Counted from the first letter of the stretch, positions 1-64,000 are shown. The stretch: 64,000 bases of DNA from an uncultured Acidobacteriota bacterium (GCA_963843575.1 CAWJKZ010000014.1:576001-640000), one strand, 5' to 3'. The notes: generated by a model from the letters alone, not told the origin. Numbers and translations are program-made.

Positions 1-423
1 TTTCCTCCGCGCGAACTCCTCGAAGGCATCCAGGGCCCGGTCGCGGGCGACTGCGTCCCGGATGACGTCCTGCACTTCGACCTCGTCCGCCGCGAGCGCG
101 TCCAGGATGCGCTTCTGGATCTCCGCCCGTTCGAGCTTCTGCAACGCGTCGTCCCTGAGCACCTCGGACAGTTTCTCAACAGTCCAACCCCGTGCGGCCG
201 CAGCTATCCCGGCGGCCTGAAAGACCTCATGGAAAGGGACGCTCAGTTCGGCCGGCAGGTCCGCGAGCGTGCGCACCTCCTCGGACCTGATCTCGGTCAT
301 CAGTTCAGTGAGGGTGATGGTGCGGGTCCGAAGTTTCACCGGGGATTGGACGGTCGCGGGCAGGGCCTTCTCCAGTATCCCGAGACGGTCCCCCAGAGCC
401 TGCATGATCTCGACCAGTCGCAT
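1..423 (-). CDS. Hypothetical alpha-helical protein, runs off the window edge (missed by ORF track)
   Basis: Manual translation from ATG at 423, 2 nt after the AAA stop: MRLVEIMQALGDRLGILEKA...GWTVEKLSEVL...VIRDAVARDRALDAFEEFARRK. No stop to position 1 and GC3-rich codons. Confidence 0.85.
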   Translation of the reverse strand, partial: MRLVEIMQALGDRLGILEKALPATVQSPVKLRTRTITLTELMTEIRSEEVRTLADLPAELSVPFHEVFQAAGIAAAARGWTVEKLSEVLRDDALQKLERAEIQKRILDALAADEVEVQDVIRDAVARDRALDAFEEFARRK

Positions 424-425
424 GG

Positions 426-2159
426 CTAGGTGAATCTCCTCAGCTCTTCGATTCGAGCTTCGAGTTGTTCGGGCGGCAGGTCGCGGAAGCGCGGGGGCAG
501 GAAGCGGCTGTCGGTGCATTCTCGTACCGCGACCAGATCCATGTACTCCAGCTTGCGCGTGTGCGCGCTCGGGCGCACCTCTCTGAAGACCTCGGCCAGC
601 GTCTCCTTCAGCGGCCGCCGCGGCGCCGGCGTCAGCTCGTGCACGCGCAGTGCCCGGACGAGCACCCCTTCGATCTCGTTCCCCCCCAGGGCGGCGTGGC
701 CAGCGAGCTCCGGCAGGTCCTGTTCCGCCAAGGGGAACTTGAGCTTGCGCGCCACCGACAGCAGCAGCGCCCGCAACTCCTCGGGGCTCTCGGGCGGGAA
801 GAGCGGGATGTGAACGTCGAGGCGGCCCTGCCGTTTCAGATCGACCTCGAGCAGGTCGGGCCGGGACGTGGCAAAGACCCAGAGTATCCGGCCCCGGTTG
901 CGCGTGTCCGACATCTCCTTGGCCAGCATCGAGTAGACGCGGCCCGAAAGGCCGCTGTCGGAGTCGCCCCCACCGCGCTTCCCGGCGGCCTGATCGGCCT
1001 CGTCCACGAAGACGACCACCTGCCCGAGCGCCCTCAGCACGGAAAAGATCTTCTCGAGGTTGGACTCGGTCGCCCCGACCCAGCGGTCCCGGAAGTTCTT
1101 GAACACGACGCAGGGTATCCCCAGCTCCCCGGCCCAGCACTGCACCAGGAAGGTCTTCCCGGTGCCGATACGGCCCGTGATGAGGTAGCCCATCGGCAAC
1201 GCGTGCAGGGTCCCGCGCCGCAGCAATTCCGCGTCGTCGCGCAGCCACGATTTCACCGCGTCGGAGCCGGCGACGTTGTCCAGGGTGAAGGGCGATTCCA
1301 GGAACTCGAGCAGGTCCTGGCACTCTTTCTCGATCTGCTCCTTTTTCATCCGGGACAGCCATGCGGACGAGACGGTGCGGCCGGTTTTCAGCGCCATGGC
1401 GAGAACGGTGCGCGCCCCGACCCGGCTGAGCCCTGTCAGCCGCCGCCCGAGGACGTCCATCGGGACCTCGCACCGGGACGGGAGTTCGGGCAGGGTGGTC
1501 GCAACCAATCCCTCGAGGTACCGGCACATCTCCGGCTCGTCCGGCAGCGGCATCCGCAGGGTGCGCGCGTGCGGGTTCCGCACGATCAGATCGTTCAGGT
1601 CGTGCAGCCCCTCGGTGAGCAGCACCGTGACGATGTTGGACTGCAGGATGGCGGGGTCGTTGGCCCAACCCAGCACCTTCACGACGTTGGAGCTGAAGGG
1701 CCCGCCGAGCTGGATCGGATCGCCTCGCGGCACCACGAACTCGGCGAAATCGATGATCACGGCGATCCGGCGCGAGCCGCCGGCGTCGCGCCCGCGCAGC
1801 GACTGGAGGTTCAGGGTGCGCAGCAGGTACCGGTCGATCAGCTCCATCGCGGGGCCCGGCTCACGCGTCTGACCGATGGTGAAGGCCTGTTCTCCCAGAG
1901 CCTGCTTGAGCCAGTCCGCCCAGTCCTCGGCGCCACGGGTCGCCCGGATGCCCTTCCCGCGGTCGTAATGCAGCACCGTGTCGTACGTCTCGAACATGAC
2001 CTCTTCGAGAAAGGCCTTCAGCGACAGCAGCCGCGGCCCCGACGGGCCGACGGCGGGAACGACGTCGAATATGTTTCCGTGCACGACGAATTGGGCCACC
2101 GAACCCGACTTGAACAGGTCGCGCATTTCGGCCGCCCAGGACGGCAGTTCAGGACTCAT
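426..2159 (-). CDS. AAA+ ATPase with a degenerate N-terminal AAA-like domain and an active C-terminal AAA domain
   Basis: Walker A GRIGTGKT, pore loop RWVG, Walker B VVFVDEAD, second region of homology ATSRPDLLEVDLKRQGRLD. The N-terminal half has IIDFAEF but no Walker A. Confidence 0.9.
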   Translation of the reverse strand: MSPELPSWAAEMRDLFKSGSVAQFVVHGNIFDVVPAVGPSGPRLLSLKAFLEEVMFETYDTVLHYDRGKGIRATRGAEDWADWLKQALGEQAFTIGQTREPGPAMELIDRYLLRTLNLQSLRGRDAGGSRRIAVIIDFAEFVVPRGDPIQLGGPFSSNVVKVLGWANDPAILQSNIVTVLLTEGLHDLNDLIVRNPHARTLRMPLPDEPEMCRYLEGLVATTLPELPSRCEVPMDVLGRRLTGLSRVGARTVLAMALKTGRTVSSAWLSRMKKEQIEKECQDLLEFLESPFTLDNVAGSDAVKSWLRDDAELLRRGTLHALPMGYLITGRIGTGKTFLVQCWAGELGIPCVVFKNFRDRWVGATESNLEKIFSVLRALGQVVVFVDEADQAAGKRGGGDSDSGLSGRVYSMLAKEMSDTRNRGRILWVFATSRPDLLEVDLKRQGRLDVHIPLFPPESPEELRALLLSVARKLKFPLAEQDLPELAGHAALGGNEIEGVLVRALRVHELTPAPRRPLKETLAEVFREVRPSAHTRKLEYMDLVAVRECTDSRFLPPRFRDLPPEQLEARIEELRRFT

Positions 2160-2192
2160 GCAATCTCCGCGGGCACACCCTCCGCTGCGGGG

Positions 2193-3053
2193 CTACTGCG
2201 ATTCAGAAGCCGGAACGTTGACGGAGAGCGGGGGAGGCTCCGCCAGCAGGTCCTCCACGGCGCCGTAGATCTGTTGCTGCTCCTTCATCCACTCGGTGGT
2301 TCCCCCGAGTGTCGTCGTGATCTGATCTATGCGCTGCGACAGGGCTTCCGGGTCGGCGGCCAAGACCGCCTGCTCGCGCACGAGCTCGACCTGATCCTGT
2401 ATCCGCGTCAACTCCGCGTCGAGGAAGGCCAGCTTGTCGCGCGCCTCCTGCCTCTTCTGGAGGCGTTGCTGCAGGATCTCCGCCTGACCGGTGAGGCTGC
2501 GCCGCAACTCCTCTCCCATCGCTTCGTCTTTCAGGCGGCTCTCCAGGCCCGAGATGCGCTGCCGCAGGCGCTCCGTATCCTCCTGCGTGTTGTCGGCGCT
2601 CCGTACGATGCGCTCGATGGCCTGCCGGGCGAGGAGCAGCCGCAGGTAGACCCAGAGCAGCCGGCCCAGACCCTGCCCCTGGGCGTCGATGCCCGATGCC
2701 GGGGCGTTGAGCCGGTACTGTTGTTCGAGGATGGCCCGGCAACGCACGTCGAGTTCCCGGTACCGTCGCTGGCCGTCGGGCCCGAGCTGGGCGACCAGCT
2801 GATCGACGCGTTGCTGCCACGTGCGCCTCTCTTTCCACTGCAGCGTGGCGTCGACAAAACGTTGGAAGCGGTTGTTGGTCGAAAGGGCGCCGAGGTAGGC
2901 TAACTCCAGGCCCAGGCCCATCACCCAGAACCCGGGGCTGACCAGGCCCAGCAGGACGAACGCGCCGATGCCGACCCAGTTCGGCGGTACGAACATACCG
3001 ATGGGCCGGGCGTGGAAAGCCTCGCGAATATAGTCCGAGAATCCCGGTTTCAT
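2193..3053 (-). CDS. Membrane-anchored (2 TM) coiled-coil hypothetical protein
   Basis: N-terminal hydrophobic hairpin (WVGIGAFVLLGLVSPGFWVMGLGLELAYL) followed by long Q/E/R/L-rich helices. ATGA overlap with the ABC ATPase stop. Confidence 0.85.
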   Translation of the reverse strand: MKPGFSDYIREAFHARPIGMFVPPNWVGIGAFVLLGLVSPGFWVMGLGLELAYLGALSTNNRFQRFVDATLQWKERRTWQQRVDQLVAQLGPDGQRRYRELDVRCRAILEQQYRLNAPASGIDAQGQGLGRLLWVYLRLLLARQAIERIVRSADNTQEDTERLRQRISGLESRLKDEAMGEELRRSLTGQAEILQQRLQKRQEARDKLAFLDAELTRIQDQVELVREQAVLAADPEALSQRIDQITTTLGGTTEWMKEQQQIYGAVEDLLAEPPPLSVNVPASESQ

Positions 3054-3913
3054 ACGCCAACCCGAGGGGGCCCCGCGCCGGCGCCCGCCGGGAGCCCCAC
3101 CGCTTCCGAAACGCGGCGGAAGGCTTCCGTGACGACCGACACGGCGTTTTTGAATTCCGGCCGCTCTTGCGCCACGAGCGGAGGGATCTCCACGCTGCGC
3201 GGAATGGATTCGGAAATATCATAAGCGATCTGCCCCGGGGCGTGGGTAAATATCCACACCCGCTCCCCCAGGTAAACCGCTTCGGTCACGCTGTGGGTCA
3301 CGCACAGGATTGTCGGGTGGACGCGGTGCCAGAGCCGCACGACCAGTTCCTGCATCTCGAGGCGAGTGGGTTCGTCCAGCGCGGAAAACGGCTCGTCCAT
3401 GAGGAGGATCCGCGGCTCCATGGCGAGCGAGCGGGCGATCGCAACCCGCTGCTGCTGGCCTCCGGACAGCTGGTGGGGGTATTTTGCGGCGTGATCGGCC
3501 AGACCGACCCGCTCCAGCAGTTCCTCGACGCGGGCCCTGCGTCCGGCGCCGTCCAGCGGCAACCCCTTCCTGTTGATGTCCAGACCGAACATGACGTTCT
3601 GAAAAACGGTCAGGTGGGGGAAAGAACTGTACTGCTGAAAGATCATGCCCCGGTCGCGGCCCGGCCCCTGTACGGGCTTCCCTTTGACGAGCACCTCCCC
3701 GCCGGTCGGCAGCAGGAACCCGGCGATGAGGTTCAGCATCGTGCTCTTGCCGCAACCCGACGGTCCGATGATGGTGATGAACTCGCCGTGGTCGGGAACG
3801 TCCGGGACGGCCACCGAGATGTCGTTCAGGGCGAGAAATTGGCCGAACCGGACGCTGGCGTCGCGCAGCTCGACGACGGGCGGGACCCGGCGCGCATCGG
3901 TTGTGAGCGTCAT
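3050..3913 (-). CDS. ABC transporter ATP-binding protein, NitT/TauT (TauB/SsuB-like) family
   Basis: GPSGCGKS, LSGGQQQR, LLMDEPFSALD, VTH. Start set at ATG 3913 (MTLTTDARR), overlapping the permease stop (ATGA). Confidence 0.92.
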   Translation of the reverse strand: MTLTTDARRVPPVVELRDASVRFGQFLALNDISVAVPDVPDHGEFITIIGPSGCGKSTMLNLIAGFLLPTGGEVLVKGKPVQGPGRDRGMIFQQYSSFPHLTVFQNVMFGLDINRKGLPLDGAGRRARVEELLERVGLADHAAKYPHQLSGGQQQRVAIARSLAMEPRILLMDEPFSALDEPTRLEMQELVVRLWHRVHPTILCVTHSVTEAVYLGERVWIFTHAPGQIAYDISESIPRSVEIPPLVAQERPEFKNAVSVVTEAFRRVSEAVGLPAGAGAGPPRVGV

Positions 3914-4734
3914 CTTCGATCCCTTCGGTACGGAAACAGCACGCCCCCCAGCCGGGCCCATCCGAGGTCGGCAACCCACGCGATCAGGGTGATGATGACG
4001 ATCACCAGGTACACCCGTCCGGACATCGCACGCCGCCGCGCGGTGTCGATCAGGTCGCCGAGCCCCCCCGCCTTGACGACCACCTCGGCCAGGACGAGAT
4101 AGGTCCACCCGACCCCGAACGCCAGCCGCATCGAGTGCCAGATCTCCGGTGCGGCGACAGGCACGAGGACCCGGCGGATCACCTGCCAGCGCCCTGCCCC
4201 GAGGGTGTATGCGGTCCTCAGATAGACGTCCGGGACCGCGTCGATGGCGTTGACTACAGCCGGCAGCAGGAAAATGGAGAAGGCGAGGGCCAGAAACACC
4301 ACTTTCTGAATCTCGTCCACGCCGAACCACGACATGGTCAACGGGACCAGCGTGGCGATCGGTATGTACCCGCTGGCCGTCACCAGCGGACCGAAGGTGC
4401 TCCGCGCGCTTCCGAAGGCCCCCATGACGATCCCCAGCGGGAGCACCACGGCCAGCGCCAGGATGAACCCGAGCCCGACCCGGGTCAGGCTGATGATCGT
4501 GTGGTCCAGCAGCCCACGGTTGTCCTGATCGCTGCTGCCTACCAGGTCCTTCAGGCTGTCGACCACTTCGGCGGGGCTCGGGAGGATCGTGGGGCCGAGC
4601 ACGCGCTCTTCGGCCGCCCCCCGGGTGGCATACCACCACAGGATCACGAGGACGAGGATGGGCACCAGACCGAGCACCAGCGCCGCACCGCGGGGAACGC
4701 GGCCGCGTATTGCCACGAACCATCTCGGAAGCAT
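3910..4734 (-). CDS. ABC transporter permease, NitT/TauT (TauC/SsuC-like) family
   Basis: About 6 TM segments, LPSPAEV motif, EAA-like loop YLRTAYTLGAGRWQVIRRVLVP, GWTYLVLAE. Start ATG 4734. Confidence 0.9.
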   Translation of the reverse strand: MLPRWFVAIRGRVPRGAALVLGLVPILVLVILWWYATRGAAEERVLGPTILPSPAEVVDSLKDLVGSSDQDNRGLLDHTIISLTRVGLGFILALAVVLPLGIVMGAFGSARSTFGPLVTASGYIPIATLVPLTMSWFGVDEIQKVVFLALAFSIFLLPAVVNAIDAVPDVYLRTAYTLGAGRWQVIRRVLVPVAAPEIWHSMRLAFGVGWTYLVLAEVVVKAGGLGDLIDTARRRAMSGRVYLVIVIITLIAWVADLGWARLGGVLFPYRRDRR

Positions 4735-4741
4735 GGGAGAG

Positions 4742-4770
4742 ACATTAAGCAAGTACAACTCCGGTGTCAA
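4742..4770 (-). promoter_or_regulatory. Sigma70-type promoter, probably driving a leaderless mRNA
   Basis: Minus strand reads TTGACA-17 nt-TAATGT, then 7 nt to the permease ATG, with no Shine-Dalgarno sequence. Confidence 0.6.
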
Positions 4771-4850
4771 CTGCCGCGCCGCAACTCACTCCCGGCCGTG
4801 ACCTATACGCGGAATTCCAGCGGTTTATTCAGTTGTGAACGGCAATATCC

Positions 4851-5041
4851 TCAAGTGGGTCCGGGCTGAAGAGGCTGTCCAACGATTGAACTGGCCGCGC
4901 CGCGGCGCCCGCGAAACCAGAGTCGGGTCCGGTGCTTCACGACTCGGCACGTCTTTAGGCGATCTGCATCCTGATTGGACGACAGGTCGATCTCGAATAG
5001 CGACCGCAAACTGCGTCCGGGTGAAGCCCGGGCCCACTTGA
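4851..5041. ncRNA. Candidate structured RNA (or MITE-like element) of unknown family
   Basis: 17-bp terminal inverted repeat TCAAGTGGGTCCGGGCT / AGCCCGGGCCCACTTGA (one G-U/mismatch) enclosing further stems GTCCAA/TTGGAC, CTGG/CCAG, GAGTCG/CGACTC and GGTCG/CGACC. Confidence 0.45.
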
Positions 5042-5066
5042 TTCAACTCTGTGTGTCGGTTGTGGA

Positions 5067-6008
5067 CTAGCTGTTGACGGCCACCTGACCCCCGCAGGGG
5101 ACGGAACCCAGGACCACCTGGTTGCGCCCCATGGATTTGGCGCGGTACAGGGCCGCGTCGGCCACGCGGATCAGGCCGTTCACGTCGGTGGCGTCATCAA
5201 ACGACCCGCAGGCCACTCCGGCGCTTATGGTCACCCGGACGTCGCCCTCGGGTAGCACCACCGGTTCGCACATGACTGAAGCCCGTACGCGTTCCGCGTT
5301 GCCGACGCCGTCGGCGGCATCACATCCGGGCATCAGGATGAGGAACTCCTCCCCACCGTAGCGCCCGATGAGGTCGTAACGGCGTACCGCACGGCGGAGA
5401 CGCTGCGCAATGTCGACGAGCACGACGTCGCCCGTAAGGTGGCCGTAGGTGTCGTTGATGACCTTGAAGTGGTCGACATCGGCGAGGATGATCCCGAGGC
5501 AAGAGCGGTCGCGGCCGGAGCGGTCGAGTTCCCGACGGAGCTGTTCCAGTACCTCGGCCCGGCTGTAGAGCCCGGTGAGGCTGTCGTGGGAGACCATGTA
5601 GCGGAGGGATTCGCGCGTGGCCAGCAACTGTCCCTGCAGCTCGATGATGCGGCGGCCGGCATTCAGCCGCATCCGCAGTTCCTGAGGGTCGAACGGTTTC
5701 GAGACGTAATCGTCCGCTCCCGCTCCCATGCCGTGGATGACGTCGGCCTTCTGGGTCTTCGAGGTCAACAGCATGAGGTAGCGGTAGGGTTCGCCCAACT
5801 GCTCCCGGACTTTGCGGCAGACGTCGATGCCGTCCATGCCCGGCATGATCCAGTCGAGGATGGCCAGTTCCGGGCCGTTGTCGGCCGATAGTAATGCCCA
5901 GGCCTCTACTCCGTCGCAGGCGGTTACGACCTCGTAACCCCAGCGTACGAGCGTCTCCTTGAGGATGTGCCGGGAGATCTCGTCGTCTTCCGCAAGCAGC
6001 ACTTTCAA
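5067..6008 (-). CDS. Response-regulator diguanylate cyclase (REC-GGDEF)
   Basis: REC domain (VLLAEDD, ILDWIMPGMDG, KPF), RYGGEEF active site, RxxD I-site (RRYD). TTG start overlaps the kinase stop. Confidence 0.92.
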   Translation of the reverse strand: MKVLLAEDDEISRHILKETLVRWGYEVVTACDGVEAWALLSADNGPELAILDWIMPGMDGIDVCRKVREQLGEPYRYLMLLTSKTQKADVIHGMGAGADDYVSKPFDPQELRMRLNAGRRIIELQGQLLATRESLRYMVSHDSLTGLYSRAEVLEQLRRELDRSGRDRSCLGIILADVDHFKVINDTYGHLTGDVVLVDIAQRLRRAVRRYDLIGRYGGEEFLILMPGCDAADGVGNAERVRASVMCEPVVLPEGDVRVTISAGVACGSFDDATDVNGLIRVADAALYRAKSMGRNQVVLGSVPCGGQVAVNS

Positions 6009-9000
6009 GCCAGCATCCCCTGCCCCAATTCCTCCGCAACGGGCACAAAACGTTCGATCTCGGACTTCAACTCGGTAAAGGCCCGACGCGCTTCGTCCGG
6101 GAGTCGCTCCCGGCCCGCCGCCTCCAGGCGGGCCGCGGCCTCGACCGCAGGTTGGGCACCAAAGTTCGCAATGCTGCCCTTGACGGAATGGGCGGTGCGT
6201 TCGAGCAGGACGAAATCCTCGTGCTCGATGGCTTCCCGAAGTTGTTGAAGGAGGCCGCCGGCCTTTTCCCGGAACAACCGGAGCGCCTTCAGGAGAAACT
6301 CGCCGTCGTTGCCGAACCGGGCCACGACCTCGTCGAGGTTGACGATATCGCGCGAGAGTGTCGCCTCGACCTTCCGGGCTTCGGTAGAGGATCTGAGTCC
6401 GCCCTGCGCGATCGATTCGATCGTCTGAAGCAGTTCTGCCGGGTGGATCGGCTTGGACAGGTACCGGTCCATGCCGGCGGCCAGGCAACGTTCCCGGTCG
6501 CCCTTCATGGTGTGGGCGGTCATCGCGACGACCGGAACTTGCGCTAGGACCGGGTCATCCAGCTTCCGGATGGCCGCAGTCGCCTCGAAGCCGTCCATGA
6601 CGGGCATCTGCACGTCCATCAGGACAAGGTCGAAACGGCCTCGTTTCAGGGCCTCGACCGCGAGCAGGCCGTTGTCGACAACGACCGTTTGATGGCCGCG
6701 CTTTTCCAGGACCCGATACACAATCTGCTGGTTGATCGCGTTGTCCTCAGCGACGAGGATGCGGAGGCAATCCGGCGCGGTCGAGGAAGGGCCGTCCGCC
6801 GACGGCCCGGACAGAGAACCGGTCTTCCCCGCCAGCTCGCAGATGCGAATTCAGCAGATCCGACTGGACAACGGGTTTCCTCAGGAATGCGTCGACACCG
6901 TACTCACTGTATTCGCGCAGACCGCCGAGGTTGGCCGACGTCAGCAGCAGGATGCGCAGTCGCGCCAGCCGAGGGTTCTGCCGGATGCGGCGCGCGACCT
7001 CCAAACCGTCCATTCCCGGCATCATGGTATCGAGCGAGCACGATCCGGAAAGGATCGGGCGAGTCCAGGGCGGCCTCCAGCAGCTTCAGCCCGGAAGGAC
7101 CGTCCACCGCCAGTTTCGGGCGCATCCCCCAGTTCAGGAGCATCGCCTGCAGTATTCTGCGGTTGACCTGGTTGTCGTCGACGACGAGTACGGGCAGATC
7201 GTGCAGCTCCTGAGGGTCAGCCCCCTTATCGAAACGCCTCCGCGGCAACCTGGAACAGTACGGTGAAGTGGAACTCGCTCCCGCGTCCCGGCTCGCTGTC
7301 GACCCAGATCTCGCCCCCCATCATCGCGACCAGCTTCGACGAGATCGTCAGCCCGAGGCCGGTTCCGCCGTACTTCCGGGTCATGGAACCATCGGCCTGC
7401 GAAAACGCCTTGAAAATCACTTCCTGTTTCTCGGGCGGGATTCCGATGCCGGTGTCGGTGATGGCGAAATGCAGCGCGACGCAATCCTCGGAATGCGCCT
7501 CGGAATCGATGTGGACGATGACGTCTCCGCGCTCGGTGAACTTGATCGCGTTCCCCACGAGGTTCAGCACAACCTGACGCAGCCGGTCCGGGTCGCCGAT
7601 CAGGGCATCGGGGACCGTGGGGAGCACGTTGCACGACAGCTCGAGCCCTTTCTGATGGGCCCGCATCGCGAGCATCTTGAGGGCAGTCCCCAGCGTGTCG
7701 CGCAGCCGGAATTCGACCGGGTCGAGTTCGAGCTTTCCGGCTTCGATCTTGGAAAAATCGAGGATGTCGTTCAACAGCCCGAGCAGCGAGTCGGCTGACA
7801 CCTTCACGGTCTGCATGTACTCGCGCTGTTCCCGGCTCAGCGACGTATCGAGCAGGAGTTCGGTCATCCCGATGATTCCGTTCATCGGGGTGCGGATCTC
7901 GTGGCTCATGTTCGCCAGGAACTCGCTCTTGGCGCGGCTCGCGGACTCGGCCGCCTCTTTGGCCCTTCTCAGTTCCTCGGCTACCTTCTTTCGCTCCGTG
8001 ATGTCCTCGACAAACCCCTCGAAGTAGAGCGGTTCGCCGTCTTCATCGGTGACGGTGCGGGCCTTCTCCGAGGTCCAGATGATGGTGCCGTCCCTGCGGT
8101 AGACGCGCGACTCGAAGCCGGTGATGGAACCGTTTTCCCTGGTCAGGCGGACGAATTTCTCCCGGCGACCTTCTTCGACGTATATTCGGCGGCTTGCACC
8201 CCGGCTGGCGATGAGCTCTTCAGGCGAATTGTATCCATAGATCCGGGCAAGCGCCGGGTTGCAGGTGAGGAAACGCCCGTCGAGGGTGGTCTGGAAGACT
8301 CCCTCCTGTGCGTTCTCGAAAATGGCGCGGTACTTGGCCTCGGCCTCCCGCAGGGCCCGTTCCGTGTCCTTGCGGCCCGTCGCATCTCGAGCGATCCCAT
8401 GGACCCCGGTCGTCACGCCGTTCACCACGATCGGGCGCGCGCTCACTTCAACTGCGACACGCCGCCCATCCTTGGCGCATATCACCAGGTCGCAGGTCGT
8501 GCCGCACTCCGGGCCTGCCATTGACCCCATCAGGCCGCGCGCCCTGTCGAGATCTTCGGCTGTCACGATCTGGGCGAAGTTCATACCCAGGGCTTCCTGC
8601 TTGGAGTACCCCGTGACCCGTTCGATGGCGGAGTTGACGGAGGTGAGGTTGCCCTCCGGGTCGAGCGTGTAGATGATGTCGGTGGTGTTGTCGAACAGCG
8701 AGGCGATCCAGGCTTCGTCCTGGCAGCGTGCGGCTTTGGCGGCGACGGCAGCGTTTGCATCGCGGAAAAAACCGACCAGCCCAGTAATTTGTCCCAAGGA
8801 ATCCCGGAGTGGAGCTTTCGTGTAAGAGACCCAGGCGAGACTGGCACCGGGATGAAGCGTCGGGGCGATCCTTTCGGTCAGGGGCACACCGGTTTCCAGG
8901 ATGCGCTGTTCCTCGGCAAAGAAAGCCTCGGCCTGATCGATGCCCAGATAATCAAAGTCCGTCCTGCCAACCACTTCGGCGGGATCCATGACGCCAAGCG

Positions 9001-9145
9001 CCTCGGCGTACGGGCGGTTTACCTTGATGTACCGGGATTCGGTGTCCTTGAAACAGACGCCGTGGGAAACACAATCCATGAGCCCCTGCAGCAACTCGCC
9101 GGCATCTGGACGGCTGTTTCCGCGGACATCATTGTTTTCGGGCAT
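6005..9145 (-). CDS. Hybrid sensor histidine kinase (3x PAS-HisKA-HATPase-REC-REC-Hpt) with three apparent +1 frameshifts
   Basis: FLANMSHEIRTPMNG, NLVGNAIKFT, GGTGLGL, two REC domains, Hpt AHSVKG. The frame is restored by deleting one base at about 7233, 7036 and 6845. Confidence 0.88.
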
Positions 9146-9339
9146 ATAGGAGAAGCGCCTCCCGCCTGGAGCCGCATGTGAGCCGGGTCTGCTGTCGGCG
9201 GCAGTTCGGCGCAAAAATACAGCGCTGCCTCTATTCAGTTCCAGACTGTCTTTTCGGCTTCCGCCGGAATTTGTCTTAGGCCAAATCGGGGCAAACGCCC
9301 GGTTGAGTCTCGACCGGGCGCATTTGATTGTGCTTTCTC

Positions 9340-10890
9340 TCAGTTTGCCGGGGCTTTCGTGCGCCGTTGGGAGGAGCGATAGGTAGCGTTCATCTCGCGG
9401 TCGATGCGCGCCTCGAGCCCTCGAGGATAGGCCGGAGAGCTCGCATACAGGTTCATGTGATCCCGTCCCGGCACAAGCTCACAAGTGGCGTCGCTCCCCT
9501 GCTCCTTCAGGAATCCGCACAGCAGCACGACGGCTTCCTCCAGGTGAAAGGTGTCCTCCGACCCGCAGATGATGTGGAGCTTGCCTTGTAGCTTCGGCCC
9601 CAGCGTCGCCCAGTGGGTGGCCAAGGTGAAGCGTATGTCGTAGTGGCGCCAGGACTCTTGCGCGACCGGGTCCTGCTCACCGGTCACGCGGTTGAACAAA
9701 CGCATCGGGCGGCCATCCGGCCCGCGTGCACTGAACACCCATTCGAACGAGGCCAGCTGCCCACCGTAGGGGCCGACGACCTCCTCCTCGCGCGCGAAGC
9801 TTTCGATCGAGGCCACTTCCCGGCCGCCTTCCCGCACCAGGTTGCGGGCGGAGCCGTCCGCCTTCCGGTACATGTTGTCTCTGGAGCCGGGAGTGACGTC
9901 TACACCCGTGAAGCTCCGCATGTCGACGGGGTCTGGGGAGGTGGACCAGGTGCCGCCAAAGAAGTCCGGGTAGGTGATCTGAAGCCACAGGGTGCTCCAT
10001 CCGCCCGAGGAATGGCCGGTCAGGAAACGCGCCTTCGGTGACGGCTCGAGCGGGTAGTTCTTTTCCAGCCAGGGGATGAACTCGGTCGTGAGCGCCTTCC
10101 CCCACGGGCCGTTGTTGACCGAATCAGCGAACTCGTGGTGGCCGCTCGGAAAGGAGCCGTCCAGAAAGACGTGTGCCATCCGGGCGCGCGTTCCTGCGCG
10201 CATCATGGCGGTAAGCGACGGCGCCTGGTCCCAGGCATCCAGGTGGTTGCCGCCGAAACCGTGGACGTGGTAAACCGCCGGGTACAGCCTGCCGGACGCC
10301 TTGCCGGGCAGGACCACGCCGGCGCGCATCACGATGGGCCTCCCCCAGAACGCGGACAGCAGGGGACTCCGGAACTCCGCGAGTCGGACCTGTGGAGTGT
10401 CGGGTCGAGGCCGTGGCGGCTCGGTCCGGCTCAGGATCAGTTCCACGGGCGGGGTTTCGGCCGGATCCAGCCCTTCCTCTACCACGACGGGACTGTAGAG
10501 ATCTCCCGGCCCTAGCCCGGAGTATGCGAACGAGTGATCGGTGTCGAGGAGGGCCATGAACTGGTACCGGCCCTTGCCGTACTGGGAAAAGGGGCGGGGA
10601 AAAGCCTTCCGGTCAGGGTCCAGCCCGCAGCTCTCTCCAGGCGCGAGGTAGTCGAGTTCGGCGCCCGCAACCGCCACGTCACCGGGGACGAAACCCGTCG
10701 TGAGCACGTCGCGCTTCCCGGCTTGGTCCGTCATGAAGACGAGGAGCCGCCCCCGCACGCCCTGGGGTGCGTCGCCGGGGAAGGACACGCGAAATCGCAG
10801 CGGCCCGCCGTCGGGTGTGGACGAACCCAGCACCGCCACGCATAGCAGCAACGCCGCTGCGGCAGACAAGATCCGGTTGCGATACGTCAT
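9340..10890 (-). CDS. Secreted alpha/beta-hydrolase, putative esterase (enterochelin-esterase-like)
   Basis: Signal peptide, nucleophile motif GHSSGG, C-terminal Asp and His (GSEDTF, GRDH). Confidence 0.8.
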   Translation of the reverse strand: MTYRNRILSAAAALLLCVAVLGSSTPDGGPLRFRVSFPGDAPQGVRGRLLVFMTDQAGKRDVLTTGFVPGDVAVAGAELDYLAPGESCGLDPDRKAFPRPFSQYGKGRYQFMALLDTDHSFAYSGLGPGDLYSPVVVEEGLDPAETPPVELILSRTEPPRPRPDTPQVRLAEFRSPLLSAFWGRPIVMRAGVVLPGKASGRLYPAVYHVHGFGGNHLDAWDQAPSLTAMMRAGTRARMAHVFLDGSFPSGHHEFADSVNNGPWGKALTTEFIPWLEKNYPLEPSPKARFLTGHSSGGWSTLWLQITYPDFFGGTWSTSPDPVDMRSFTGVDVTPGSRDNMYRKADGSARNLVREGGREVASIESFAREEEVVGPYGGQLASFEWVFSARGPDGRPMRLFNRVTGEQDPVAQESWRHYDIRFTLATHWATLGPKLQGKLHIICGSEDTFHLEEAVVLLCGFLKEQGSDATCELVPGRDHMNLYASSPAYPRGLEARIDREMNATYRSSQRRTKAPAN

Positions 10891-11092
10891 CGGTCCCTCC
10901 AGTGGAGGCGCGCCACGCGGCGGCAGCCTACAGGCGTAACCAGGCGGGGCGCCACCAGGCTCGATGCGCAGCGCGGTGTGTTCCCTGCCTCACCAGCGGG
11001 CCGCTGCGCCCGAGAGCACCCTGTGGCAATTACGAATTCTCATTTGTCCCGCCCGCCCGCATAATACTAGGGCATTTCGGAAAGGGGTGCTC

Positions 11093-11938
11093 ATGTTCAG
11101 ACGTCAGAAGTCGGGGTCCGTGCTATGCAGCGCCTGCGGCAAGCTCGTCGGCGTCCGCGACGACGTGTGCTGGAACTGCGGCCGCCGCAACCCCGGCCTG
11201 TGGGGTTTCGCCCCGGTATTGCGGCGTCTGGGCTACGATCTCGGATTTGCCCCAATAGTGATGGGCGGATGCGGCCTGCTGTACCTCGCGAGCCTCGCCT
11301 GGGACCCTCGGGGCATCGGCAATAACGGCATCTCTTTCCTGGCCCCGAGCATGCGCAGCCTGCTCTCGTTCGGCGCAAGCGGCGCGATCCCGTTCTTTCT
11401 CCTCGGGCGCTGGTGGACTGTCCTGAGCGCCGGCTGGCTGCACGGCAACCTGCTGCACATCCTGCTGAACATGATGTGGCTGCGCCAGCTCGCCCCCGCG
11501 ACCGCCGAGCTGTATGGCGGGCCGCGGATGGCCATCATCTACACGCTCTCCTCGGCCACGGGCTTCCTGTTGAGCAGCTGGGCGGGACTCCTCTTCGGCA
11601 ACATCCCCATACTCGGTGGGGCGTCGTTTACGGTGGGAGCCTCCGCGCCGATCTTCGGCCTCCTGGGAGCCCTGGTCGTGTACGGACGCCGGGGCGGGAG
11701 CAGTCACATCGGCGGACAGGCGATGACCTACGCCGTCGTCATGTTCGTGTTCGGGCTGATCATGCCTGGCATCGACAACTGGGCGCACCTGGGGGGATTC
11801 CTGGGCGGCTATGCCGTCGCCCGCTGGCTGGACCCGCTGCGCCCTGAAAAAATCGCGCATGTGATCGCGGCCCTGGTCCTGCTCGGGCTCACCGCCGCCT
11901 CCATCCTCCTGTCTCTGCTGTCCAAAGTGACGGTATAG
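11093..11938 (+). CDS. Rhomboid intramembrane serine protease with N-terminal zinc ribbon
   Basis: CxxC..CxxC at the N-terminus, HxxxxHxxxN, GASA catalytic Ser, AHLGG His. Confidence 0.92.
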   Translation: MFRRQKSGSVLCSACGKLVGVRDDVCWNCGRRNPGLWGFAPVLRRLGYDLGFAPIVMGGCGLLYLASLAWDPRGIGNNGISFLAPSMRSLLSFGASGAIPFFLLGRWWTVLSAGWLHGNLLHILLNMMWLRQLAPATAELYGGPRMAIIYTLSSATGFLLSSWAGLLFGNIPILGGASFTVGASAPIFGLLGALVVYGRRGGSSHIGGQAMTYAVVMFVFGLIMPGIDNWAHLGGFLGGYAVARWLDPLRPEKIAHVIAALVLLGLTAASILLSLLSKVTV

Positions 11939-12006
11939 CCTGGCCGGGAGGGCCGGGCGCATAAAGGATCGAGCGCGTTTCCGCGCCTCCTTCTGTCGCC
12001 GCCGCA

Positions 12007-13014
12007 TCAACCGCCCAGGGTGATCATCTCGATCTTCTTGCGCGCAGCCGCGCGATAGCCGTCGGGGGAGCGCAGCGCCTCGAGTCGCTCATCCGAGTAG
12101 CGGTCCTGGCGCGCTCCCCAGACCGACTCGAGCACCGCGCCAATCTCCGGATCGCCAGCTCCCGAACGCAGCAGGCCCTTCAGGTCGCGGCCACTCTCGG
12201 AAAACAGGCAGGTCACGAGTTTCCCGTCGGCCGTGAGTCGGACGCGCGTGCACCCCGAACAGAACGGCTCCGTGACCGAGGCGATGATCCCGAGGTCCCC
12301 GATGCCGTCCGCGAACCGGTAGTCCAGCGCCGGGGCGCTGCCCTTCCTGCCGATCTCCTCGAGCGGGTAGCGGCGGCCGATGATTTCCAGGATCTCGCGC
12401 TTGGACACCGTTTTTTCGGATCTCCAGCCGTTGGCGTTCCCCACGTCCATATACTCGATGAAGCGCACCGCGAAACCGTGCAGTCGCGAGAACTCCACAA
12501 GGTCCAGAATGTCGTCGTCGTTTACGCCACGCTCGATGACGGCGTTCAACTTGATGGGGGACATGCCTGTATCGCGTGCAGCGAAAAGACCGTCGATGAT
12601 CCGTCCCAGGTCCTCGCGCCGGGTGATGCGCCGGAACTTCCCGGCATCGAGCGTGTCGATGCTGACGTTGATCCGCCGCAGACCCGCGTCCCGCAGTGCT
12701 CTGGCCTTGTCGAGCAACAGCGAGCCGTTGGTGGTCAGCGACAGGTCCTTGACCCCGTCGAGGAGCGCGAGCCTCGCGACCAGGTTCTCCAGATCACGCC
12801 GGAGGAGCGGCTCACCCCCGGTCAACCGGATCCTCTCAACGCCGAGCGCGACAAAGATCCGTGCCAAACGTTCGATCTCCTCGAAGCTGAGGATTTCCCT
12901 CCGATCGAGCCACTCGTAGCGGTCGAGGGGCATGCAGTAGACGCAACGGAAATTGCACCGGTCGGTAACGGAAATGCGGAGGTCTTTGGCCTCGCGGCTG
13001 AGCTTGTCCTGCAC
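12007..13014 (-). CDS. moaA: GTP 3',8-cyclase
   Basis: LRISVTDRCNFRCVYCMP, LTGGEP, FCSGCTRVRLTADG, C-terminal GG. GTG start chosen. Confidence 0.95.
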   Translation of the reverse strand: MQDKLSREAKDLRISVTDRCNFRCVYCMPLDRYEWLDRREILSFEEIERLARIFVALGVERIRLTGGEPLLRRDLENLVARLALLDGVKDLSLTTNGSLLLDKARALRDAGLRRINVSIDTLDAGKFRRITRREDLGRIIDGLFAARDTGMSPIKLNAVIERGVNDDDILDLVEFSRLHGFAVRFIEYMDVGNANGWRSEKTVSKREILEIIGRRYPLEEIGRKGSAPALDYRFADGIGDLGIIASVTEPFCSGCTRVRLTADGKLVTCLFSESGRDLKGLLRSGAGDPEIGAVLESVWGARQDRYSDERLEALRSPDGYRAAARKKIEMITLGG

Positions 13015-13245
13015 TATGGCGTTCCCCCGGCCCGCAGGCCAAAAAACCGATCCGCCCCCCCGATCCTCGCCGGCTCCCCACGCGGCGTGGAGACAGGCTA
13101 AAATAATAGCACGCGCACGCTCCGTTTGGACTTCGCTACCGGCTCCGGACTGCGGCGCGACCATGCCCTGCGGGCATCCCGGAACCGCGTCGTGCCGATT
13201 GAACCGCTGGCACGGCCGGCTGCGTTGGGTTATCATCCCGCGCTT

Positions 13246-13953
13246 ATGGCGCGCGCGTTTCGGGGGTATCTGAAGGAGACCAGAAGGCCGGCCTATTCCG
13301 CCGCCCTGCTGCTCCCCTTTTTCCTGATATACCACATCGGGACGTTTTTCCTGCGCACGACGTACATCAATGGCGCCGACGCCCTCATCATACGGTTGTT
13401 GAGCCTCCTTTCGGTCCACTCGATGTTCGCCTCCGCGCTGGTGCTGCTGGCCTGCTTCGTGGTGTGGCAGGTCCGGACCGGAGCCAAGTGGACGATAGAC
13501 ACGCGCAAGCTCGCCCTGCTGTTCCTGGAGAGTGCCGCCTTCGCCCTGTTGCTCTTCGTCTCGGTCGGCTGGCTGTGGTCGCAGGTCGGGATGGCGGTCC
13601 CCGCCGTTTCGGTCGCGGGAAAGCTGCAGAAGCTGATCCTGTACTGTGGGGCGGGCGTCTACGAGGAGTTGGTCTTCCGCGGCTTCCTACTCAGCGCCCT
13701 CATGCTGCTGCTGACCCGCTCCACCGGCTGGAGAGAACGCAAGACGGCGGTTCTGGCCGTGGCGACGGCGGCACTGGTGTTCGCCGTGTTTCACTACGTC
13801 GGCCCCGCCGCCGACAGTTTCTCGCTCGCCGGTTTTCTGCAACGGACCCTGGGCGGTCTCTATTTCTCCGTGCTGTTCGTGACCCGCGGCTTCGGGGTCA
13901 CGGCCGCGTCGCACGCCTTGTATGACATCCTGGTCGGCCTCATCCTGGCGTGA
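13246..13953 (+). CDS. CPBP (Abi/CAAX) family intramembrane glutamic protease
   Basis: YEELVFRG, FAVFHY and SHALYD motifs, multiple TM segments. Confidence 0.88.
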   Translation: MARAFRGYLKETRRPAYSAALLLPFFLIYHIGTFFLRTTYINGADALIIRLLSLLSVHSMFASALVLLACFVVWQVRTGAKWTIDTRKLALLFLESAAFALLLFVSVGWLWSQVGMAVPAVSVAGKLQKLILYCGAGVYEELVFRGFLLSALMLLLTRSTGWRERKTAVLAVATAALVFAVFHYVGPAADSFSLAGFLQRTLGGLYFSVLFVTRGFGVTAASHALYDILVGLILA

Positions 13954-14026
13954 ACGGCGGGCGCGACAAGTGTCCGCGTCACGGACGCCGACTTCAAACG
14001 CCGACTTCACCTGGAACGCGAGGACC

Positions 14027-14728
14027 ATGGAAACCAACCGGCACAGTTTTCCCGTGGTAACCCATGTCATTTTTGACATGGACGGGCTCCTGCTCGACAC
14101 GGAGCCATATTACACGGAGGTGGCGCAGAAGATCGCGGCCCGCTATGGCCGCGTGTTCGACTGGTCGCTCAAGTCCCGGATGATCGGCCTCAGGGCACCC
14201 GACTCAGCCAGGCTTTTCCTGGAGAAACTGGCAATACCGCTCTCGATCCCCGAGTATCTGAAGCTTCGCCAGCGTATGCTGGAGGAGCTGTTCCCCCTGG
14301 CGGAAGCGCTTCCCGGTGCCCGGGAACTGACCACGCACCTGAAGAAGCACGGCGTCCGGTTGGGGGTGGCGAGCAGTTCCGACGGGAAGTATTTCGGGCT
14401 CAAGACCACCCGCCACAGGGAGTGGTTCTCCATGTTCGACTGCATCGTGCTCGGAGATGACCCGGAGGTTCACGAGGGGAAACCGGCCCCGGATGTTTTC
14501 CTGGTCGTCGCGCGCAGGCTCGGTGTTGCGCCGGAGAAATGCCTCGTGTTCGAGGATGCGCCGGCCGGGATCGAGGCGGCACTCCGGGCCGGGATGTATG
14601 CGGTGGCGGTACCGGACCCCAATCTGGAGGCCGCCTGTGGGCAAGCCCATCAGGTCCTGCGAGGTCTGGACGCATTCGACCCCGCCGAATGGGGACTGCC
14701 TCGGAGAGACCCTCGACAACGGAGGTAA
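14027..14728 (+). CDS. HAD-IA phosphatase, HDHD1/GPP1-like
   Basis: FDMDGLLLDTE, GKPAPD, VFEDAPAG. AGGA ribosome-binding site before the ATG. Confidence 0.9.
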   Translation: METNRHSFPVVTHVIFDMDGLLLDTEPYYTEVAQKIAARYGRVFDWSLKSRMIGLRAPDSARLFLEKLAIPLSIPEYLKLRQRMLEELFPLAEALPGARELTTHLKKHGVRLGVASSSDGKYFGLKTTRHREWFSMFDCIVLGDDPEVHEGKPAPDVFLVVARRLGVAPEKCLVFEDAPAGIEAALRAGMYAVAVPDPNLEAACGQAHQVLRGLDAFDPAEWGLPRRDPRQRR

Positions 14729-14784
14729 TCGGGAAGAGTCACAGGAAAGTCCTCGAGTTCAACATCCCTTCGCGGACGGGATGA
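14721..14784 (+). pseudogene. Relic 5' fragment of a yjbQ paralog
   Basis: GGAGGT SD, then GGG followed by KSHRKVLEFNIPSRTG*. The intact neighbour starts [16 protein letters not shown]. Confidence 0.7.
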
Positions 14785-14957
14785 TCGGGTGTGGCGTGTT
14801 CATCCCCGATGTACCAGCAGTCAGGCGGAATGGCGCCTTCCAGAATGTCGACGCAGTCGTGGATGTAGTCCTTCTGCACCGCAAAGATGGTTTTCCGGTC
14901 CTTGCTCTGCCCCGGCACCCTGACTCGGACGAGTGCAGCAAATCACTTTGGGGCCAT
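14739..14957 (-). other. Small ORF with in-frame UGA at codon 5 (nonsense-disrupted gene or selenoprotein)
   Basis: AGGGGG SD-like sequence 7 nt before the ATG. Translation: MAPK*FAALVRVRVPGQSKDRKTIFAVQKDYIHDCVDILEGAIPPDCWYIGDEHATPDHPVREGMLNSRTFL. Confidence 0.5.
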
Positions 14958-14972
14958 GCTCTCGCCCCCTAT

Positions 14973-15395
14973 CTACTCGCCGATGATTTTGATGAGGATC
15001 CGCTTCTTGCGGCTGCCGTCGAACTCGCCGTAGAAGATCTGTTCCCACGGGCCGAAATCCAGCGCTCCGTTGGTTACCGCCACCACGACTTCGCGCCCCA
15101 TGATCTGGCGCTTGTGGTGTGCGTCCCCGTTATCCTCGCCGGTGCGGTTGTGGTGGTAGCGCTCAGGGCTGGGGTCAAACGGCGCCAGCTGCTCCAGCCA
15201 GCGGGCATAGTCCTCGTGCAGACCCGGTTCATCGTCGTTGACGAAAACCGAGGCTGTGATGTGCATGGCGTTAATGAGCGTAAGCCCGTCCCGAATGCCG
15301 CTTTCCTTCACGGCCTGCTGCACCTGTGGGGTGATGTTGAGGAAAGCCATGCGGCTCGGGATGTTGACCTCGATTACCTTGCGGTGGGATTTCAT
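14973..15395 (-). CDS. yjbQ: YjbQ (UPF0047) family, secondary thiamine-phosphate synthase
   Basis: [38 protein letters not shown]. Confidence 0.92.
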
Positions 15396-15576
15396 ACCGA
15401 CACCTCCTTCACAGCTTGAAGTCTGCGTTGTCCCGAAGCTCTTTGACCACCTTTCTTACTTCTATCACCTCCAACCGGCCGGACACCGCATCGCCCATCG
15501 TGATGCCGCGCTTCTGGTTCCAGAAACGCGGAGTTTGGTCAAGATCATCGGGGAGTAGATGCGCTGGCGCACCAGA

Positions 15577-16677
15577 TCAAGCGCCGGCGCAAGGGTGACT
15601 CCCGTCGAGCAACTCCAGGATGCGGCGGGCCGCCACTTCCGCTCCCCCTTGAGGGGCCGCCTGCCGCGGTTGCGGTTGCCGCCGGATGCTTTCGAGCGCG
15701 TCCCGCAGGTCGCCCCGATACAGGCGCGCAACCGGGAGGTGGAGATGCTGCAGGTACCTGCGGATCGCGCTCTCCAGAACCGCGTACTCCCGGAAATCGC
15801 TGCGGTCGGCATACACCAGCGGTTTGCGGTTGACCACGCAGTCCGACACGATCCCGAAACCCGGTTTGGACACCACGCAGTCGACCGATGCCACCAGGTC
15901 GGGGAAGCTGACCTGCTCCCGGTTGACCGCGTATATGCGCGTCCCTTCCCAGCAGAGCGGCCGCACCGTGAAGAACTCGTATTCCGAGAGCCGCTGCACT
16001 CTCTCGAGGGCATCCGCGTCCCAAGCGAGCGTGGTGAAGGACAGGAGCACCCACGTGCGCCCTGGATCGCACCCGTGGAGCTGCGCGATTTCGTGTCGCC
16101 TCTCCCTCCCCGCGGTGGTGACCAACGGGATATCCTGCACCCGCGGGAACACGTCCATCCCCTCACAAAACGGTAGCCTCAGCAAGAGAGTCGCTCGACG
16201 ATAGCCTTCTGCAAAGCAACGGGAGATCTCCTCCCACCGCCGATCCTTTTCCGCCAGGCCCGCATAGATCCAGTCCCAGCCGAAATTGCCGATCGCGACA
16301 CCCGGAATCCCCAGCTGGGCCGCAGCTTCGAGCGGGACGGCGGGAATATCCGCCACGACGCACCGAACACCGCGACTGACGAGCTGTTGCGCCAGATCGC
16401 CGACCTGGACGTGCCGCCGCCCGCAGAGTTCCATCGCCTTGTCGAGGCTTGCCGCGACATCGACCCGGACCGAGTCCAGCTGGACCATGCCCACGTCAAA
16501 CGAACCCGGGACGAGCGAGAACAAACCCCGGGGGAGCCGGCTCGCGAAAAAGGAGGGCGGGAGATCGGTGACGATAGTAACGGGGAGGTCGGGCCGCAGC
16601 GCGCGGATCGCAGCCAGGATGTCGCACGAGCGGACGCCGTGCCCGTAACCGTGAGCCGTGATGAAGTAGGCGAGCAC
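15577..16677 (-). CDS. GT-B fold glycosyltransferase-like protein
   Basis: YFITAHGYGHGVR, VVADIP, NFGWDWIY, VVSKPGFG. Confidence 0.8.
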   Translation of the reverse strand: MLAYFITAHGYGHGVRSCDILAAIRALRPDLPVTIVTDLPPSFFASRLPRGLFSLVPGSFDVGMVQLDSVRVDVAASLDKAMELCGRRHVQVGDLAQQLVSRGVRCVVADIPAVPLEAAAQLGIPGVAIGNFGWDWIYAGLAEKDRRWEEISRCFAEGYRRATLLLRLPFCEGMDVFPRVQDIPLVTTAGRERRHEIAQLHGCDPGRTWVLLSFTTLAWDADALERVQRLSEYEFFTVRPLCWEGTRIYAVNREQVSFPDLVASVDCVVSKPGFGIVSDCVVNRKPLVYADRSDFREYAVLESAIRRYLQHLHLPVARLYRGDLRDALESIRRQPQPRQAAPQGGAEVAARRILELLDGSHPCAGA

Positions 16678-16700
16678 GCAAGGACCCCAGACGTCAGAGG

Positions 16701-17687
16701 CTATTCGGCGATGGGCCGGATTGTCGTGGCCGACTCCGCGGGGCGGCCTTCGTCATAGGGATGCAGCTCCAGCCACCGTTCAGCCCGCAGGGCCGCCATG
16801 CAGCCGAACCCGGCGGCGGTAATCGCCTGCCGGTAGTGGTTGTCGTGCACGTCGCCGGCGGCAAAAACACCGTCCAGGCTAGTCTCGACATTGTGCCGCG
16901 TGAGGATGTACCCGTGGCTGTTCAGCTCGATGACGCCCTTCAGAAACTCCGTATTCGGGTGATGCCCGATCGCCATGAAAACCCCGCCGATCGGCATGAC
17001 CGATTCTTCGCCTGTGACGAGATTCTTGAGACCCACTGCTTCCAGGACCTGATCGCCGAGATAGCGGGTCAGGACCGTGTTCCAGAGGAAAGCGATTTTC
17101 GGATTCGCCGTCGCGCGCTCCTGCATGATCTTGCTGGCGCGCAGAGTGTTTCGGCGATGGACGACCAGCACCTTGGACGCATGGTGGGCGAGTGTCAGGG
17201 CCTCCTCTATGGCCGTGTCCCCCCCGCCAACGACGATAACCTCCTGGCCCCGGAAGAACAGCGCGTCGCAGACCGCGCAGGCGGACAGGCCGCGGTTCCG
17301 GTATTTCATTTCGTCGGGCAGGTGAAGCCAGCGCGCGGCCGCGCCCGTGGCGATGATGACCGTGCGGGCCGCGTGCCATTCCATGTGCGTCCTGACCCGG
17401 AAGGGCCCTCCCGGAACGAAGTCAACCTCGTCGACATCCTTCAGCAGGATCTCGGTGCCGAACCGCTCCGCCTGCTTTCTCATCAAATCCATCAGGGTGG
17501 GTCCGGTGATGCCTTCCGGGAATCCGGGGAAGTTCTCGACCTCGGTCGTGAACATCAGCTGCCCGCCCGGCAGCTGCAGGGCCTTCGGTTCGGAAGCGAT
17601 CATCAGGGGTGCCAGATTGGCTCGCGCGGCATAGATCGCTGCAGTGTAGCCCGCCGGGCCGGAACCGACGATAATCAGATTGCGCAT
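16701..17687 (-). CDS. trxB: Thioredoxin-disulfide reductase
   Basis: GSGPAG, CAVC redox motif, VGGGDTAIEE, VFAAGD, RQAITAAG. Confidence 0.96.
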   Translation of the reverse strand: MRNLIIVGSGPAGYTAAIYAARANLAPLMIASEPKALQLPGGQLMFTTEVENFPGFPEGITGPTLMDLMRKQAERFGTEILLKDVDEVDFVPGGPFRVRTHMEWHAARTVIIATGAAARWLHLPDEMKYRNRGLSACAVCDALFFRGQEVIVVGGGDTAIEEALTLAHHASKVLVVHRRNTLRASKIMQERATANPKIAFLWNTVLTRYLGDQVLEAVGLKNLVTGEESVMPIGGVFMAIGHHPNTEFLKGVIELNSHGYILTRHNVETSLDGVFAAGDVHDNHYRQAITAAGFGCMAALRAERWLELHPYDEGRPAESATTIRPIAE

Positions 17688-17870
17688 ACCTCGTGCCCCC
17701 CGAAACGCCGCAACAGATACGTTTGCCGTGATTGTGGCCGAACGACCGCGACTTGCAGCTGCACTACGGCCGCCCGGTGCTCCCGCGGCCACAAACGAAA
17801 GGGTTAAGGGTACACCGAGACCGGCCGGGATGAAACGAGATTTTAAGATGTCGGAGGATCGCCCTGTGGC

Positions 17871-19556
<1,686 letters not shown>

Positions 19557-19716
19557 TCAACTGCACGCCCGCACGATACCAAATCGCCCTGAGCGAATGG
19601 AATCTGGATTCTCTGGGCCTTCAGACTCCTGGCTTCCAGCGGCGGGCTTGGAGGATTCAAAGAATCGCCTGTTCGGTTGCGGGCCCGGCCGTGCCGAGGT
19701 ACTATCGCCAGTCGAT

Positions 19717-22620
19717 ATGAAAATCCCAGCCTGCAGCCCGATGGTCGTTTCCTTGCTCGGTTCCCTACTGGCCGTCGCGCTCTTATCTTGTCCGGGATCG
19801 GGTGCCCAGACCTCACGGGCACGGCTCCGGGAACCCGCTCCCCTGCTCGAACCGGACAAGGCGTGGGTGGCTGAGAAGCTGAGCCGCATGTCGCTCCGCG
19901 ACAAGGTCGCGCAGCTCGTGCAGGTGCGTGCATTCGGGAAGTTCATGAATGCCTCCAGCCCCGAGTTCGACCAGCTCGCGGGCGAGGTGCGTCGCAACCA
20001 CGTGGGCGGGGTCGTGCTGTTTGCCGGGAACGTTTATGAATCCGCAGTGTTGCTGAACAAACTCCAATCGCTCTCGCAGGTGCCGCTGCTGGTTTCGGCG
20101 GACTTTGAACGGGGCGTTTCCTTCCGCATCGCCGACACCACATCGTTCCCGTGGACGATGGCCGTCGGCGCCGCGGGTTCGGAGGAATACGCTTTCCGGC
20201 AGGGGGCCATCACCGCACGCGAAGCCCGGGCCCTCGGTGTCCACTGGGTTTTCGCCCCCGTATTGGATGTGAACAACAACCCCGACAACCCGGTCATCAA
20301 TATCCGGTCCTTCGGGGAAGACCCTGAGCTCGTGGCGCGCCTCGGCGCGGCCTTCATCCGCGGCTGCCGCGCCGGCGGAGCCCTGACCACCGCCAAGCAC
20401 TTCCCGGGACATGGGGACACGGCGACCGACACGCACATCGGCCTGGCCGTCGTGCCTTCGGATCGCGCGAGGCTCGACACCGTGGAGTTGGTCCCATTTC
20501 GGCGGGCCATCGAGGCGGGCGTCGATTCCATCATGACCGCACACGTCGCCGTGCCGCAGATCACCGGTGATGCGGACCTGCCCGCGACCCTCTCGTCACG
20601 CGTACTGACCGGTCTTTTGCGGGACTCTCTTGGGTTTGAGGGACTCGTGGTGACTGACGCGCTGGAGATGGGTGGCATTACCAGCCACTACTGGACCGGG
20701 AAGGCAGCCGTCGAGGCCCTTCGTGCCGGGGCCGACATGCTGCTGTTGCCCCCCGACGCGACCGTAGCGATCAACGAGGTCGTCCGGGCCGTGCGCCGGG
20801 GCGACATCCCCGAGGTGCAGATCAACCGTTCGGTGCGAAAAGTGCTCGCCGCCAAGACGAGGGTCGGTCTGACGGTGCGGCGCACGGTCCCGCTCGACCG
20901 CGTCGACGACCTCGTCGCCGCCCCCGACAGCCTCATGCTCGCACAGGAAGTGGCCGACCACTCGATCACCCTACTGCGGGACCAAAGGGGGCTGCTGCCG
21001 CTCAGCCCGGTCTCCCCCGCCCGGATCCTGAGCGTTGTTCTGTCCTCGGAACCGGACCCGGCGCCCGCTGGGGTCTTCCAGGTGGAACTGCGCCGGCGGT
21101 TTCCTTCGGCACGGACCGTCTCCGTCGATCCCCGCACGTCGCAGGACGCGATCTCGGATCTGCTCGGGAGCGCGCAGGGGGCGGATTTCATCGTGTGTGC
21201 AACCGTGGTGCGGGTCCTGTCGGGCAAGGGGAGCGTGGCGCTCCCCGACAACCTGCGGGTCATGCTCGAAAGGCTCATGGACTCCGGGAAGCCCCTTGTC
21301 TGGTTCGCCTTCGGCAGCCCATACGTCCTGAGGCTCTTTCCGCAAGCGGAGACCTACGCTTGCGCCTTCAGCTATGCCGACGTCTCCTACCTGGCCGCCG
21401 CCAAAGCGCTCTCGGGCGAGATCGCCATCTCGGGCCGGATGCCCGTGTCGATTCCGGGGCTGGTGCGCGTGGGCGATGGGCTGAAGGTGCCCCGGCTCGA
21501 CCTCACGCTGAAGCCCGCGGATCCGGACAGGCTCGGAGTGCCCCGGGAGGCGCTGGCGCAGGTGAAGGAGCTGCTCGTTTCCTACGTCCAGTCCAAGGCC
21601 TACCCGGGCGCCGCACTCGTCGTAGGCTACCGCGGGTCCATACTGCTCGAGGCGACAGCCGGCAGGTTCGACTATCAGCCGAAATCCAGCCCGGTCGACG
21701 CCGATACCATCTACGACGTCGCCTCCCTCTCGAAGGTCGTTGGGACGACTTCCGCCGCCATGATTCTCGTCGACGCGGGAAGACTCCGGCTGGATGCGCC
21801 CGTACAGGACTATCTGCCGGAGTTCCGTGGCCGTGACAAAGAGAAGGTCCTGGTGCAGCACCTTCTGGCCCACACATCCGGCCTGCCGGGTTTCGAGCCG
21901 TTGTACCTGAAGGCCCGGGGCTACGAGCCGATGCTCGAGGCCGTCTGCGCCACCCCGCTTCAGAGCGCACCGGGCGCGCGGACCGTCTACAGCGATCTGG
22001 GCATGATACTGCTGGGGGAAATCGTGTCGCGAGTCGCCGGCGAGCCGCTCGACCGCTTTCTCTCCGAGCGTCTGTTTGCTCCCCTGGGCATGAGGTCGAC
22101 CTTGTACAAGCCACTCAGGGCGCTTGCAGCTCGCATTCCGCCGACCGAGAAAGACGCCTGGCGCAAACGGGTCGTCCGCGGACAAGTGCACGACGAGAAT
22201 GCGTTTGCCATGGGGGGAGTGGCCGGCCACGCCGGGTTGTTTGCCAGCGCCCGCGATCTGGCGGTATTCGCCGACCTGCTCCTTCAGCGGGGCTGGTACG
22301 ATCACCGCTGGTATTTCAATCCGGGCACCGTCAAAAAGTTCACCGCATCCCCAGAAACCGGAGGGCGAGGCCTTGGATGGGGCAAACCGACTCCCTCCTC
22401 CTGGACGAGCCACGTCTTCTCCCCCGAGGCCTTCGGCCACACCGGATTCACGGGGACGGTCGTTTGGATCGATCCCGGCCGACAGCTCTTTATGGTGTTG
22501 CTCAGCAACCGCGTGTACCCATCCAGGGACAATCACCAGTTCTTCGACGAGGCCGTCGAGGCGATTGTCCGCGCGGTCATACGGGCCGTCGCGCCGGACA
22601 CGGGCTCGGCGCCTCGCTGA
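19717..22620 (+). CDS. Secreted GH3 beta-N-acetylglucosaminidase fused to a beta-lactamase-like serine hydrolase
   Basis: Signal peptide. GH3 motifs RSFGEDP, KHFPGHGDT, VTDAL. C-terminal SxxK (SLSK), YSD, GHTG. Confidence 0.9.
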   Translation: MKIPACSPMVVSLLGSLLAVALLSCPGSGAQTSRARLREPAPLLEPDKAWVAEKLSRMSLRDKVAQLVQVRAFGKFMNASSPEFDQLAGEVRRNHVGGVVLFAGNVYESAVLLNKLQSLSQVPLLVSADFERGVSFRIADTTSFPWTMAVGAAGSEEYAFRQGAITAREARALGVHWVFAPVLDVNNNPDNPVINIRSFGEDPELVARLGAAFIRGCRAGGALTTAKHFPGHGDTATDTHIGLAVVPSDRARLDTVELVPFRRAIEAGVDSIMTAHVAVPQITGDADLPATLSSRVLTGLLRDSLGFEGLVVTDALEMGGITSHYWTGKAAVEALRAGADMLLLPPDATVAINEVVRAVRRGDIPEVQINRSVRKVLAAKTRVGLTVRRTVPLDRVDDLVAAPDSLMLAQEVADHSITLLRDQRGLLPLSPVSPARILSVVLSSEPDPAPAGVFQVELRRRFPSARTVSVDPRTSQDAISDLLGSAQGADFIVCATVVRVLSGKGSVALPDNLRVMLERLMDSGKPLVWFAFGSPYVLRLFPQAETYACAFSYADVSYLAAAKALSGEIAISGRMPVSIPGLVRVGDGLKVPRLDLTLKPADPDRLGVPREALAQVKELLVSYVQSKAYPGAALVVGYRGSILLEATAGRFDYQPKSSPVDADTIYDVASLSKVVGTTSAAMILVDAGRLRLDAPVQDYLPEFRGRDKEKVLVQHLLAHTSGLPGFEPLYLKARGYEPMLEAVCATPLQSAPGARTVYSDLGMILLGEIVSRVAGEPLDRFLSERLFAPLGMRSTLYKPLRALAARIPPTEKDAWRKRVVRGQVHDENAFAMGGVAGHAGLFASARDLAVFADLLLQRGWYDHRWYFNPGTVKKFTASPETGGRGLGWGKPTPSSWTSHVFSPEAFGHTGFTGTVVWIDPGRQLFMVLLSNRVYPSRDNHQFFDEAVEAIVRAVIRAVAPDTGSAPR

Positions 22621-22649
22621 GAGTCGAAGGCACCCCGAGGAGACGCGCC

Positions 22650-25197
22650 ATCCGTATCCCAGAGCTGGAGCCGCTGCCGATCGACCCGCTGCTTCCCGAG
22701 GCCGTCGAGTCGCTTCGCAACCACAACAACCTGGTGCTGTCGGCCCCTGCGGGGGCCGGCAAGACGACGCGGTTGCCGCGCGCCCTTCACGAGGCGGGAT
22801 TTTGCCTCCGGGGAGAAGTCGTCGTCCTCGAACCCAGAAGGCTGGCGACGCGGCTGGCCGCCACTCGCGTGGCGGAGGAATCCGGGGAGAAGATCGGCCA
22901 AACGGTCGGGTACACGGTACGGTTCGAGAAGATCGACAGCCCGGACACCCGCATCCGGTTCGTCACCGAGGGGATCCTGACCCGAAAGATCGTCCGGGCC
23001 CCGCGGCTGGACGGGATCTCCGCAGTCGTGCTCGATGAATTCCACGAGCGTCACCTGGCAACGGACCTCAGCCTGGCGCTGTTGCGGCACATCCAGCGAA
23101 CCTGCAGACCCGACCTGCGCCTGGTAGTGATGTCCGCCACGCTGGACACCGGCCCAGTCGCCCGCTTCCTTGGAGATGCGCCGGTGCTGGTCGGCGAGGG
23201 GATTCGGTTCCCGACCGAGATCGAGTATGCCGACAGGGTTTCCGAACGCCCGCTACACGAAAAGGTGCGCGCCGCGGTGGCCTCGGTCCTGCACGGAGGA
23301 ACCGCGGGCGATATTCTGGTCTTCGTCCCGGGCGCGGCTGAAATCCGCCAGGCAGCCGCAATCCTGCACTCGCTCGCCGCGGAACACGGCCGTGTCGTGG
23401 TTGCGCTGCACGGCGACCTGCCGCCTGCCGAACAGGCGCGTGCCGTGCGAAAAATGGACCGCGGCAAGATAGTCCTCTCCACGAATGTCGCTGAAAGTTC
23501 CGTGACGATCCCGGGGGTCACCGTCGTGCTGGACTCGGGCTTGGCCCGGGTGGCGGGCCACTCTTCCTGGAGCGGGCTTCCCACCACGGCCATCCGAAAG
23601 ATCAGCAAGGCTTCCGCGGCGCAGCGGGCCGGGCGCGCGTCGCGCCAGCAGCCGGGCCTCGTGGTCCGGCTCTACACCCGGGCCGATTTCGAATCCCGGC
23701 CGGAATTCGACGTTCCCGAAATAAAACGGGCCGATCTCAGCGAAGCCCTCCTGACGCTGCACGGCGCCGGCGTGAGGGACGTGAACGGTTTTGCCTGGTT
23801 CGAGTCCCCCACGGCCGCAGCCCTGGAACACGCGCGCAACCTCCTGCGCCGGCTCGGGGCCCTCGGCGATTCGGGAGAGCTGAGCCACGACGGGCGGAGA
23901 ATGCTCGCCTTCCCGCTCCACCCAAGGCAATCGCGGCTGATAATCGAAGGGGAGCGAGCGGGGGTGGCCGGCGACGCCTGCCTGCTGGCGGCCCTGCTGT
24001 CGGAACGGGACATCCGGCTCGGAACACGCACGGGCCTCACACCTGGGGCGGGGAGAACCGGATTCCGCACTTCCGGCCACTCCGACCTTATCGAGATGGC
24101 CGAACGCTTCGCCGAGGCCGAGGACGCCGGACTTCTGCCCGGGCGCCTGCTGGAAATGGGGCTGGAACCGCGGGCGGCGGAGCGTGTCGCCAGAGCCCGC
24201 CGCCAGCTGGTGCGCCTGGCGCACGACAGGTCGAGGCCCCCGGGCACCCCCGAGGACAGGGAGGAGGCGCTGCGCATCGCCACCCTGACTGGCTTTCCCG
24301 ACCGCGTAGCCCGCTGCCGCGCGCGCGGCTCCCGGGTGTTCCTCCTCGCAGGGGGCGGCGAGGCGGCCCTTTCGGACGCGAGCGTCGTACACCACGCGGA
24401 TCTGGTCGTCGCGGTCGATGCTGAGGAGAGGAGCTCAAGCGATCCGCGCGACGCCGCGGTCCTGATCCGGGTCGCCTCCGCCATCGAGCCCGAATGGCTG
24501 GCGGCCCTGTTCCCCGGCAGACGTCGTCGAGGAACGGCAGCTCGTGTGGAACCCCGAAGCGGGCCGGGTGGACGAAGTGCGGCGTACCCGCTACGACCAG
24601 GTGACCCTCGAGCAACGCGCCCTGCCCGCTTCCGCAACCGATGAAGCGAGCCGCGTCCTGGCCGCCTGCGTTCTCGATGGACGCCTGTCGGTCTTCCCCG
24701 ACGCCGACGCGGTTCCCGCGTTGCAGGCCCGGGCCGCCCTGCTCGCAAATCTTCCAGGTGACTTCCCGAAACTCAGCCAGGAGTCGGTCTCGGCCGCGGT
24801 GCAACGCCTGTCCGCCGGTCGCCAGAGCCTGGCCGAGCTCAAACCGCTGTCCCTGACCACGGCACTGCTGGAGGGCCTATCGCCCAGCCAGAGGGAGGCA
24901 CTGCGTCGCGAAGCGCCGGAGAAAATTCAGTTCCCCTCGGGCCGAACTGTAAAGGTCCACTACGAGGCGGGCAAGCCACCCTGGATCGCTACCCGGTTGC
25001 AGGATTTCATTGGGATGACCGAGACCCCGAGGATCTGCTCCGGCCGGGTCGCACTCGTGGCGCACCTGCTTGCACCCAACGGCCGCCCCGTGCAGGTCAC
25101 CCAGGACCTGACCGGCTTCTGGCAGAAGCACTACCCGGCGCTGCGCCGCCAGCTGCAACGCCGCTACCCGCGGCATGCGTGGCCCGATCTTCCATGA
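22650..25197 (+). CDS. hrpB: ATP-dependent helicase HrpB with one apparent +1 frameshift near 24515
   Basis: GAGKTT, DEFHER, MSAT, QRAGRA, HrpB C-terminus LLAPNGRPVQVTQDL..FW..YP. Start uncertain: ATC at 22650 follows GAGGAG. Confidence 0.88.
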
Positions 25198-25267
25198 GAA
25201 CGGACCACATCCGCGGTTCGGGGAATGTGCCGGCCGTGGTAGCCTTTTGTTGTTTGAGGACTCGGAC

Positions 25268-25801
25268 ATGCTGCAAGCCTTCGGCGGTAAATTCCCTGAC
25301 GTGGCCGCTTCGGCATTGGTCCTTGACAGCGCCGTGGTGATCGGCGACGTGGCCGTGGGGGAGGAATCGAGTATCTGGTTTCACACCGTGGTTCGGGGCG
25401 ACATTCACTCGATCACGATAGGCCGCCGCACCAACATCCAGGACCTGTCGGTCCTGCACGTCAGGCGCGACGAGGGTCCCGTCGTCGTCGGCGACGGGGT
25501 GACCGTTGGGCACCGCGCCGTCCTGCACGCGTGCCGGGTGGCCGACAGCGTGCTCGTCGGCATCGGGGCTATTATCCTGGACGGGGTGGAAATCGGCAGC
25601 CGGTGCGTCGTCGCCGCCGGCGCCCTGGTTCCTCCTGGACGCATCATCCCTCCGGGGTCGTTCGTGCTGGGCTCCCCGGCGCGCGTGGTGCGCCGCGTTA
25701 CCGAGGGTGAGATCGACTGGATACGCGATTCCGCCGACCGTTACGTGCAGTATGCACGGCAGTACCGGGCTCAATCCGGAACCGCGGCTATCGCGAGGTG
25801 A
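25268..25801 (+). CDS. Gamma-carbonic-anhydrase family (YrdA-like) hexapeptide-repeat protein
   Basis: VIGDV, RGD, NIQDLSVLH, VGHRAVLHAC. Confidence 0.92.
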   Translation: MLQAFGGKFPDVAASALVLDSAVVIGDVAVGEESSIWFHTVVRGDIHSITIGRRTNIQDLSVLHVRRDEGPVVVGDGVTVGHRAVLHACRVADSVLVGIGAIILDGVEIGSRCVVAAGALVPPGRIIPPGSFVLGSPARVVRRVTEGEIDWIRDSADRYVQYARQYRAQSGTAAIAR

Positions 25802-25805
25802 ACGA

Positions 25806-26270
25806 GTGGGACGCCGGGAGATTTCGGCTGGATGTGTCGTCTTCAGGATCACACCGAGCGGCACCGAGGTCGTGCTGACGCGCCCGCGCGGCCGGAACGC
25901 CTGGGCTTTGCCCAAAGGGCTCCTGGAGCCCGGCGAGCGGCCCGAGCATACAGCCATGCGCGAAGCTGCCGAGGAAACCGGCTACACCGGCGTCCTCCAA
26001 GGCCGGATCGACACCATCAAGTACAGCTACACCGCGGCATGGGAGAACCCACCGGTGAGCGTGTTCAAGATCGTCACCTTCTACCTGATGGAACATACGG
26101 GAGGCGACAGTGCCGACCACGATCGCGAGGTGGAGGAGGTGGCGTGGTTTTCGCTGGAGGAGGCCATCCGCAAAGCCACTTATCCCACCGAGAAGGGCAT
26201 TCTGAGGAAGGCGCGGGAGATGATCGGCAGCGAAGCGGGCAGCCAATGGAAACCCTCCCCCCGCGCGTGA
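25806..26270 (+). CDS. NUDIX hydrolase
   Basis: Nudix box GLLEPGERPEHTAMREAAEETG, SAGCVV, WALPKG. Confidence 0.9.
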   Translation: MGRREISAGCVVFRITPSGTEVVLTRPRGRNAWALPKGLLEPGERPEHTAMREAAEETGYTGVLQGRIDTIKYSYTAAWENPPVSVFKIVTFYLMEHTGGDSADHDREVEEVAWFSLEEAIRKATYPTEKGILRKAREMIGSEAGSQWKPSPRA

Positions 26271-26314
26271 CGGTTCAGGCGACCCATGCTCGAATACCCT
26301 GTGACGGGAGTTCA

Positions 26315-26914
26315 ATGATGCAACTGGACCACATCGCGCTGGAAGGGCGCCGGGTGCGGCTCCTACCCATGGCGCTGGAACACCTCGACGCGCTCTGCGC
26401 CGTCGGCCTCGATCCGGAGCTCTGGCGCTGGACCACCGCAGCCGTCCTAACCTGGGATGATATGAGGGGGTACATCGACGAAGCACTGGCTTGCGGGTCC
26501 GCAGGCACCACGCTCCCTTACGTCACCCTCGATCGGGCGTCGGGCACCATCGTGGGCAGCACGCGCTTCGGCAACATCGACAGGACGAACCGGCGATACG
26601 AAATCGGCTGGACGTGGGTTGCCTCACCCTGGCAACGCAGCCATGTGAACACGGAAGCCAAGTACCTGATGCTGCGGCACGCGTTCGAGACGCTGGGCAG
26701 CATCCGGGTCGAGTTCAAGACCGACTCGCTCAACCAGCGTTCGCGGGCCGCTCTCTGTCGTCTCGGCGCCAGGGAGGAGGGTACGCTGCGCAACCACATG
26801 ATCACGGCAACCGGGCGCTATCGCCATTCGGTCTACTACAGCATCATCGATTCAGAGTGGCCGGCGGTGCGGACCGCGATCGAAATGCAGCAGGGCTGGC
26901 ACACCGGGGACTGA
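26315..26914 (+). CDS. GNAT N-acetyltransferase, RimJ/RimL type
   Basis: EIGWTW, NTEAKYLML, NQRSRAAL..LGA..EG.LR.H. Confidence 0.9.
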   Translation: MMQLDHIALEGRRVRLLPMALEHLDALCAVGLDPELWRWTTAAVLTWDDMRGYIDEALACGSAGTTLPYVTLDRASGTIVGSTRFGNIDRTNRRYEIGWTWVASPWQRSHVNTEAKYLMLRHAFETLGSIRVEFKTDSLNQRSRAALCRLGAREEGTLRNHMITATGRYRHSVYYSIIDSEWPAVRTAIEMQQGWHTGD

Positions 26915-26927
26915 GGGCAGCGGCAAT

Positions 26928-27161
26928 GGTCTGTCACAGAAGAACAGACCCACTTTGTCGCGAGCGCCGGGCGGGCAGATGCAAGGCGCCGCGACGCAGG
27001 CGATGTGGGGATGTCGTCGAGGAGCGGCAACGCCGCAGATGCCCGCCCGCTGACTGAGTTGCTCGCTCCTTACATACCACCCCGGGTATGCTCGTCGCTC
27101 GCGCCTTGTCAGCGGGCCTGGGGGCCTGCAGCAAAGTGGACCTGTTATTCTGTGACAGACC
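26928..27161. mobile_element. MITE-like non-autonomous element (~234 bp)
   Basis: 30-bp terminal inverted repeats GGTCTGTCACAGAAGAACAGACCCACTTTG / CAAAGTGGACCTGTTATTCTGTGACAGACC (27/30 identical). No convincing internal CDS. Lies between convergent genes. Confidence 0.75.
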
Positions 27162-28067
27162 CTAACCGCGCAGCCGTCCCTCGAGTCTGCGCACGCACGC
27201 CATGGTCTCGCGCGCGATTGTCTCCGCGCCCGGCTTGAAGTCGAAAACTTCCGCCGATATCCAGTTGTTGTACTTGAGTTCCGCCAGGACCTTGAGGACG
27301 GGGAGGAAGTTCAGGTCGCCCGCGCCGGGATAGCGGCCGTCCATCTCATTGATGTGCACATGGCGGATGAAACGGAAGTCCCGCCTGACGATGACCTCCA
27401 TCGGCTCGGTTTCGTCCAGGGTATTGTGGAAGTCGAACATCGTCTGGATGGCGGGATGGCCGACCTCTTTGACCATCCGGACGGCCTCTGCGAGCGTGTT
27501 GACGACGTCGGTGTCCTTCCGCGGGAGCGACTCGATCAGGATGGTCGCCTTGCGATCGGCAGCGTGCGCCGCCACCGACGCAAGCCCCTGGGCGAAATTG
27601 CGCCGGGCCTCTGCCGCGGTGTTTCCCTGCGAACCCCGCTGCTGCGGCGAGCCAAAGACCATGATCCCCCCTCCCATGTCGCCACAGAAATCGATCAGCT
27701 TCAAGACATAATCCCAGGTCTTGCGCCGCAGGGACGGGTCCGCCGTGGTTGCGTGCAGCCCTTTGGGGGTGAGGAGAAGCCAGTGCAGGCCGGCGAATCT
27801 GAGCCCCTCGGACCTCAGGATGTCGACGAGCTCGCGCCTGCGCGCGGGAGTGATTTCGTCGAGGTGCTCCGCAAGGGTGAATGGGGCGATTTCCAGGCCG
27901 GAGAATCCTGCGGCCTTGGTGGTCCGGCAGGCTGCGGCGAAATCCGCCTTCTGGAAGACCTCGTTGCAGAGCGCGTACTTGAACCGCAATCCCGCCCCCC
28001 CGGCCTGTCGCATAAGGCTGGTCCACAGCGGCAAGGCTGCCGCTCCGAGAAAGGTTCGTCTATCCAT
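27162..28067 (-). CDS. Tat-exported sugar phosphate isomerase/epimerase (xylose-isomerase-like TIM barrel)
   Basis: MDRRTFL twin-arginine signal. Metal ligands in IESL, DFHN, HVHINE, SAEVF. Confidence 0.88.
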   Translation of the reverse strand: MDRRTFLGAAALPLWTSLMRQAGGAGLRFKYALCNEVFQKADFAAACRTTKAAGFSGLEIAPFTLAEHLDEITPARRRELVDILRSEGLRFAGLHWLLLTPKGLHATTADPSLRRKTWDYVLKLIDFCGDMGGGIMVFGSPQQRGSQGNTAAEARRNFAQGLASVAAHAADRKATILIESLPRKDTDVVNTLAEAVRMVKEVGHPAIQTMFDFHNTLDETEPMEVIVRRDFRFIRHVHINEMDGRYPGAGDLNFLPVLKVLAELKYNNWISAEVFDFKPGAETIARETMACVRRLEGRLRG

Positions 28068-28206
28068 GTGATCCTCCGGCTAAGTCTTATTGCGACCGAC
28101 GCGGGAGTCAACGGAAAACGACCACGGGTTTTGGAGGCTGTCCAAAGGTTAGTCCTGGGGTAATCCGCTTGGGTGGCGGCGTCCGGCCAGCGCACTGCGC
28201 AATTCC

Positions 28207-28235
28207 GTGTGGCGCCGAGGCGCCGCACTCCAAAA
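28207..28235. repeat. REP-like palindromic unit
   Basis: GTGTGGCGC-CGAG-GCGCCGCAC hairpin with a TCCAAAA tail. Single copy in this window. Confidence 0.35.
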
Positions 28236-28306
28236 CGCTGGTGGATGGCACGCCGATTGCATGGTTAGGCCCACGCGGTACCCCGTCCGGAAAGAGAGGA
28301 ATTGTG

Positions 28307-28660
28307 ATGCGGATTGCTGGTGCGATGTTTCTGGCAGCCCTGGGGCTATTACTGACACAAGCCGGTGCCCAACCCGCGCCGAAGGGGGCGGTGCGCACCG
28401 GATATACGATCAGGATTTCGGAAATGGCAAACGACCTGGCGGTCTTCGAAGTTTTCCTCCCCCCGGCCGAGGCAAACCGCAAAAGTCTCGTCCACAAGGT
28501 GATCGACGATTCGGGGGTTACGGTTGCGACGGAGAAGTTCGGGACGGCCAACGGTCACTACAAAGTCGCCATGGTGGGGTCCTTCTTCGCCGGCCGCGCC
28601 TACAGGCTCGTCATCGACGGAAAATACGAACTCAAATTCGTCTTTGATCCCAGCAGCTGA
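28307..28660 (+). CDS. Small secreted hypothetical protein (beta-rich)
   Basis: GAGGA SD, signal peptide MRIAGAMFLAALGLLLTQAGA. Confidence 0.75.
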   Translation: MRIAGAMFLAALGLLLTQAGAQPAPKGAVRTGYTIRISEMANDLAVFEVFLPPAEANRKSLVHKVIDDSGVTVATEKFGTANGHYKVAMVGSFFAGRAYRLVIDGKYELKFVFDPSS

Positions 28661-28767
28661 AGCCCTTCAGATCAGCGTGCCGGCCGTGCACGCGGATTGG
28701 CCGTCATCGGCCGAACGGATAAGCGCCGCAACCTCCAGACCCGAAGAGTATGATAGGTTTTGTGATG

Positions 28768-29295
28768 ATGCCCAAACCTGCCGGGAATCGCGAACTCGCG
28801 TCCACCCAAGATCTGGCGAGGATCCGGCGCTGGAGCTATTTGCTCGACAGAGTATTCCGGGTGCCAGGTACCCGAATCCGGTTCGGCTGGGATTCCATCG
28901 TCGGCCTAGTGCCAGGCGTCGGGGACGCAGTCACGGCGCTCGTTTCCCTTTTCCTCCTCGTGCAGGCCTTCCGTATACGGATCCCAGGCATTGTCAGGGC
29001 CCGCATGTTCATATATGTCATCGTCGACGTCACGATCGGCGCGATTCCCCTGCTCGGAGACCTTTTCGATCTCATCTGGAAGGCCAACACGCGCAACCTG
29101 GAACTCCTGGAACGGCACGCTAGCGGCAGCGCGGAACCGACGACCGCCGACTGGATCTTCGTCGCAGGCAGCGCCGCAATCGTCGTGATGATCGTGATCC
29201 TGCCGTTTTACGCCCTGGCTGCACTGCTGGACTCCCAGCTACCGGGGTGGGTTCCGCCGATCTCGTGGCGGCTTCTGCTCGGGGCGGCCGGCTAG
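28768..29295 (+). CDS. DUF4112 family membrane protein
   Basis: LLDRVFRVPGTRIRFGWDSIVGLVPGVGD, GDLFD..WKAN.RN. Confidence 0.88.
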   Translation: MPKPAGNRELASTQDLARIRRWSYLLDRVFRVPGTRIRFGWDSIVGLVPGVGDAVTALVSLFLLVQAFRIRIPGIVRARMFIYVIVDVTIGAIPLLGDLFDLIWKANTRNLELLERHASGSAEPTTADWIFVAGSAAIVVMIVILPFYALAALLDSQLPGWVPPISWRLLLGAAG

Positions 29296-29526
29296 CAGCT
29301 AGCGCTATCGCGAGACTCAAGACACGGCGCAGGATACCCCTCAAGCCGACTTCTTTCTCAGAAGTTCGCCGAAGCGCCGCGTTCCATGACCCCCGAAGCA
29401 CAGGGTTTGGCCAACATCGTACCAGCCATCGGGTAATAATTCCCCTCTGGGGCCCGCCCGGTTGAGAAAGACCGGTCGCTGCTTCCCTGGAATTCTCCAG
29501 ATTCTCAGCTGCGCAGGACCTTGACC

Positions 29527-29570
29527 CGGTTGAGGGCGGCGCCCGGCCGACCGGGCGCCGCCCTCAACCG
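29527..29570. terminator. Perfect 20-bp GC-rich hairpin, probable terminator or 3' stabiliser
   Basis: CGGTTGAGGGCGGCGCCCGG-CCGA-CCGGGCGCCGCCCTCAACCG immediately after the DUF2934 stop. No U-tract. Confidence 0.7.
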
Positions 29571-29571
29571 A

Positions 29572-29952
29572 TCATCCCCGCTCGCCCCGTATCTCCCGTT
29601 CTGCCCTGTACCAATCCTCCTCGGGAGAACCAACCTGCCTGCCGCGCGCTTCCCACATCGAGTAGGCCAGCAGTGCTATGCGTTCCTGCTCGGAGGTTTC
29701 GCTGCGGTCCTGCCTTACGGCCTCACGCGTCGGTTGGGGAGCCCGCTTGCTGGAAGGACGCTCAGCGGGCTGAGGCGCAGCGGCTTCGTTCGCGGCCACG
29801 ACTTGCGCGGAGTCAACACCATCCAGACGCGCCCCCTTCCCTGCCGAGCTGCTGCCGGCGCCCTTTCGGCTCCGGATCCTGCGGGAAGAACCCTCTCCAG
29901 GAACTTCGGACAGGGGAACTGGTGTGGATGTGCTTTTACGCTTCGTAGCCAT
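29572..29952 (-). CDS. DUF2934 domain protein with disordered basic N-terminus
   Basis: C-terminal RIALLAYSMWEARGRQVGSPEEDWYRAE. Confidence 0.85.
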   Translation of the reverse strand: MATKRKSTSTPVPLSEVPGEGSSRRIRSRKGAGSSSAGKGARLDGVDSAQVVAANEAAAPQPAERPSSKRAPQPTREAVRQDRSETSEQERIALLAYSMWEARGRQVGSPEEDWYRAEREIRGERG

Positions 29953-30077
29953 TTGGGGACCCCTTTCATTGAAACGAATTGTTACGGACGAACGAAAGTT
30001 GCCAAAATCGCGGCCCCGGTTCAAGAGGGATATGCGGCAGAACCCTTCGACGGCCCGCACTGGTCACCGTAACCCGG

Positions 30078-32129
30078 TCAAACACCCTTGGCGATGATCA
30101 GCGTGATGTCGTCGTGTTGCTTGAGACTCCCCTGCCAGCGCCTGACCTCTTCCGTCACGATCCGGTAAATCGACTCGGGATCGAGAGTGCTCCGGTCGCG
30201 CAGAATGCCGATCAGCCGTTCTTCACCAAACTCCTCGTCGGCGTCATTAAAAGCCTCGGTCACGCCATCGGTGAAAATCGCCAGCAAGGCTCCCGGGTTG
30301 AGCTCTACGGACCCGGTCTGAAACCGCGCCGTCTCGAAGAGCCCGAGGACCGTCCCACCGTCCTCCAGCCGTCTGACGGTCCCGCCATCCACAAGGACGG
30401 GTGGCAGGTGGCCGGCGTTGCAGAAGTGCAGCATCCTTCGCGGAGCATCGAACAGGCTCGCGAACAGGGTGACGTATTTCTCCGAGGGACTGTTCAGGTA
30501 GATCTGCTGGTTGAGGCGCCGCATCATTTCAGCGAGCGTTTCACCGATGTCTTCTGCCCCCCCCTGCTTGAAGAGCGGCAGCTGGTTGCGCATGGCCGCC
30601 TGCAGGTTGGCCATCAGGAGCGCAGCCGAGATGCCCTTGCCGCTGATGTCGCCCACGAGGATATGCAGCCGTGTCTCATCCTGGATTATGAAATCGTAGT
30701 AGTCGCCGCTGACGACGCGCGCCGGCTCGCAGCCGCCGAACACGGTCAGGCCGGGCGCCCGTGGGAGCAGCTTCGGGAACAAGGTCGCCTGGACCTCGCG
30801 CGCGATCTCGAGCTCCTGCTCCAGGCGCTTCTTCTCGCTGACCTCCTCCAGCAGCCGGGTCATCGACGAGGCCATCTGGTTGAACGAGTGCGCCAGGAGG
30901 CCGAGCTGGTCCTTGCGGCGCACCGGAATCCGGTGTTGCAGATCCCCGCTCTGCAACGCCATGGTCCCCTGGTACAGGTCGTGTATGGAGCCGGTGATCC
31001 GCCGGCTGATGTTCACGCCGATGAACACCGAGACAAGTTCAACGACCACAAACAGTCCCACCAGCACATACATCACCCGAAGCAACACCTCTCCCTGATT
31101 GTACTTGCCCGAAAGGTAGGTCTGATAGAGGACCTTGACCGGGACATAAAACACCGAGAAAGCGCCAAGATCCCTGGATCCTGTCCGGTAGTTCCTGGCC
31201 TCCAGGAGGGTCCACCACCACACCATGCGCCGGGTGTCTCCCTGTCGCCGACTCTCCAGCGTCTGCGCCCGACCATCAACCTGGACCGTCCTCTCGGCCG
31301 CGCCGTCGTCGACGCGGATCTCGATCCCGCCCCCTTTCTTGACAGTTGAGCGACCAGTCCCCTCGAAGATCGCATACAGCGACTTTTCCCGCTCTAGACG
31401 CTGCTCCGTGGCCTGCTCCAGCGGGACTGAAACCTCCAGATAGTAGGGCGGATACCGCAGCAAGGGATGCACTGCCGTGAAGATGACCGTCCGCTCGTAG
31501 CGCAGGAGGCCTTCGAATTCAGGATTGGATCCCAGCCACAAACCGGCAGGGTATGGACCTCCCCGGGGCACCGGCGAAAACTCGCCATGAATCCAGGAGA
31601 CCGCGAAACTCCCGTCCGGGAGCTTGCGCGAAAGCCGCGCGAAGATCTTCGGGAACTGCGGTTCGTGGCTTTCAAAAACTGCCGCGGCCGCGCGATCCAA
31701 GGCTTCGGCCGGATCATCGGGCCGGATCTGCTGGGCCAGCTCGGTGTTGACGGACGATATCTCGTGAACCATCGAGTTCAGCGAAGACTCGAGGTAGTTC
31801 GCGGCAAGCTGCCCGGCCAACACGTAAGAAGCGAGGAACGCAGTGCCCGCCAGCAGCAGCAGCGGCAGAAAACCGACGAAGACAAACGACCCCATCACGC
31901 GGTTGCGGACCCGCCAGAAAAACCGGTTCTTCAGGCTTCGGAGCAGCCGAACGAGCACCAGGCCGATCACAACCGCTCCGAAGGACCATCCCAGGAAAAC
32001 CACGAGGCCGTGCAACCACGGGCGAAAGATCAACACCGCTGCGAAGGCAGCCAGACCGAACCACTTCCAACGTGTCATCAAGGGCTTGCCGGGCGCATCC
32101 TTCCCTAGCGGGAGAAATTGCTGTTCCAT
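30078..32129 (-). CDS. Membrane HAMP + SpoIIE/PP2C (RsbU-like) phosphatase
   Basis: TM segments, HAMP (DQLGLLAHSFNQM), SGDYYD, GDISGKG, NAGH, FTDGVTE, DDIT. Confidence 0.92.
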   Translation of the reverse strand: MEQQFLPLGKDAPGKPLMTRWKWFGLAAFAAVLIFRPWLHGLVVFLGWSFGAVVIGLVLVRLLRSLKNRFFWRVRNRVMGSFVFVGFLPLLLLAGTAFLASYVLAGQLAANYLESSLNSMVHEISSVNTELAQQIRPDDPAEALDRAAAAVFESHEPQFPKIFARLSRKLPDGSFAVSWIHGEFSPVPRGGPYPAGLWLGSNPEFEGLLRYERTVIFTAVHPLLRYPPYYLEVSVPLEQATEQRLEREKSLYAIFEGTGRSTVKKGGGIEIRVDDGAAERTVQVDGRAQTLESRRQGDTRRMVWWWTLLEARNYRTGSRDLGAFSVFYVPVKVLYQTYLSGKYNQGEVLLRVMYVLVGLFVVVELVSVFIGVNISRRITGSIHDLYQGTMALQSGDLQHRIPVRRKDQLGLLAHSFNQMASSMTRLLEEVSEKKRLEQELEIAREVQATLFPKLLPRAPGLTVFGGCEPARVVSGDYYDFIIQDETRLHILVGDISGKGISAALLMANLQAAMRNQLPLFKQGGAEDIGETLAEMMRRLNQQIYLNSPSEKYVTLFASLFDAPRRMLHFCNAGHLPPVLVDGGTVRRLEDGGTVLGLFETARFQTGSVELNPGALLAIFTDGVTEAFNDADEEFGEERLIGILRDRSTLDPESIYRIVTEEVRRWQGSLKQHDDITLIIAKGV

Positions 32130-32290
32130 ATCAGGCTGGAATTATAGGGCCAAACAGCTCGACACCCCCCACAATTCGACGGCCACAAGGGTGGCACGCC
32201 CGCGGGCGCCAAATCGTTTGTGTCGGAGCCGCTTCCTGACTAGAATCACCGCGGGGAAGGCGTACTGTGCAATTCTATCTGGAGACAGAA

Positions 32291-33052
32291 ATGAAAATCG
32301 CGCTCACTTCAAGGCTCATTCCGATCCTTCTGTGCGGCCTGGCCATCGCAGCGGCGCAGCCGGCGCCTGCCGCCGCCCAGGGACTGTTCAGCAAAGACCT
32401 CACGCTCCACGAAACCACCACCGGAGGAATGGGGGGCGGTACCAACGTCACCACCACCACCTATCTAAGCGACAACGCCATGAAGCGCTCGTCTTCGGAC
32501 GGGAACGACACCATCATCCGCTTCGACACGGGAACCATGATCTCGATCGATCACAAGAAAAAGACCTACACCGAAATGACCATGGCGGAACTGCAGGCCA
32601 TGCTCGACAAGGCCGCCGGGGCGATGCAGCAAATGGACGGCGAGACAGCAGCGGCGATGCGGAAGATGATGGGCGGCGGCAACGGCAACATCTCGTTCTC
32701 GGTTGCCAAGGTTGGGCCGGGCGAGCCAATTGCCGGGTACGCCACGGAAAAATACCTGGTGAAGGGGCCCGTCGAGATGGAAATCTGGGCGGCTCCCGAC
32801 GTGAAGGTCCCGGCCGCCTATTACGACGCCATGAAAGCGCGGATGAGACCCAATCCCCTTTTCGACATGGCCAAGATGTACGACGAGTTCAAGAAGATCA
32901 ACGGCATGGCGCTCAAGAGCGTTTCCACAATGAAGATGATGGGCCGGGAGATGACCACGACCACGATCGTCAATTCCGTCGAAAAGGGTCCGGTCCCCGC
33001 GTCGACATTCGCCGTCCCTGCCGGCTACAAAAAGGTTTCGATGAAGGACTAG
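32291..33052 (+). CDS. Secreted DUF4412-like protein
   Basis: Signal peptide, IDHKKKTY, IAGY.TEKY, FAVPAGYKKV terminus. Confidence 0.75.
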   Translation: MKIALTSRLIPILLCGLAIAAAQPAPAAAQGLFSKDLTLHETTTGGMGGGTNVTTTTYLSDNAMKRSSSDGNDTIIRFDTGTMISIDHKKKTYTEMTMAELQAMLDKAAGAMQQMDGETAAAMRKMMGGGNGNISFSVAKVGPGEPIAGYATEKYLVKGPVEMEIWAAPDVKVPAAYYDAMKARMRPNPLFDMAKMYDEFKKINGMALKSVSTMKMMGREMTTTTIVNSVEKGPVPASTFAVPAGYKKVSMKD

Positions 33053-33122
33053 CGGCTGCTCAATTCAGGGCGGGCCCTCCGCGCCGCCCTGATCGATTCC
33101 TCCCGGGATCAAGGCTTGCGCA

Positions 33123-33314
33123 TCATCTCGTGGCGGCGCAATTCGGACTCCGTGCAGGGCTTTCACCCGGGTATCCTGTCGCCCTGTGCCACGCGATACC
33201 CGGGAGAAACAGCAGTCGCAGATCCTCGCCCGCGCTGAAGAACTCCCAGTCCGCCTTCACCTCGTCCGTGACCTTGTGATTGTCCCGCAGGGTGTACTCT
33301 TCCCGTTTCCGCAT
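33123..33314 (-). CDS. Possible small protein or gene remnant
   Basis: Purine-rich SD (GGGAAGGA), then MRKREEYTLRDNHKVTDEVKADWEFF... The C-terminal part looks non-coding. Confidence 0.3.
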   Translation of the reverse strand: MRKREEYTLRDNHKVTDEVKADWEFFSAGEDLRLLFLPGIAWHRATGYPGESPARSPNCAATR

Positions 33315-33455
33315 GCCGCAGTCCGGATCCTTCCCTTCGAATTCCGTCCGACGCACCTCAAAAGCACGTTGCGGGTGGCCCAGCACGACCTATAATTGCC
33401 CGGCGTTTAATACCCCGGCGTCGCATTCGACGGAGCAAGACAACGAGGAGGGACG

Positions 33456-33785
33456 ATGGGTTCACCCACTGCCGTTTATGTCGGGATCAAAGGGTGTGTT
33501 CTCGCGCTGGACCGGGCGACAGGAACTGAAATCTGGCGCGCGGCGCTTAAAGGGAGCGATTTCGTCAACGTCACGGCAAGCGGCGGCGATCTTCTGGCCA
33601 CCACCCGGGGCGAAATATACTGCCTGGACAGCGCGACGGGCCACGTTCACTGGCACAATCCATTGAGAGGCTTGGGATTCGGCCTCTGTACCGTCGCTCC
33701 AGCCGAGGGCCTGCAAACCCCCGTGGCCGCCGCAAAACGGCGCAGGGACGAGGCGGCCGCCGCTTCCGCCGCCGCTGCCAGCTGA
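33456..33785 (+). CDS. Small PQQ-like beta-propeller repeat protein
   Basis: Two repeats: LALDRATGTEIW and YCLDSATGHVHW. GAGGAGG SD. Confidence 0.82.
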   Translation: MGSPTAVYVGIKGCVLALDRATGTEIWRAALKGSDFVNVTASGGDLLATTRGEIYCLDSATGHVHWHNPLRGLGFGLCTVAPAEGLQTPVAAAKRRRDEAAAASAAAAS

Positions 33786-33827
33786 CGCCGGCCGGGTTTT
33801 GTCGCGGCGTGTGCCGAGACGAACTCG

Positions 33828-34565
33828 TCAACGAACCGTCGACCCGTCGGCGCTCTCGGAGTGGCCCGGCCACGCCCTGCCACTCGCCAGAGCATAGTAT
33901 CGCGCCGTCCTCGGCAGCTGCGCCCGCAATCCGGCCACGAGGAAACCTCCGGCCACCAGCAGAAACACGCCCAGCCTGAGCCAAGCCAGCTCCATGGGCC
34001 CAAGCCCCAGCCTGCCGCCCAGCCTCCAGGCCGCCCAAATGGCTACCTGCGCGGGCACCACGGTCCACACCCCGATGTAAAACCACGCTTTCTCGGCACC
34101 TTCTCCCTTGGTGGAACGGCGCGCCCGGGGCGTCCAGTCAAGCAAGGTGGCGCATACAACAGCCAGCGCAAGAGGGTAATAGAGCCAGAAATAGAGCTGC
34201 TCCAAAACCCACGCTCCCGTGAAAATCGCAATGACCAGCCCTATCAGATTGAGGGTAAAGGGCACGATGATGGCAATCCAGGCAGCCGTATAGCAGACAA
34301 GGCGATATCCGAGGTTCGGTTGGTCGAGTCCATAGTGCGTAATGTAAGGCCGCGGTTCGACTCCCGGAAGCCTCCCGGCTACCCCCCGCCAGATGCACAC
34401 CGAAACGACTAGAGCCAGCCAAAGCGCGTGCCTGCGGTCGGGGCCGCTAAGGTAAAGCGCGTAGGTCAGATGGCCCGGCAGAATGAAGAACACCCATATC
34501 CAGATGGGGAGGTGGAGGATCCGATAGTAGGTCTTGTTGAGTTCTCGCTGTACGACCTTCTTCAT
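33828..34565 (-). CDS. Hypothetical integral membrane protein (~6 TM)
   Basis: Long ORF with Trp-rich hydrophobic segments and an AT-rich upstream region. Confidence 0.75.
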   Translation of the reverse strand: MKKVVQRELNKTYYRILHLPIWIWVFFILPGHLTYALYLSGPDRRHALWLALVVSVCIWRGVAGRLPGVEPRPYITHYGLDQPNLGYRLVCYTAAWIAIIVPFTLNLIGLVIAIFTGAWVLEQLYFWLYYPLALAVVCATLLDWTPRARRSTKGEGAEKAWFYIGVWTVVPAQVAIWAAWRLGGRLGLGPMELAWLRLGVFLLVAGGFLVAGLRAQLPRTARYYALASGRAWPGHSESADGSTVR

Positions 34566-34631
34566 ATGTATTATTCCGTTTTATAAATAGTTTAGGTAGA
34601 TCAATCTAAACAATTACATTAACCTTGCTGT

Positions 34632-37160
34632 CTACTTCGCGGGTGCGGCCAGGGACTGCATTTCCTTCTCCAGGTCTCGCGTGATCGACTCTGGATCGCG
34701 CGAGGGGTCGATGCGCATTGGGGCGCCGACGGTGACCGTCACGGCTCCCGGCGCGAACTTCTTTCCCATTCGCTTCAGCTCGAACAAGCCGTCGATCCGG
34801 ATGGTCACGACGGGCAGGTTCAGACTCCTGGCCAGCATCCCTATACCGCTCCGGAAAGGCGACAGCTTCCCATCCTGGGTACGCCGCCCTTCGGGAAACA
34901 CCAGGATAGAGTACCCATTGTCGGCGGACTCCCCGGCAAAGGCGAAACTTTCCCGGAACCCGGTTTGCTGTGGCAGGGGAAAGACGTTGAAAAGGGTCAC
35001 GACGAGGTAATAGGACATCTGTTCGACGAACCGCTTGCGCGGGGGCAGGTCTCGCGGAGGGTTGCGCATCCCTTCGAGCATCTCGCCGAGCATCGCCACC
35101 GCGAGGCGGTGCCGGATGCGCGCGGGAACCGCGGCGAGGATGAAACCGACATCGACCTGAGTGATGTGGTTGGAGACAATCAGGAGCGGACCGGAGACAC
35201 CCCGGAGGTTCTCCCTGCCGCGGACCCGGGGCCAGGCCATGAGCAGGGTTGCGGGGAATGAAACAAGGTAGTAGACCGCGAGCCGAAGTGCAGTGAAGAT
35301 CAAGTTGCGCGGCCACCGGGGATACTGGTAGTCGGAGCGGCGCACGATCGGCTGCCGCAGCATCTTCTCCAGGTCTCCAACCGTGGTAGCCCCAGTGAAT
35401 TTCGACTCGTTGAGGTCGGTCTGGTAGCGGTCTTCGAGCGCGCTGAGAAGTTCCACCCGTTCGATGGAGGTGAGGTTGAGTTCTTCATTCAGGTTCGTGG
35501 ATTCGGAGATCCCCGGACAGCGTCTGGAAGTGATGCGCTCGAGAAGATCCACCAAGGATCCGGAATGGGGAGACGAGTGGGGGCTTGCGTTGCCTGCCTG
35601 GGAACGGACGAAGGCCTCGATCAGGTTGAGCCGGGGCTTCTGGGTAGACGTCCGGGGGAAGTCCTCATCGGGCCACACGTGCCAGCGCCGTATCTGCTGG
35701 AATTCGGCAAGCGACTGGTTGGCGCGCCGGACTGCCGTCTCGGCGTCGCCGTGCACGATCAGGACTGCGCAGGGTTCCGCGTTCTGGTCCCGGCCCAGAC
35801 CGATGACGACGCAGTCGCGTACCTCGGGCTGCTGCCGCAGCGCGGCCTCCAAGTCCTCCGGGTAGATGTTCATGCCTTCGGGGGTGACGATGACGCTCTT
35901 TTTCCGACCCTTGAAATAGAGGTTCCCCTGCTCGTCCAGCTCGCCCATGTCGCCGGTGTGAAACCATCCTTCCTGTTCGAGTACCGGAATGGTCTCACCG
36001 CCCTTCGTGTATGCAGCGGCCACATTCTCGCCGCGCACGAGGATCTCCCCGCTGGCGTCGAGCTTCATTTCGTGCCCGGGCAGGACCTTGCCGATGGACC
36101 CGCGCCCCAGCCTGAACGGGTGGTTGACGCTGACCAGCGAGGTGGTTTCGGTGAGCCCGTACCCCTGGATAACGACGAAGCTGAGCTTCGTCCAGAAGAG
36201 TTCGGTGGCCGAGTCCAGGGCCGCCCCTCCTGAGATGAATGCCCAGAATTTCCAGCCGAACTGGCTGTGGATCCGGCGAAAACGCCACCAGCGCCTGACG
36301 AAATGCTCCCCCTGGGATGCGGCCAGTTGCCGTTCGAACCACTCCAGGCGGCCGGCGGACTCGAAGTCGCGGCGCACCTTCTCCCGCAGGGTCTCCAGCA
36401 GTCTGGGCACGGCGACCAGCACCGAGACACGTTCGCGCCTTATGCTGCGGACTATTTCGGAGGGATTGAGCGTGTCGTGGAACAATACGGTGGCACCCAA
36501 CAGCTGCGGGATGAAAATCCCGAGGAACTGTCCGAAGACGTGGCTGAGGGGGAGCAGGTTTAGGAACCGGAGCGGGTGGAAAAGCCGTTCGTATTTCAGG
36601 TACTTGCTGATCTCCAGCTCGAGTGGCTCCAGGTTTGCCAGCACGTTCCGGTGGGTCAGCACGACTCCCTTGGGGTCCGCGGTGGTGCCTGAGGTGAAGA
36701 CGATCTCGATGGGATCGTCGCGCCGTGCCTCCCCGGGATATGGCGAATCGGGCAGGTGCGCCAGGGATTGTCGGAGCTCGTCCAGCAGCAAAATGGCGGT
36801 GCCTCGGGGGAATTGCTTCTCCTGTTCCCGCGCACAGACGCACAGGCGCGGGCTCACCTGGCTCGCGACCCGGAGGGCAAAGTCAGGGGAGGCGATGCGA
36901 TCCATGGGGACGACCACCGCACCGCGCAAGAGAGAACCCAGGAAGGCGACAACCCACTCGGCGCTGTTGTCTCCCCAGATCAGGACTTTTTCCCCTTTCG
37001 CTACCCCTCGAGTCTCGAGTTCCCTCGCAAAGCGCCTAGCGGTCGAAGCCACCTCTCCGTATGACCACCGCACGGTGCGGTAGCCGCGTCGGTGCGCATA
37101 GGCAATCTCGGATCCCCGCGCGGCGAAATCGTCGAGATAACTGGTAACCGTCTGTCGCAT
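34632..37160 (-). CDS. AMP-binding acyl ligase + acyl carrier + PlsC-type acyltransferase fusion (Aas-like)
   Basis: FTSGTTADPKG, GYGLTE, FHTGD. Carrier motif LTSIERVEL. Acyltransferase NHITQVD and FPEG. Confidence 0.9.
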   Translation of the reverse strand: MRQTVTSYLDDFAARGSEIAYAHRRGYRTVRWSYGEVASTARRFARELETRGVAKGEKVLIWGDNSAEWVVAFLGSLLRGAVVVPMDRIASPDFALRVASQVSPRLCVCAREQEKQFPRGTAILLLDELRQSLAHLPDSPYPGEARRDDPIEIVFTSGTTADPKGVVLTHRNVLANLEPLELEISKYLKYERLFHPLRFLNLLPLSHVFGQFLGIFIPQLLGATVLFHDTLNPSEIVRSIRRERVSVLVAVPRLLETLREKVRRDFESAGRLEWFERQLAASQGEHFVRRWWRFRRIHSQFGWKFWAFISGGAALDSATELFWTKLSFVVIQGYGLTETTSLVSVNHPFRLGRGSIGKVLPGHEMKLDASGEILVRGENVAAAYTKGGETIPVLEQEGWFHTGDMGELDEQGNLYFKGRKKSVIVTPEGMNIYPEDLEAALRQQPEVRDCVVIGLGRDQNAEPCAVLIVHGDAETAVRRANQSLAEFQQIRRWHVWPDEDFPRTSTQKPRLNLIEAFVRSQAGNASPHSSPHSGSLVDLLERITSRRCPGISESTNLNEELNLTSIERVELLSALEDRYQTDLNESKFTGATTVGDLEKMLRQPIVRRSDYQYPRWPRNLIFTALRLAVYYLVSFPATLLMAWPRVRGRENLRGVSGPLLIVSNHITQVDVGFILAAVPARIRHRLAVAMLGEMLEGMRNPPRDLPPRKRFVEQMSYYLVVTLFNVFPLPQQTGFRESFAFAGESADNGYSILVFPEGRRTQDGKLSPFRSGIGMLARSLNLPVVTIRIDGLFELKRMGKKFAPGAVTVTVGAPMRIDPSRDPESITRDLEKEMQSLAAPAK

Positions 37161-37364
37161 AAGAGAATGAATTCTACGCGATCATGCTGACGCGATCACG
37201 ACAAGATCGCATGGGACCGCGCACATCCTGCAAGGATGTCCGGGACGCCGTGGCGCGGCGGGTGCCGGGCTGCAGGAAACACGCGGGAAGTGCCGGGCGC
37301 CGCCCGCGGGGCAGTCTGATTCAGTCAGTCTCCGCCGGCGGCCGCCGCCGCGCTGCAGAAGGGA

Positions 37365-37895
37365 TCATAGGGCGCGCACGTCGGACGCATCGATCTCGAT
37401 GGAAACGGCCTGCCGGATGAGATCGACTTTGAGAACAAAGCGGAAGCGCCCCTTCTTCTGGACGAGGATGCCCTGGATTCCCTTCAAGGGACCGGCGACG
37501 ATTTCGACGCGGCGGCCGATCTGCATGTAGGGGTAGGGATCGACCGAGATACTTACCTCGAGGAAACGCCGGACCGCCTCGATCTGGTTCTCGGGAATGG
37601 GATCAGCGTGGCCCTCGTGACCGACAAACCGTACCGCCCCGGGCAGGTTCAGGATCCGGTACCGATTCTCGGGGGTGTTGACCTGGTTGACGAAGATGTA
37701 TCCCGGGAAGAGCGGCATCCAGATCCGCTTCTTCCTGTCTTTCCACCGGCTCAAGACCTCGCGCATGGGCAGGAAGACTTCAATGGAGCGGTCGGTCAGG
37801 TCCGTGAGCATCTTCTTCTCGAAGCGGCTTCGGGTATAGACCGCATACCACTCCGGGGAATCACTGGCCTTGGCATCATTGCCGGTCACTTCCAT
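37365..37895 (-). CDS. UpxY/LoaP-like NusG-paralog transcription antiterminator
   Basis: WYAVYTRSRFEKK, SRWKDRKK, PLFPGYIFV, KOW motif VEIVAGPLKGIQG. Confidence 0.9.
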   Translation of the reverse strand: MEVTGNDAKASDSPEWYAVYTRSRFEKKMLTDLTDRSIEVFLPMREVLSRWKDRKKRIWMPLFPGYIFVNQVNTPENRYRILNLPGAVRFVGHEGHADPIPENQIEAVRRFLEVSISVDPYPYMQIGRRVEIVAGPLKGIQGILVQKKGRFRFVLKVDLIRQAVSIEIDASDVRAL

Positions 37896-38074
37896 TCGCA
37901 TACCCAAATGAAGTATTGTCCGCCTGAGAGGTTGCCAGGGCTTAGAGCGAACGACAGACCCTGGTACACCGGGAACTGTGCCGGAGCGCGCCCGAATATA
38001 GCACACAACATCGGGCCGTCAAACCCTTCGGGTCTGGGGTTCCGTGCAGAAAGGCCGCAATCTAGGGAGGTTTG

Positions 38075-39058
38075 GTGAATCGGTCGAGGGTCGTGAACGC
38101 ACTGGCCGCGGGCGCGCTCGAGGAAGCCTCCGCGATCATAAGGCGCGGAGGGGTCGTCGCATTTCCGACGGAAACGGTGTACGGGCTCGGGGCGGACGCG
38201 ACCAACCCCGTCGCCGTGGCGCGAGTTTTCGAGCTGAAGCGACGCCCTTCGTTCGACCCCCTCATCGTCCACGTAGCCGATCCCGGCTCGGCGAGGGTTT
38301 ACGGTGACCTCGACCAGCGGCATGCCAATGAGCTGATCCAACGGTTCTGGCCCGGTCCCCTGACGCTCGTGGTGCCGCGCAAGGCTACGGTGCCGGGCAT
38401 CGTCACTGCCGGGCTCGATACCGTGGCGATACGGATGCCCGCACACGAAACCGCCATCTCCCTGATCCGCTCCGTCGGCAGCGCGATTGCGGCCCCCAGC
38501 GCCAACCTCTTCGGGCATGTGAGCCCAACGACCGCCGCCCACGTCTGCGAGCAGCTGCCCGATGTGGACCTCATCCTCGACGGGGGAGCGTGCCCGGTCG
38601 GGGTGGAGTCGACGATCATTGCCCTCGGCGGGCCCGAGCCGAGGCTCCTCCGACCCGGGGGCGTTTCGGTGGAGGAGATCGAGAGGGTGGTTGGGCCCGT
38701 TCGGCTGGATTCCAGCACCCCTGAAGTCCCCCTCAGCCCAGGTCAGCTCTCCAGGCACTATGCAACGCGCACGCGCCTCGAGATTGTTGAGGAGGAGGAT
38801 CTTGCGGCTGAAACGGGGCCACGGGATAACGTGGGGGTACTTGCGTTGAAATGCCCGCGGCACCCCGGCAGGTATGCAGCGGTCGAAGTCCTGTCGGAGT
38901 CCCGCGACTTGAGGGAGGCCGCGGCGAACCTGTTTTCCTCCCTGCGCCGACTGGACCAGCTCGCACTGGACCGTATCCTCGCCGTCCGAGTACCCGAAGA
39001 GGGTTTGGGGCTCGCCATCATGGACAGGCTCCGTCGCTGTTCCGCCGGGCGGGATTGA
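38075..39058 (+). CDS. sua5: L-threonylcarbamoyladenylate synthase (Sua5 type)
   Basis: VAFPTETVYGLGA, KRRPSFDPLIVH, APSAN, PGQLSRHYA, C-terminal SUA5 domain. Confidence 0.95.
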   Translation: MNRSRVVNALAAGALEEASAIIRRGGVVAFPTETVYGLGADATNPVAVARVFELKRRPSFDPLIVHVADPGSARVYGDLDQRHANELIQRFWPGPLTLVVPRKATVPGIVTAGLDTVAIRMPAHETAISLIRSVGSAIAAPSANLFGHVSPTTAAHVCEQLPDVDLILDGGACPVGVESTIIALGGPEPRLLRPGGVSVEEIERVVGPVRLDSSTPEVPLSPGQLSRHYATRTRLEIVEEEDLAAETGPRDNVGVLALKCPRHPGRYAAVEVLSESRDLREAAANLFSSLRRLDQLALDRILAVRVPEEGLGLAIMDRLRRCSAGRD

Positions 39059-39250
39059 CTCGTCCGGCGCTTCCGGGGACGCGCCTCCGTCTCTCATGTC
39101 TTCGTTCGGGCGGGAAGTATCGCGTATCCGTTGGGCGGGGCGCCGCGCCGTCAACCGGTCCGGCCTTCGCGCCGGCAGGCTCCGGGCATTGAAGTTTTTG
39201 TCTCGCAGCGAGGTATTGTCGGGTAAAGTAACCGCGGAGCCGCGTGACCG

Positions 39251-39745
39251 ATGCCCATCGATTGTGACGAAATCCTGCCGGGAATTCTCTGGGTGGGGAC
39301 TTTCGTCCGCCCCGGTGAGATCGATGGCCTGCTGGAGAGACACATTACGACGGTGGTCAGCCTCCAAACCGATGGGAACTTCGCCTATTGCGGAGTTTCG
39401 GCCGATCAACTGACCCGGGCGCTGTCTGCGGCCGGCATTGCGCTTCGGCGTGTCCCGGTCGAGGACTTCAGCGCCGATCTGCTCGCCAGAAAACTGCCGG
39501 AATGCGTGGTAGTCCTGGCGGGCGCGCTCGCCCCGGAAGGAGCCCGCGTCTACCTTCACTGCACCGCGGGCATGAACCGGTCCCCGACGGTTGCGGCAGG
39601 CTACCTGATCCAGGCGCGGGGCGCCACTGCCCGACTGGCCCATGATTATGTGAGGACGCGCCGCCGGTGCAGACCCTACCTCTCGGTACTCGAGCAATTC
39701 GAGGAATACACGAAACAGCGGGATTCGGGACCAAGTAAGCCCTGA
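39251..39745 (+). CDS. Dual-specificity phosphatase (SEX4/laforin-like)
   Basis: CX5R loop HCTAGMNRS, acid loop VEDF. Confidence 0.88.
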   Translation: MPIDCDEILPGILWVGTFVRPGEIDGLLERHITTVVSLQTDGNFAYCGVSADQLTRALSAAGIALRRVPVEDFSADLLARKLPECVVVLAGALAPEGARVYLHCTAGMNRSPTVAAGYLIQARGATARLAHDYVRTRRRCRPYLSVLEQFEEYTKQRDSGPSKP

Positions 39746-39772
39746 TTCTCTCGAAGGAGCCCAAAGCCCCAC

Positions 39773-40768
39773 ATGGCAAACAGTATCGGCAGTCCCCTTC
39801 TCGTGACCCTGTTCATCGTGGTTGTCCTTTTCCTGCTGTCGCTCGATCTCGGGGTTTTTCACAAGAGGGCACACGTGGTCGGAGTCCGCGAGGCCTTCCT
39901 CTGGAGTATCGCCTGGGTCGTGCTCTCGGTCTCATTCGGAGCGTGGGTGTATTGGCGCTTCGGGTCGAAGGCCGGCCTGGAATTCTATGCAGGGTACCTG
40001 ATCGAGTATGCCCTGAGCATGGACAACGTTTTCGTCTTTATCCTGATTTTTTCGTACTTTTCGGTGCCCCGCCTGTTGCACCACCGCGTCCTGTTCTGGG
40101 GAATACTCGGCGCTCTCGTCATGCGCGCCTCGTTTATCCTGGCGGGGGCGGCGCTCCTGCAGGCGTTCCATTGGGTGATCTACTTGTTCGGTGTGTTCCT
40201 GGTCTACACCGGGTTTAAGATCCTGCACCATGGCGACACGAAGGTAGAGCCGAGGAAGAATCCTGTGGTGCGGCTTTTCCAGAAACTTGTCCCGATCGAA
40301 TCAGGCTACCAGTCGGGCGGCTTTTTCGTCAAGCAGGCGGGGCGCTGGGCAGCCACCCCGCTTGCCCTGGTCCTCGTCACGGTCGAAACGACGGATCTCG
40401 TGTTTGCAGTCGACTCCATTCCCGCCATTTTCGCGGTCACCAACGACCCTTTCATAGTCTATACATCGAACATCTGCGCCATCCTCGGGCTGCGATCCAT
40501 GTATTTTCTGCTCGCGGCCGTCGTGGGCCGGTTTGCTTATCTTTCCACGGGATTGGGAGTTGTGCTGATGTATGTGGGCTGGAAGATGCTGCTTGCCGAC
40601 ATCTACCATATCCCGATCGCCGCCTCGCTGGCGGTTGTGGCGGTCGTCCTGGTCGGCTCGATCGTGCTGTCGGTCTGCTGGCCGCCGCGGAACCGGCCCG
40701 ATTCTTCAATTCCCGAAGACGGTTTGATAACATCGAATGCCCGGGATGATCATAAGGAGGAACCCTAG
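39773..40768 (+). CDS. TerC/Alx family metal homeostasis membrane protein
   Basis: YLIEYALSMDN, GILGALVMR, ETTDLVFAVDSIPA. Confidence 0.93.
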   Translation: MANSIGSPLLVTLFIVVVLFLLSLDLGVFHKRAHVVGVREAFLWSIAWVVLSVSFGAWVYWRFGSKAGLEFYAGYLIEYALSMDNVFVFILIFSYFSVPRLLHHRVLFWGILGALVMRASFILAGAALLQAFHWVIYLFGVFLVYTGFKILHHGDTKVEPRKNPVVRLFQKLVPIESGYQSGGFFVKQAGRWAATPLALVLVTVETTDLVFAVDSIPAIFAVTNDPFIVYTSNICAILGLRSMYFLLAAVVGRFAYLSTGLGVVLMYVGWKMLLADIYHIPIAASLAVVAVVLVGSIVLSVCWPPRNRPDSSIPEDGLITSNARDDHKEEP

Positions 40769-40989
40769 TGCCGCTCTACGAATACGAGTGCCGTAGCTGC
40801 AATGCGCGTTTTGAGAAGCTGGTGTATAACAACGGGACGCAAGTCGCGTGCCGCGAGTGCGGCGCGACGAATGTCGTGCAGTTGCTGTCCACCTTCGCGG
40901 TCGGAAGCTCGAGCGGCAAACTGCCGGCCGAGCCAGGGCCCTGCGGATCGTGCGGCGCAGCCCAGCGCGGGCTGTGCAACGTGAACTGA
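40768..40989 (+). CDS. FmdB family zinc-ribbon protein
   Basis: MPLYEYECRSC...CRECG. AGGAGG SD. Confidence 0.9.
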   Translation: MPLYEYECRSCNARFEKLVYNNGTQVACRECGATNVVQLLSTFAVGSSSGKLPAEPGPCGSCGAAQRGLCNVN

Positions 40990-41033
40990 TCGCGGGTCGA
41001 TTCCGGCGCGCTCTGGGACGCGAGCACTTTCGA

Positions 41034-41894
41034 ATGGAACCTATCTCGCAGTACTACCACTCTCACCGATTGAAACTGCATTTTTGGGATTGGGGAGGGG
41101 ACGGCAAGCCGAACCTCGTGCTCGTGCACGGCAGCCGGGACCACGCGCGCTCATGGGACAGGATCGCCGCGGACTTCTGCCTCGACTTCCGGGTCGTGGC
41201 CCCCGATCTGCGCGGTCACGGCGACAGCGACTGGGCGCCGGGGGCGATGTACAGCATCCCCGAGTATGTCCTGGATGTCTCGGCCCTGATCGACATCGTG
41301 GGGAATTTCCCCATTTACCTCATAGGCCACTCCCTGGGCGGCGCCATCGTCCTGCAGTATGCGGGAATCTATCCAGACCGCGTCCGCAGGCTGGTTTCCA
41401 TTGAAGGGTACGGCCCTCCCCCCGAAAAACTCGTACCCCGACCCGCCCACGAACGCTCGCGGCGCTGGATTGAAAACATGCGGGTCTACGAGACCCGTGA
41501 GCCGCACCACTACCCGAACCTCGCGGCCGCGGTCCAGCGCATGCGGGAGGCCAACGCCTACCTGACCGAGGACCTAGCCCGGCACCTTACCCTGTTCGGC
41601 TCCAACTGGAACCCGGACGGTTCTCTCACCTGGAAGTTCGACAACTACGTGCGCGCGTTCTCGCCTTACGGATTCAACATGCAGGACGCCGAGGAAATAT
41701 GGCGCCAGATCACCTGTCCGACGCTCCTGTTCAAGGGGGAAGACAGCCGGGCGATGGACCCCGAAGCAGACGCACGCATCAGCGCGATCCCGCGCCACCG
41801 CCTCGTGAACGTTGCCAAAGCGGGCCACTGGGTCCACCACGATCAACCGCAGGTCTTCCTGCGCGAAACCCGCGGATTTTTTCGCCGCGAATGA
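41034..41894 (+). CDS. Alpha/beta fold hydrolase
   Basis: LVHG, DLRGHGDS, GHSLGG, AGHWVHHDQP. Confidence 0.92.
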   Translation: MEPISQYYHSHRLKLHFWDWGGDGKPNLVLVHGSRDHARSWDRIAADFCLDFRVVAPDLRGHGDSDWAPGAMYSIPEYVLDVSALIDIVGNFPIYLIGHSLGGAIVLQYAGIYPDRVRRLVSIEGYGPPPEKLVPRPAHERSRRWIENMRVYETREPHHYPNLAAAVQRMREANAYLTEDLARHLTLFGSNWNPDGSLTWKFDNYVRAFSPYGFNMQDAEEIWRQITCPTLLFKGEDSRAMDPEADARISAIPRHRLVNVAKAGHWVHHDQPQVFLRETRGFFRRE

Positions 41895-42012
41895 CTGAAC
41901 ACTGATGTTGCAGCGCGCCCCTAAAAGGTGCTAGTTTCCGCGGATGTTTTCGATGATTAATACGGGCCGGCAGAGGAGGTCGCAGCCGGATCGACACTGA
42001 ACGGAGCTACGC

Positions 42013-43614
42013 ATGGCCAACGCACTGTTTGCCAAAAAACCCATGAGCCTGCTGCTGCACGAATCGCAGGAGTCCGGCGAACACACGCTGAAACGGACCC
42101 TGGGCCCCGTTTCGCTCACAGCACTCGGGGTCGGCGCGATCATCGGGGCGGGGATCTTCGTTCTCTCCGGGCTCGGGGCACACTATGCCGGGCCGGGGCT
42201 CATGATGTCGTTCGTCGTTTCGGGTCTCGGGTGCGCCTTCGCTGGCCTCTGCTACGCCGAGTTTGCGGCCATGATCCCGCTGGCGGGCAGCGCCTACACG
42301 TATGCTTACGCCACCTTGGGCGAGCTGTTCGCCTGGATCATCGGCTGGGATCTCACGCTCGAGTACGCCATGGGGGCGAGCACCGTCTCCTCCGGCTGGT
42401 CAAACCACTTCATCGAGTTCATGCGCATCTTCAAGATCGACATCCCGCTGTGGCTCGCCTATGACCACTGGACGGGATTGCGGGCGGCTCAGAACATGGT
42501 CGCGCGCGAAATGGCGAAGGCCGCCGATCCAAACCTCGTCGAAGGCACCAAGGAATTCATCGAGAAGGTGGCGGGAATCATCAGCGCCCGGTCGCCCGAA
42601 CTCGTGCAGCGGGCGCACGACATGGTGGGCGCCCCCCACCTGTTCGGATTCGAAGTCGGCTTCAACCTGCCCGCTTTCTGCATCGCTCTGCTGATCACGG
42701 CCGTCCTGGTCATCGGGATACGGGAGTCGGCCCGCTTCAACGCCACGATCGTCGTCATCAAGCTCGCGGTCGTCCTTTTCGTGATCGCGCTTGGGATGCG
42801 CTACGTCAACACGTCGAACTGGGGGAGCGACTGGTCGACCTTCGCCCCAATGGGCTTCTCGGGTATAGGAGCGGGCGCCGCGTATATCTTTTTTGCCTAT
42901 ATCGGTTTTGACGCCGTTTCAACCACCGCTCAGGAGGCAAAGAACCCGCAGCGCGATCTGCCCATCGGTATCATCACATCCCTGCTGGTCTGCACGGTGC
43001 TCTATATCCTGGTGGCGGCGGTGTTGACCGGCATGGTGCCCTGGAGAGAGGTTAATATCGAAGCCCCGATAGCGCGCGCCTTCATGGATCGCGGTTTGAC
43101 CGCCGCCTCTCACCTGATCACCGCGGGCGCACTGGCGGGCCTGACAAGCGTCATGCTGGTGATGTTGCTCGGCCAGACGCGTGTGCTCTATTCAATGGCC
43201 AACGACGGCCTGCTGCCGAAGAAATTCTTTGCCGCCATTCATCCGAGGTTCCGGACCCCATACAAGAACACGATCCTCGTAGGGCTGCTTGCCGCGGTTG
43301 TCGGGAGCTTGACCCCGATCGACGACATCGGCAAGATGGTGAACATAGGAACCCTTCTGGCATTTGTCATCGTATGCATCGCGGTCATGGTGCTGCGCCA
43401 CACAAACCCCGGCCAGGCCCGCCCTTTCCGGACCCCGCTCGTGCCGTGGGTGCCGGTACTGGGAATCGCCTTTAACGGCTATATGATGTACAAGCTGGGT
43501 TACGTCAACTGGCTCCGGCTGGTCGTCTGGCTGGCCATAGGACTCGTGATCTATTTCACTTACAGCCGCCACCACAGCAGGATAAGGGCGCTGCAGGCAG
43601 GCCGGAGGGATTGA
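42013..43614 (+). CDS. APC-family amino acid permease (CAT-like)
   Basis: GAIIGAGIF, CYAEFA, GSAYTY, FFAYIGFDAVST. Confidence 0.95.
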   Translation: MANALFAKKPMSLLLHESQESGEHTLKRTLGPVSLTALGVGAIIGAGIFVLSGLGAHYAGPGLMMSFVVSGLGCAFAGLCYAEFAAMIPLAGSAYTYAYATLGELFAWIIGWDLTLEYAMGASTVSSGWSNHFIEFMRIFKIDIPLWLAYDHWTGLRAAQNMVAREMAKAADPNLVEGTKEFIEKVAGIISARSPELVQRAHDMVGAPHLFGFEVGFNLPAFCIALLITAVLVIGIRESARFNATIVVIKLAVVLFVIALGMRYVNTSNWGSDWSTFAPMGFSGIGAGAAYIFFAYIGFDAVSTTAQEAKNPQRDLPIGIITSLLVCTVLYILVAAVLTGMVPWREVNIEAPIARAFMDRGLTAASHLITAGALAGLTSVMLVMLLGQTRVLYSMANDGLLPKKFFAAIHPRFRTPYKNTILVGLLAAVVGSLTPIDDIGKMVNIGTLLAFVIVCIAVMVLRHTNPGQARPFRTPLVPWVPVLGIAFNGYMMYKLGYVNWLRLVVWLAIGLVIYFTYSRHHSRIRALQAGRRD

Positions 43615-43692
43615 CCGCTCGTGACAGGAGCGCGTTCGGGATGGCGCCGAGGGTAAGGGGGCCCGGACGAGGTTGGCTGATCATCAGGGGCA

Positions 43693-44085
43693 TTATGGGC
43701 GCGCGGGAGACCCCGCGACGGTGGGATAGCCGAGTTCGCGCCAGGTTCGGATTCCACCGCCCATGGATCTGACGTTCGTGTATCCCATCTTCTGCAGCAT
43801 GTCGGCCGCGAGCGCCGATCGGAACCCACCACCGCAGTAAAGAACGATGTCGGCCTGTTTTGCCGGGATCACTCTTTCGATATCGCGTTCGATGATGCCG
43901 CGTCCCAGGTGGATTGCCCCCGCAGCATGCCCGTCGCTCCACTCGGAATCCTCGCGGACATCGACAAAGGCGAAATCCTCGTTGTGCTGCTGTCGCGCCC
44001 GCACTTCCCCGGCGCTGATTTCCTTGATCCGGGACTTCGCGTCGTCGACCACTCTCAGAAACCCCTCGCTGTGGATCATGCGCAT
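43693..44085 (-). CDS. Rhodanese-like sulfurtransferase
   Basis: DVREDSEW, YCGGGFRS, MGGGIRTW. Confidence 0.92.
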   Translation of the reverse strand: MRMIHSEGFLRVVDDAKSRIKEISAGEVRARQQHNEDFAFVDVREDSEWSDGHAAGAIHLGRGIIERDIERVIPAKQADIVLYCGGGFRSALAADMLQKMGYTNVRSMGGGIRTWRELGYPTVAGSPARP

Positions 44086-44191
44086 GCCTCCCGGACTGGT
44101 TTATACAGCAGGAACCGTCGGTTGAAAAGAGTGGAAACGGCAGGGCGCCGCCCGGACGCACCGCGGCTCACTGTGTTGACGGGAGGCACGG

Positions 44192-44779
44192 CTACGCGCT
44201 CTTGCGCAATTCGACCAACACCTGACGCGCCACGGCCTTCAGGGTGTCAAGCACGCCGGTGCCTTTGGTGGCCACCGCTTCGAAAACGGGTTCGCCTTTG
44301 ACCTGAAGTTCCTTGACCAGCGACTCTGCGGGGAGAGCGGTCGGCAGATCCCTTTTGTTCAGCTGGAGCGCATACGGCATCTTCTTCAGGTCGAAACCGT
44401 ATTCCTTCAGATTCTGGGTGAGGTTCGACATCGACTCGAGATTGGCGTCGAGCCGCTCCTCCTGCGAATCGGCGACGAACACGATTCCATCCACCCCTCG
44501 GAGGATCAGCTTCCTGCTCGCGTCGTAGAACACCTGTCCCGGGACCGTATACAGGTGAAATCGGGTACGAAACCCCCGTATCTGTCCGAGATCGATCGGC
44601 AGGAAATCAAAAAACAGGGTGCGTTCGGTCTCGGTCGCCAGCGAGATCATCTTCCCCCTGTTCTCGGGATCGGTGATCTGAAAGACGTGCTGCAGGTTGG
44701 TCGTTTTCCCGCCCAGACCGGGTCCGTAGTACACGATTTTGCAGTTGATCTCCCGTGCTACATAGTTGATGAAAGTCAA
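44192..44779 (-). CDS. mglA: MglA small Ras-like GTPase
   Basis: [35 protein letters not shown]. Confidence 0.95.
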
Positions 44780-44781
44780 GG

Positions 44782-45315
44782 CTAGCCCTTTCGCTCAAGA
44801 GAGGATTTCGAGCCAAAGTGCCCGAAAAGATTGTCGATCTCCTCGTCGGTAAACTGGGGGGGTGCCGGACCGGTCGAGGTGGGACTGGATCCGGGATTGG
44901 CTTCATGCCTGCGCGACAGCGCCCTGAAGAGGTCATCGAGCGCCGCGGTCGCACGCTTGACTTTCCACCGTACCATCCCCAGGGAAACCGCATCGTCGAA
45001 CACAAGCACGAGCGAAAACCGCCGCGCGACGTCCGAGATGTGGATGTTGCGGTTTTTACCCTGGTGGTAAATTATTGAGAAATCGGCCTCTCCGACCACC
45101 TGCGCCAGCCCGTCGGTCGCTGCGATATTGGCGGCCGCAAGGGAGGACAGCGCCGTCAGATCGATGTCGTGTGCCGGTCCTTCCCAGGCGATCTGGTGTC
45201 CTCCTCGATCGATCAGAAGGACCATGTCCGCCCGGAGATCCCGCTGCGTTCTGACCAGTATGGCTCGCAAGCGGGAGTTCTCGGCTTCGTGCAGGACGAT
45301 ATTGCTCAGACTCAT
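44782..45315 (-). CDS. mglB: MglB roadblock/LC7 protein (GAP)
   Basis: [26 protein letters not shown]-terminal [10 protein letters not shown] helix. Directly upstream of mglA. Confidence 0.92.
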
Positions 45316-45413
45316 CCACCTCGTCAGGAATGCGGCAATGTATGCCAGGGTCGGGCGGGAACTCGGGTGCCCGAATCACCCGGAAATCACATGTTGCGCA
45401 TCGGACGTTGCGC

Positions 45414-45443
45414 TTGACTTATCGACGGATTTTTCTTAATAAT
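45414..45443 (+). promoter_or_regulatory. Putative sigma70 promoter for TPR gene-glmU
   Basis: TTGACT-18 nt-AATAAT in the AT-rich divergent spacer. Confidence 0.45.
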
Positions 45444-45515
45444 AACTGACAAATTTGCGTATGAGCTCCTTAAGCCGCGCAATTTGCTGAAAAAACATGA
45501 TTTAGGGGCGATCGA

Positions 45516-46319
45516 ATGGCACGGGCCGCGGCTCACAACAAGCCAACGGGCAGCAAGACGGAAAAACCGGCCACATCGAAGGCGAAGGCGGCACACGGAA
45601 GCAGCTCGGGATCGACGAAGTCGTCCGTCCTCAATGACTCGGCTGGCAAGACCGCGAAAAGGCCGATGAGGACCGAGAAGAAGCCCCACAAGGAAGGGAA
45701 ACGGCGCGCGGCCGAACAACAGGCTTCGGGCTCAGGCGAAACCCGGAAGCGGGCGGAATTTGGGCTTCCGACCCCGCCGCCCGACCGCCCGCCTCCTGTG
45801 CTGGGCGACTCGAGGAACACGACGGCCGCGCTGGCCTTGCTGGAAAAGGGAATCAAATTTATTTATCAGAAGGACTTCAAGAAAGCCCGCCACGAGCTGA
45901 AGTCCCTCTTGGACAGTTACCCCGAAGAACCGGAGATCCTCTCGCGCGCCCGGACCTACCTGCACATATGCGATCGTGAGGAGGCTGGGCACCGGAAGCC
46001 GACGGTCAGTTCGGATCAGCTGTACGCCCTCGGGGTACTCGATCACAATCGCGGGAACTACGACGGCGCGATTGCGCTGTTTCGCCAGTCGCTGGTTAAC
46101 CACCCGGACGCGGACTACGTGTTTTACTCCCTGGCCGCGTCCCTGGCCATGAAGGGTGAAACCGCCGAGGCCATCCAGAACCTCAAGCGCGCAATCGAGT
46201 TGAACGAAGACAACCGCGTCTATGCCAAGAACGACTCGGATTTCGCGGCATTGCACATCACCAGGGACTTCATGAGCTTGGTAGGCACCATCTCGTCCGC
46301 GTCGAACAGCGGGTACTGA
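45516..46319 (+). CDS. TPR-repeat protein with a long basic disordered N-terminus
   Basis: TPR-like helices (LYALGVLDHNRGNYDGAI, YSLAASLAMKGE..EAIQNLKRAIEL). K/S/A-rich N-terminus. Confidence 0.85.
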   Translation: MARAAAHNKPTGSKTEKPATSKAKAAHGSSSGSTKSSVLNDSAGKTAKRPMRTEKKPHKEGKRRAAEQQASGSGETRKRAEFGLPTPPPDRPPPVLGDSRNTTAALALLEKGIKFIYQKDFKKARHELKSLLDSYPEEPEILSRARTYLHICDREEAGHRKPTVSSDQLYALGVLDHNRGNYDGAIALFRQSLVNHPDADYVFYSLAASLAMKGETAEAIQNLKRAIELNEDNRVYAKNDSDFAALHITRDFMSLVGTISSASNSGY

Positions 46320-46382
46320 TTCGGGTGCCGTATAAGCCGCACCGGTGCTGCCCCGTACACAATCGTCCGCTCTCCAACAACT

Positions 46383-47780
46383 ATGGATAATCTGTCCGCA
46401 CTCATCCTGGCCGCCGGCAAAGGCACCAGGATGGTGAGCCGCCACGCCAAGGTGCTACACACTGTGTGTGGAGTGCCAATGATTGTAATGATTTACCGGG
46501 CCACGGCGCGCCTGAACCCCAACGAAATCATGGTCGTCATCGGCCAGGACGCCGAGCGCGTGCGCGGCTCCCTGGCAGGGTATCCCGCCACCTTCATCAT
46601 TCAGGAACAGCAGCTCGGGACCGGTCATGCCGTGATGGTCGCACGCGAGCGTCTGCAGGGCCGGAGCGGCGATCTCCTGGTCATGTTCGGCGACACGCCC
46701 CGGATCCGAACCGAGACTCTGGACAAGCTGGTTCGACACCATCAGGATTCTGGTGCGGCGGCGACGCTCCTGACCGTAAGAGTCCCGGAGCCCTTCGGCT
46801 ACGGCCGCATTCTCCGGGGAGACGGCGGCTGCATCGAAGCCATCGTTGAAGAGAAGGACGCCACCCCGGAGCAGCGACTGATACACGAGATCAATCCCGG
46901 TTTTTACTGCTTTCGGGTCCCTCCGCTGCTTGAGGCTCTCGAGAGGCTCTCCAACGACAACGCCCAGCGGGAATACTACGTCACCGACCTGATCGGGATA
47001 CAGCGGCGGGCAGGACTCCGCGTCGATGCCATCCTGCACGAAGACCACGAGGAACTCCGTGGCATCAACACGCGCGGCGAGCTGGCGCAGCTTTCGAACT
47101 TGCTGATGCGGCAGAAGAACGAGGAACTGATGACCGCGGGCGTCACCCTCGTCGACCCGGACTGCACCTACGTCGATCTGGACGTGATCGTGGAAAAGGA
47201 TGTGATCCTGCATCCGATGGTCGTCCTCGAGGGGAGAACCCGGATCGGCGCAGGCACGACCGTACGCACCAACTCCCGCATCTCCAATTCCGTGATCGGG
47301 GAGGAGGTGCAGGTGCTGGACTCCTGTGTGATCTCGGACTCGGAGGTGGCCCACGGGAGCACGGTCGGGCCGGCCGCGCACCTCCACGACGGCGCGCTCA
47401 TAGGGGAGCAATGCCGCATCGGCAACTACGTGGAGATCAAGAACAGCACCATCGGCAGCAGGACGACGGCGGCTCACTTGAGCTATATCGGCGATGCCAC
47501 CATCGGTGAGGACGTGAACTTCGGAGCGGGCGCGATAACCTGCAATTATGACGGCGTTCGGAAAAATGCTACCATTGTCGAAGATCACGTCTTCATCGGC
47601 ACAGATTCCCAACTGGTCGCACCCGTGCGGATAGGACGTGGCGCCTTTGTAGCCGCGGGCAGCTGTGTCACCGAGGACGTTCCCCCCGGTGCGCTCGGCA
47701 TAGCCCGGGCAAGGCAGGTTAACAAAGCGGACTGGGTGCGGCGGCGCAATGAACGATCCAAGCATGATAAACTGCCGTAA
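46383..47780 (+). CDS. glmU: Bifunctional UDP-GlcNAc pyrophosphorylase / glucosamine-1-P acetyltransferase
   Basis: LAAGKGTRM, QLGTGHA, EYYVTD, hexapeptide repeats, HLSYIGD, CNYDG. Confidence 0.96.
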   Translation: MDNLSALILAAGKGTRMVSRHAKVLHTVCGVPMIVMIYRATARLNPNEIMVVIGQDAERVRGSLAGYPATFIIQEQQLGTGHAVMVARERLQGRSGDLLVMFGDTPRIRTETLDKLVRHHQDSGAAATLLTVRVPEPFGYGRILRGDGGCIEAIVEEKDATPEQRLIHEINPGFYCFRVPPLLEALERLSNDNAQREYYVTDLIGIQRRAGLRVDAILHEDHEELRGINTRGELAQLSNLLMRQKNEELMTAGVTLVDPDCTYVDLDVIVEKDVILHPMVVLEGRTRIGAGTTVRTNSRISNSVIGEEVQVLDSCVISDSEVAHGSTVGPAAHLHDGALIGEQCRIGNYVEIKNSTIGSRTTAAHLSYIGDATIGEDVNFGAGAITCNYDGVRKNATIVEDHVFIGTDSQLVAPVRIGRGAFVAAGSCVTEDVPPGALGIARARQVNKADWVRRRNERSKHDKLP

Positions 47781-48219
47781 CTGCATCAACTGGACCGACG
47801 AAAGTCTCGCCCGCATCGAAGCAGAACCCGATCCCGCCAAACACGTCTTCATGGGCTGCCGGCTGTTCGGCTACGTCGAAAACAACGCCTCGCTTGCCGA
47901 GTGCGCCCACTACGCTCAAAGCGAGAATCTATTCACGATCTGCGGAGCCTGCGGGATCACGGTGCCGAAGGCGTGTGTATCTCTCGGAGAGTGCGTCAAC
48001 TGTACCGACACGGACCTGTTCTGCATCGACCACTGCATCGGGGGCGAGAGCCGGAAATACTGCACCCACTTCGTGAGGCTCTATACGGAGGGCTTGCACC
48101 TCATCGCCGAAGGGCAGGCTTTTGAACTCTTCCCCACGATAGGGTTGCCCGGCCAGGAGAAGGACCAGCCTGTCGCACATCCGGACGACCGCGGTCAGAC
48201 TGACCAGGGCGAGCAGTAG
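47764..48219 (+). CDS. Cysteine-rich hypothetical protein (12 Cys)
   Basis: ORF overlapping the glmU end with GC3-rich codons. Three CxxC motifs plus CxxxC. Confidence 0.75.
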   Translation: MINCRNCINWTDESLARIEAEPDPAKHVFMGCRLFGYVENNASLAECAHYAQSENLFTICGACGITVPKACVSLGECVNCTDTDLFCIDHCIGGESRKYCTHFVRLYTEGLHLIAEGQAFELFPTIGLPGQEKDQPVAHPDDRGQTDQGEQ

Positions 48220-48245
48220 GGATTGCCGCAGGCTTGCCCTGGGCT

Positions 48246-51152
48246 TCAGAACGAGTAGCGCAGCGCGACCTCGATCTCCCGGGCGCGGTGGGCCCCGAAA
48301 ATCTTGCCGAAGACGGAGGTGCCGTAAACCGCGTTCGGGGTTTCGAAGTTCACCTGGTTGAGGGCGTTGAACAACTCGACCCGCAACTCGACGAGATTCC
48401 CATCCGAGAAGCGGGTTTGCTTGATGACGCTGAGGTCCCAATTGACGTATGGGGGGCCCACCAGGATGTTGCGGCCCGAATTCCCATAGCTGTACGGGAG
48501 GGGCGCGGCAAAGTCTCCAGCGGAAAACCAGGCGTCGACACCCCGATCAGACGCAGCAAGGACGGCGGGGCCCAACCGGTCGGGACGGTCGTCCGACACG
48601 CCGTCGTTGTTGGGGTCTCCGCTGGATGTGACCGAGAAGCGGCTCCCCCCCTGGGCAGCGAGTGATCCCCGAGAGACGCCATCCGCTGGCGAGCTCACGC
48701 AACACCGGCCCGAGATTCCGCCCGTAAACGACCGGTCTTGCCGAACGGCAGGTCGATGATGTAGTTCAGGTAGAGCTGCCGCGCGGGCGGGTAGTCCGAC
48801 TGCGCACGCTCGGCCGCGAGGTTGCGCGGGTTCGACGGGTTCCCGTAGAAAGTGTCCCCGAGCGAAACCTGCCAGTCGAATCCTGACTTGAGGGACATGC
48901 CGTTCGAGAGCCTCCGCTCGAGCGCGAGATCGAGGCTCTGCCGGGTAAAGGCACCGCTTCCGGTAAGGATGTTGAAGCGGCCGAAATCCGGGTTCGGCCG
49001 TCTCGGCTGGACCGCCCCGGGACCGGGTAGCGGCACATTTGCGGCTATGGCTCGCGCCATGTGGACGCCCTTGCTCCCCTGGTACCACATTTCGAGTTTC
49101 CACTGCCGGAAGATCTCGTTCTGCAAACCCAGCTGCCAGTAGTGGATGTATGCCGTGCGCAGCGTGGGCTCGATCCCACGGACCGAGAGCTCGGCCGGCA
49201 CGGTGGTGGCGAAGGGATTGCCAAGGTCCAGTGAAGCCTGGTCAACGGGGGACAGTGCAGTCTGCACGTAGTAGAAAGGAAAGTTCCGCCCCAGGTAGGA
49301 AACGAAACTGTCGCGGCCGAGCGGGCTGTAGGCGAGGGAGTACGACGTGCGCAGCACGAGGCGGTTGCTGCCCGTAGGACGATAGGCGACTCCGAAGCTG
49401 GGGGCCAGGTCGTTACGATCCGGCAGAACAAGTCCCCCCTTCCCCGCCCCGCCTAGACCAAGGTGTTTCGCGTTTTCGCTTCCGGCGATCACGATCTCGC
49501 CGTCCTGGGGCGGATCGAACAGGAGCGGGATGAATCCCGAGACGTTGTTGCGCAGCGAACGAAATGGGGGGAAATAGCTGTACGTCAGTCCATACGAGAG
49601 GGACAGCCTCGGGCCGACTTTCCACTCGTCGCGCGCATACGCAGACCAGGTTCTGCGTCGCAGGTCGGACCGGTCCGAACCTATCCCGCGGCTCGCCGTG
49701 TCTGGAAGGCCGAGCAGGAAATCGGCGAAAGCGTCTCCGGTGTAATAGCCGTTGAACGAAAACCGCCCCCGGCGCAAGCCATCGGAACGGTTGTTGTTGG
49801 CCTGGATGGCGCTGACACCCAACCCGACCCGGATGGAATGGTTCGAGGGGGTGTAGGAGATTGCGCCCTCGTACTCAAACCTGTTGAGCGTCGCGGTCGA
49901 CCGGCAACCCGGAATCCCCGAATGACGAGTAGCCGGACAAGCGGAAATCGGGAAAGCCCTCCTCGTCGGGATCCTCCACCGACAGGCCCGGGATCCCCAC
50001 CGATGCAAGGAGCCCGGTCCGCCCCGCGTTCACGGAGGAGAGAAAGGTCGTGCTGCGCGCAAACCCGATCCGTCCGGTCGCAATCAGGCGGTTGGTGATC
50101 TTCTGCGTGTGCGACAAGCTCGCGTCCTGGTCGCTCGATTCGCGGCTGGAGCCGAAGGACGGTAGCGGGTGCACGAAGACGTCGTTGCCCCGTGTGAGCC
50201 AGTAGCGGACGACGTAGTTCGATCCGCCCGACAGCTGGTGATCCAACCTGACCGACCACGTGTTCCGGTTGCGCACGACCGGCTTGCTGTTGACGTAATT
50301 GCGGTCCGGATCCTCGCGGTTTGGATCCGGAAGCAGCGAGAGCAGCCCGCGGGAGACCGGGTGGATTCTCGATTCGGGGATACGATTCGCATCGAATGGA
50401 GTCGCCGTGACCGGATCGATCAGCGGTTGGGACAGACCGCCGAAGTCCCCCCGTTTCATCGCGGAGGTCGGAATGTGAGACAGCAGGGTGGATCCCTGGA
50501 CGATTCGCAGGCCCTCGAAAGTCCCGAGCACGTTGACGCTCTTCGTCACCGCGGCCGCCAGGGTAGCCCCAAACTGGTTCCGTTTGTATTCGGGCAGAGG
50601 CTCTCCGAGGGGGTCGAAGAAATTACGCGCATCGAAATTGTCGTTGCGGTGGAAGTGGTAGAGGGATCCGTGTAACCTTCCCCCTTTCTGAGCGGGAAAG
50701 GGGTTCACGATCTCCGCCGACGCCCTGACTTGCCGCGCGTCGGTCTCGCCGCCATCCCGCTCGACCTCGTAGTCACGGATTCCGGCCAGCGAGGGGTCGT
50801 TCTCCGGATCGCCCGGGGGCTCCATGCTGATGCGGGTCTCGAGGGCAACGAGACGGTTGTTCTCCGCCTGTAGCACCAGTTCCCTTTCCTCGGTCGCCTC
50901 CACCCTGATGAGGATCTCGTCGGAACCCGTGGCCAGGGAAATGGCGTAGACTCCGGCGGCGACTTCCTGCAGGAACGAGCCTTGCTCGTCGGTGCGCGGC
51001 GCGTAGCCGGCACCCGGGACGTTCCCGACGACCGAGAGAACGAGCGAGACTATGGGATTTCCCTGCCCGTCGACGACCTTTCCCTTCAGGACGGCCGCAT
51101 GCGCCTGGCCGACCAGGCACCACAATAGCGGGATCAGGAAGGTCCTTTTCAT
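48246..51152 (-). CDS. Oar-like TonB-dependent receptor with three apparent +1 frameshifts
   Basis: Signal peptide MKRTFLIPLLW, carboxypeptidase-regulatory-like domain, HRNDNFDARNFF, DRNDLAPSFG, terminal ALRYSF. Frame breaks at about 49902, 48727 and 48655. Confidence 0.85.
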
Positions 51153-51893
51153 ATGACGGGAACCCCGTTCACCATCATGTCCGAAACCGCGAAACTGGCC
51201 CGAAGGTCGGGGTCGAAGTTCGCGATGTCCAGCTCGAACGGAGACGGCGGCGTCTTCACCGGAAATCACCGGGACGCCCCCGACCGAGCGCGGAAAGACG
51301 AACTTCGCACCGACTTCGTCCTCGTGAGGCGGGAAGTATGCGGCCAGCTTCAACTGCGGGAACCGCACGGTGGAAAGGTACGCCCGCAGCCTCATCGATT
51401 CCGTCGTCTGCACTTCAAGGAATTGACGGACGCGCAACTCCACACTGGGATCGTTGGAGCGGAATCCGACGGTCAATACGATCCACCGGGAAACATCGAG
51501 CGTCAACCCAGGTTCGAGCGCCCTGTCCAGTCTCAGTTTCTCTTCCGGGGGGAGTTTGTCGTAGTTCGCCTGGATCTGGCGTACGCGGGCATAGGCCTCC
51601 CGAATGGGACGTGCGGACAGGAAACGCACGAAGAAAGTGCTGTAGATTTCCTTTTCTCCGGAGAGCCCACTGCCGATGCCGCCGAGAATGCGCGTGTAGG
51701 TCTCCTGCCTCGCCCACGGGGACCGAGTGAGCAGCGCGACAGCCTCTTGCAGGCTCAATCGCCCGAAGTCCTCCGATTTCGGCCCCTGCGCGAAAAGCAT
51801 AGATGCGCCGGCCAGCAGTATGGTCAGCAACCGGACCTTGGCATCAGGGCGAGAAAAAGCTCGAGCAGTCGTTTTACGCGAACGGAGTGTCAT
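51149..51893 (-). CDS. Secreted hypothetical protein with one apparent +1 frameshift near 51240
   Basis: Signal-like LLTILLAGASMLFAQ. Deleting one base gives ...FELDIANFDPDLRASFAVSDMMVNGVPVI*, whose stop overlaps the receptor ATG (ATGA). Confidence 0.7.
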
Positions 51894-52149
51894 GCATACG
51901 TGGAGCCCGCAGGGCTGTGGCAGCGGACCATTGGCATATTAACCCAAACCGCGCACACAGTTCAAAGACAACTGGCAGTTGTCTCGTTGCACTGCGCCGG
52001 CGGCGTCGGAATCCGCTTGAGATTTCGTCGAGTCCCGTGCGGGGCCTTCGAGGTGGTTGGCGCCGGCTGGCTTCCCGCAAATGGGTGGTCAGGGATAAGG
52101 GATCGGCATCTTTCACCGGGCGACCCGGGCGACCCTTTCGATCACCCGG

Positions 52150-52737
52150 TCAATCGACCGGGCCTACGCGCGACATCGGCCAGTACCGGAACACCGCTTT
52201 GCCGTAGATCAGATCCCGCGAGACGAAACCCCAGTTCCGGCTGTCGTTACTGGAGTTCCTGTGGTCGCCCAGCACGAAGTACTCTCCGGCCGGAACTCTT
52301 TCTGTTCGCAGAGAATCATGGTCGCGGTACTCGGGCTTGAGGTACGGCTCGTCGACCTTCCGACCGTTGACGTATACCGATCCGTACCTGATCTCAAGCT
52401 CGTCGCCGGGGACGGCGACCACCCGCTTGATGAAGGACTTCGAGCGATCCCGGGGATACCAGAAGACGACGATGTCGCCGCGGTGGATGTCCGAGAACCG
52501 GTAAATGAAGCGGTTGACGAATATCCGCTCCTGGTCGACGAGCCTGGGGAGCATACTCGTGCCCTCGACCTTCACGGGCTGAATCACAAAAATGACGATG
52601 AAAATAGCCGTCGCAAAGGCGAACAGGATGTCGCGAAACCACGACTTCAGCTCCGCGAAGATTCTGTGGGGCATGCCTTTATCGTCAGCGTGAACAACCG
52701 GCTGAGGATCTGCCGGTTTTGCGCCAGTTTCGTCCAT
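52150..52737 (-). CDS. lepB: Signal peptidase I
   Basis: TM segment, EGTSM (Ser), FIKRV (Lys), GDHRNSSNDSR. Confidence 0.95.
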   Translation of the reverse strand: MDETGAKPADPQPVVHADDKGMPHRIFAELKSWFRDILFAFATAIFIVIFVIQPVKVEGTSMLPRLVDQERIFVNRFIYRFSDIHRGDIVVFWYPRDRSKSFIKRVVAVPGDELEIRYGSVYVNGRKVDEPYLKPEYRDHDSLRTERVPAGEYFVLGDHRNSSNDSRNWGFVSRDLIYGKAVFRYWPMSRVGPVD

Positions 52738-52900
52738 TGTCAAAATACATCCGTAGTATGCCGGAAACCGCAGTGGGCTGTCTCAGAGCATTAAGCTAAC
52801 AAACGGCTCAGGGTAACTCAACACCTTTGTAAGTGCCGGGCCACACCTTAATACCGGATCCGCGGGCAAAAGGTTCACCGCTGGCCGGGCGACGTCTCCG

Positions 52901-52928
52901 TTGATTTTCGGGGCGTAGTTGTTATAAT
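52901..52928 (+). promoter_or_regulatory. Sigma70 promoter with extended -10
   Basis: TTGATT-16 nt-TATAAT preceded by TGn, about 200 nt upstream of the radical SAM gene. Confidence 0.6.
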
Positions 52929-53126
52929 GCCCTGTTGCCTTCCGGCGGCAGGTGCAATCAGTGCCCTAACCAGCTAGATAGCAAACACTTAAAGTTGGGC
53001 GCGTCGGTCCGATGCACCCTCGGGTACTGCGCAGCCGCCTGCTCGTCCAGGAGCCGGGGCCGCAACTCATGCGGGAGGAGAAGACCGGCGGTTGCCGCCC
53101 GCTCTCATGGACGGAATAAGGCAGAC

Positions 53127-54467
53127 ATGGACATCGTCGTACTCAGCGCGTCCCGCCAGAAGAACTGCACTCTCAAGGATGTCGCCGGCGGATTCGGAAC
53201 CGTTTTCACGGTTGGGAACTCCCCGTTCGCCCGTCTCCTCGAAGTGGCCAAGCGGCGCATAGCGGCCGTCCCCAACATCACTCTCGCATACCTCGACTCG
53301 ATCCTGACCGCCAACGGGGCGCGCGTCCGGGTTCTGGACGTGCGGCGGATGGACCAACTGGTGCCGGCCGACCTGTATTTGATCGCGTCCTCGATGGTCG
53401 ACTGCCGCTTCGAGCACGAGATCGGCCTGCAGGCAAGACGGCGGTTTGGCTGCAAGGTCGGTTACTTCGGGACATTTGCGGCGGCGGTCCCCGATTACTA
53501 CGAGGAGGCAGCCGACTTCATCGTCCGGGACGAAATCGAAAACATTGCGCCCAACCTGGCGCGGGGAGAAATGCCGTCCGGAGTCGTGTCGGCCGGCTAT
53601 GTCGGGGACCTGAATGCCCTCCCCTTTCCCAGTTGGGACCAGTTCAACACGTCCAGGTTCAGGTACCAGATCATAACCAACAAGGGGATCACGCTTCCGA
53701 TGCTCGGCAGCCGCGGGTGCCCCTACACTTGCAACTACTGCCCTTACCTGGTCAACTCCAAATACCGGATGAGGACGCCGGCAAACATCGTTGATGAGAT
53801 CGAGTACCTCGTCAGGAAGTACCGGATACGCGGGATCACCTTCAGGGATCCGAACCTCACCTTCGACAAGGCGCGCGCCCACGAATTTGCGGAACTGATC
53901 CTGCGGAAGAGACTGAACGTGCGGTGGGGCATGGAGGCCCGAACGGACCGGCTGGACAAGGATCTGATCGAGCTCCTCCATCGTTCGGGACTGAGGAGCG
54001 TCGAAGTGGGTGTTGAGTCCGCGAACGAGAACACACTGCGGGAAAACCTGAGAAAGGCGATTCCCAAGCCGCACCAGGAACGCGTCATCGATCACTGCCA
54101 CCGGCTCGGCATCAGGGTTATCGCCAACTACACCTTCGGGCTGCTCAGCGACACTGCCGAAGGCATACACGAAACCATCCGGTACGCGAAGAAGCTCAAC
54201 ACGTTTGCCATACAATTCACCGTGACGACCCCGTATCCCGGGACGCAGTTCTATGACAAGGTCAAACACCTCATCTTCGATTCCGATTGGGAGCATTTCA
54301 ACGGCTGGACGAGCGTCTTCCGCCATCCCTCGATCCCGTCCGGGGAGCTACACCGGTTGCGCGAGTTCGCCTATGTCTCTTATCACCTGCGCCCGCGATA
54401 TGTCTGGCGTTTTCTGAAATCGACCGTGCTGCACGGGCTGTTCTTCCCCGAACCCGAAGTGAGCTGA
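53127..54467 (+). CDS. B12-binding-domain radical SAM protein
   Basis: SRGCPYTCNYC, GVES, TPYPGT. The N-terminal region resembles a cobalamin-binding domain. Confidence 0.88.
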   Translation: MDIVVLSASRQKNCTLKDVAGGFGTVFTVGNSPFARLLEVAKRRIAAVPNITLAYLDSILTANGARVRVLDVRRMDQLVPADLYLIASSMVDCRFEHEIGLQARRRFGCKVGYFGTFAAAVPDYYEEAADFIVRDEIENIAPNLARGEMPSGVVSAGYVGDLNALPFPSWDQFNTSRFRYQIITNKGITLPMLGSRGCPYTCNYCPYLVNSKYRMRTPANIVDEIEYLVRKYRIRGITFRDPNLTFDKARAHEFAELILRKRLNVRWGMEARTDRLDKDLIELLHRSGLRSVEVGVESANENTLRENLRKAIPKPHQERVIDHCHRLGIRVIANYTFGLLSDTAEGIHETIRYAKKLNTFAIQFTVTTPYPGTQFYDKVKHLIFDSDWEHFNGWTSVFRHPSIPSGELHRLREFAYVSYHLRPRYVWRFLKSTVLHGLFFPEPEVS

Positions 54468-54491
54468 AGCACGGAATGCGTCGGGATTCCG

Positions 54492-55421
54492 ATGTCTGGT
54501 CAAGCGACCCCGTTCGTGACCGCCGCCCTGTGGCTGGTCGTCGGTGCGCTCCTCGGCTGGGGCGCGTCTCCGTCGCCGGTCTTCGTGACCGCCAGCTTCC
54601 AGGACCGGAACGGCCTGTTTCTGGAAAACCTCTCCAAGGCCGACCTCCAGGTTTTCGAAGACGGCACCCCCCGCCCGATCGAGTTCCTCGCCATGAACGA
54701 GCTCCAAGTCGCGTACGGGATCATCTTCGAACGCGGCCTGATTGAGGACGAGCATTGGCAGGACAGGAGGGCCGACACGCGCCGGTTGCCAGGCATCCAA
54801 TCCGCGCAGGAAATCGCCTATGAGCTGATCGATAAAAGCCTCGGGCAGCAGGCCGTCTGGGTCGGGGCATACGACGAGGAGCTCGAGGTGGTTCTCGAGC
54901 CGACCGCCGACGGCTTTCGCGCCAAAGACGCGATCCACCGCATCCGCGGGGCCGGGCGAGTCCAGTCGTTCCTCTACTCCGCGCTGTTTGCCGCCGTGCA
55001 GAAGATGTCCGAGCGTCCGGAACGACGCCGCGTCCTCATCGTTCTCCTCGACCAGGTCGATGCCAGGACCGCCGACAAAGTCCAGCCACTGAAAAATCTC
55101 CTCGCCGCCTCCAACGTCGAAGTGTTCACCATCAGCTTCGGGTCGCGGACCGGCACCGGCAGAGACGGGATGTCTTCCGTCCTGAGTCAGGCCGCCGCGC
55201 GGGACCTCGCCAGGGCGACCTGCGGGGAGGCCTTCTTCGCGGCGGACTACCGGGAGCACCTGGACGACATCTCACGCCGGCTCCTCAGTCAGATCCGGAC
55301 CTTTTACACGATCGGGTATCAATCCGAAGCGGCCCCGGACAAAGGCGCCAAGCTCACCATCCGCTGCGCTGTGCCGGGATCGAGGGCAAAGCACCATCCC
55401 GCAGTCCCCGTACTGCATTAA
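54492..55421 (+). CDS. Exported VWA-related protein (acidobacterial type)
   Basis: Signal peptide, NLSKADLQVFEDG, RRVLIVLLD, LARATCGEAF, YTIGY. Canonical DxSxS is absent. Confidence 0.8.
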   Translation: MSGQATPFVTAALWLVVGALLGWGASPSPVFVTASFQDRNGLFLENLSKADLQVFEDGTPRPIEFLAMNELQVAYGIIFERGLIEDEHWQDRRADTRRLPGIQSAQEIAYELIDKSLGQQAVWVGAYDEELEVVLEPTADGFRAKDAIHRIRGAGRVQSFLYSALFAAVQKMSERPERRRVLIVLLDQVDARTADKVQPLKNLLAASNVEVFTISFGSRTGTGRDGMSSVLSQAAARDLARATCGEAFFAADYREHLDDISRRLLSQIRTFYTIGYQSEAAPDKGAKLTIRCAVPGSRAKHHPAVPVLH

Positions 55422-55539
55422 TTCAGAAGCCGGTGCGCCGGGCATTATTGCCGTCGCCCGCGGCTTTGCCGCCGCACGCCCGCTCCAGTAATGTTTGGCC
55501 CCCGTGAGACGATAAGGGATTCAGTCCTGGAAGAGGTTT

Positions 55540-56751
55540 ATGGCGGGGAAGCATCAAAAGTTCTGGACGTTTGGCGGGGGCAAGGGGGGGGTCGGCAAGA
55601 GCTTCCTGACGGCGTCAATCGGGGTGGTGCTCGCCCGCATGGGCAAGTCCGTGATCGCGGTGGACGCGGACCTCGGTTCGGCCAACCTCCACACGTACCT
55701 GGGGATCAAGAGTCCCAGCCACACCCTCACCGACCTGCTGCAGCATCGCGCTTCAGTCGATCAGATCCTGCTGCCGACGCCCGTTGCGGGGCTGCGCATC
55801 ATCAGCTGCGCCGGCGATATCCTCGGAATGGCCAACCCGTTGTTCGGCGAAAAAGAAAGGATGATGAGCGTCATCTCCGATCTGGATGCCGACTACGTCC
55901 TGGTCGACCTGGGGGCCGGAACGTCATTCAATGTGCTGGATTTCTTCAATATGTCCGACGAAGGCATCGTGATCGTCTCGCCCGATCCCGCGTCGATGCA
56001 GAACGCCTATGCCTTCATCAAGAGCGCCATCTACCGGCGCATTCAGCGGCAGCTCGGGAACAACGAGGCCGTGGTCATGGCCCTGAAGCAGTCTCGCGAG
56101 ATGCCGCCGAACAAACCTCGCAGGATGGTCGATTTTTACGACCTGCTTTGCACATCGGACCCGAGAGCGGCCGAGGCGGTGGCGACACTCGTCGATGGCT
56201 ACCGGCCGATGATGATCGTCAACATGGCCGGCGCCGAGCAGGACCAGCGCGTGGCCGAGATACTTCAATCGGCGTCGAAGACTTTCCTGAACGTGGACAT
56301 CCGCTTCTGCGGCTTGGTCGCGTCCGATCCCGCCGTGCGGCGGGCATGCCAGCGCATGACGGTCCTGAACTTCGACGCCCCCGGCTGCGTCGCGGCGCAG
56401 CAGATCCGCAAGGCAGCGGAACGCCTGCTGAATTACTCGGAGCGCCGGCCCCAGGAAGACGGGAACGAGCGCCCGGTGCCCGGCACGCCGACGATGGGGC
56501 TGAACGACAACCTCGACTTCCTGGGGCGGCAGCTGCACATCCAGACCGAGGACCTCGGCTACACCGGCCGCTGCATCCAGACCCAGGTGTTTTGCGACGG
56601 CCGCGTTCTGCTCTCGACCAAGTCGGAGTATCCCGCTTCGGTGCAGCAACAGGCTGACCGCAGCCAACTGGTCGAGCTTATGCACAAACAGCACTACAAC
56701 GTCATCCGCGAGCTGGAGAGCAAGAAAGTCCGGATTCTCCGGCCCGCGTGA
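55540..56751 (+). CDS. FlhG/MinD-like ATPase with an extra C-terminal domain
   Basis: Deviant Walker A GGKGGVGKS, VDADLGSANLH, DLGAGTSFNVLDFF, NAYAFIK. Confidence 0.88.
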   Translation: MAGKHQKFWTFGGGKGGVGKSFLTASIGVVLARMGKSVIAVDADLGSANLHTYLGIKSPSHTLTDLLQHRASVDQILLPTPVAGLRIISCAGDILGMANPLFGEKERMMSVISDLDADYVLVDLGAGTSFNVLDFFNMSDEGIVIVSPDPASMQNAYAFIKSAIYRRIQRQLGNNEAVVMALKQSREMPPNKPRRMVDFYDLLCTSDPRAAEAVATLVDGYRPMMIVNMAGAEQDQRVAEILQSASKTFLNVDIRFCGLVASDPAVRRACQRMTVLNFDAPGCVAAQQIRKAAERLLNYSERRPQEDGNERPVPGTPTMGLNDNLDFLGRQLHIQTEDLGYTGRCIQTQVFCDGRVLLSTKSEYPASVQQQADRSQLVELMHKQHYNVIRELESKKVRILRPA

Positions 56752-56770
56752 CCCGACGCCCGGATTGCCC

Positions 56771-57877
56771 ATGTCCAACAGCATTCCCCCGACGATACTG
56801 ATCGTAGACGACGAGCCGCACATTCGGGAAATTCTCGCCCACAACCTCTCTGGCAAATATGGGAAGTGTGTCATTTCGCACAGCGCCTTCGACGCCCTGA
56901 ACAAGGTAAAACACAACCTGTTTTCACTCGTGATCACCGACATCATGATGCCGGGCATGTCCGGAATGGAGCTGCTGCGCTTCGTCAAGAAGCACAGCCC
57001 CGACACGGCCGTCATCATGATCACGGGGGTGATGGACATCTCGGCGGCGGTGGACTCCCTGCGCAGCGGCGCGTGCGACTTCATCACGAAGCCGTTCGAC
57101 CTGCTCTCGCTGCGCCGCGCCGTCGACGGGGCCCTGGAACGGCGCCAGCTCCAACTGGAAAACCGTCACTACCAGGAGGAGCTCGAGAGAAAGGTCGAGG
57201 AGCGCTCGATCGAACTGAAAGCCGCGCTTCACGACGTCGAAGAGAGCTACCGGATGACACTGGAGGCGCTGGTCAGCGCGTTGGACGCACGCGAACACGA
57301 GACCCAGGCCCACTCCCAGCGGGTGCGTGCCTACACGCTCGCACTGGCGCAGCGGATCGGGTTCCCGCCCGACGAACTCGTGAACATCGGGCGCGGCGCA
57401 CTCCTGCACGATGTCGGGAAAATGGGGGTACCCGATTCGATCCTGCTGAAACCGGGCCGGCTCACGGCCGAAGAGTGGTGCGAAATGCGCCGCCACCCCT
57501 CCATCGGCTACGACATCCTGCGCAACATCAGTTTCCTGGCCCCGGCCGCGGAGATCGTCCTGTGTCACCAGGAGCGGTGGGACGGCACAGGGTATCCGGG
57601 GCAACTCGGCGAAGCGGACATCCCCCTCGGGGCACGCATCTTCGCGGTGGCCGACACGTTGGATGCCATGACGAGCCACCGCCCCTACCGGAAGGCGATG
57701 TCCTTCCAGACCGCCGCGGAGGAAGTCCGGCGCTGCGCCGGGACGCAGTTCGATCCGTACGTCGTCGAAGCCTTCCTGAGCGTGTCGCTTGACTTCTGGG
57801 AAAGCATTCATGAGGACGTTGCCCGCACAGCCCGGGCGGACGGATGCTACAATGTGATATGCCGCAAGCAAGGGTAG
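56771..57877 (+). CDS. Response regulator with HD-GYP domain (c-di-GMP phosphodiesterase)
   Basis: REC domain, HSQRV, LHDVGK, HQERWDGTGYP, RPYRK. Confidence 0.93.
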   Translation: MSNSIPPTILIVDDEPHIREILAHNLSGKYGKCVISHSAFDALNKVKHNLFSLVITDIMMPGMSGMELLRFVKKHSPDTAVIMITGVMDISAAVDSLRSGACDFITKPFDLLSLRRAVDGALERRQLQLENRHYQEELERKVEERSIELKAALHDVEESYRMTLEALVSALDAREHETQAHSQRVRAYTLALAQRIGFPPDELVNIGRGALLHDVGKMGVPDSILLKPGRLTAEEWCEMRRHPSIGYDILRNISFLAPAAEIVLCHQERWDGTGYPGQLGEADIPLGARIFAVADTLDAMTSHRPYRKAMSFQTAAEEVRRCAGTQFDPYVVEAFLSVSLDFWESIHEDVARTARADGCYNVICRKQG

Positions 57878-58800
57878 TCCCGATCAACCATTCGCAGCGC
57901 GAGTCGATCCGAGCCCTGATGCTCGAGGAGGAGGCGGCGTGGTTGGAGGACTTGTCCTGGGACTACGCGCCGATCCGGCAGATCCTCTTCTCTTTTCTCG
58001 AACAAGACCTCCTTCCCGGGTATGTTGCCCTGGACGGGAATCGTCCCCTCAGCTACAGCTACTATCTCTCGCACAATCGGAAAGGGATTGTCGGCGCACT
58101 ATACGCCGCGAGGGCCGAGCACGCGCAGGAAGTCGCGCTCGACGTCCTCGGCCGGGTGCTGGAATCGCTGAAGGGACCCGAGACGGCGCGGCGCATCGAA
58201 GCCCAGCTCATGCCGTTTCACCACCTCAACCCGACGCCGGCATTCACCCGCTTCGGATTTCAGCACTACACCCGCTACTTCGTCGAACTGCAGCTCGATC
58301 AGTCGGAGTGGCACCGCGCCCAACCCCGCTCCGGGCACATCGCACCCTGGGATTCGGCCTTCCTCCGGTTGGCGGCCGACGTCGCCTTCAGGAGCTACCA
58401 GGACCAGATGGATGCCCTGATCTGCGAGGACTACTGCTCGACGGCGGGATGCGAGGGGTACCTGCGCAGCCTGGTCGAGAATCCCGGGTGCGGCGTTTTC
58501 GTTCCTGGCGCTTCGTTCCTGGCGCTGGACGGTCGCGGCCTGCCTTGTGGCTTCATCATTGGCTCCCGGATATCTGCAGGCGCCGGGATGATTCCGCAGG
58601 TTGCCATGCTCCCCTCGTTCCAGGGTCAGGGTCTCGGCAACGCCCTCATGCGCCACGCTCTGTTTGCGTTCAAGGCGCTCGGATACCGTACCGTGAGCCT
58701 CACGGTGACCAAGAAAAACCGCCGCGCCTTCGAATGGTACCAGCGCCTAGGATTCAAGCTGCGCAAGGAATTCGGGGCATACGTGTGGAACCGGGGCTGA
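57859..58800 (+). CDS. GNAT acetyltransferase (tandem fold)
   Basis: QGQGLG acetyl-CoA motif, LTVTKKN..A..WYQRLGF. Confidence 0.85.
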   Translation: MPQARVVPINHSQRESIRALMLEEEAAWLEDLSWDYAPIRQILFSFLEQDLLPGYVALDGNRPLSYSYYLSHNRKGIVGALYAARAEHAQEVALDVLGRVLESLKGPETARRIEAQLMPFHHLNPTPAFTRFGFQHYTRYFVELQLDQSEWHRAQPRSGHIAPWDSAFLRLAADVAFRSYQDQMDALICEDYCSTAGCEGYLRSLVENPGCGVFVPGASFLALDGRGLPCGFIIGSRISAGAGMIPQVAMLPSFQGQGLGNALMRHALFAFKALGYRTVSLTVTKKNRRAFEWYQRLGFKLRKEFGAYVWNRG

Positions 58801-58801
58801 G

Positions 58802-59620
58802 CTACTTCGGCTCGAGCTCCGCATAGCGGGGATCCAGGACGACCACATCGACGCGGCGGTTTTTCGACCTTCCCTCCTCCGTGTCGTTGGTCGCCACGGG
58901 CCGGTATTCGGCATAGCCGGCGGCGGACATGCTGTCCGGGGAAAGGCCGAACTGAGTCACCAGGTAGGCCACGATCGCCGTGGCCCTCGCGGTGGAGAGC
59001 TCCCAGTTGGAAGGGAAACGGGAGTTGCGGATCGGCACGTTGTCGGTGTGACCCTCGATCCGAATGTGATTCTGTGCCGAGGTCAGTCCGGTCGCGATGG
59101 CGTCGAGGAGTCTGCGCCCCTCGGGCTTGATCTGGTCGCATCCCGAATCGAAAAAGCCGCCCTCCCCAAGGCTGATGATCAGGCCCCGCCCCTCCAACCG
59201 GGTCCGGACCATGGCGTTACGCAGCGCCTCCGGCCCCACCAGCGACTCGATGCTGCGCTTGAGCGCGCCCAGCGCGCCCCCCGGCTTTCCCCCAGGCCCG
59301 GGAGAAAAACCCGCCCGCAGCGCGTGGTCCCGCAGCGCTCCTTCCTTCGAAACGGTTATGGTGGCGGCAGCCTCTTTCCCTCCCTCCTTGCCGTTCCCCT
59401 CGCCTTTGCTCAACGAGAGCGTGCTGCTGCCGGTTTCGAACATGGTGCTGTCGAAGGAAGCCCTCATGGACTGGACCATCTTCCCCATTTTTTGTGCGTC
59501 CACGGTCGAGATGGCGTAGAGCGTGGTAAAAAAAGCGAAGAGGAGAGTGATGAAATCGGCGTAGGAGACAAGCCAGCGCTCGTGGTTCACGTGCTCCGGC
59601 GCTTTCTTCCTGCGGCCCAT
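58802..59620 (-). CDS. motB: Flagellar stator protein MotB
   Basis: HERWLVSYADFITLLFAFF, OmpA-like domain EGHTDN, NWELSTARA, NRRV. Confidence 0.95.
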   Translation of the reverse strand: MGRRKKAPEHVNHERWLVSYADFITLLFAFFTTLYAISTVDAQKMGKMVQSMRASFDSTMFETGSSTLSLSKGEGNGKEGGKEAAATITVSKEGALRDHALRAGFSPGPGGKPGGALGALKRSIESLVGPEALRNAMVRTRLEGRGLIISLGEGGFFDSGCDQIKPEGRRLLDAIATGLTSAQNHIRIEGHTDNVPIRNSRFPSNWELSTARATAIVAYLVTQFGLSPDSMSAAGYAEYRPVATNDTEEGRSKNRRVDVVVLDPRYAELEPK

Positions 59621-59647
59621 GCTGGACTCCCACTCGAGGACTGGACG

Positions 59648-60445
59648 TTACGCGGCTTTCTTGTGCGCCGACTCCGCCGCGGCGGCGGCCTCCTCCTGTT
59701 CCTTCCGGCTGAGGAAGCTCTTGAGCTTGTCCTCGATGAGGCGTGGATTCTCCCCTTCCAGGATGGAGATGACCCCGATGAGCATGATCTCCTTGGCGAC
59801 CATCAGGGAGCGCGTCTTCTGCTTGAGCTTGCCCGAGATCGGGAGGTAGAACACGTTCGCGGTGACCAACCCATACACGGTGGCGACGAAAGCCACAGCG
59901 ATGCCGCTGCCGAGTTTGCTGGGGTCGCTCAGGTTCTCCATCACGTGGATCAACCCGAGCACGGCGCCGATGATGCCGATGGTGGGCGAGTAGCCGCCCG
60001 CAGACTCCCAGAACTTGATGGGGTGCTCGGCTTCGTCCTCGATGTTGGAGATCTCCATCTCCATCGTCTCCCGGAGGATTTTCGGTTCCACCCCGTCGAC
60101 CGCCATCGTGAGTGCTTTCCTGAGGAACGGGTCGGTGGATTCCTGCATCTCCGCCTCGAGCGAGATGATCCCCTCCTTGCGGGCTTTCATGGCGAACCGG
60201 ATGATCTCGGCGATCACTTCCCTGTTGTTCACCTTCCGGTCCAGGAATGCCTGCTGCACGGCTTTGAAGCTCCGGACCACCACGGGGAGGGGAAACTGAA
60301 CCAGGCACGCTCCGAAGGTCCCACCGATCACGATGATAGCCGCCGTCGGTTGGAGGAGCGAGTGGACGTTGCCCCCCTCGAGCGCCTGGCCGCCAAGGAT
60401 GGCGCCTAACGCCAGCAGAATCCCGAGAATGGTAGCCAGATCCAT
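59648..60445 (-). CDS. motA: Flagellar stator protein MotA
   Basis: ARKEGIISLE, YSPTIGIIGAVLGLI, AFVATVYG, GENP. Confidence 0.95.
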   Translation of the reverse strand: MDLATILGILLALGAILGGQALEGGNVHSLLQPTAAIIVIGGTFGACLVQFPLPVVVRSFKAVQQAFLDRKVNNREVIAEIIRFAMKARKEGIISLEAEMQESTDPFLRKALTMAVDGVEPKILRETMEMEISNIEDEAEHPIKFWESAGGYSPTIGIIGAVLGLIHVMENLSDPSKLGSGIAVAFVATVYGLVTANVFYLPISGKLKQKTRSLMVAKEIMLIGVISILEGENPRLIEDKLKSFLSRKEQEEAAAAAESAHKKAA

Positions 60446-60459
60446 CGTTGCTCCCCGAA

Positions 60460-60696
60460 TCAGTCTGCCGCGTCGCCTGCCGGCACGCGCCGGATGTTTC
60501 TTTCCGCCTCCACAAGTCCGGCGACGGTCTTGCGGTACGCCACGATCTTCTGGATGATGTCGGCCATCGACTGCTGGACGACGACCTTGTCGCCGGTCGT
60601 CAGGGTGATGACGGAGTCCGGCGTCTCCTCGATGTACTCGATCAGATCGCAGTTGACCGCGATCGGGGCCTTGTTGATCTTCGTCAGCAGTATCAT
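60460..60696 (-). CDS. flbD: Flagellar FlbD family protein
   Basis: MILLTKIN...VNCDLIEYIEETPDSVITL. Directly upstream of motA. Confidence 0.9.
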   Translation of the reverse strand: MILLTKINKAPIAVNCDLIEYIEETPDSVITLTTGDKVVVQQSMADIIQKIVAYRKTVAGLVEAERNIRRVPAGDAAD

Positions 60697-60742
60697 ACGG
60701 TCATGGGCGTTTGAACCCGTCGGGCATATCGGCAACCGAGCC

Positions 60743-61459
60743 TCATCGCCTTAGGCTCGAGGCGGCGGCCGCCTGCAGGTACCTGGCCAGCGGCACGGGG
60801 GACCGTGCCTCGGGCACGCGCTGGATCAGCTCTTCGACCGCGATAAAGTCCTCCGGCGTGTCCACCGTGATGCGCAGTTCCGGCTGCCGCATCGCGTCCG
60901 GGGGTGCCAGGAGCGCGAACCGGAAGCGCTCCGGGTGGTGCTTCACATACAGGGTCACGTGCTCGCGGTGATGTGCAAGAGTCGCCTCGCGTTCGACCCT
61001 CGTCAGTGCCTCCGCCGTAATGGCCTCGGTCGCGGCGCCAACCGGCAGATCGGCTTCCATGCAGTAATCGAGCTTGCTCGTGCGGACGGCCCGGACGATG
61101 CGGTCGGCAGACCCGAAATCGACGAGCGGGTTGTCCGCGGTGGCCCGGATGATGATGCCCGGTCCGAACCGCTCGGAAGCCTGCTGGTACCGCTTCAGGA
61201 CGTCCAGCGACGGGCCCCGGTGCACCCGTGTCCCGAGGCGCTCGCATTCCCTCTCGACGGCGTCGTCCTCCTCCAGCGTTGTGGTCAGCACGATCACCTC
61301 GTCCACCGTCCGAGCGGCGCCCAGACGCCAGATGGCCCGTTCGAGGAGTGAGCGCCCCTGTATGCGCAGCAGCACCTTTCCGGGAAGCCGCGTGCTTCCC
61401 ATCCTGGCCTGCAGATACGCATGAACTGTCCCGGGCAACGGGGGTCCTCCCCTTGGCAT
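60743..61459 (-). CDS. SpsF-like cytidylyltransferase
   Basis: QARMGSTRLPGKVL, RATADNP, REHVT, RITVDTPED. Confidence 0.9.
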   Translation of the reverse strand: MPRGGPPLPGTVHAYLQARMGSTRLPGKVLLRIQGRSLLERAIWRLGAARTVDEVIVLTTTLEEDDAVERECERLGTRVHRGPSLDVLKRYQQASERFGPGIIIRATADNPLVDFGSADRIVRAVRTSKLDYCMEADLPVGAATEAITAEALTRVEREATLAHHREHVTLYVKHHPERFRFALLAPPDAMRQPELRITVDTPEDFIAVEELIQRVPEARSPVPLARYLQAAAASSLRR

Positions 61460-61512
61460 CAAGATCTCTCATCGACACGAGGCCTGGAGCGCGGGCTGAG
61501 AAGGCCCGCTGT

Positions 61513-62226
61513 TCAGGCCGGCTGGAACTCGGCGCTTCTCGCCTCATACTCCTGCTGGGCTAGCTCGCAGTCTTCGCGCCGCCCTATGTCCCGCCAATAA
61601 TCCCCGGACGGATACCCGACCACCTTCTCGCCGTTGTCGAGCAGGCGCACGACGAGGTCGGGGAAATCCAGGTAGGAGCCCGCGTCGATGTAGCGCAGAA
61701 CACGGGGCTCATAGACGTAGACGCCCATGCTCACATCGAAGCAATAGAGCGGCTTCTCCCTGTAGGCAACCAGACGTGAGCTCTCATCGGTCTCCAGCAC
61801 ACCCAGGTCGATGCGGACTTCCTTCCGGTGCATGGCGATCGTCAAGGCGGCCCCGGAATCGCGGTGAAAGCCGGTCAGGACCCGGCAGTCCAGAGTGGTC
61901 AGCACGTCCCCGTTCATGGTCAGAAAGGTCTCGTCCAGACCCGGGATCATCGCCAGGGGGCCGGCGGTGCCCAGGGGCTGCCGTTCCCGATAGTAGCTGA
62001 GGTTCAGCCCGGGAATGCTCTTGTGCCCGTTCTGAAAATAGGCTTCGATCAGCTCGCCCAGGTGGCCGACCGAAAGGCAGATGTCGCCGATACCCTGCCG
62101 CACCAGCTGCCGGATCATGATCTCCAGGATCGGGCGCTCGCCGATGGGAACGAGGGGTTTCGGGAACACGGTCGTATAAGGCGCCAGCCTTGTCCCCTTC
62201 CCTCCTGCCAGGATGATGGCCTTCAT
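61513..62226 (-). CDS. Sugar-phosphate nucleotidyltransferase
   Basis: LAGGKGTRL, PKPL, PLGTAG, NGD, WRDIG. Confidence 0.92.
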   Translation of the reverse strand: MKAIILAGGKGTRLAPYTTVFPKPLVPIGERPILEIMIRQLVRQGIGDICLSVGHLGELIEAYFQNGHKSIPGLNLSYYRERQPLGTAGPLAMIPGLDETFLTMNGDVLTTLDCRVLTGFHRDSGAALTIAMHRKEVRIDLGVLETDESSRLVAYREKPLYCFDVSMGVYVYEPRVLRYIDAGSYLDFPDLVVRLLDNGEKVVGYPSGDYWRDIGRREDCELAQQEYEARSAEFQPA

Positions 62227-63263
62227 GAGCGCACCTCCGCGACGACCGGGTCGGCCGCCGCTCCCGAAGCACTTTCGACCGCGTCGCACGACGTCTCGCT
62301 GCGGTCGGGCAAAAAGATCGCCGACTCGTAGCACGCCATCAGGAGCCCGTCGGTGAATTTCCCGATGCACGGATTTACCCGCCTGCCGCAGCGCATCTCG
62401 ACGAGCCAGGCCGGAAAATCCGCTCCCGCGGCGATCGTCAGGGGAATGCCCCCGGAGAAGCGCGGATTGACCTCGAATATGGTGGCCTCACCGCCTTCGT
62501 ACATCACCTGGATGTTGGCGGGGCCGCGAATCTGCAGCGCCTCCGCGGTGCGCGCCCCCAATTCGATCAGCCGCGGGTTATTCCAGGTGCGGCCGCGGTC
62601 GGTCACGCCGGAGCGGATCACCAGGCGCTCCCTGGGAACGACGCTGACGATTCTCCCGCTGAAGTCCGCGAGCACGTCGATGGTGAACTCGCGGCCAGCC
62701 AGGAACTCCTGAACCACGGGCTCGCGGACGGCATCGAGATAGAAGCGGAGCTCCCGCTCGTTGTATACGGGATGAGCCCCGACGCTACCACGGCCGGAGC
62801 GAGGCTTTAAGAAGAGTGGGTAACCTAGCGAGAGGAAGTCCAGGTCCGCGGGCAGCCACGTGCGTGCGGCCGGAAGACCGTGGTCCAGGAGAAAACGCGA
62901 GGTGAGCTGCTTGTCGTTGCAGATGGCGCCGGTTTGCGCGCCGGACACCGCCACCCGCACATCCATCTTCAGAAAGTCCTCCGCATACGCCCCGAACAGG
63001 GGCAGTTCATCGTCGATGGTCGGCACGAGCAGGTGTATCCGCTCCTTGAAGCAGATCGATTTGATCATCGGGATGTAATCAGGGTCGGTCGTCAACGGGA
63101 CGAGGTAGTGACGATCGCTGAAATAGAGGCCGGGGCTCAGCGTATTCATGTCGGTGGTGACAACGTTCCCCTGGAGACTCAGCTTCTCCAGGGCACGCAC
63201 GAACGCCTGGATGAGAGGAACCCGGCGGCTTGCTGCGGTAATCAGGATGTTGACTTCGCGCAT
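62223..63263 (-). CDS. ATP-grasp protein (carbamoyl-phosphate-synthase-like, glycan-cluster type)
   Basis: NILIT, PTIDDEL, KPRSGRGS, QEFL, EVNPRFSGG. Confidence 0.88.
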   Translation of the reverse strand: MREVNILITAASRRVPLIQAFVRALEKLSLQGNVVTTDMNTLSPGLYFSDRHYLVPLTTDPDYIPMIKSICFKERIHLLVPTIDDELPLFGAYAEDFLKMDVRVAVSGAQTGAICNDKQLTSRFLLDHGLPAARTWLPADLDFLSLGYPLFLKPRSGRGSVGAHPVYNERELRFYLDAVREPVVQEFLAGREFTIDVLADFSGRIVSVVPRERLVIRSGVTDRGRTWNNPRLIELGARTAEALQIRGPANIQVMYEGGEATIFEVNPRFSGGIPLTIAAGADFPAWLVEMRCGRRVNPCIGKFTDGLLMACYESAIFLPDRSETSCDAVESASGAAADPVVAEVRS

Positions 63264-63279
63264 CGCGTTGGCTCCCGTT

Positions 63280-64000
63280 TCAATGGTTGAGCTGCTCCAT
63301 GGAGTTCGCGTCCTTTTCCCTGGCCGGTCCCAGCGACGGGAGCAGATCGTCCCACTGCAGAGCGTTGTCCCGCCCGATATTCCTGCGCACCTTCATGCCG
63401 ACGAGCCGCTCCGCCTGCTTCGGCTCCAGACCGGTGCCGGGCCGCTTGAAACCGAGCATCCAGGGCTCGATGGTCTCGTAAGACCGGATGTCCACGGCGG
63501 CCACGACGCTCCGGCGACTCAGGGCACGATTTTCCGCCTCGGATGCCGCCGGGCACTTCCTGCCGTCCCCAAGGCTCGATTCGACTGCCCGGATACTCTG
63601 CACCATCGACCGGAGTTCGCCGGGCTCCAGGCTCAGTTTGTGGTCCGGCCCCCGCGCCTGCCGGTCCAGCGTAAAGTGTTTTTCGATCAGAACGGCGCCG
63701 AGCGAAACAGCCACCAGCGGGAGAAGAATCCCCTCGCTGTGGTCGGAGAATCCGACCGGCAGGTCGAAGTAGTCGGCCATCGTCTGGATGGCCCGAAGGT
63801 TGAGGGACTCGGGCAGGGCCGGGTACGACGACACGCAGTGCAGCAGCACGATCTCGGCGGCGCCCGCCGTCCGTAGCGTCCAGACCGCCTCCGCCACCTC
63901 GCTCAAAAAGGACATCCCGGTCGAGAGCAGCACCGGCTTGCCTTTCGAGGCGACATGCTTCAGCAGGGGGACATAGGTGATGTCCGACGAGGCGATTTTG
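63280..64000 (-). CDS. NeuB/PseI-family nonulosonic acid synthase, 5'-truncated by the window edge
   Basis: KIASSD, LSTGM, LHCVSSYP, GFSDH, EKHFT, C-terminal SAF domain (KRPGTG). Confidence 0.92.
   Translation of the reverse strand, partial: KIASSDITYVPLLKHVASKGKPVLLSTGMSFLSEVAEAVWTLRTAGAAEIVLLHCVSSYPALPESLNLRAIQTMADYFDLPVGFSDHSEGILLPLVAVSLGAVLIEKHFTLDRQARGPDHKLSLEPGELRSMVQSIRAVESSLGDGRKCPAASEAENRALSRRSVVAAVDIRSYETIEPWMLGFKRPGTGLEPKQAERLVGMKVRRNIGRDNALQWDDLLPSLGPAREKDANSMEQLNH

Follow-up and report, generated by a model that had tools for sequence, protein, structure and literature searches.

A PspA-AAA+ envelope operon with an ABC transporter and an OmpA-fused binding protein in an uncultured Acidobacteriota bacterium

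The first five genes of the DNA analysed here (64,000 nucleotides of an uncultured Acidobacteriota bacterium, GCA_963843575.1 CAWJKZ010000014.1:576001-640000; hereafter the window) are the promoter-proximal part of an eight-gene envelope operon, which the window's left edge cuts, leaving the last three genes beyond it on the same strand. In order, the genes encode an ABC permease, an ABC ATPase, a 2-TM helical-bundle protein, a tandem AAA+ ATPase, a 215-aa orphan protein, the membrane-repair protein PspA/IM30, an NMT1/SsuA-type binding protein fused to OmpA, and a VWA lipoprotein (Table 1); those in the window are read from position 4770 down towards 1. The operon's genes, the folds of their domains and their conserved linkage place it in the PspA-AAA+-ABC-PBPB/OmpA class, and we give this reading, together with the mechanism proposed below, a probability of about 0.6. 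The initial annotation had suggested that a transporter is tied to a membrane scaffold and to an AAA+ ATPase of the disassembly type; the presence of PspA and the OmpA-fused protein, and the conserved co-occurrence of these genes, support this.

Table 1. Coordinates of the operon's genes and of the preceding intergenic region
Feature	Position	Strand	Remarks
Intergenic region	4771..5066	-	296 nt; response-regulator/GGDEF gene stop to permease start
ABC permease, NitT/TauT-like	3910..4770	-	286 aa from TTG 4770
ABC ATPase	3050..3913	-	287 aa; PF00005
2-TM membrane protein	2193..3053	-	286 aa
AAA+ protein, whole gene	426..2159	-	577 residues
AAA+ N-terminal domain, residues 1-290	1290..2159	-	predicted degenerate AAA+ fold
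AAA+ C-terminal domain, residues 291-577	426..1289	-	predicted active classical-clade AAA module and conserved C-terminal extension
215-aa orphan protein, first 141 codons	1..423	-	starts at 423, runs off window
215-aa gene, full ORF	G000:C14:575776-576423 (L003 13776-14423)		ends 225 nt left of window
pspA	G000:C14:574896-575653		left of window, same strand
Binding protein fused to OmpA	G000:C14:573082-574794		left of window, same strand
VWA lipoprotein	G000:C14:572240-573031		left of window, same strand

Direct reading of the sequence returned exactly the layout first described: five co-directional genes, with ATGA overlaps at the permease/ABC ATPase and ABC ATPase/2-TM junctions, a gap of 33 nt between the 2-TM and AAA+ genes, and one of 2 nt (TAG CC ATG) between the AAA+ and fifth genes. 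The claim that they lie behind their own promoter fared less well: a sigma-70-type scan of 4600-5200 gave no sites, nor did a terminator scan of the same segment, and what stands ahead of the permease is the intergenic gap, in which a promoter is presumed to lie. Read by eye, the TTG start at 4770 shares bases with a TTGACA hexamer, making the ATG at 4734 an alternative permease start. PspA, an OmpA-fused binding protein and a VWA gene, all of which the initial annotation had proposed seeking to the left, are present there, in that order. Its remark that no solute-binding gene precedes the ABC pair is literally correct but a window-edge effect, since the binding protein is encoded downstream, beyond the left edge.

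Linkage was assessed in both directions. Around 80 AAA+ relatives, counting assessable loci, we found an adjacent 2-TM gene in 73/75, PspA in 68/70 and the OmpA-fused protein in 58/60, and around 80 relatives of the 2-TM gene, AAA+ in 72/76 (65 under a strict adjacency rule) and PspA in 64/68, counts that overstate the support because related genomes are not independent. The ABC pair accompanies AAA+ and 2-TM homologues at 16 of 50 fully assessable loci and, where these homologues are more divergent, at 6 of 12. Three gene orders hold the ABC pair, binding protein, PspA, 2-TM and AAA+ genes together, the set being kept through three rearrangements down to about 50% identity; the objection, raised in advance, that the ABC pair and these genes do not co-occur elsewhere therefore fails. 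The loci termed type 2, 34 of the 50, have no ABC pair, and the core can therefore do without transport. In 301 genomes sampled evenly across the phylum, an AAA+ search at E<=1e-100 found the ATPase in 20 besides this one, a patchy distribution. In 16 of these 20 the contig that carries it also has a PspA_IM30 match no more than 8 kb away, including cases where the AAA+ homologue shares just 36-39% identity with the window's; no PspA is nearby in the other four, nor at loci L033, L059 and L166, for which contig ends are partly responsible.

The AAA+ protein matches PF00004 (Pfam, 6e-23) at residues 326-452. Walker A (GRIGTGKT, 329-336), Walker B (VFVDEAD, 383-389), an aromatic pore loop (RWVG, 359-362) and an arginine-finger region (RQGRLD, 443-448), the last two already pointed out in the initial annotation, are accompanied by ATSRP at 430-434 and place it in the classical clade. 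A structure model of residues 1-290 is an AAA fold without a P-loop or Walker A lysine, confirming the predicted architecture of a degenerate first AAA fold followed by an active Cdc48-D2-like module; the protein is of the tandem type with inactive first domain described by Ravi et al. 2024. The active domain, whose mean column identity is 84% across 24 relatives spanning three phyla, has its best PDB matches in Cdc48 D2 (9e-35), VAT and p97 D2 (E 9e-35 to 1e-30), and NCBIfam ranks CDC48 (1.2e-19) ahead of FtsH (2.3e-16), PAN (6.5e-12) and CdvC (4.9e-9). Two stacked AAA folds, an aromatic pore loop and double arginine fingers are shared with Cdc48/p97/VAT and NSF (type II AAA+), but identity with Cdc48/p97/VAT was rejected: the first AAA fold, which lacks Walker A, begins at about residue 2-6 and leaves no space for an N-terminal double-psi barrel, and the CDC48 model scores 70.2 bits against a cut-off of 802. 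Rejected likewise was Vps4/CdvC: in place of a three-helix MIT bundle, residues 2-290 adopt an AAA fold, giving two AAA folds instead of one, and the CdvC model reaches 35.6 bits against a cut-off of 650. Because the active domain is nearer Cdc48-D2 and FtsH than CdvC/Vps4, and there is no MIT domain, the analogy with Vps4 is functional only.

[quoted passage not shown] PF04012 was matched by all 30 of its relatives (best E 2.4e-11). The closest, L025, scored 34.7 bits against a cut-off of 33.9 over residues 3-219 of 252 and is 97% identical to the N-terminal part of this genome's PspA, which on its own scored 32.6 bits. The profile also matches Vipp1 structures 8qfv and 7o3w (E 2e-5, residues 1-174). 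This subfamily scores low against PF04012, at 35-48 bits versus 60-173 for canonical PspAs of the phylum, and has 71% mean column identity across phyla. In this assembly the pspA frame lacks one base relative to four relatives (L003 about 13345-13350), leaving one piece of 102 codons and another of about 151. An assembly error is the probable cause of this break. Elsewhere in the assembly, rpoB is likewise matched piecewise (7 pieces, six frame changes), as is rpoC (4 pieces, two frame changes), and our search found no read or contig spanning the pspA break.

The C-terminal tail of these PspAs ends in a motif, [KR][TE][ILM]G[PSAK], that is almost confined to AAA+-linked PspAs. Of 61 intact relatives, 60 carry it in the form K[EQ][IM]GP, as does the C-terminal piece from this genome; beside divergent AAA+ genes it reads KTMGP, NAMGP, EKTLGP, ERTLGS, SRTIGK or EKTIGA. 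Among canonical PspAs of the phylum, the 30 with the highest scores include only four with [ILMV]GP near the end. The subgroup to which these four belong covers six genomes (four LGP, two LGS), every one of which encodes an AAA+ homologue, adjoining PspA in three and far from it in three. Motif-less PspAs have an AAA+ homologue in none of 8 loci and one of 5 genomes.

In the mechanism that we propose, whose binding partners, substrate and physiological trigger we infer, PspA would polymerise on the cytoplasmic face of the inner membrane, and the tandem AAA+ ATPase (whose D1-like ring is dead and whose active ring is Cdc48-D2-like, with the RWVG pore loop) would be a dedicated remodeller or disassembler of the polymer, acting like Vps4 though of separate origin, and engaging PspA through its flexible tail and terminal motif. 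ESCRT-III polymer subunits, which act with Vps4 in archaeal Cdv/ESCRT and eukaryotic ESCRT systems, have such a tail, ending in a MIM, and here too a protein of that superfamily is encoded beside a classical-clade ATPase. Reviews describe ESCRT-III/Vps4-type pairs as absent from bacteria (PMC7619361; PMC10936438). The proteobacterial Psp system (PspF-PspABC) likewise has a PspA/IM30 effector with an N-terminal amphipathic helix and a genetic pairing with an AAA+ protein, but PspF, a sigma-54 enhancer-binding AAA+ inhibited by PspA (PMC7619361), is not a pore-loop unfoldase, and domain searches of the operon revealed no PspB, PspC or sigma-54 activator domains.

The 2-TM gene is the AAA+ gene's constant neighbour on the upstream side. 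Its product was modelled with high confidence: a short N-terminal helix, a two-helix hydrophobic hairpin at about residues 24-59, a compact cytoplasmic helical bundle at 61-263, and a conserved C-terminal tail. The bundle matches no assignable fold or family and is not detectably like ESCRT-III. Aligned by hhalign with the operon's own PspA profile it gave 0.6% probability, none of 113 family members had a Snf7 or PspA Pfam match, and Foldseek placed Vipp1 7o3w at rank 29 with a probability of 0.07; ESCRT-III chains are absent from the best 50 VIA matches, which does not exclude the fold. The suggestion of a PspA/ESCRT-III-like scaffold is borne out by the downstream PspA; no resemblance to PspA or ESCRT-III could be detected in either the 286-aa or the fifth protein. 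We propose that the 2-TM protein may hold the ATPase at the membrane, or mark its site of action.

The ATPase might instead be a quality-control or extraction machine for membrane proteins, like FtsH, Msp1 or Cdc48, whose client is the transporter, the OmpA-fused binding protein or the 2-TM protein, with PspA merely stabilising the membrane there. The resemblance of the active domain to Cdc48-D2, VAT and FtsH fits this, as do two properties of the 2-TM protein: it is the ATPase's tightest neighbour, with stop and start often overlapping, and it too bears a conserved C-terminal tail. We nevertheless consider this unlikely, for at 36-39% AAA+ identity (L173, L174) it is PspA that stays, while the 2-TM protein, ABC pair and OmpA protein are undetectable, and the PspA tail motif follows the presence of the ATPase. 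Still less probable is an ESCRT-like scission or vesicle system, acting on outer- or inner-membrane vesicles or intracellular membranes and not in repair, with a budding site defined by the wall-anchored protein and the VWA lipoprotein: the BAR matches are within the range of any helical bundle, and the system's occurrence in 21 of 301 genomes is patchy.

Phage stress gave the Psp response its original name, and PADLOC models of IetA type match the AAA+ protein (best 2.2e-10) and mad3 the ABC ATPase, and NCBIfam lists IteA (2.3e-7). That the operon is an anti-phage or other conflict system, with the ATPase as effector or sensor, seems very improbable all the same: the PADLOC matches (IetA; mad3/mad8/AriA) are confined to generic ATPase cores, six of the eight operon proteins match no PADLOC model and the set does not qualify as a known defence system, domain searches showed no nuclease, protease or toxin-like gene, and the conservation of PspA and of the AAA C-domain across phyla is unlike that of fast-evolving defence genes.

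Permease, ATPase and NMT1/SsuA-type binding protein make up a NitT/TauT-type importer set within one operon, as in TauABC and SsuABC. The initial annotation had called the ABC pair TauC/TauB-like, and these are indeed the best NCBIfam models, though far below cut-off: TauC for the permease (PF00528 BPD_transp_1, 1.4e-16) at 1.3e-34, 119.8 bits against 342, and TauB for the ATPase (PF00005 ABC_tran, 1.6e-33) at 2.6e-59, 200.8 against 357. The SsuC model gave 57.1 bits against 347. Permease orthologues in type-1 loci are 55-90% identical. The 570-aa binding protein matches NMT1 (1.4e-7), Phosphonate-bd (2e-5) and NMT1_2 (5.1e-5), TIGR03427 (8.6e-21, 74.4 bits against 333.9) and SsuA_fam (2.7e-18, 66.2 against 163.5), as well as the structures of SsuA (2x26, 2e-7) and TauA (6ssy, 2.3e-7). 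Identity as a TauABC/SsuABC equivalog of named substrate was rejected, all scores falling below the NCBIfam equivalog cut-offs. In its C-terminal residues 468-557 the binding protein carries an OmpA domain (PF00691, 1e-11, 45.5 bits against 27.2), which also matches the peptidoglycan-binding domain of Omp38 (3td3, 2.1e-9); it is anchored in the inner membrane, and the VWA lipoprotein is periplasmic. An ordinary sulfonate/taurine/urea-type importer beside unrelated stress genes, to which TauC, TauB, SsuA and the putative urea-binding protein as best named models might point, is scarcely credible given those scores, a binding protein that is fused to OmpA and has four non-transport genes between it and the permease, and a set that stays intact through its rearrangements. 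We propose that the binding protein would tie the inner membrane to the wall and feed the importer, thereby coupling solute uptake to membrane remodelling or repair.

The 215-aa protein matched no Pfam or NCBIfam family, has no assignable fold, and has 158 homologues, none of them named; no longer fused forms were found, and an Atlas search returned clusters of its own kind only. Its gene occurs in type 1 loci, one of the two arrangements that bear the ABC pair, and was not found in type 2 or type 3 loci; the odd locus L172 has a weak match at 32% identity. Together with the ABC pair and a binding protein at least 60% identical, it is jointly present at 16 and jointly absent at 34 of 50 loci. 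It may be an adaptor peculiar to one ABC-bearing arrangement.

A caution that the locus might not be new was well placed. Section 18 of Ravi et al. 2024 (mSystems, PMC11237479) describes this operon class in one paragraph, as PspA-AAA+ operons with an ABC ATPase, permease and PBPB-OmpA protein, and proposes ATP-dependent membrane remodelling tied to solute transport. It is catalogued by comparative genomics, and we found no experimental work on it in the literature searched. That section mentions 'Snf7 homologs with a TM segment', whereas the 2-TM protein here has no detectable Snf7 likeness; it does not mention the 215-aa protein, VWA lipoprotein, three gene orders or PspA tail motif, though the supplement may cover some of these. 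Relative to that section, the present analysis adds three architecture types, the 215-aa orphan protein and the PspA tail motif. Among archaeal ESCRT-like loci, those termed 'Meth_adaptin' are described as having a gene for an ABC-type solute-binding protein, ProX, in an ESCRT-III/AAA+ neighbourhood (Makarova et al. 2024, PMC10936438), as here, but with a true Vps4, another binding-protein family and no OmpA fusion.

The five genes at the left edge of the window, all on the minus strand and transcribed from 4770 towards 1, are joined by two ATGA overlaps and by gaps of 33 and 2 nt, an arrangement described in the initial annotation and borne out by inspection of the sequence. The operon continues beyond the edge: the 14-kb flank fetched to the left of the window (L003) carries genes for a PspA/IM30 protein, a binding protein fused to an OmpA domain and a VWA protein, all three of which had been proposed before that flank was seen. 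The top-scoring named NCBIfam models for the transporter pair are TauC and TauB, with scores far under their equivalog cut-offs. The pair had appeared to lack a solute-binding partner; since the gene for one sits beyond the left edge, its absence is an effect of where the window ends. The promoter that the operon was said to possess could not be found: a consensus scan of 4600-5200 showed none, only an intergenic gap of 296 nt. A promoter and terminator scan across the operon returned two promoter-like and three terminator-like sites, no excess over shuffled sequences, and the entire operon gave no Rfam match at E≤0.1.

Operon genes and neighbouring features (window positions, position 1 being G000:C14:576001 and the last G000:C14:640000, unless the flank L003 or contig C14 of this assembly, G000, is named)
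Feature	Position	Strand	Remarks
BPD_transp_1 permease	3910-4770	minus	Pfam
ABC ATPase	3050-3913	minus	
286-aa protein (2-TM)	2193-3053	minus	
AAA+ protein, 577 aa	426-2159	minus	
215-aa protein (fifth gene)	starts 423, leaves window	minus	stop 225 nt outside window
GC-rich hairpin with T-rich tail	L003 13752-13768 (window -248 to -232)	minus	8 nt past stop of 215-aa gene
PspA/IM30 protein	left of window, after 215-aa gene	same as operon	PF04012
570-aa protein	after pspA	same as operon	N-terminal membrane anchor, NMT1/SsuA-type binding domain, C-terminal OmpA peptidoglycan-binding domain
264-aa VWA protein	after OmpA-fused protein	same as operon	lipobox-like N-terminus and DTSGS metal site (both by eye)
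TetR regulator, TolC-like outer-membrane factor, HlyD-like adaptor	L003 6955-10151 (G000:C14:568955-572151)	minus	downstream of VWA gene; TolC-like factor PF02321, 7.4e-55; adaptor by eye
Response regulator with GGDEF, receiver-plus-Hpt protein, PAS-rich hybrid histidine kinase	5067-9214	minus	directly upstream of operon; by eye

The hairpin that follows the 215-aa gene occupies the 122-nt gap preceding pspA, which is also where the operons of relatives have their widest intergenic gap. It could represent either an attenuator or an internal promoter region, the number of such sites being no higher than in shuffles. As to the flanking genes, the two-component genes are kept beside the operon solely in the closest relative (L025), and because adjacency is confined to that locus they probably lie outside the system and were dropped. 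The TetR regulator and efflux genes past the VWA gene are likewise not counted as members. In 11 Acidobacteriota loci with the same eight-gene arrangement, the gene after the operon is a TetR homologue (46-81% identity), and its conservation there may be plain synteny.

Neighbouring genes were counted around 80 of the 183 relatives of the AAA+ protein, one genome per species, over assessable loci only. The 2-TM gene lies directly upstream of the AAA+ gene in 73 of 75, pspA downstream of it in 68 of 70, and the gene for the OmpA-fused protein nearby in 58 of 60; the VWA gene (33/55), the 215-aa gene (27/76) and the permease-ATPase pair (16/50) are found near it less often. The reverse test, for which 80 of 192 relatives of the 2-TM protein were kept, gave an AAA+ match in 72 of 76 loci, 65 by a strict adjacency rule and seven farther off as split matches, and PspA in 64 of 68. 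Related genomes are not independent in such counts, and the stronger argument is that the genes, ABC pair included, occur in three different orders. The loci separate cleanly into types. Type 1, seen in Acidobacteriota, including this genome, and in Planctomycetota, has all eight genes, with the ABC pair behind the VWA gene, not at the front, in Phycisphaerae and Pirellulales. Type 2, of Gemmatimonadota and Vicinamibacterales, consists of 2-TM protein, AAA+, PspA, an OmpA protein with a faint NMT1 signal and VWA, without the ABC pair. Type 3, which runs PspA, binding protein-OmpA, permease, ATPase, 2-TM, AAA+, was found in 6 of 12 fetched loci of divergent AAA+ homologues (47-53% identity), one further locus being without a detectable 2-TM gene.

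Of the 50 loci with enough flank, 16 have the 215-aa gene together with the ABC pair and a binding protein of at least 60% identity, and the other 34 have none of the three. On a tree of the AAA+ proteins with the most distant homologues at the root, types 1 and 2 together form the sister group of type 3, and type 2 falls inside the branches of type 1; support is 98 and 96 at the two main splits and only 82-91 along the inner backbone. This topology fits an ABC-bearing ancestor from which the ABC pair was later lost. The median identities to this genome agree: in type 2 they are 29% for the binding protein and 73% for AAA+, in type 3, 60% and 50%. A flavin amine oxidase gene is often present in type 2 between those for the OmpA-fused and VWA proteins (PF01593, 6.7e-57; positions 14345-15820 of locus L034, and others), and may hint at an amine ligand.

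The association of the ATPase with PspA extends beyond these loci. Of 301 genomes sampled evenly across the phylum, 21, this genome included, carry the ATPase at E≤1e-100, and 88 carry a PspA_IM30 match. By coordinates, 16 of the 20 other carriers have a PspA match no more than 8 kb from the AAA+ gene on the same contig; of the remaining four, two are small contigs, one has the AAA+ gene at the contig start and one is a genome without a PspA match. The proximity holds even for homologues of 36-39% identity, for which the other partners are undetectable. Linked PspAs of the main family score low in Pfam, at 35-48 bits, against 60-173 bits for canonical PspAs.

The C-terminal end of the linked PspAs comprises a conserved helix (ALAEFLASQGIQA or similar), a variable linker rich in Ala, Pro and Glu, and, shortly before the last residue, a short motif. 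This motif reads K[EQ][IM]GP in 60 of 61 intact relatives and also in the PspA of this genome; KEMGP, KELGP, KDMGP, REMGP, KTMGP or NAMGP in type 3 and divergent loci; and EKTLGP, ERTLGS, SRTIGK or EKTIGA in the PspAs adjoining the most distant AAA+ genes. Of the phylum's canonical PspAs, the 30 with the best scores include four with [ILMV]GP near the end, all from one subgroup of six genomes. Every one of the six has an AAA+ homologue, in three next to PspA and in the other three elsewhere in the genome, at E 2e-77 to 2e-99. Conversely, no AAA+ homologue was found within 8 kb in any of eight loci whose PspA lacks the motif, and when five motif-less genomes were searched whole only one had such a homologue, together with a second, weak PspA. 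This co-occurrence, drawn from few and related genomes, makes the tail motif a candidate recognition tag for the ATPase.

In this assembly pspA is split between two frames, a 102-codon piece and one of about 151 codons, and alignment with four relatives shows one base to be absent, near G000:C14:575345; the gene is intact in 61 relatives, at about 243-280 codons. In public sequencing runs the best DNA share was 0.14 and no RNA run was listed, and contigs from them did not span the break. It is the sole PspA_IM30 match in this genome (88% complete). Since rpoB and rpoC of the same assembly are likewise fragmented, with seven matched pieces and six frame changes in rpoB and four pieces and two changes in rpoC (G000:C24:252860-261310, outside the window), the break is most likely an assembly indel error. 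The assembly is rich in single-base indels, and without reads its apparent pseudogenes are not to be trusted. Broken frames or stops inside operon genes that are otherwise conserved also turn up in seven loci of relatives (L009, L020, L035, L038, L041, L046 and L079), many of them from long-read MAGs, and are artefacts of the same kind.

Residues 291-577 of the ATPase form a complete classical-clade AAA module, with Walker A GRIGTGKT, pore loop RWVG, Walker B VFVDEAD and RQGRLD arginine fingers, nearest to Cdc48 D2, VAT and p97 D2 (E 9e-35 to 1e-30); NCBIfam models rank CDC48 before FtsH, PAN and CdvC. Residues 1-290 yielded no PDB sequence hit and no AAA-like Pfam match, each at E≤10, profile comparison with the C-terminal domain gave 0.2%, and the equivalent domain of a homologue matched no named family in the Atlas. 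Their predicted model, from 27 sequences (pLDDT 78.5, pTM 0.78), nevertheless has an AAA+ fold: Foldseek returned at least 500 chains at E≤0.001, of which the best 50 are all AAA+ modules (ranging from Cdc6 and proteasomal Rpt subunits to p97, NSF/Sec18, Vps4 and Trip13). Because this predicted domain has HGNIFD, without lysine, at the Walker A position, the inactive-plus-active architecture suggested initially is confirmed. The protein differs from Vps4 in having no MIT domain and from Cdc48 in having no N domain of the Cdc48 type.

The predicted model of the 2-TM protein, from 113 sequences, is confident (pLDDT 93.4, pTM 0.86), and begins with a short helix at the N-terminus, followed by a hydrophobic hairpin of two helices (residues 24-59 or so) and a compact seven-helix bundle to residue 263. 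Profile comparison relates it neither to PspA (probability 0.6%) nor to the 215-aa protein (2%), and the latter not to PspA (0.2%). The 215-aa protein is an orphan: its 158 homologues are all unnamed, it matched no family, an Atlas search with a homologue retrieved only clusters of its own kind, and no longer fused forms were found, weak evidence in itself. In two Planctomycetota loci an ORF of 940 aa without Pfam family lies between the AAA+ and 215-aa genes (L081 11821-14640; same place in L082).

The operon belongs to a class that has already been catalogued in silico. Its kind is in print, since Ravi et al. 2024 (PMC11237479) describe the same, giving the class one paragraph in the portion of that comparative paper available and suggesting there (section 18) a link between solute transport and membrane remodelling that depends on ATP. 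The accessible part of Popp et al. 2022 (PMC9239133) leaves the class unmentioned, and our literature searches on it retrieved no experimental work. In excerpts of a 2025 review (PMC7619361) a Vps4-like ATPase is said to appear absent in bacteria, and in those of the survey of Makarova et al. [quoted passage not shown] The same excerpts of the survey report that some ESCRT-like loci of archaea hold a gene for a ProX binding protein, which makes an interesting parallel.

The observation is real, and the interpretation first offered, a transporter linked to a membrane scaffold and its disassembly ATPase, stands, as do the predictions it made for the flank outside the window. In the best-supported mechanism, a tandem AAA+ unfoldase tethered to the membrane would be dedicated to a PspA polymer, in a machine ancestrally built around a wall-anchored ABC importer. 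The main rival explanation is that the ATPase acts on the membrane proteins, and not on PspA. More fully, though with a probability we put at about 35%, at least three bacterial phyla would possess an independently evolved counterpart of ESCRT-III/Vps4, in which a divergent PspA subfamily is handed, through the C-terminal tag [KR][TE][ILM]G[PSAK] that follows a flexible linker, to a dedicated tandem AAA+ unfoldase of Cdc48-like descent held at the membrane by the 2-TM helical bundle, a new fold; ancestrally this machine would have been built around a wall-tethered ABC importer, so that one device would serve both the uptake of solutes (osmotic or envelope homeostasis) and the remodelling of membranes driven by ATP. 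If true, this would go against what a current review states, namely that bacterial PspA polymers lack a Vps4-like partner. For the disassembly or recycling of ESCRT-III-type polymers in bacteria (PspA, Vipp1), this operon class provides a concrete candidate, one made directly testable by its unusually conserved PspA, its pore-loop AAA+ whose first ring is dead and its short, mutable tail motif. The association with an importer anchored to the wall may indicate that envelope mechanics and solute uptake are coupled.

Two observations concern the distribution of the loci. In some Planctomycetota (L059 and L158, from the same Tepidisphaeraceae MAG; L110, L111, L126) the AAA+ and 2-TM genes lie on different contigs or loci and PspA is not nearby; the system can thus be dispersed. 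In a record titled as a Burkholderiales MAG (L052), the AAA+ protein is near-identical to those of two Acidobacteriota MAGs and nested among them on the tree, and this 2.5-kb contig is probably mis-binned.
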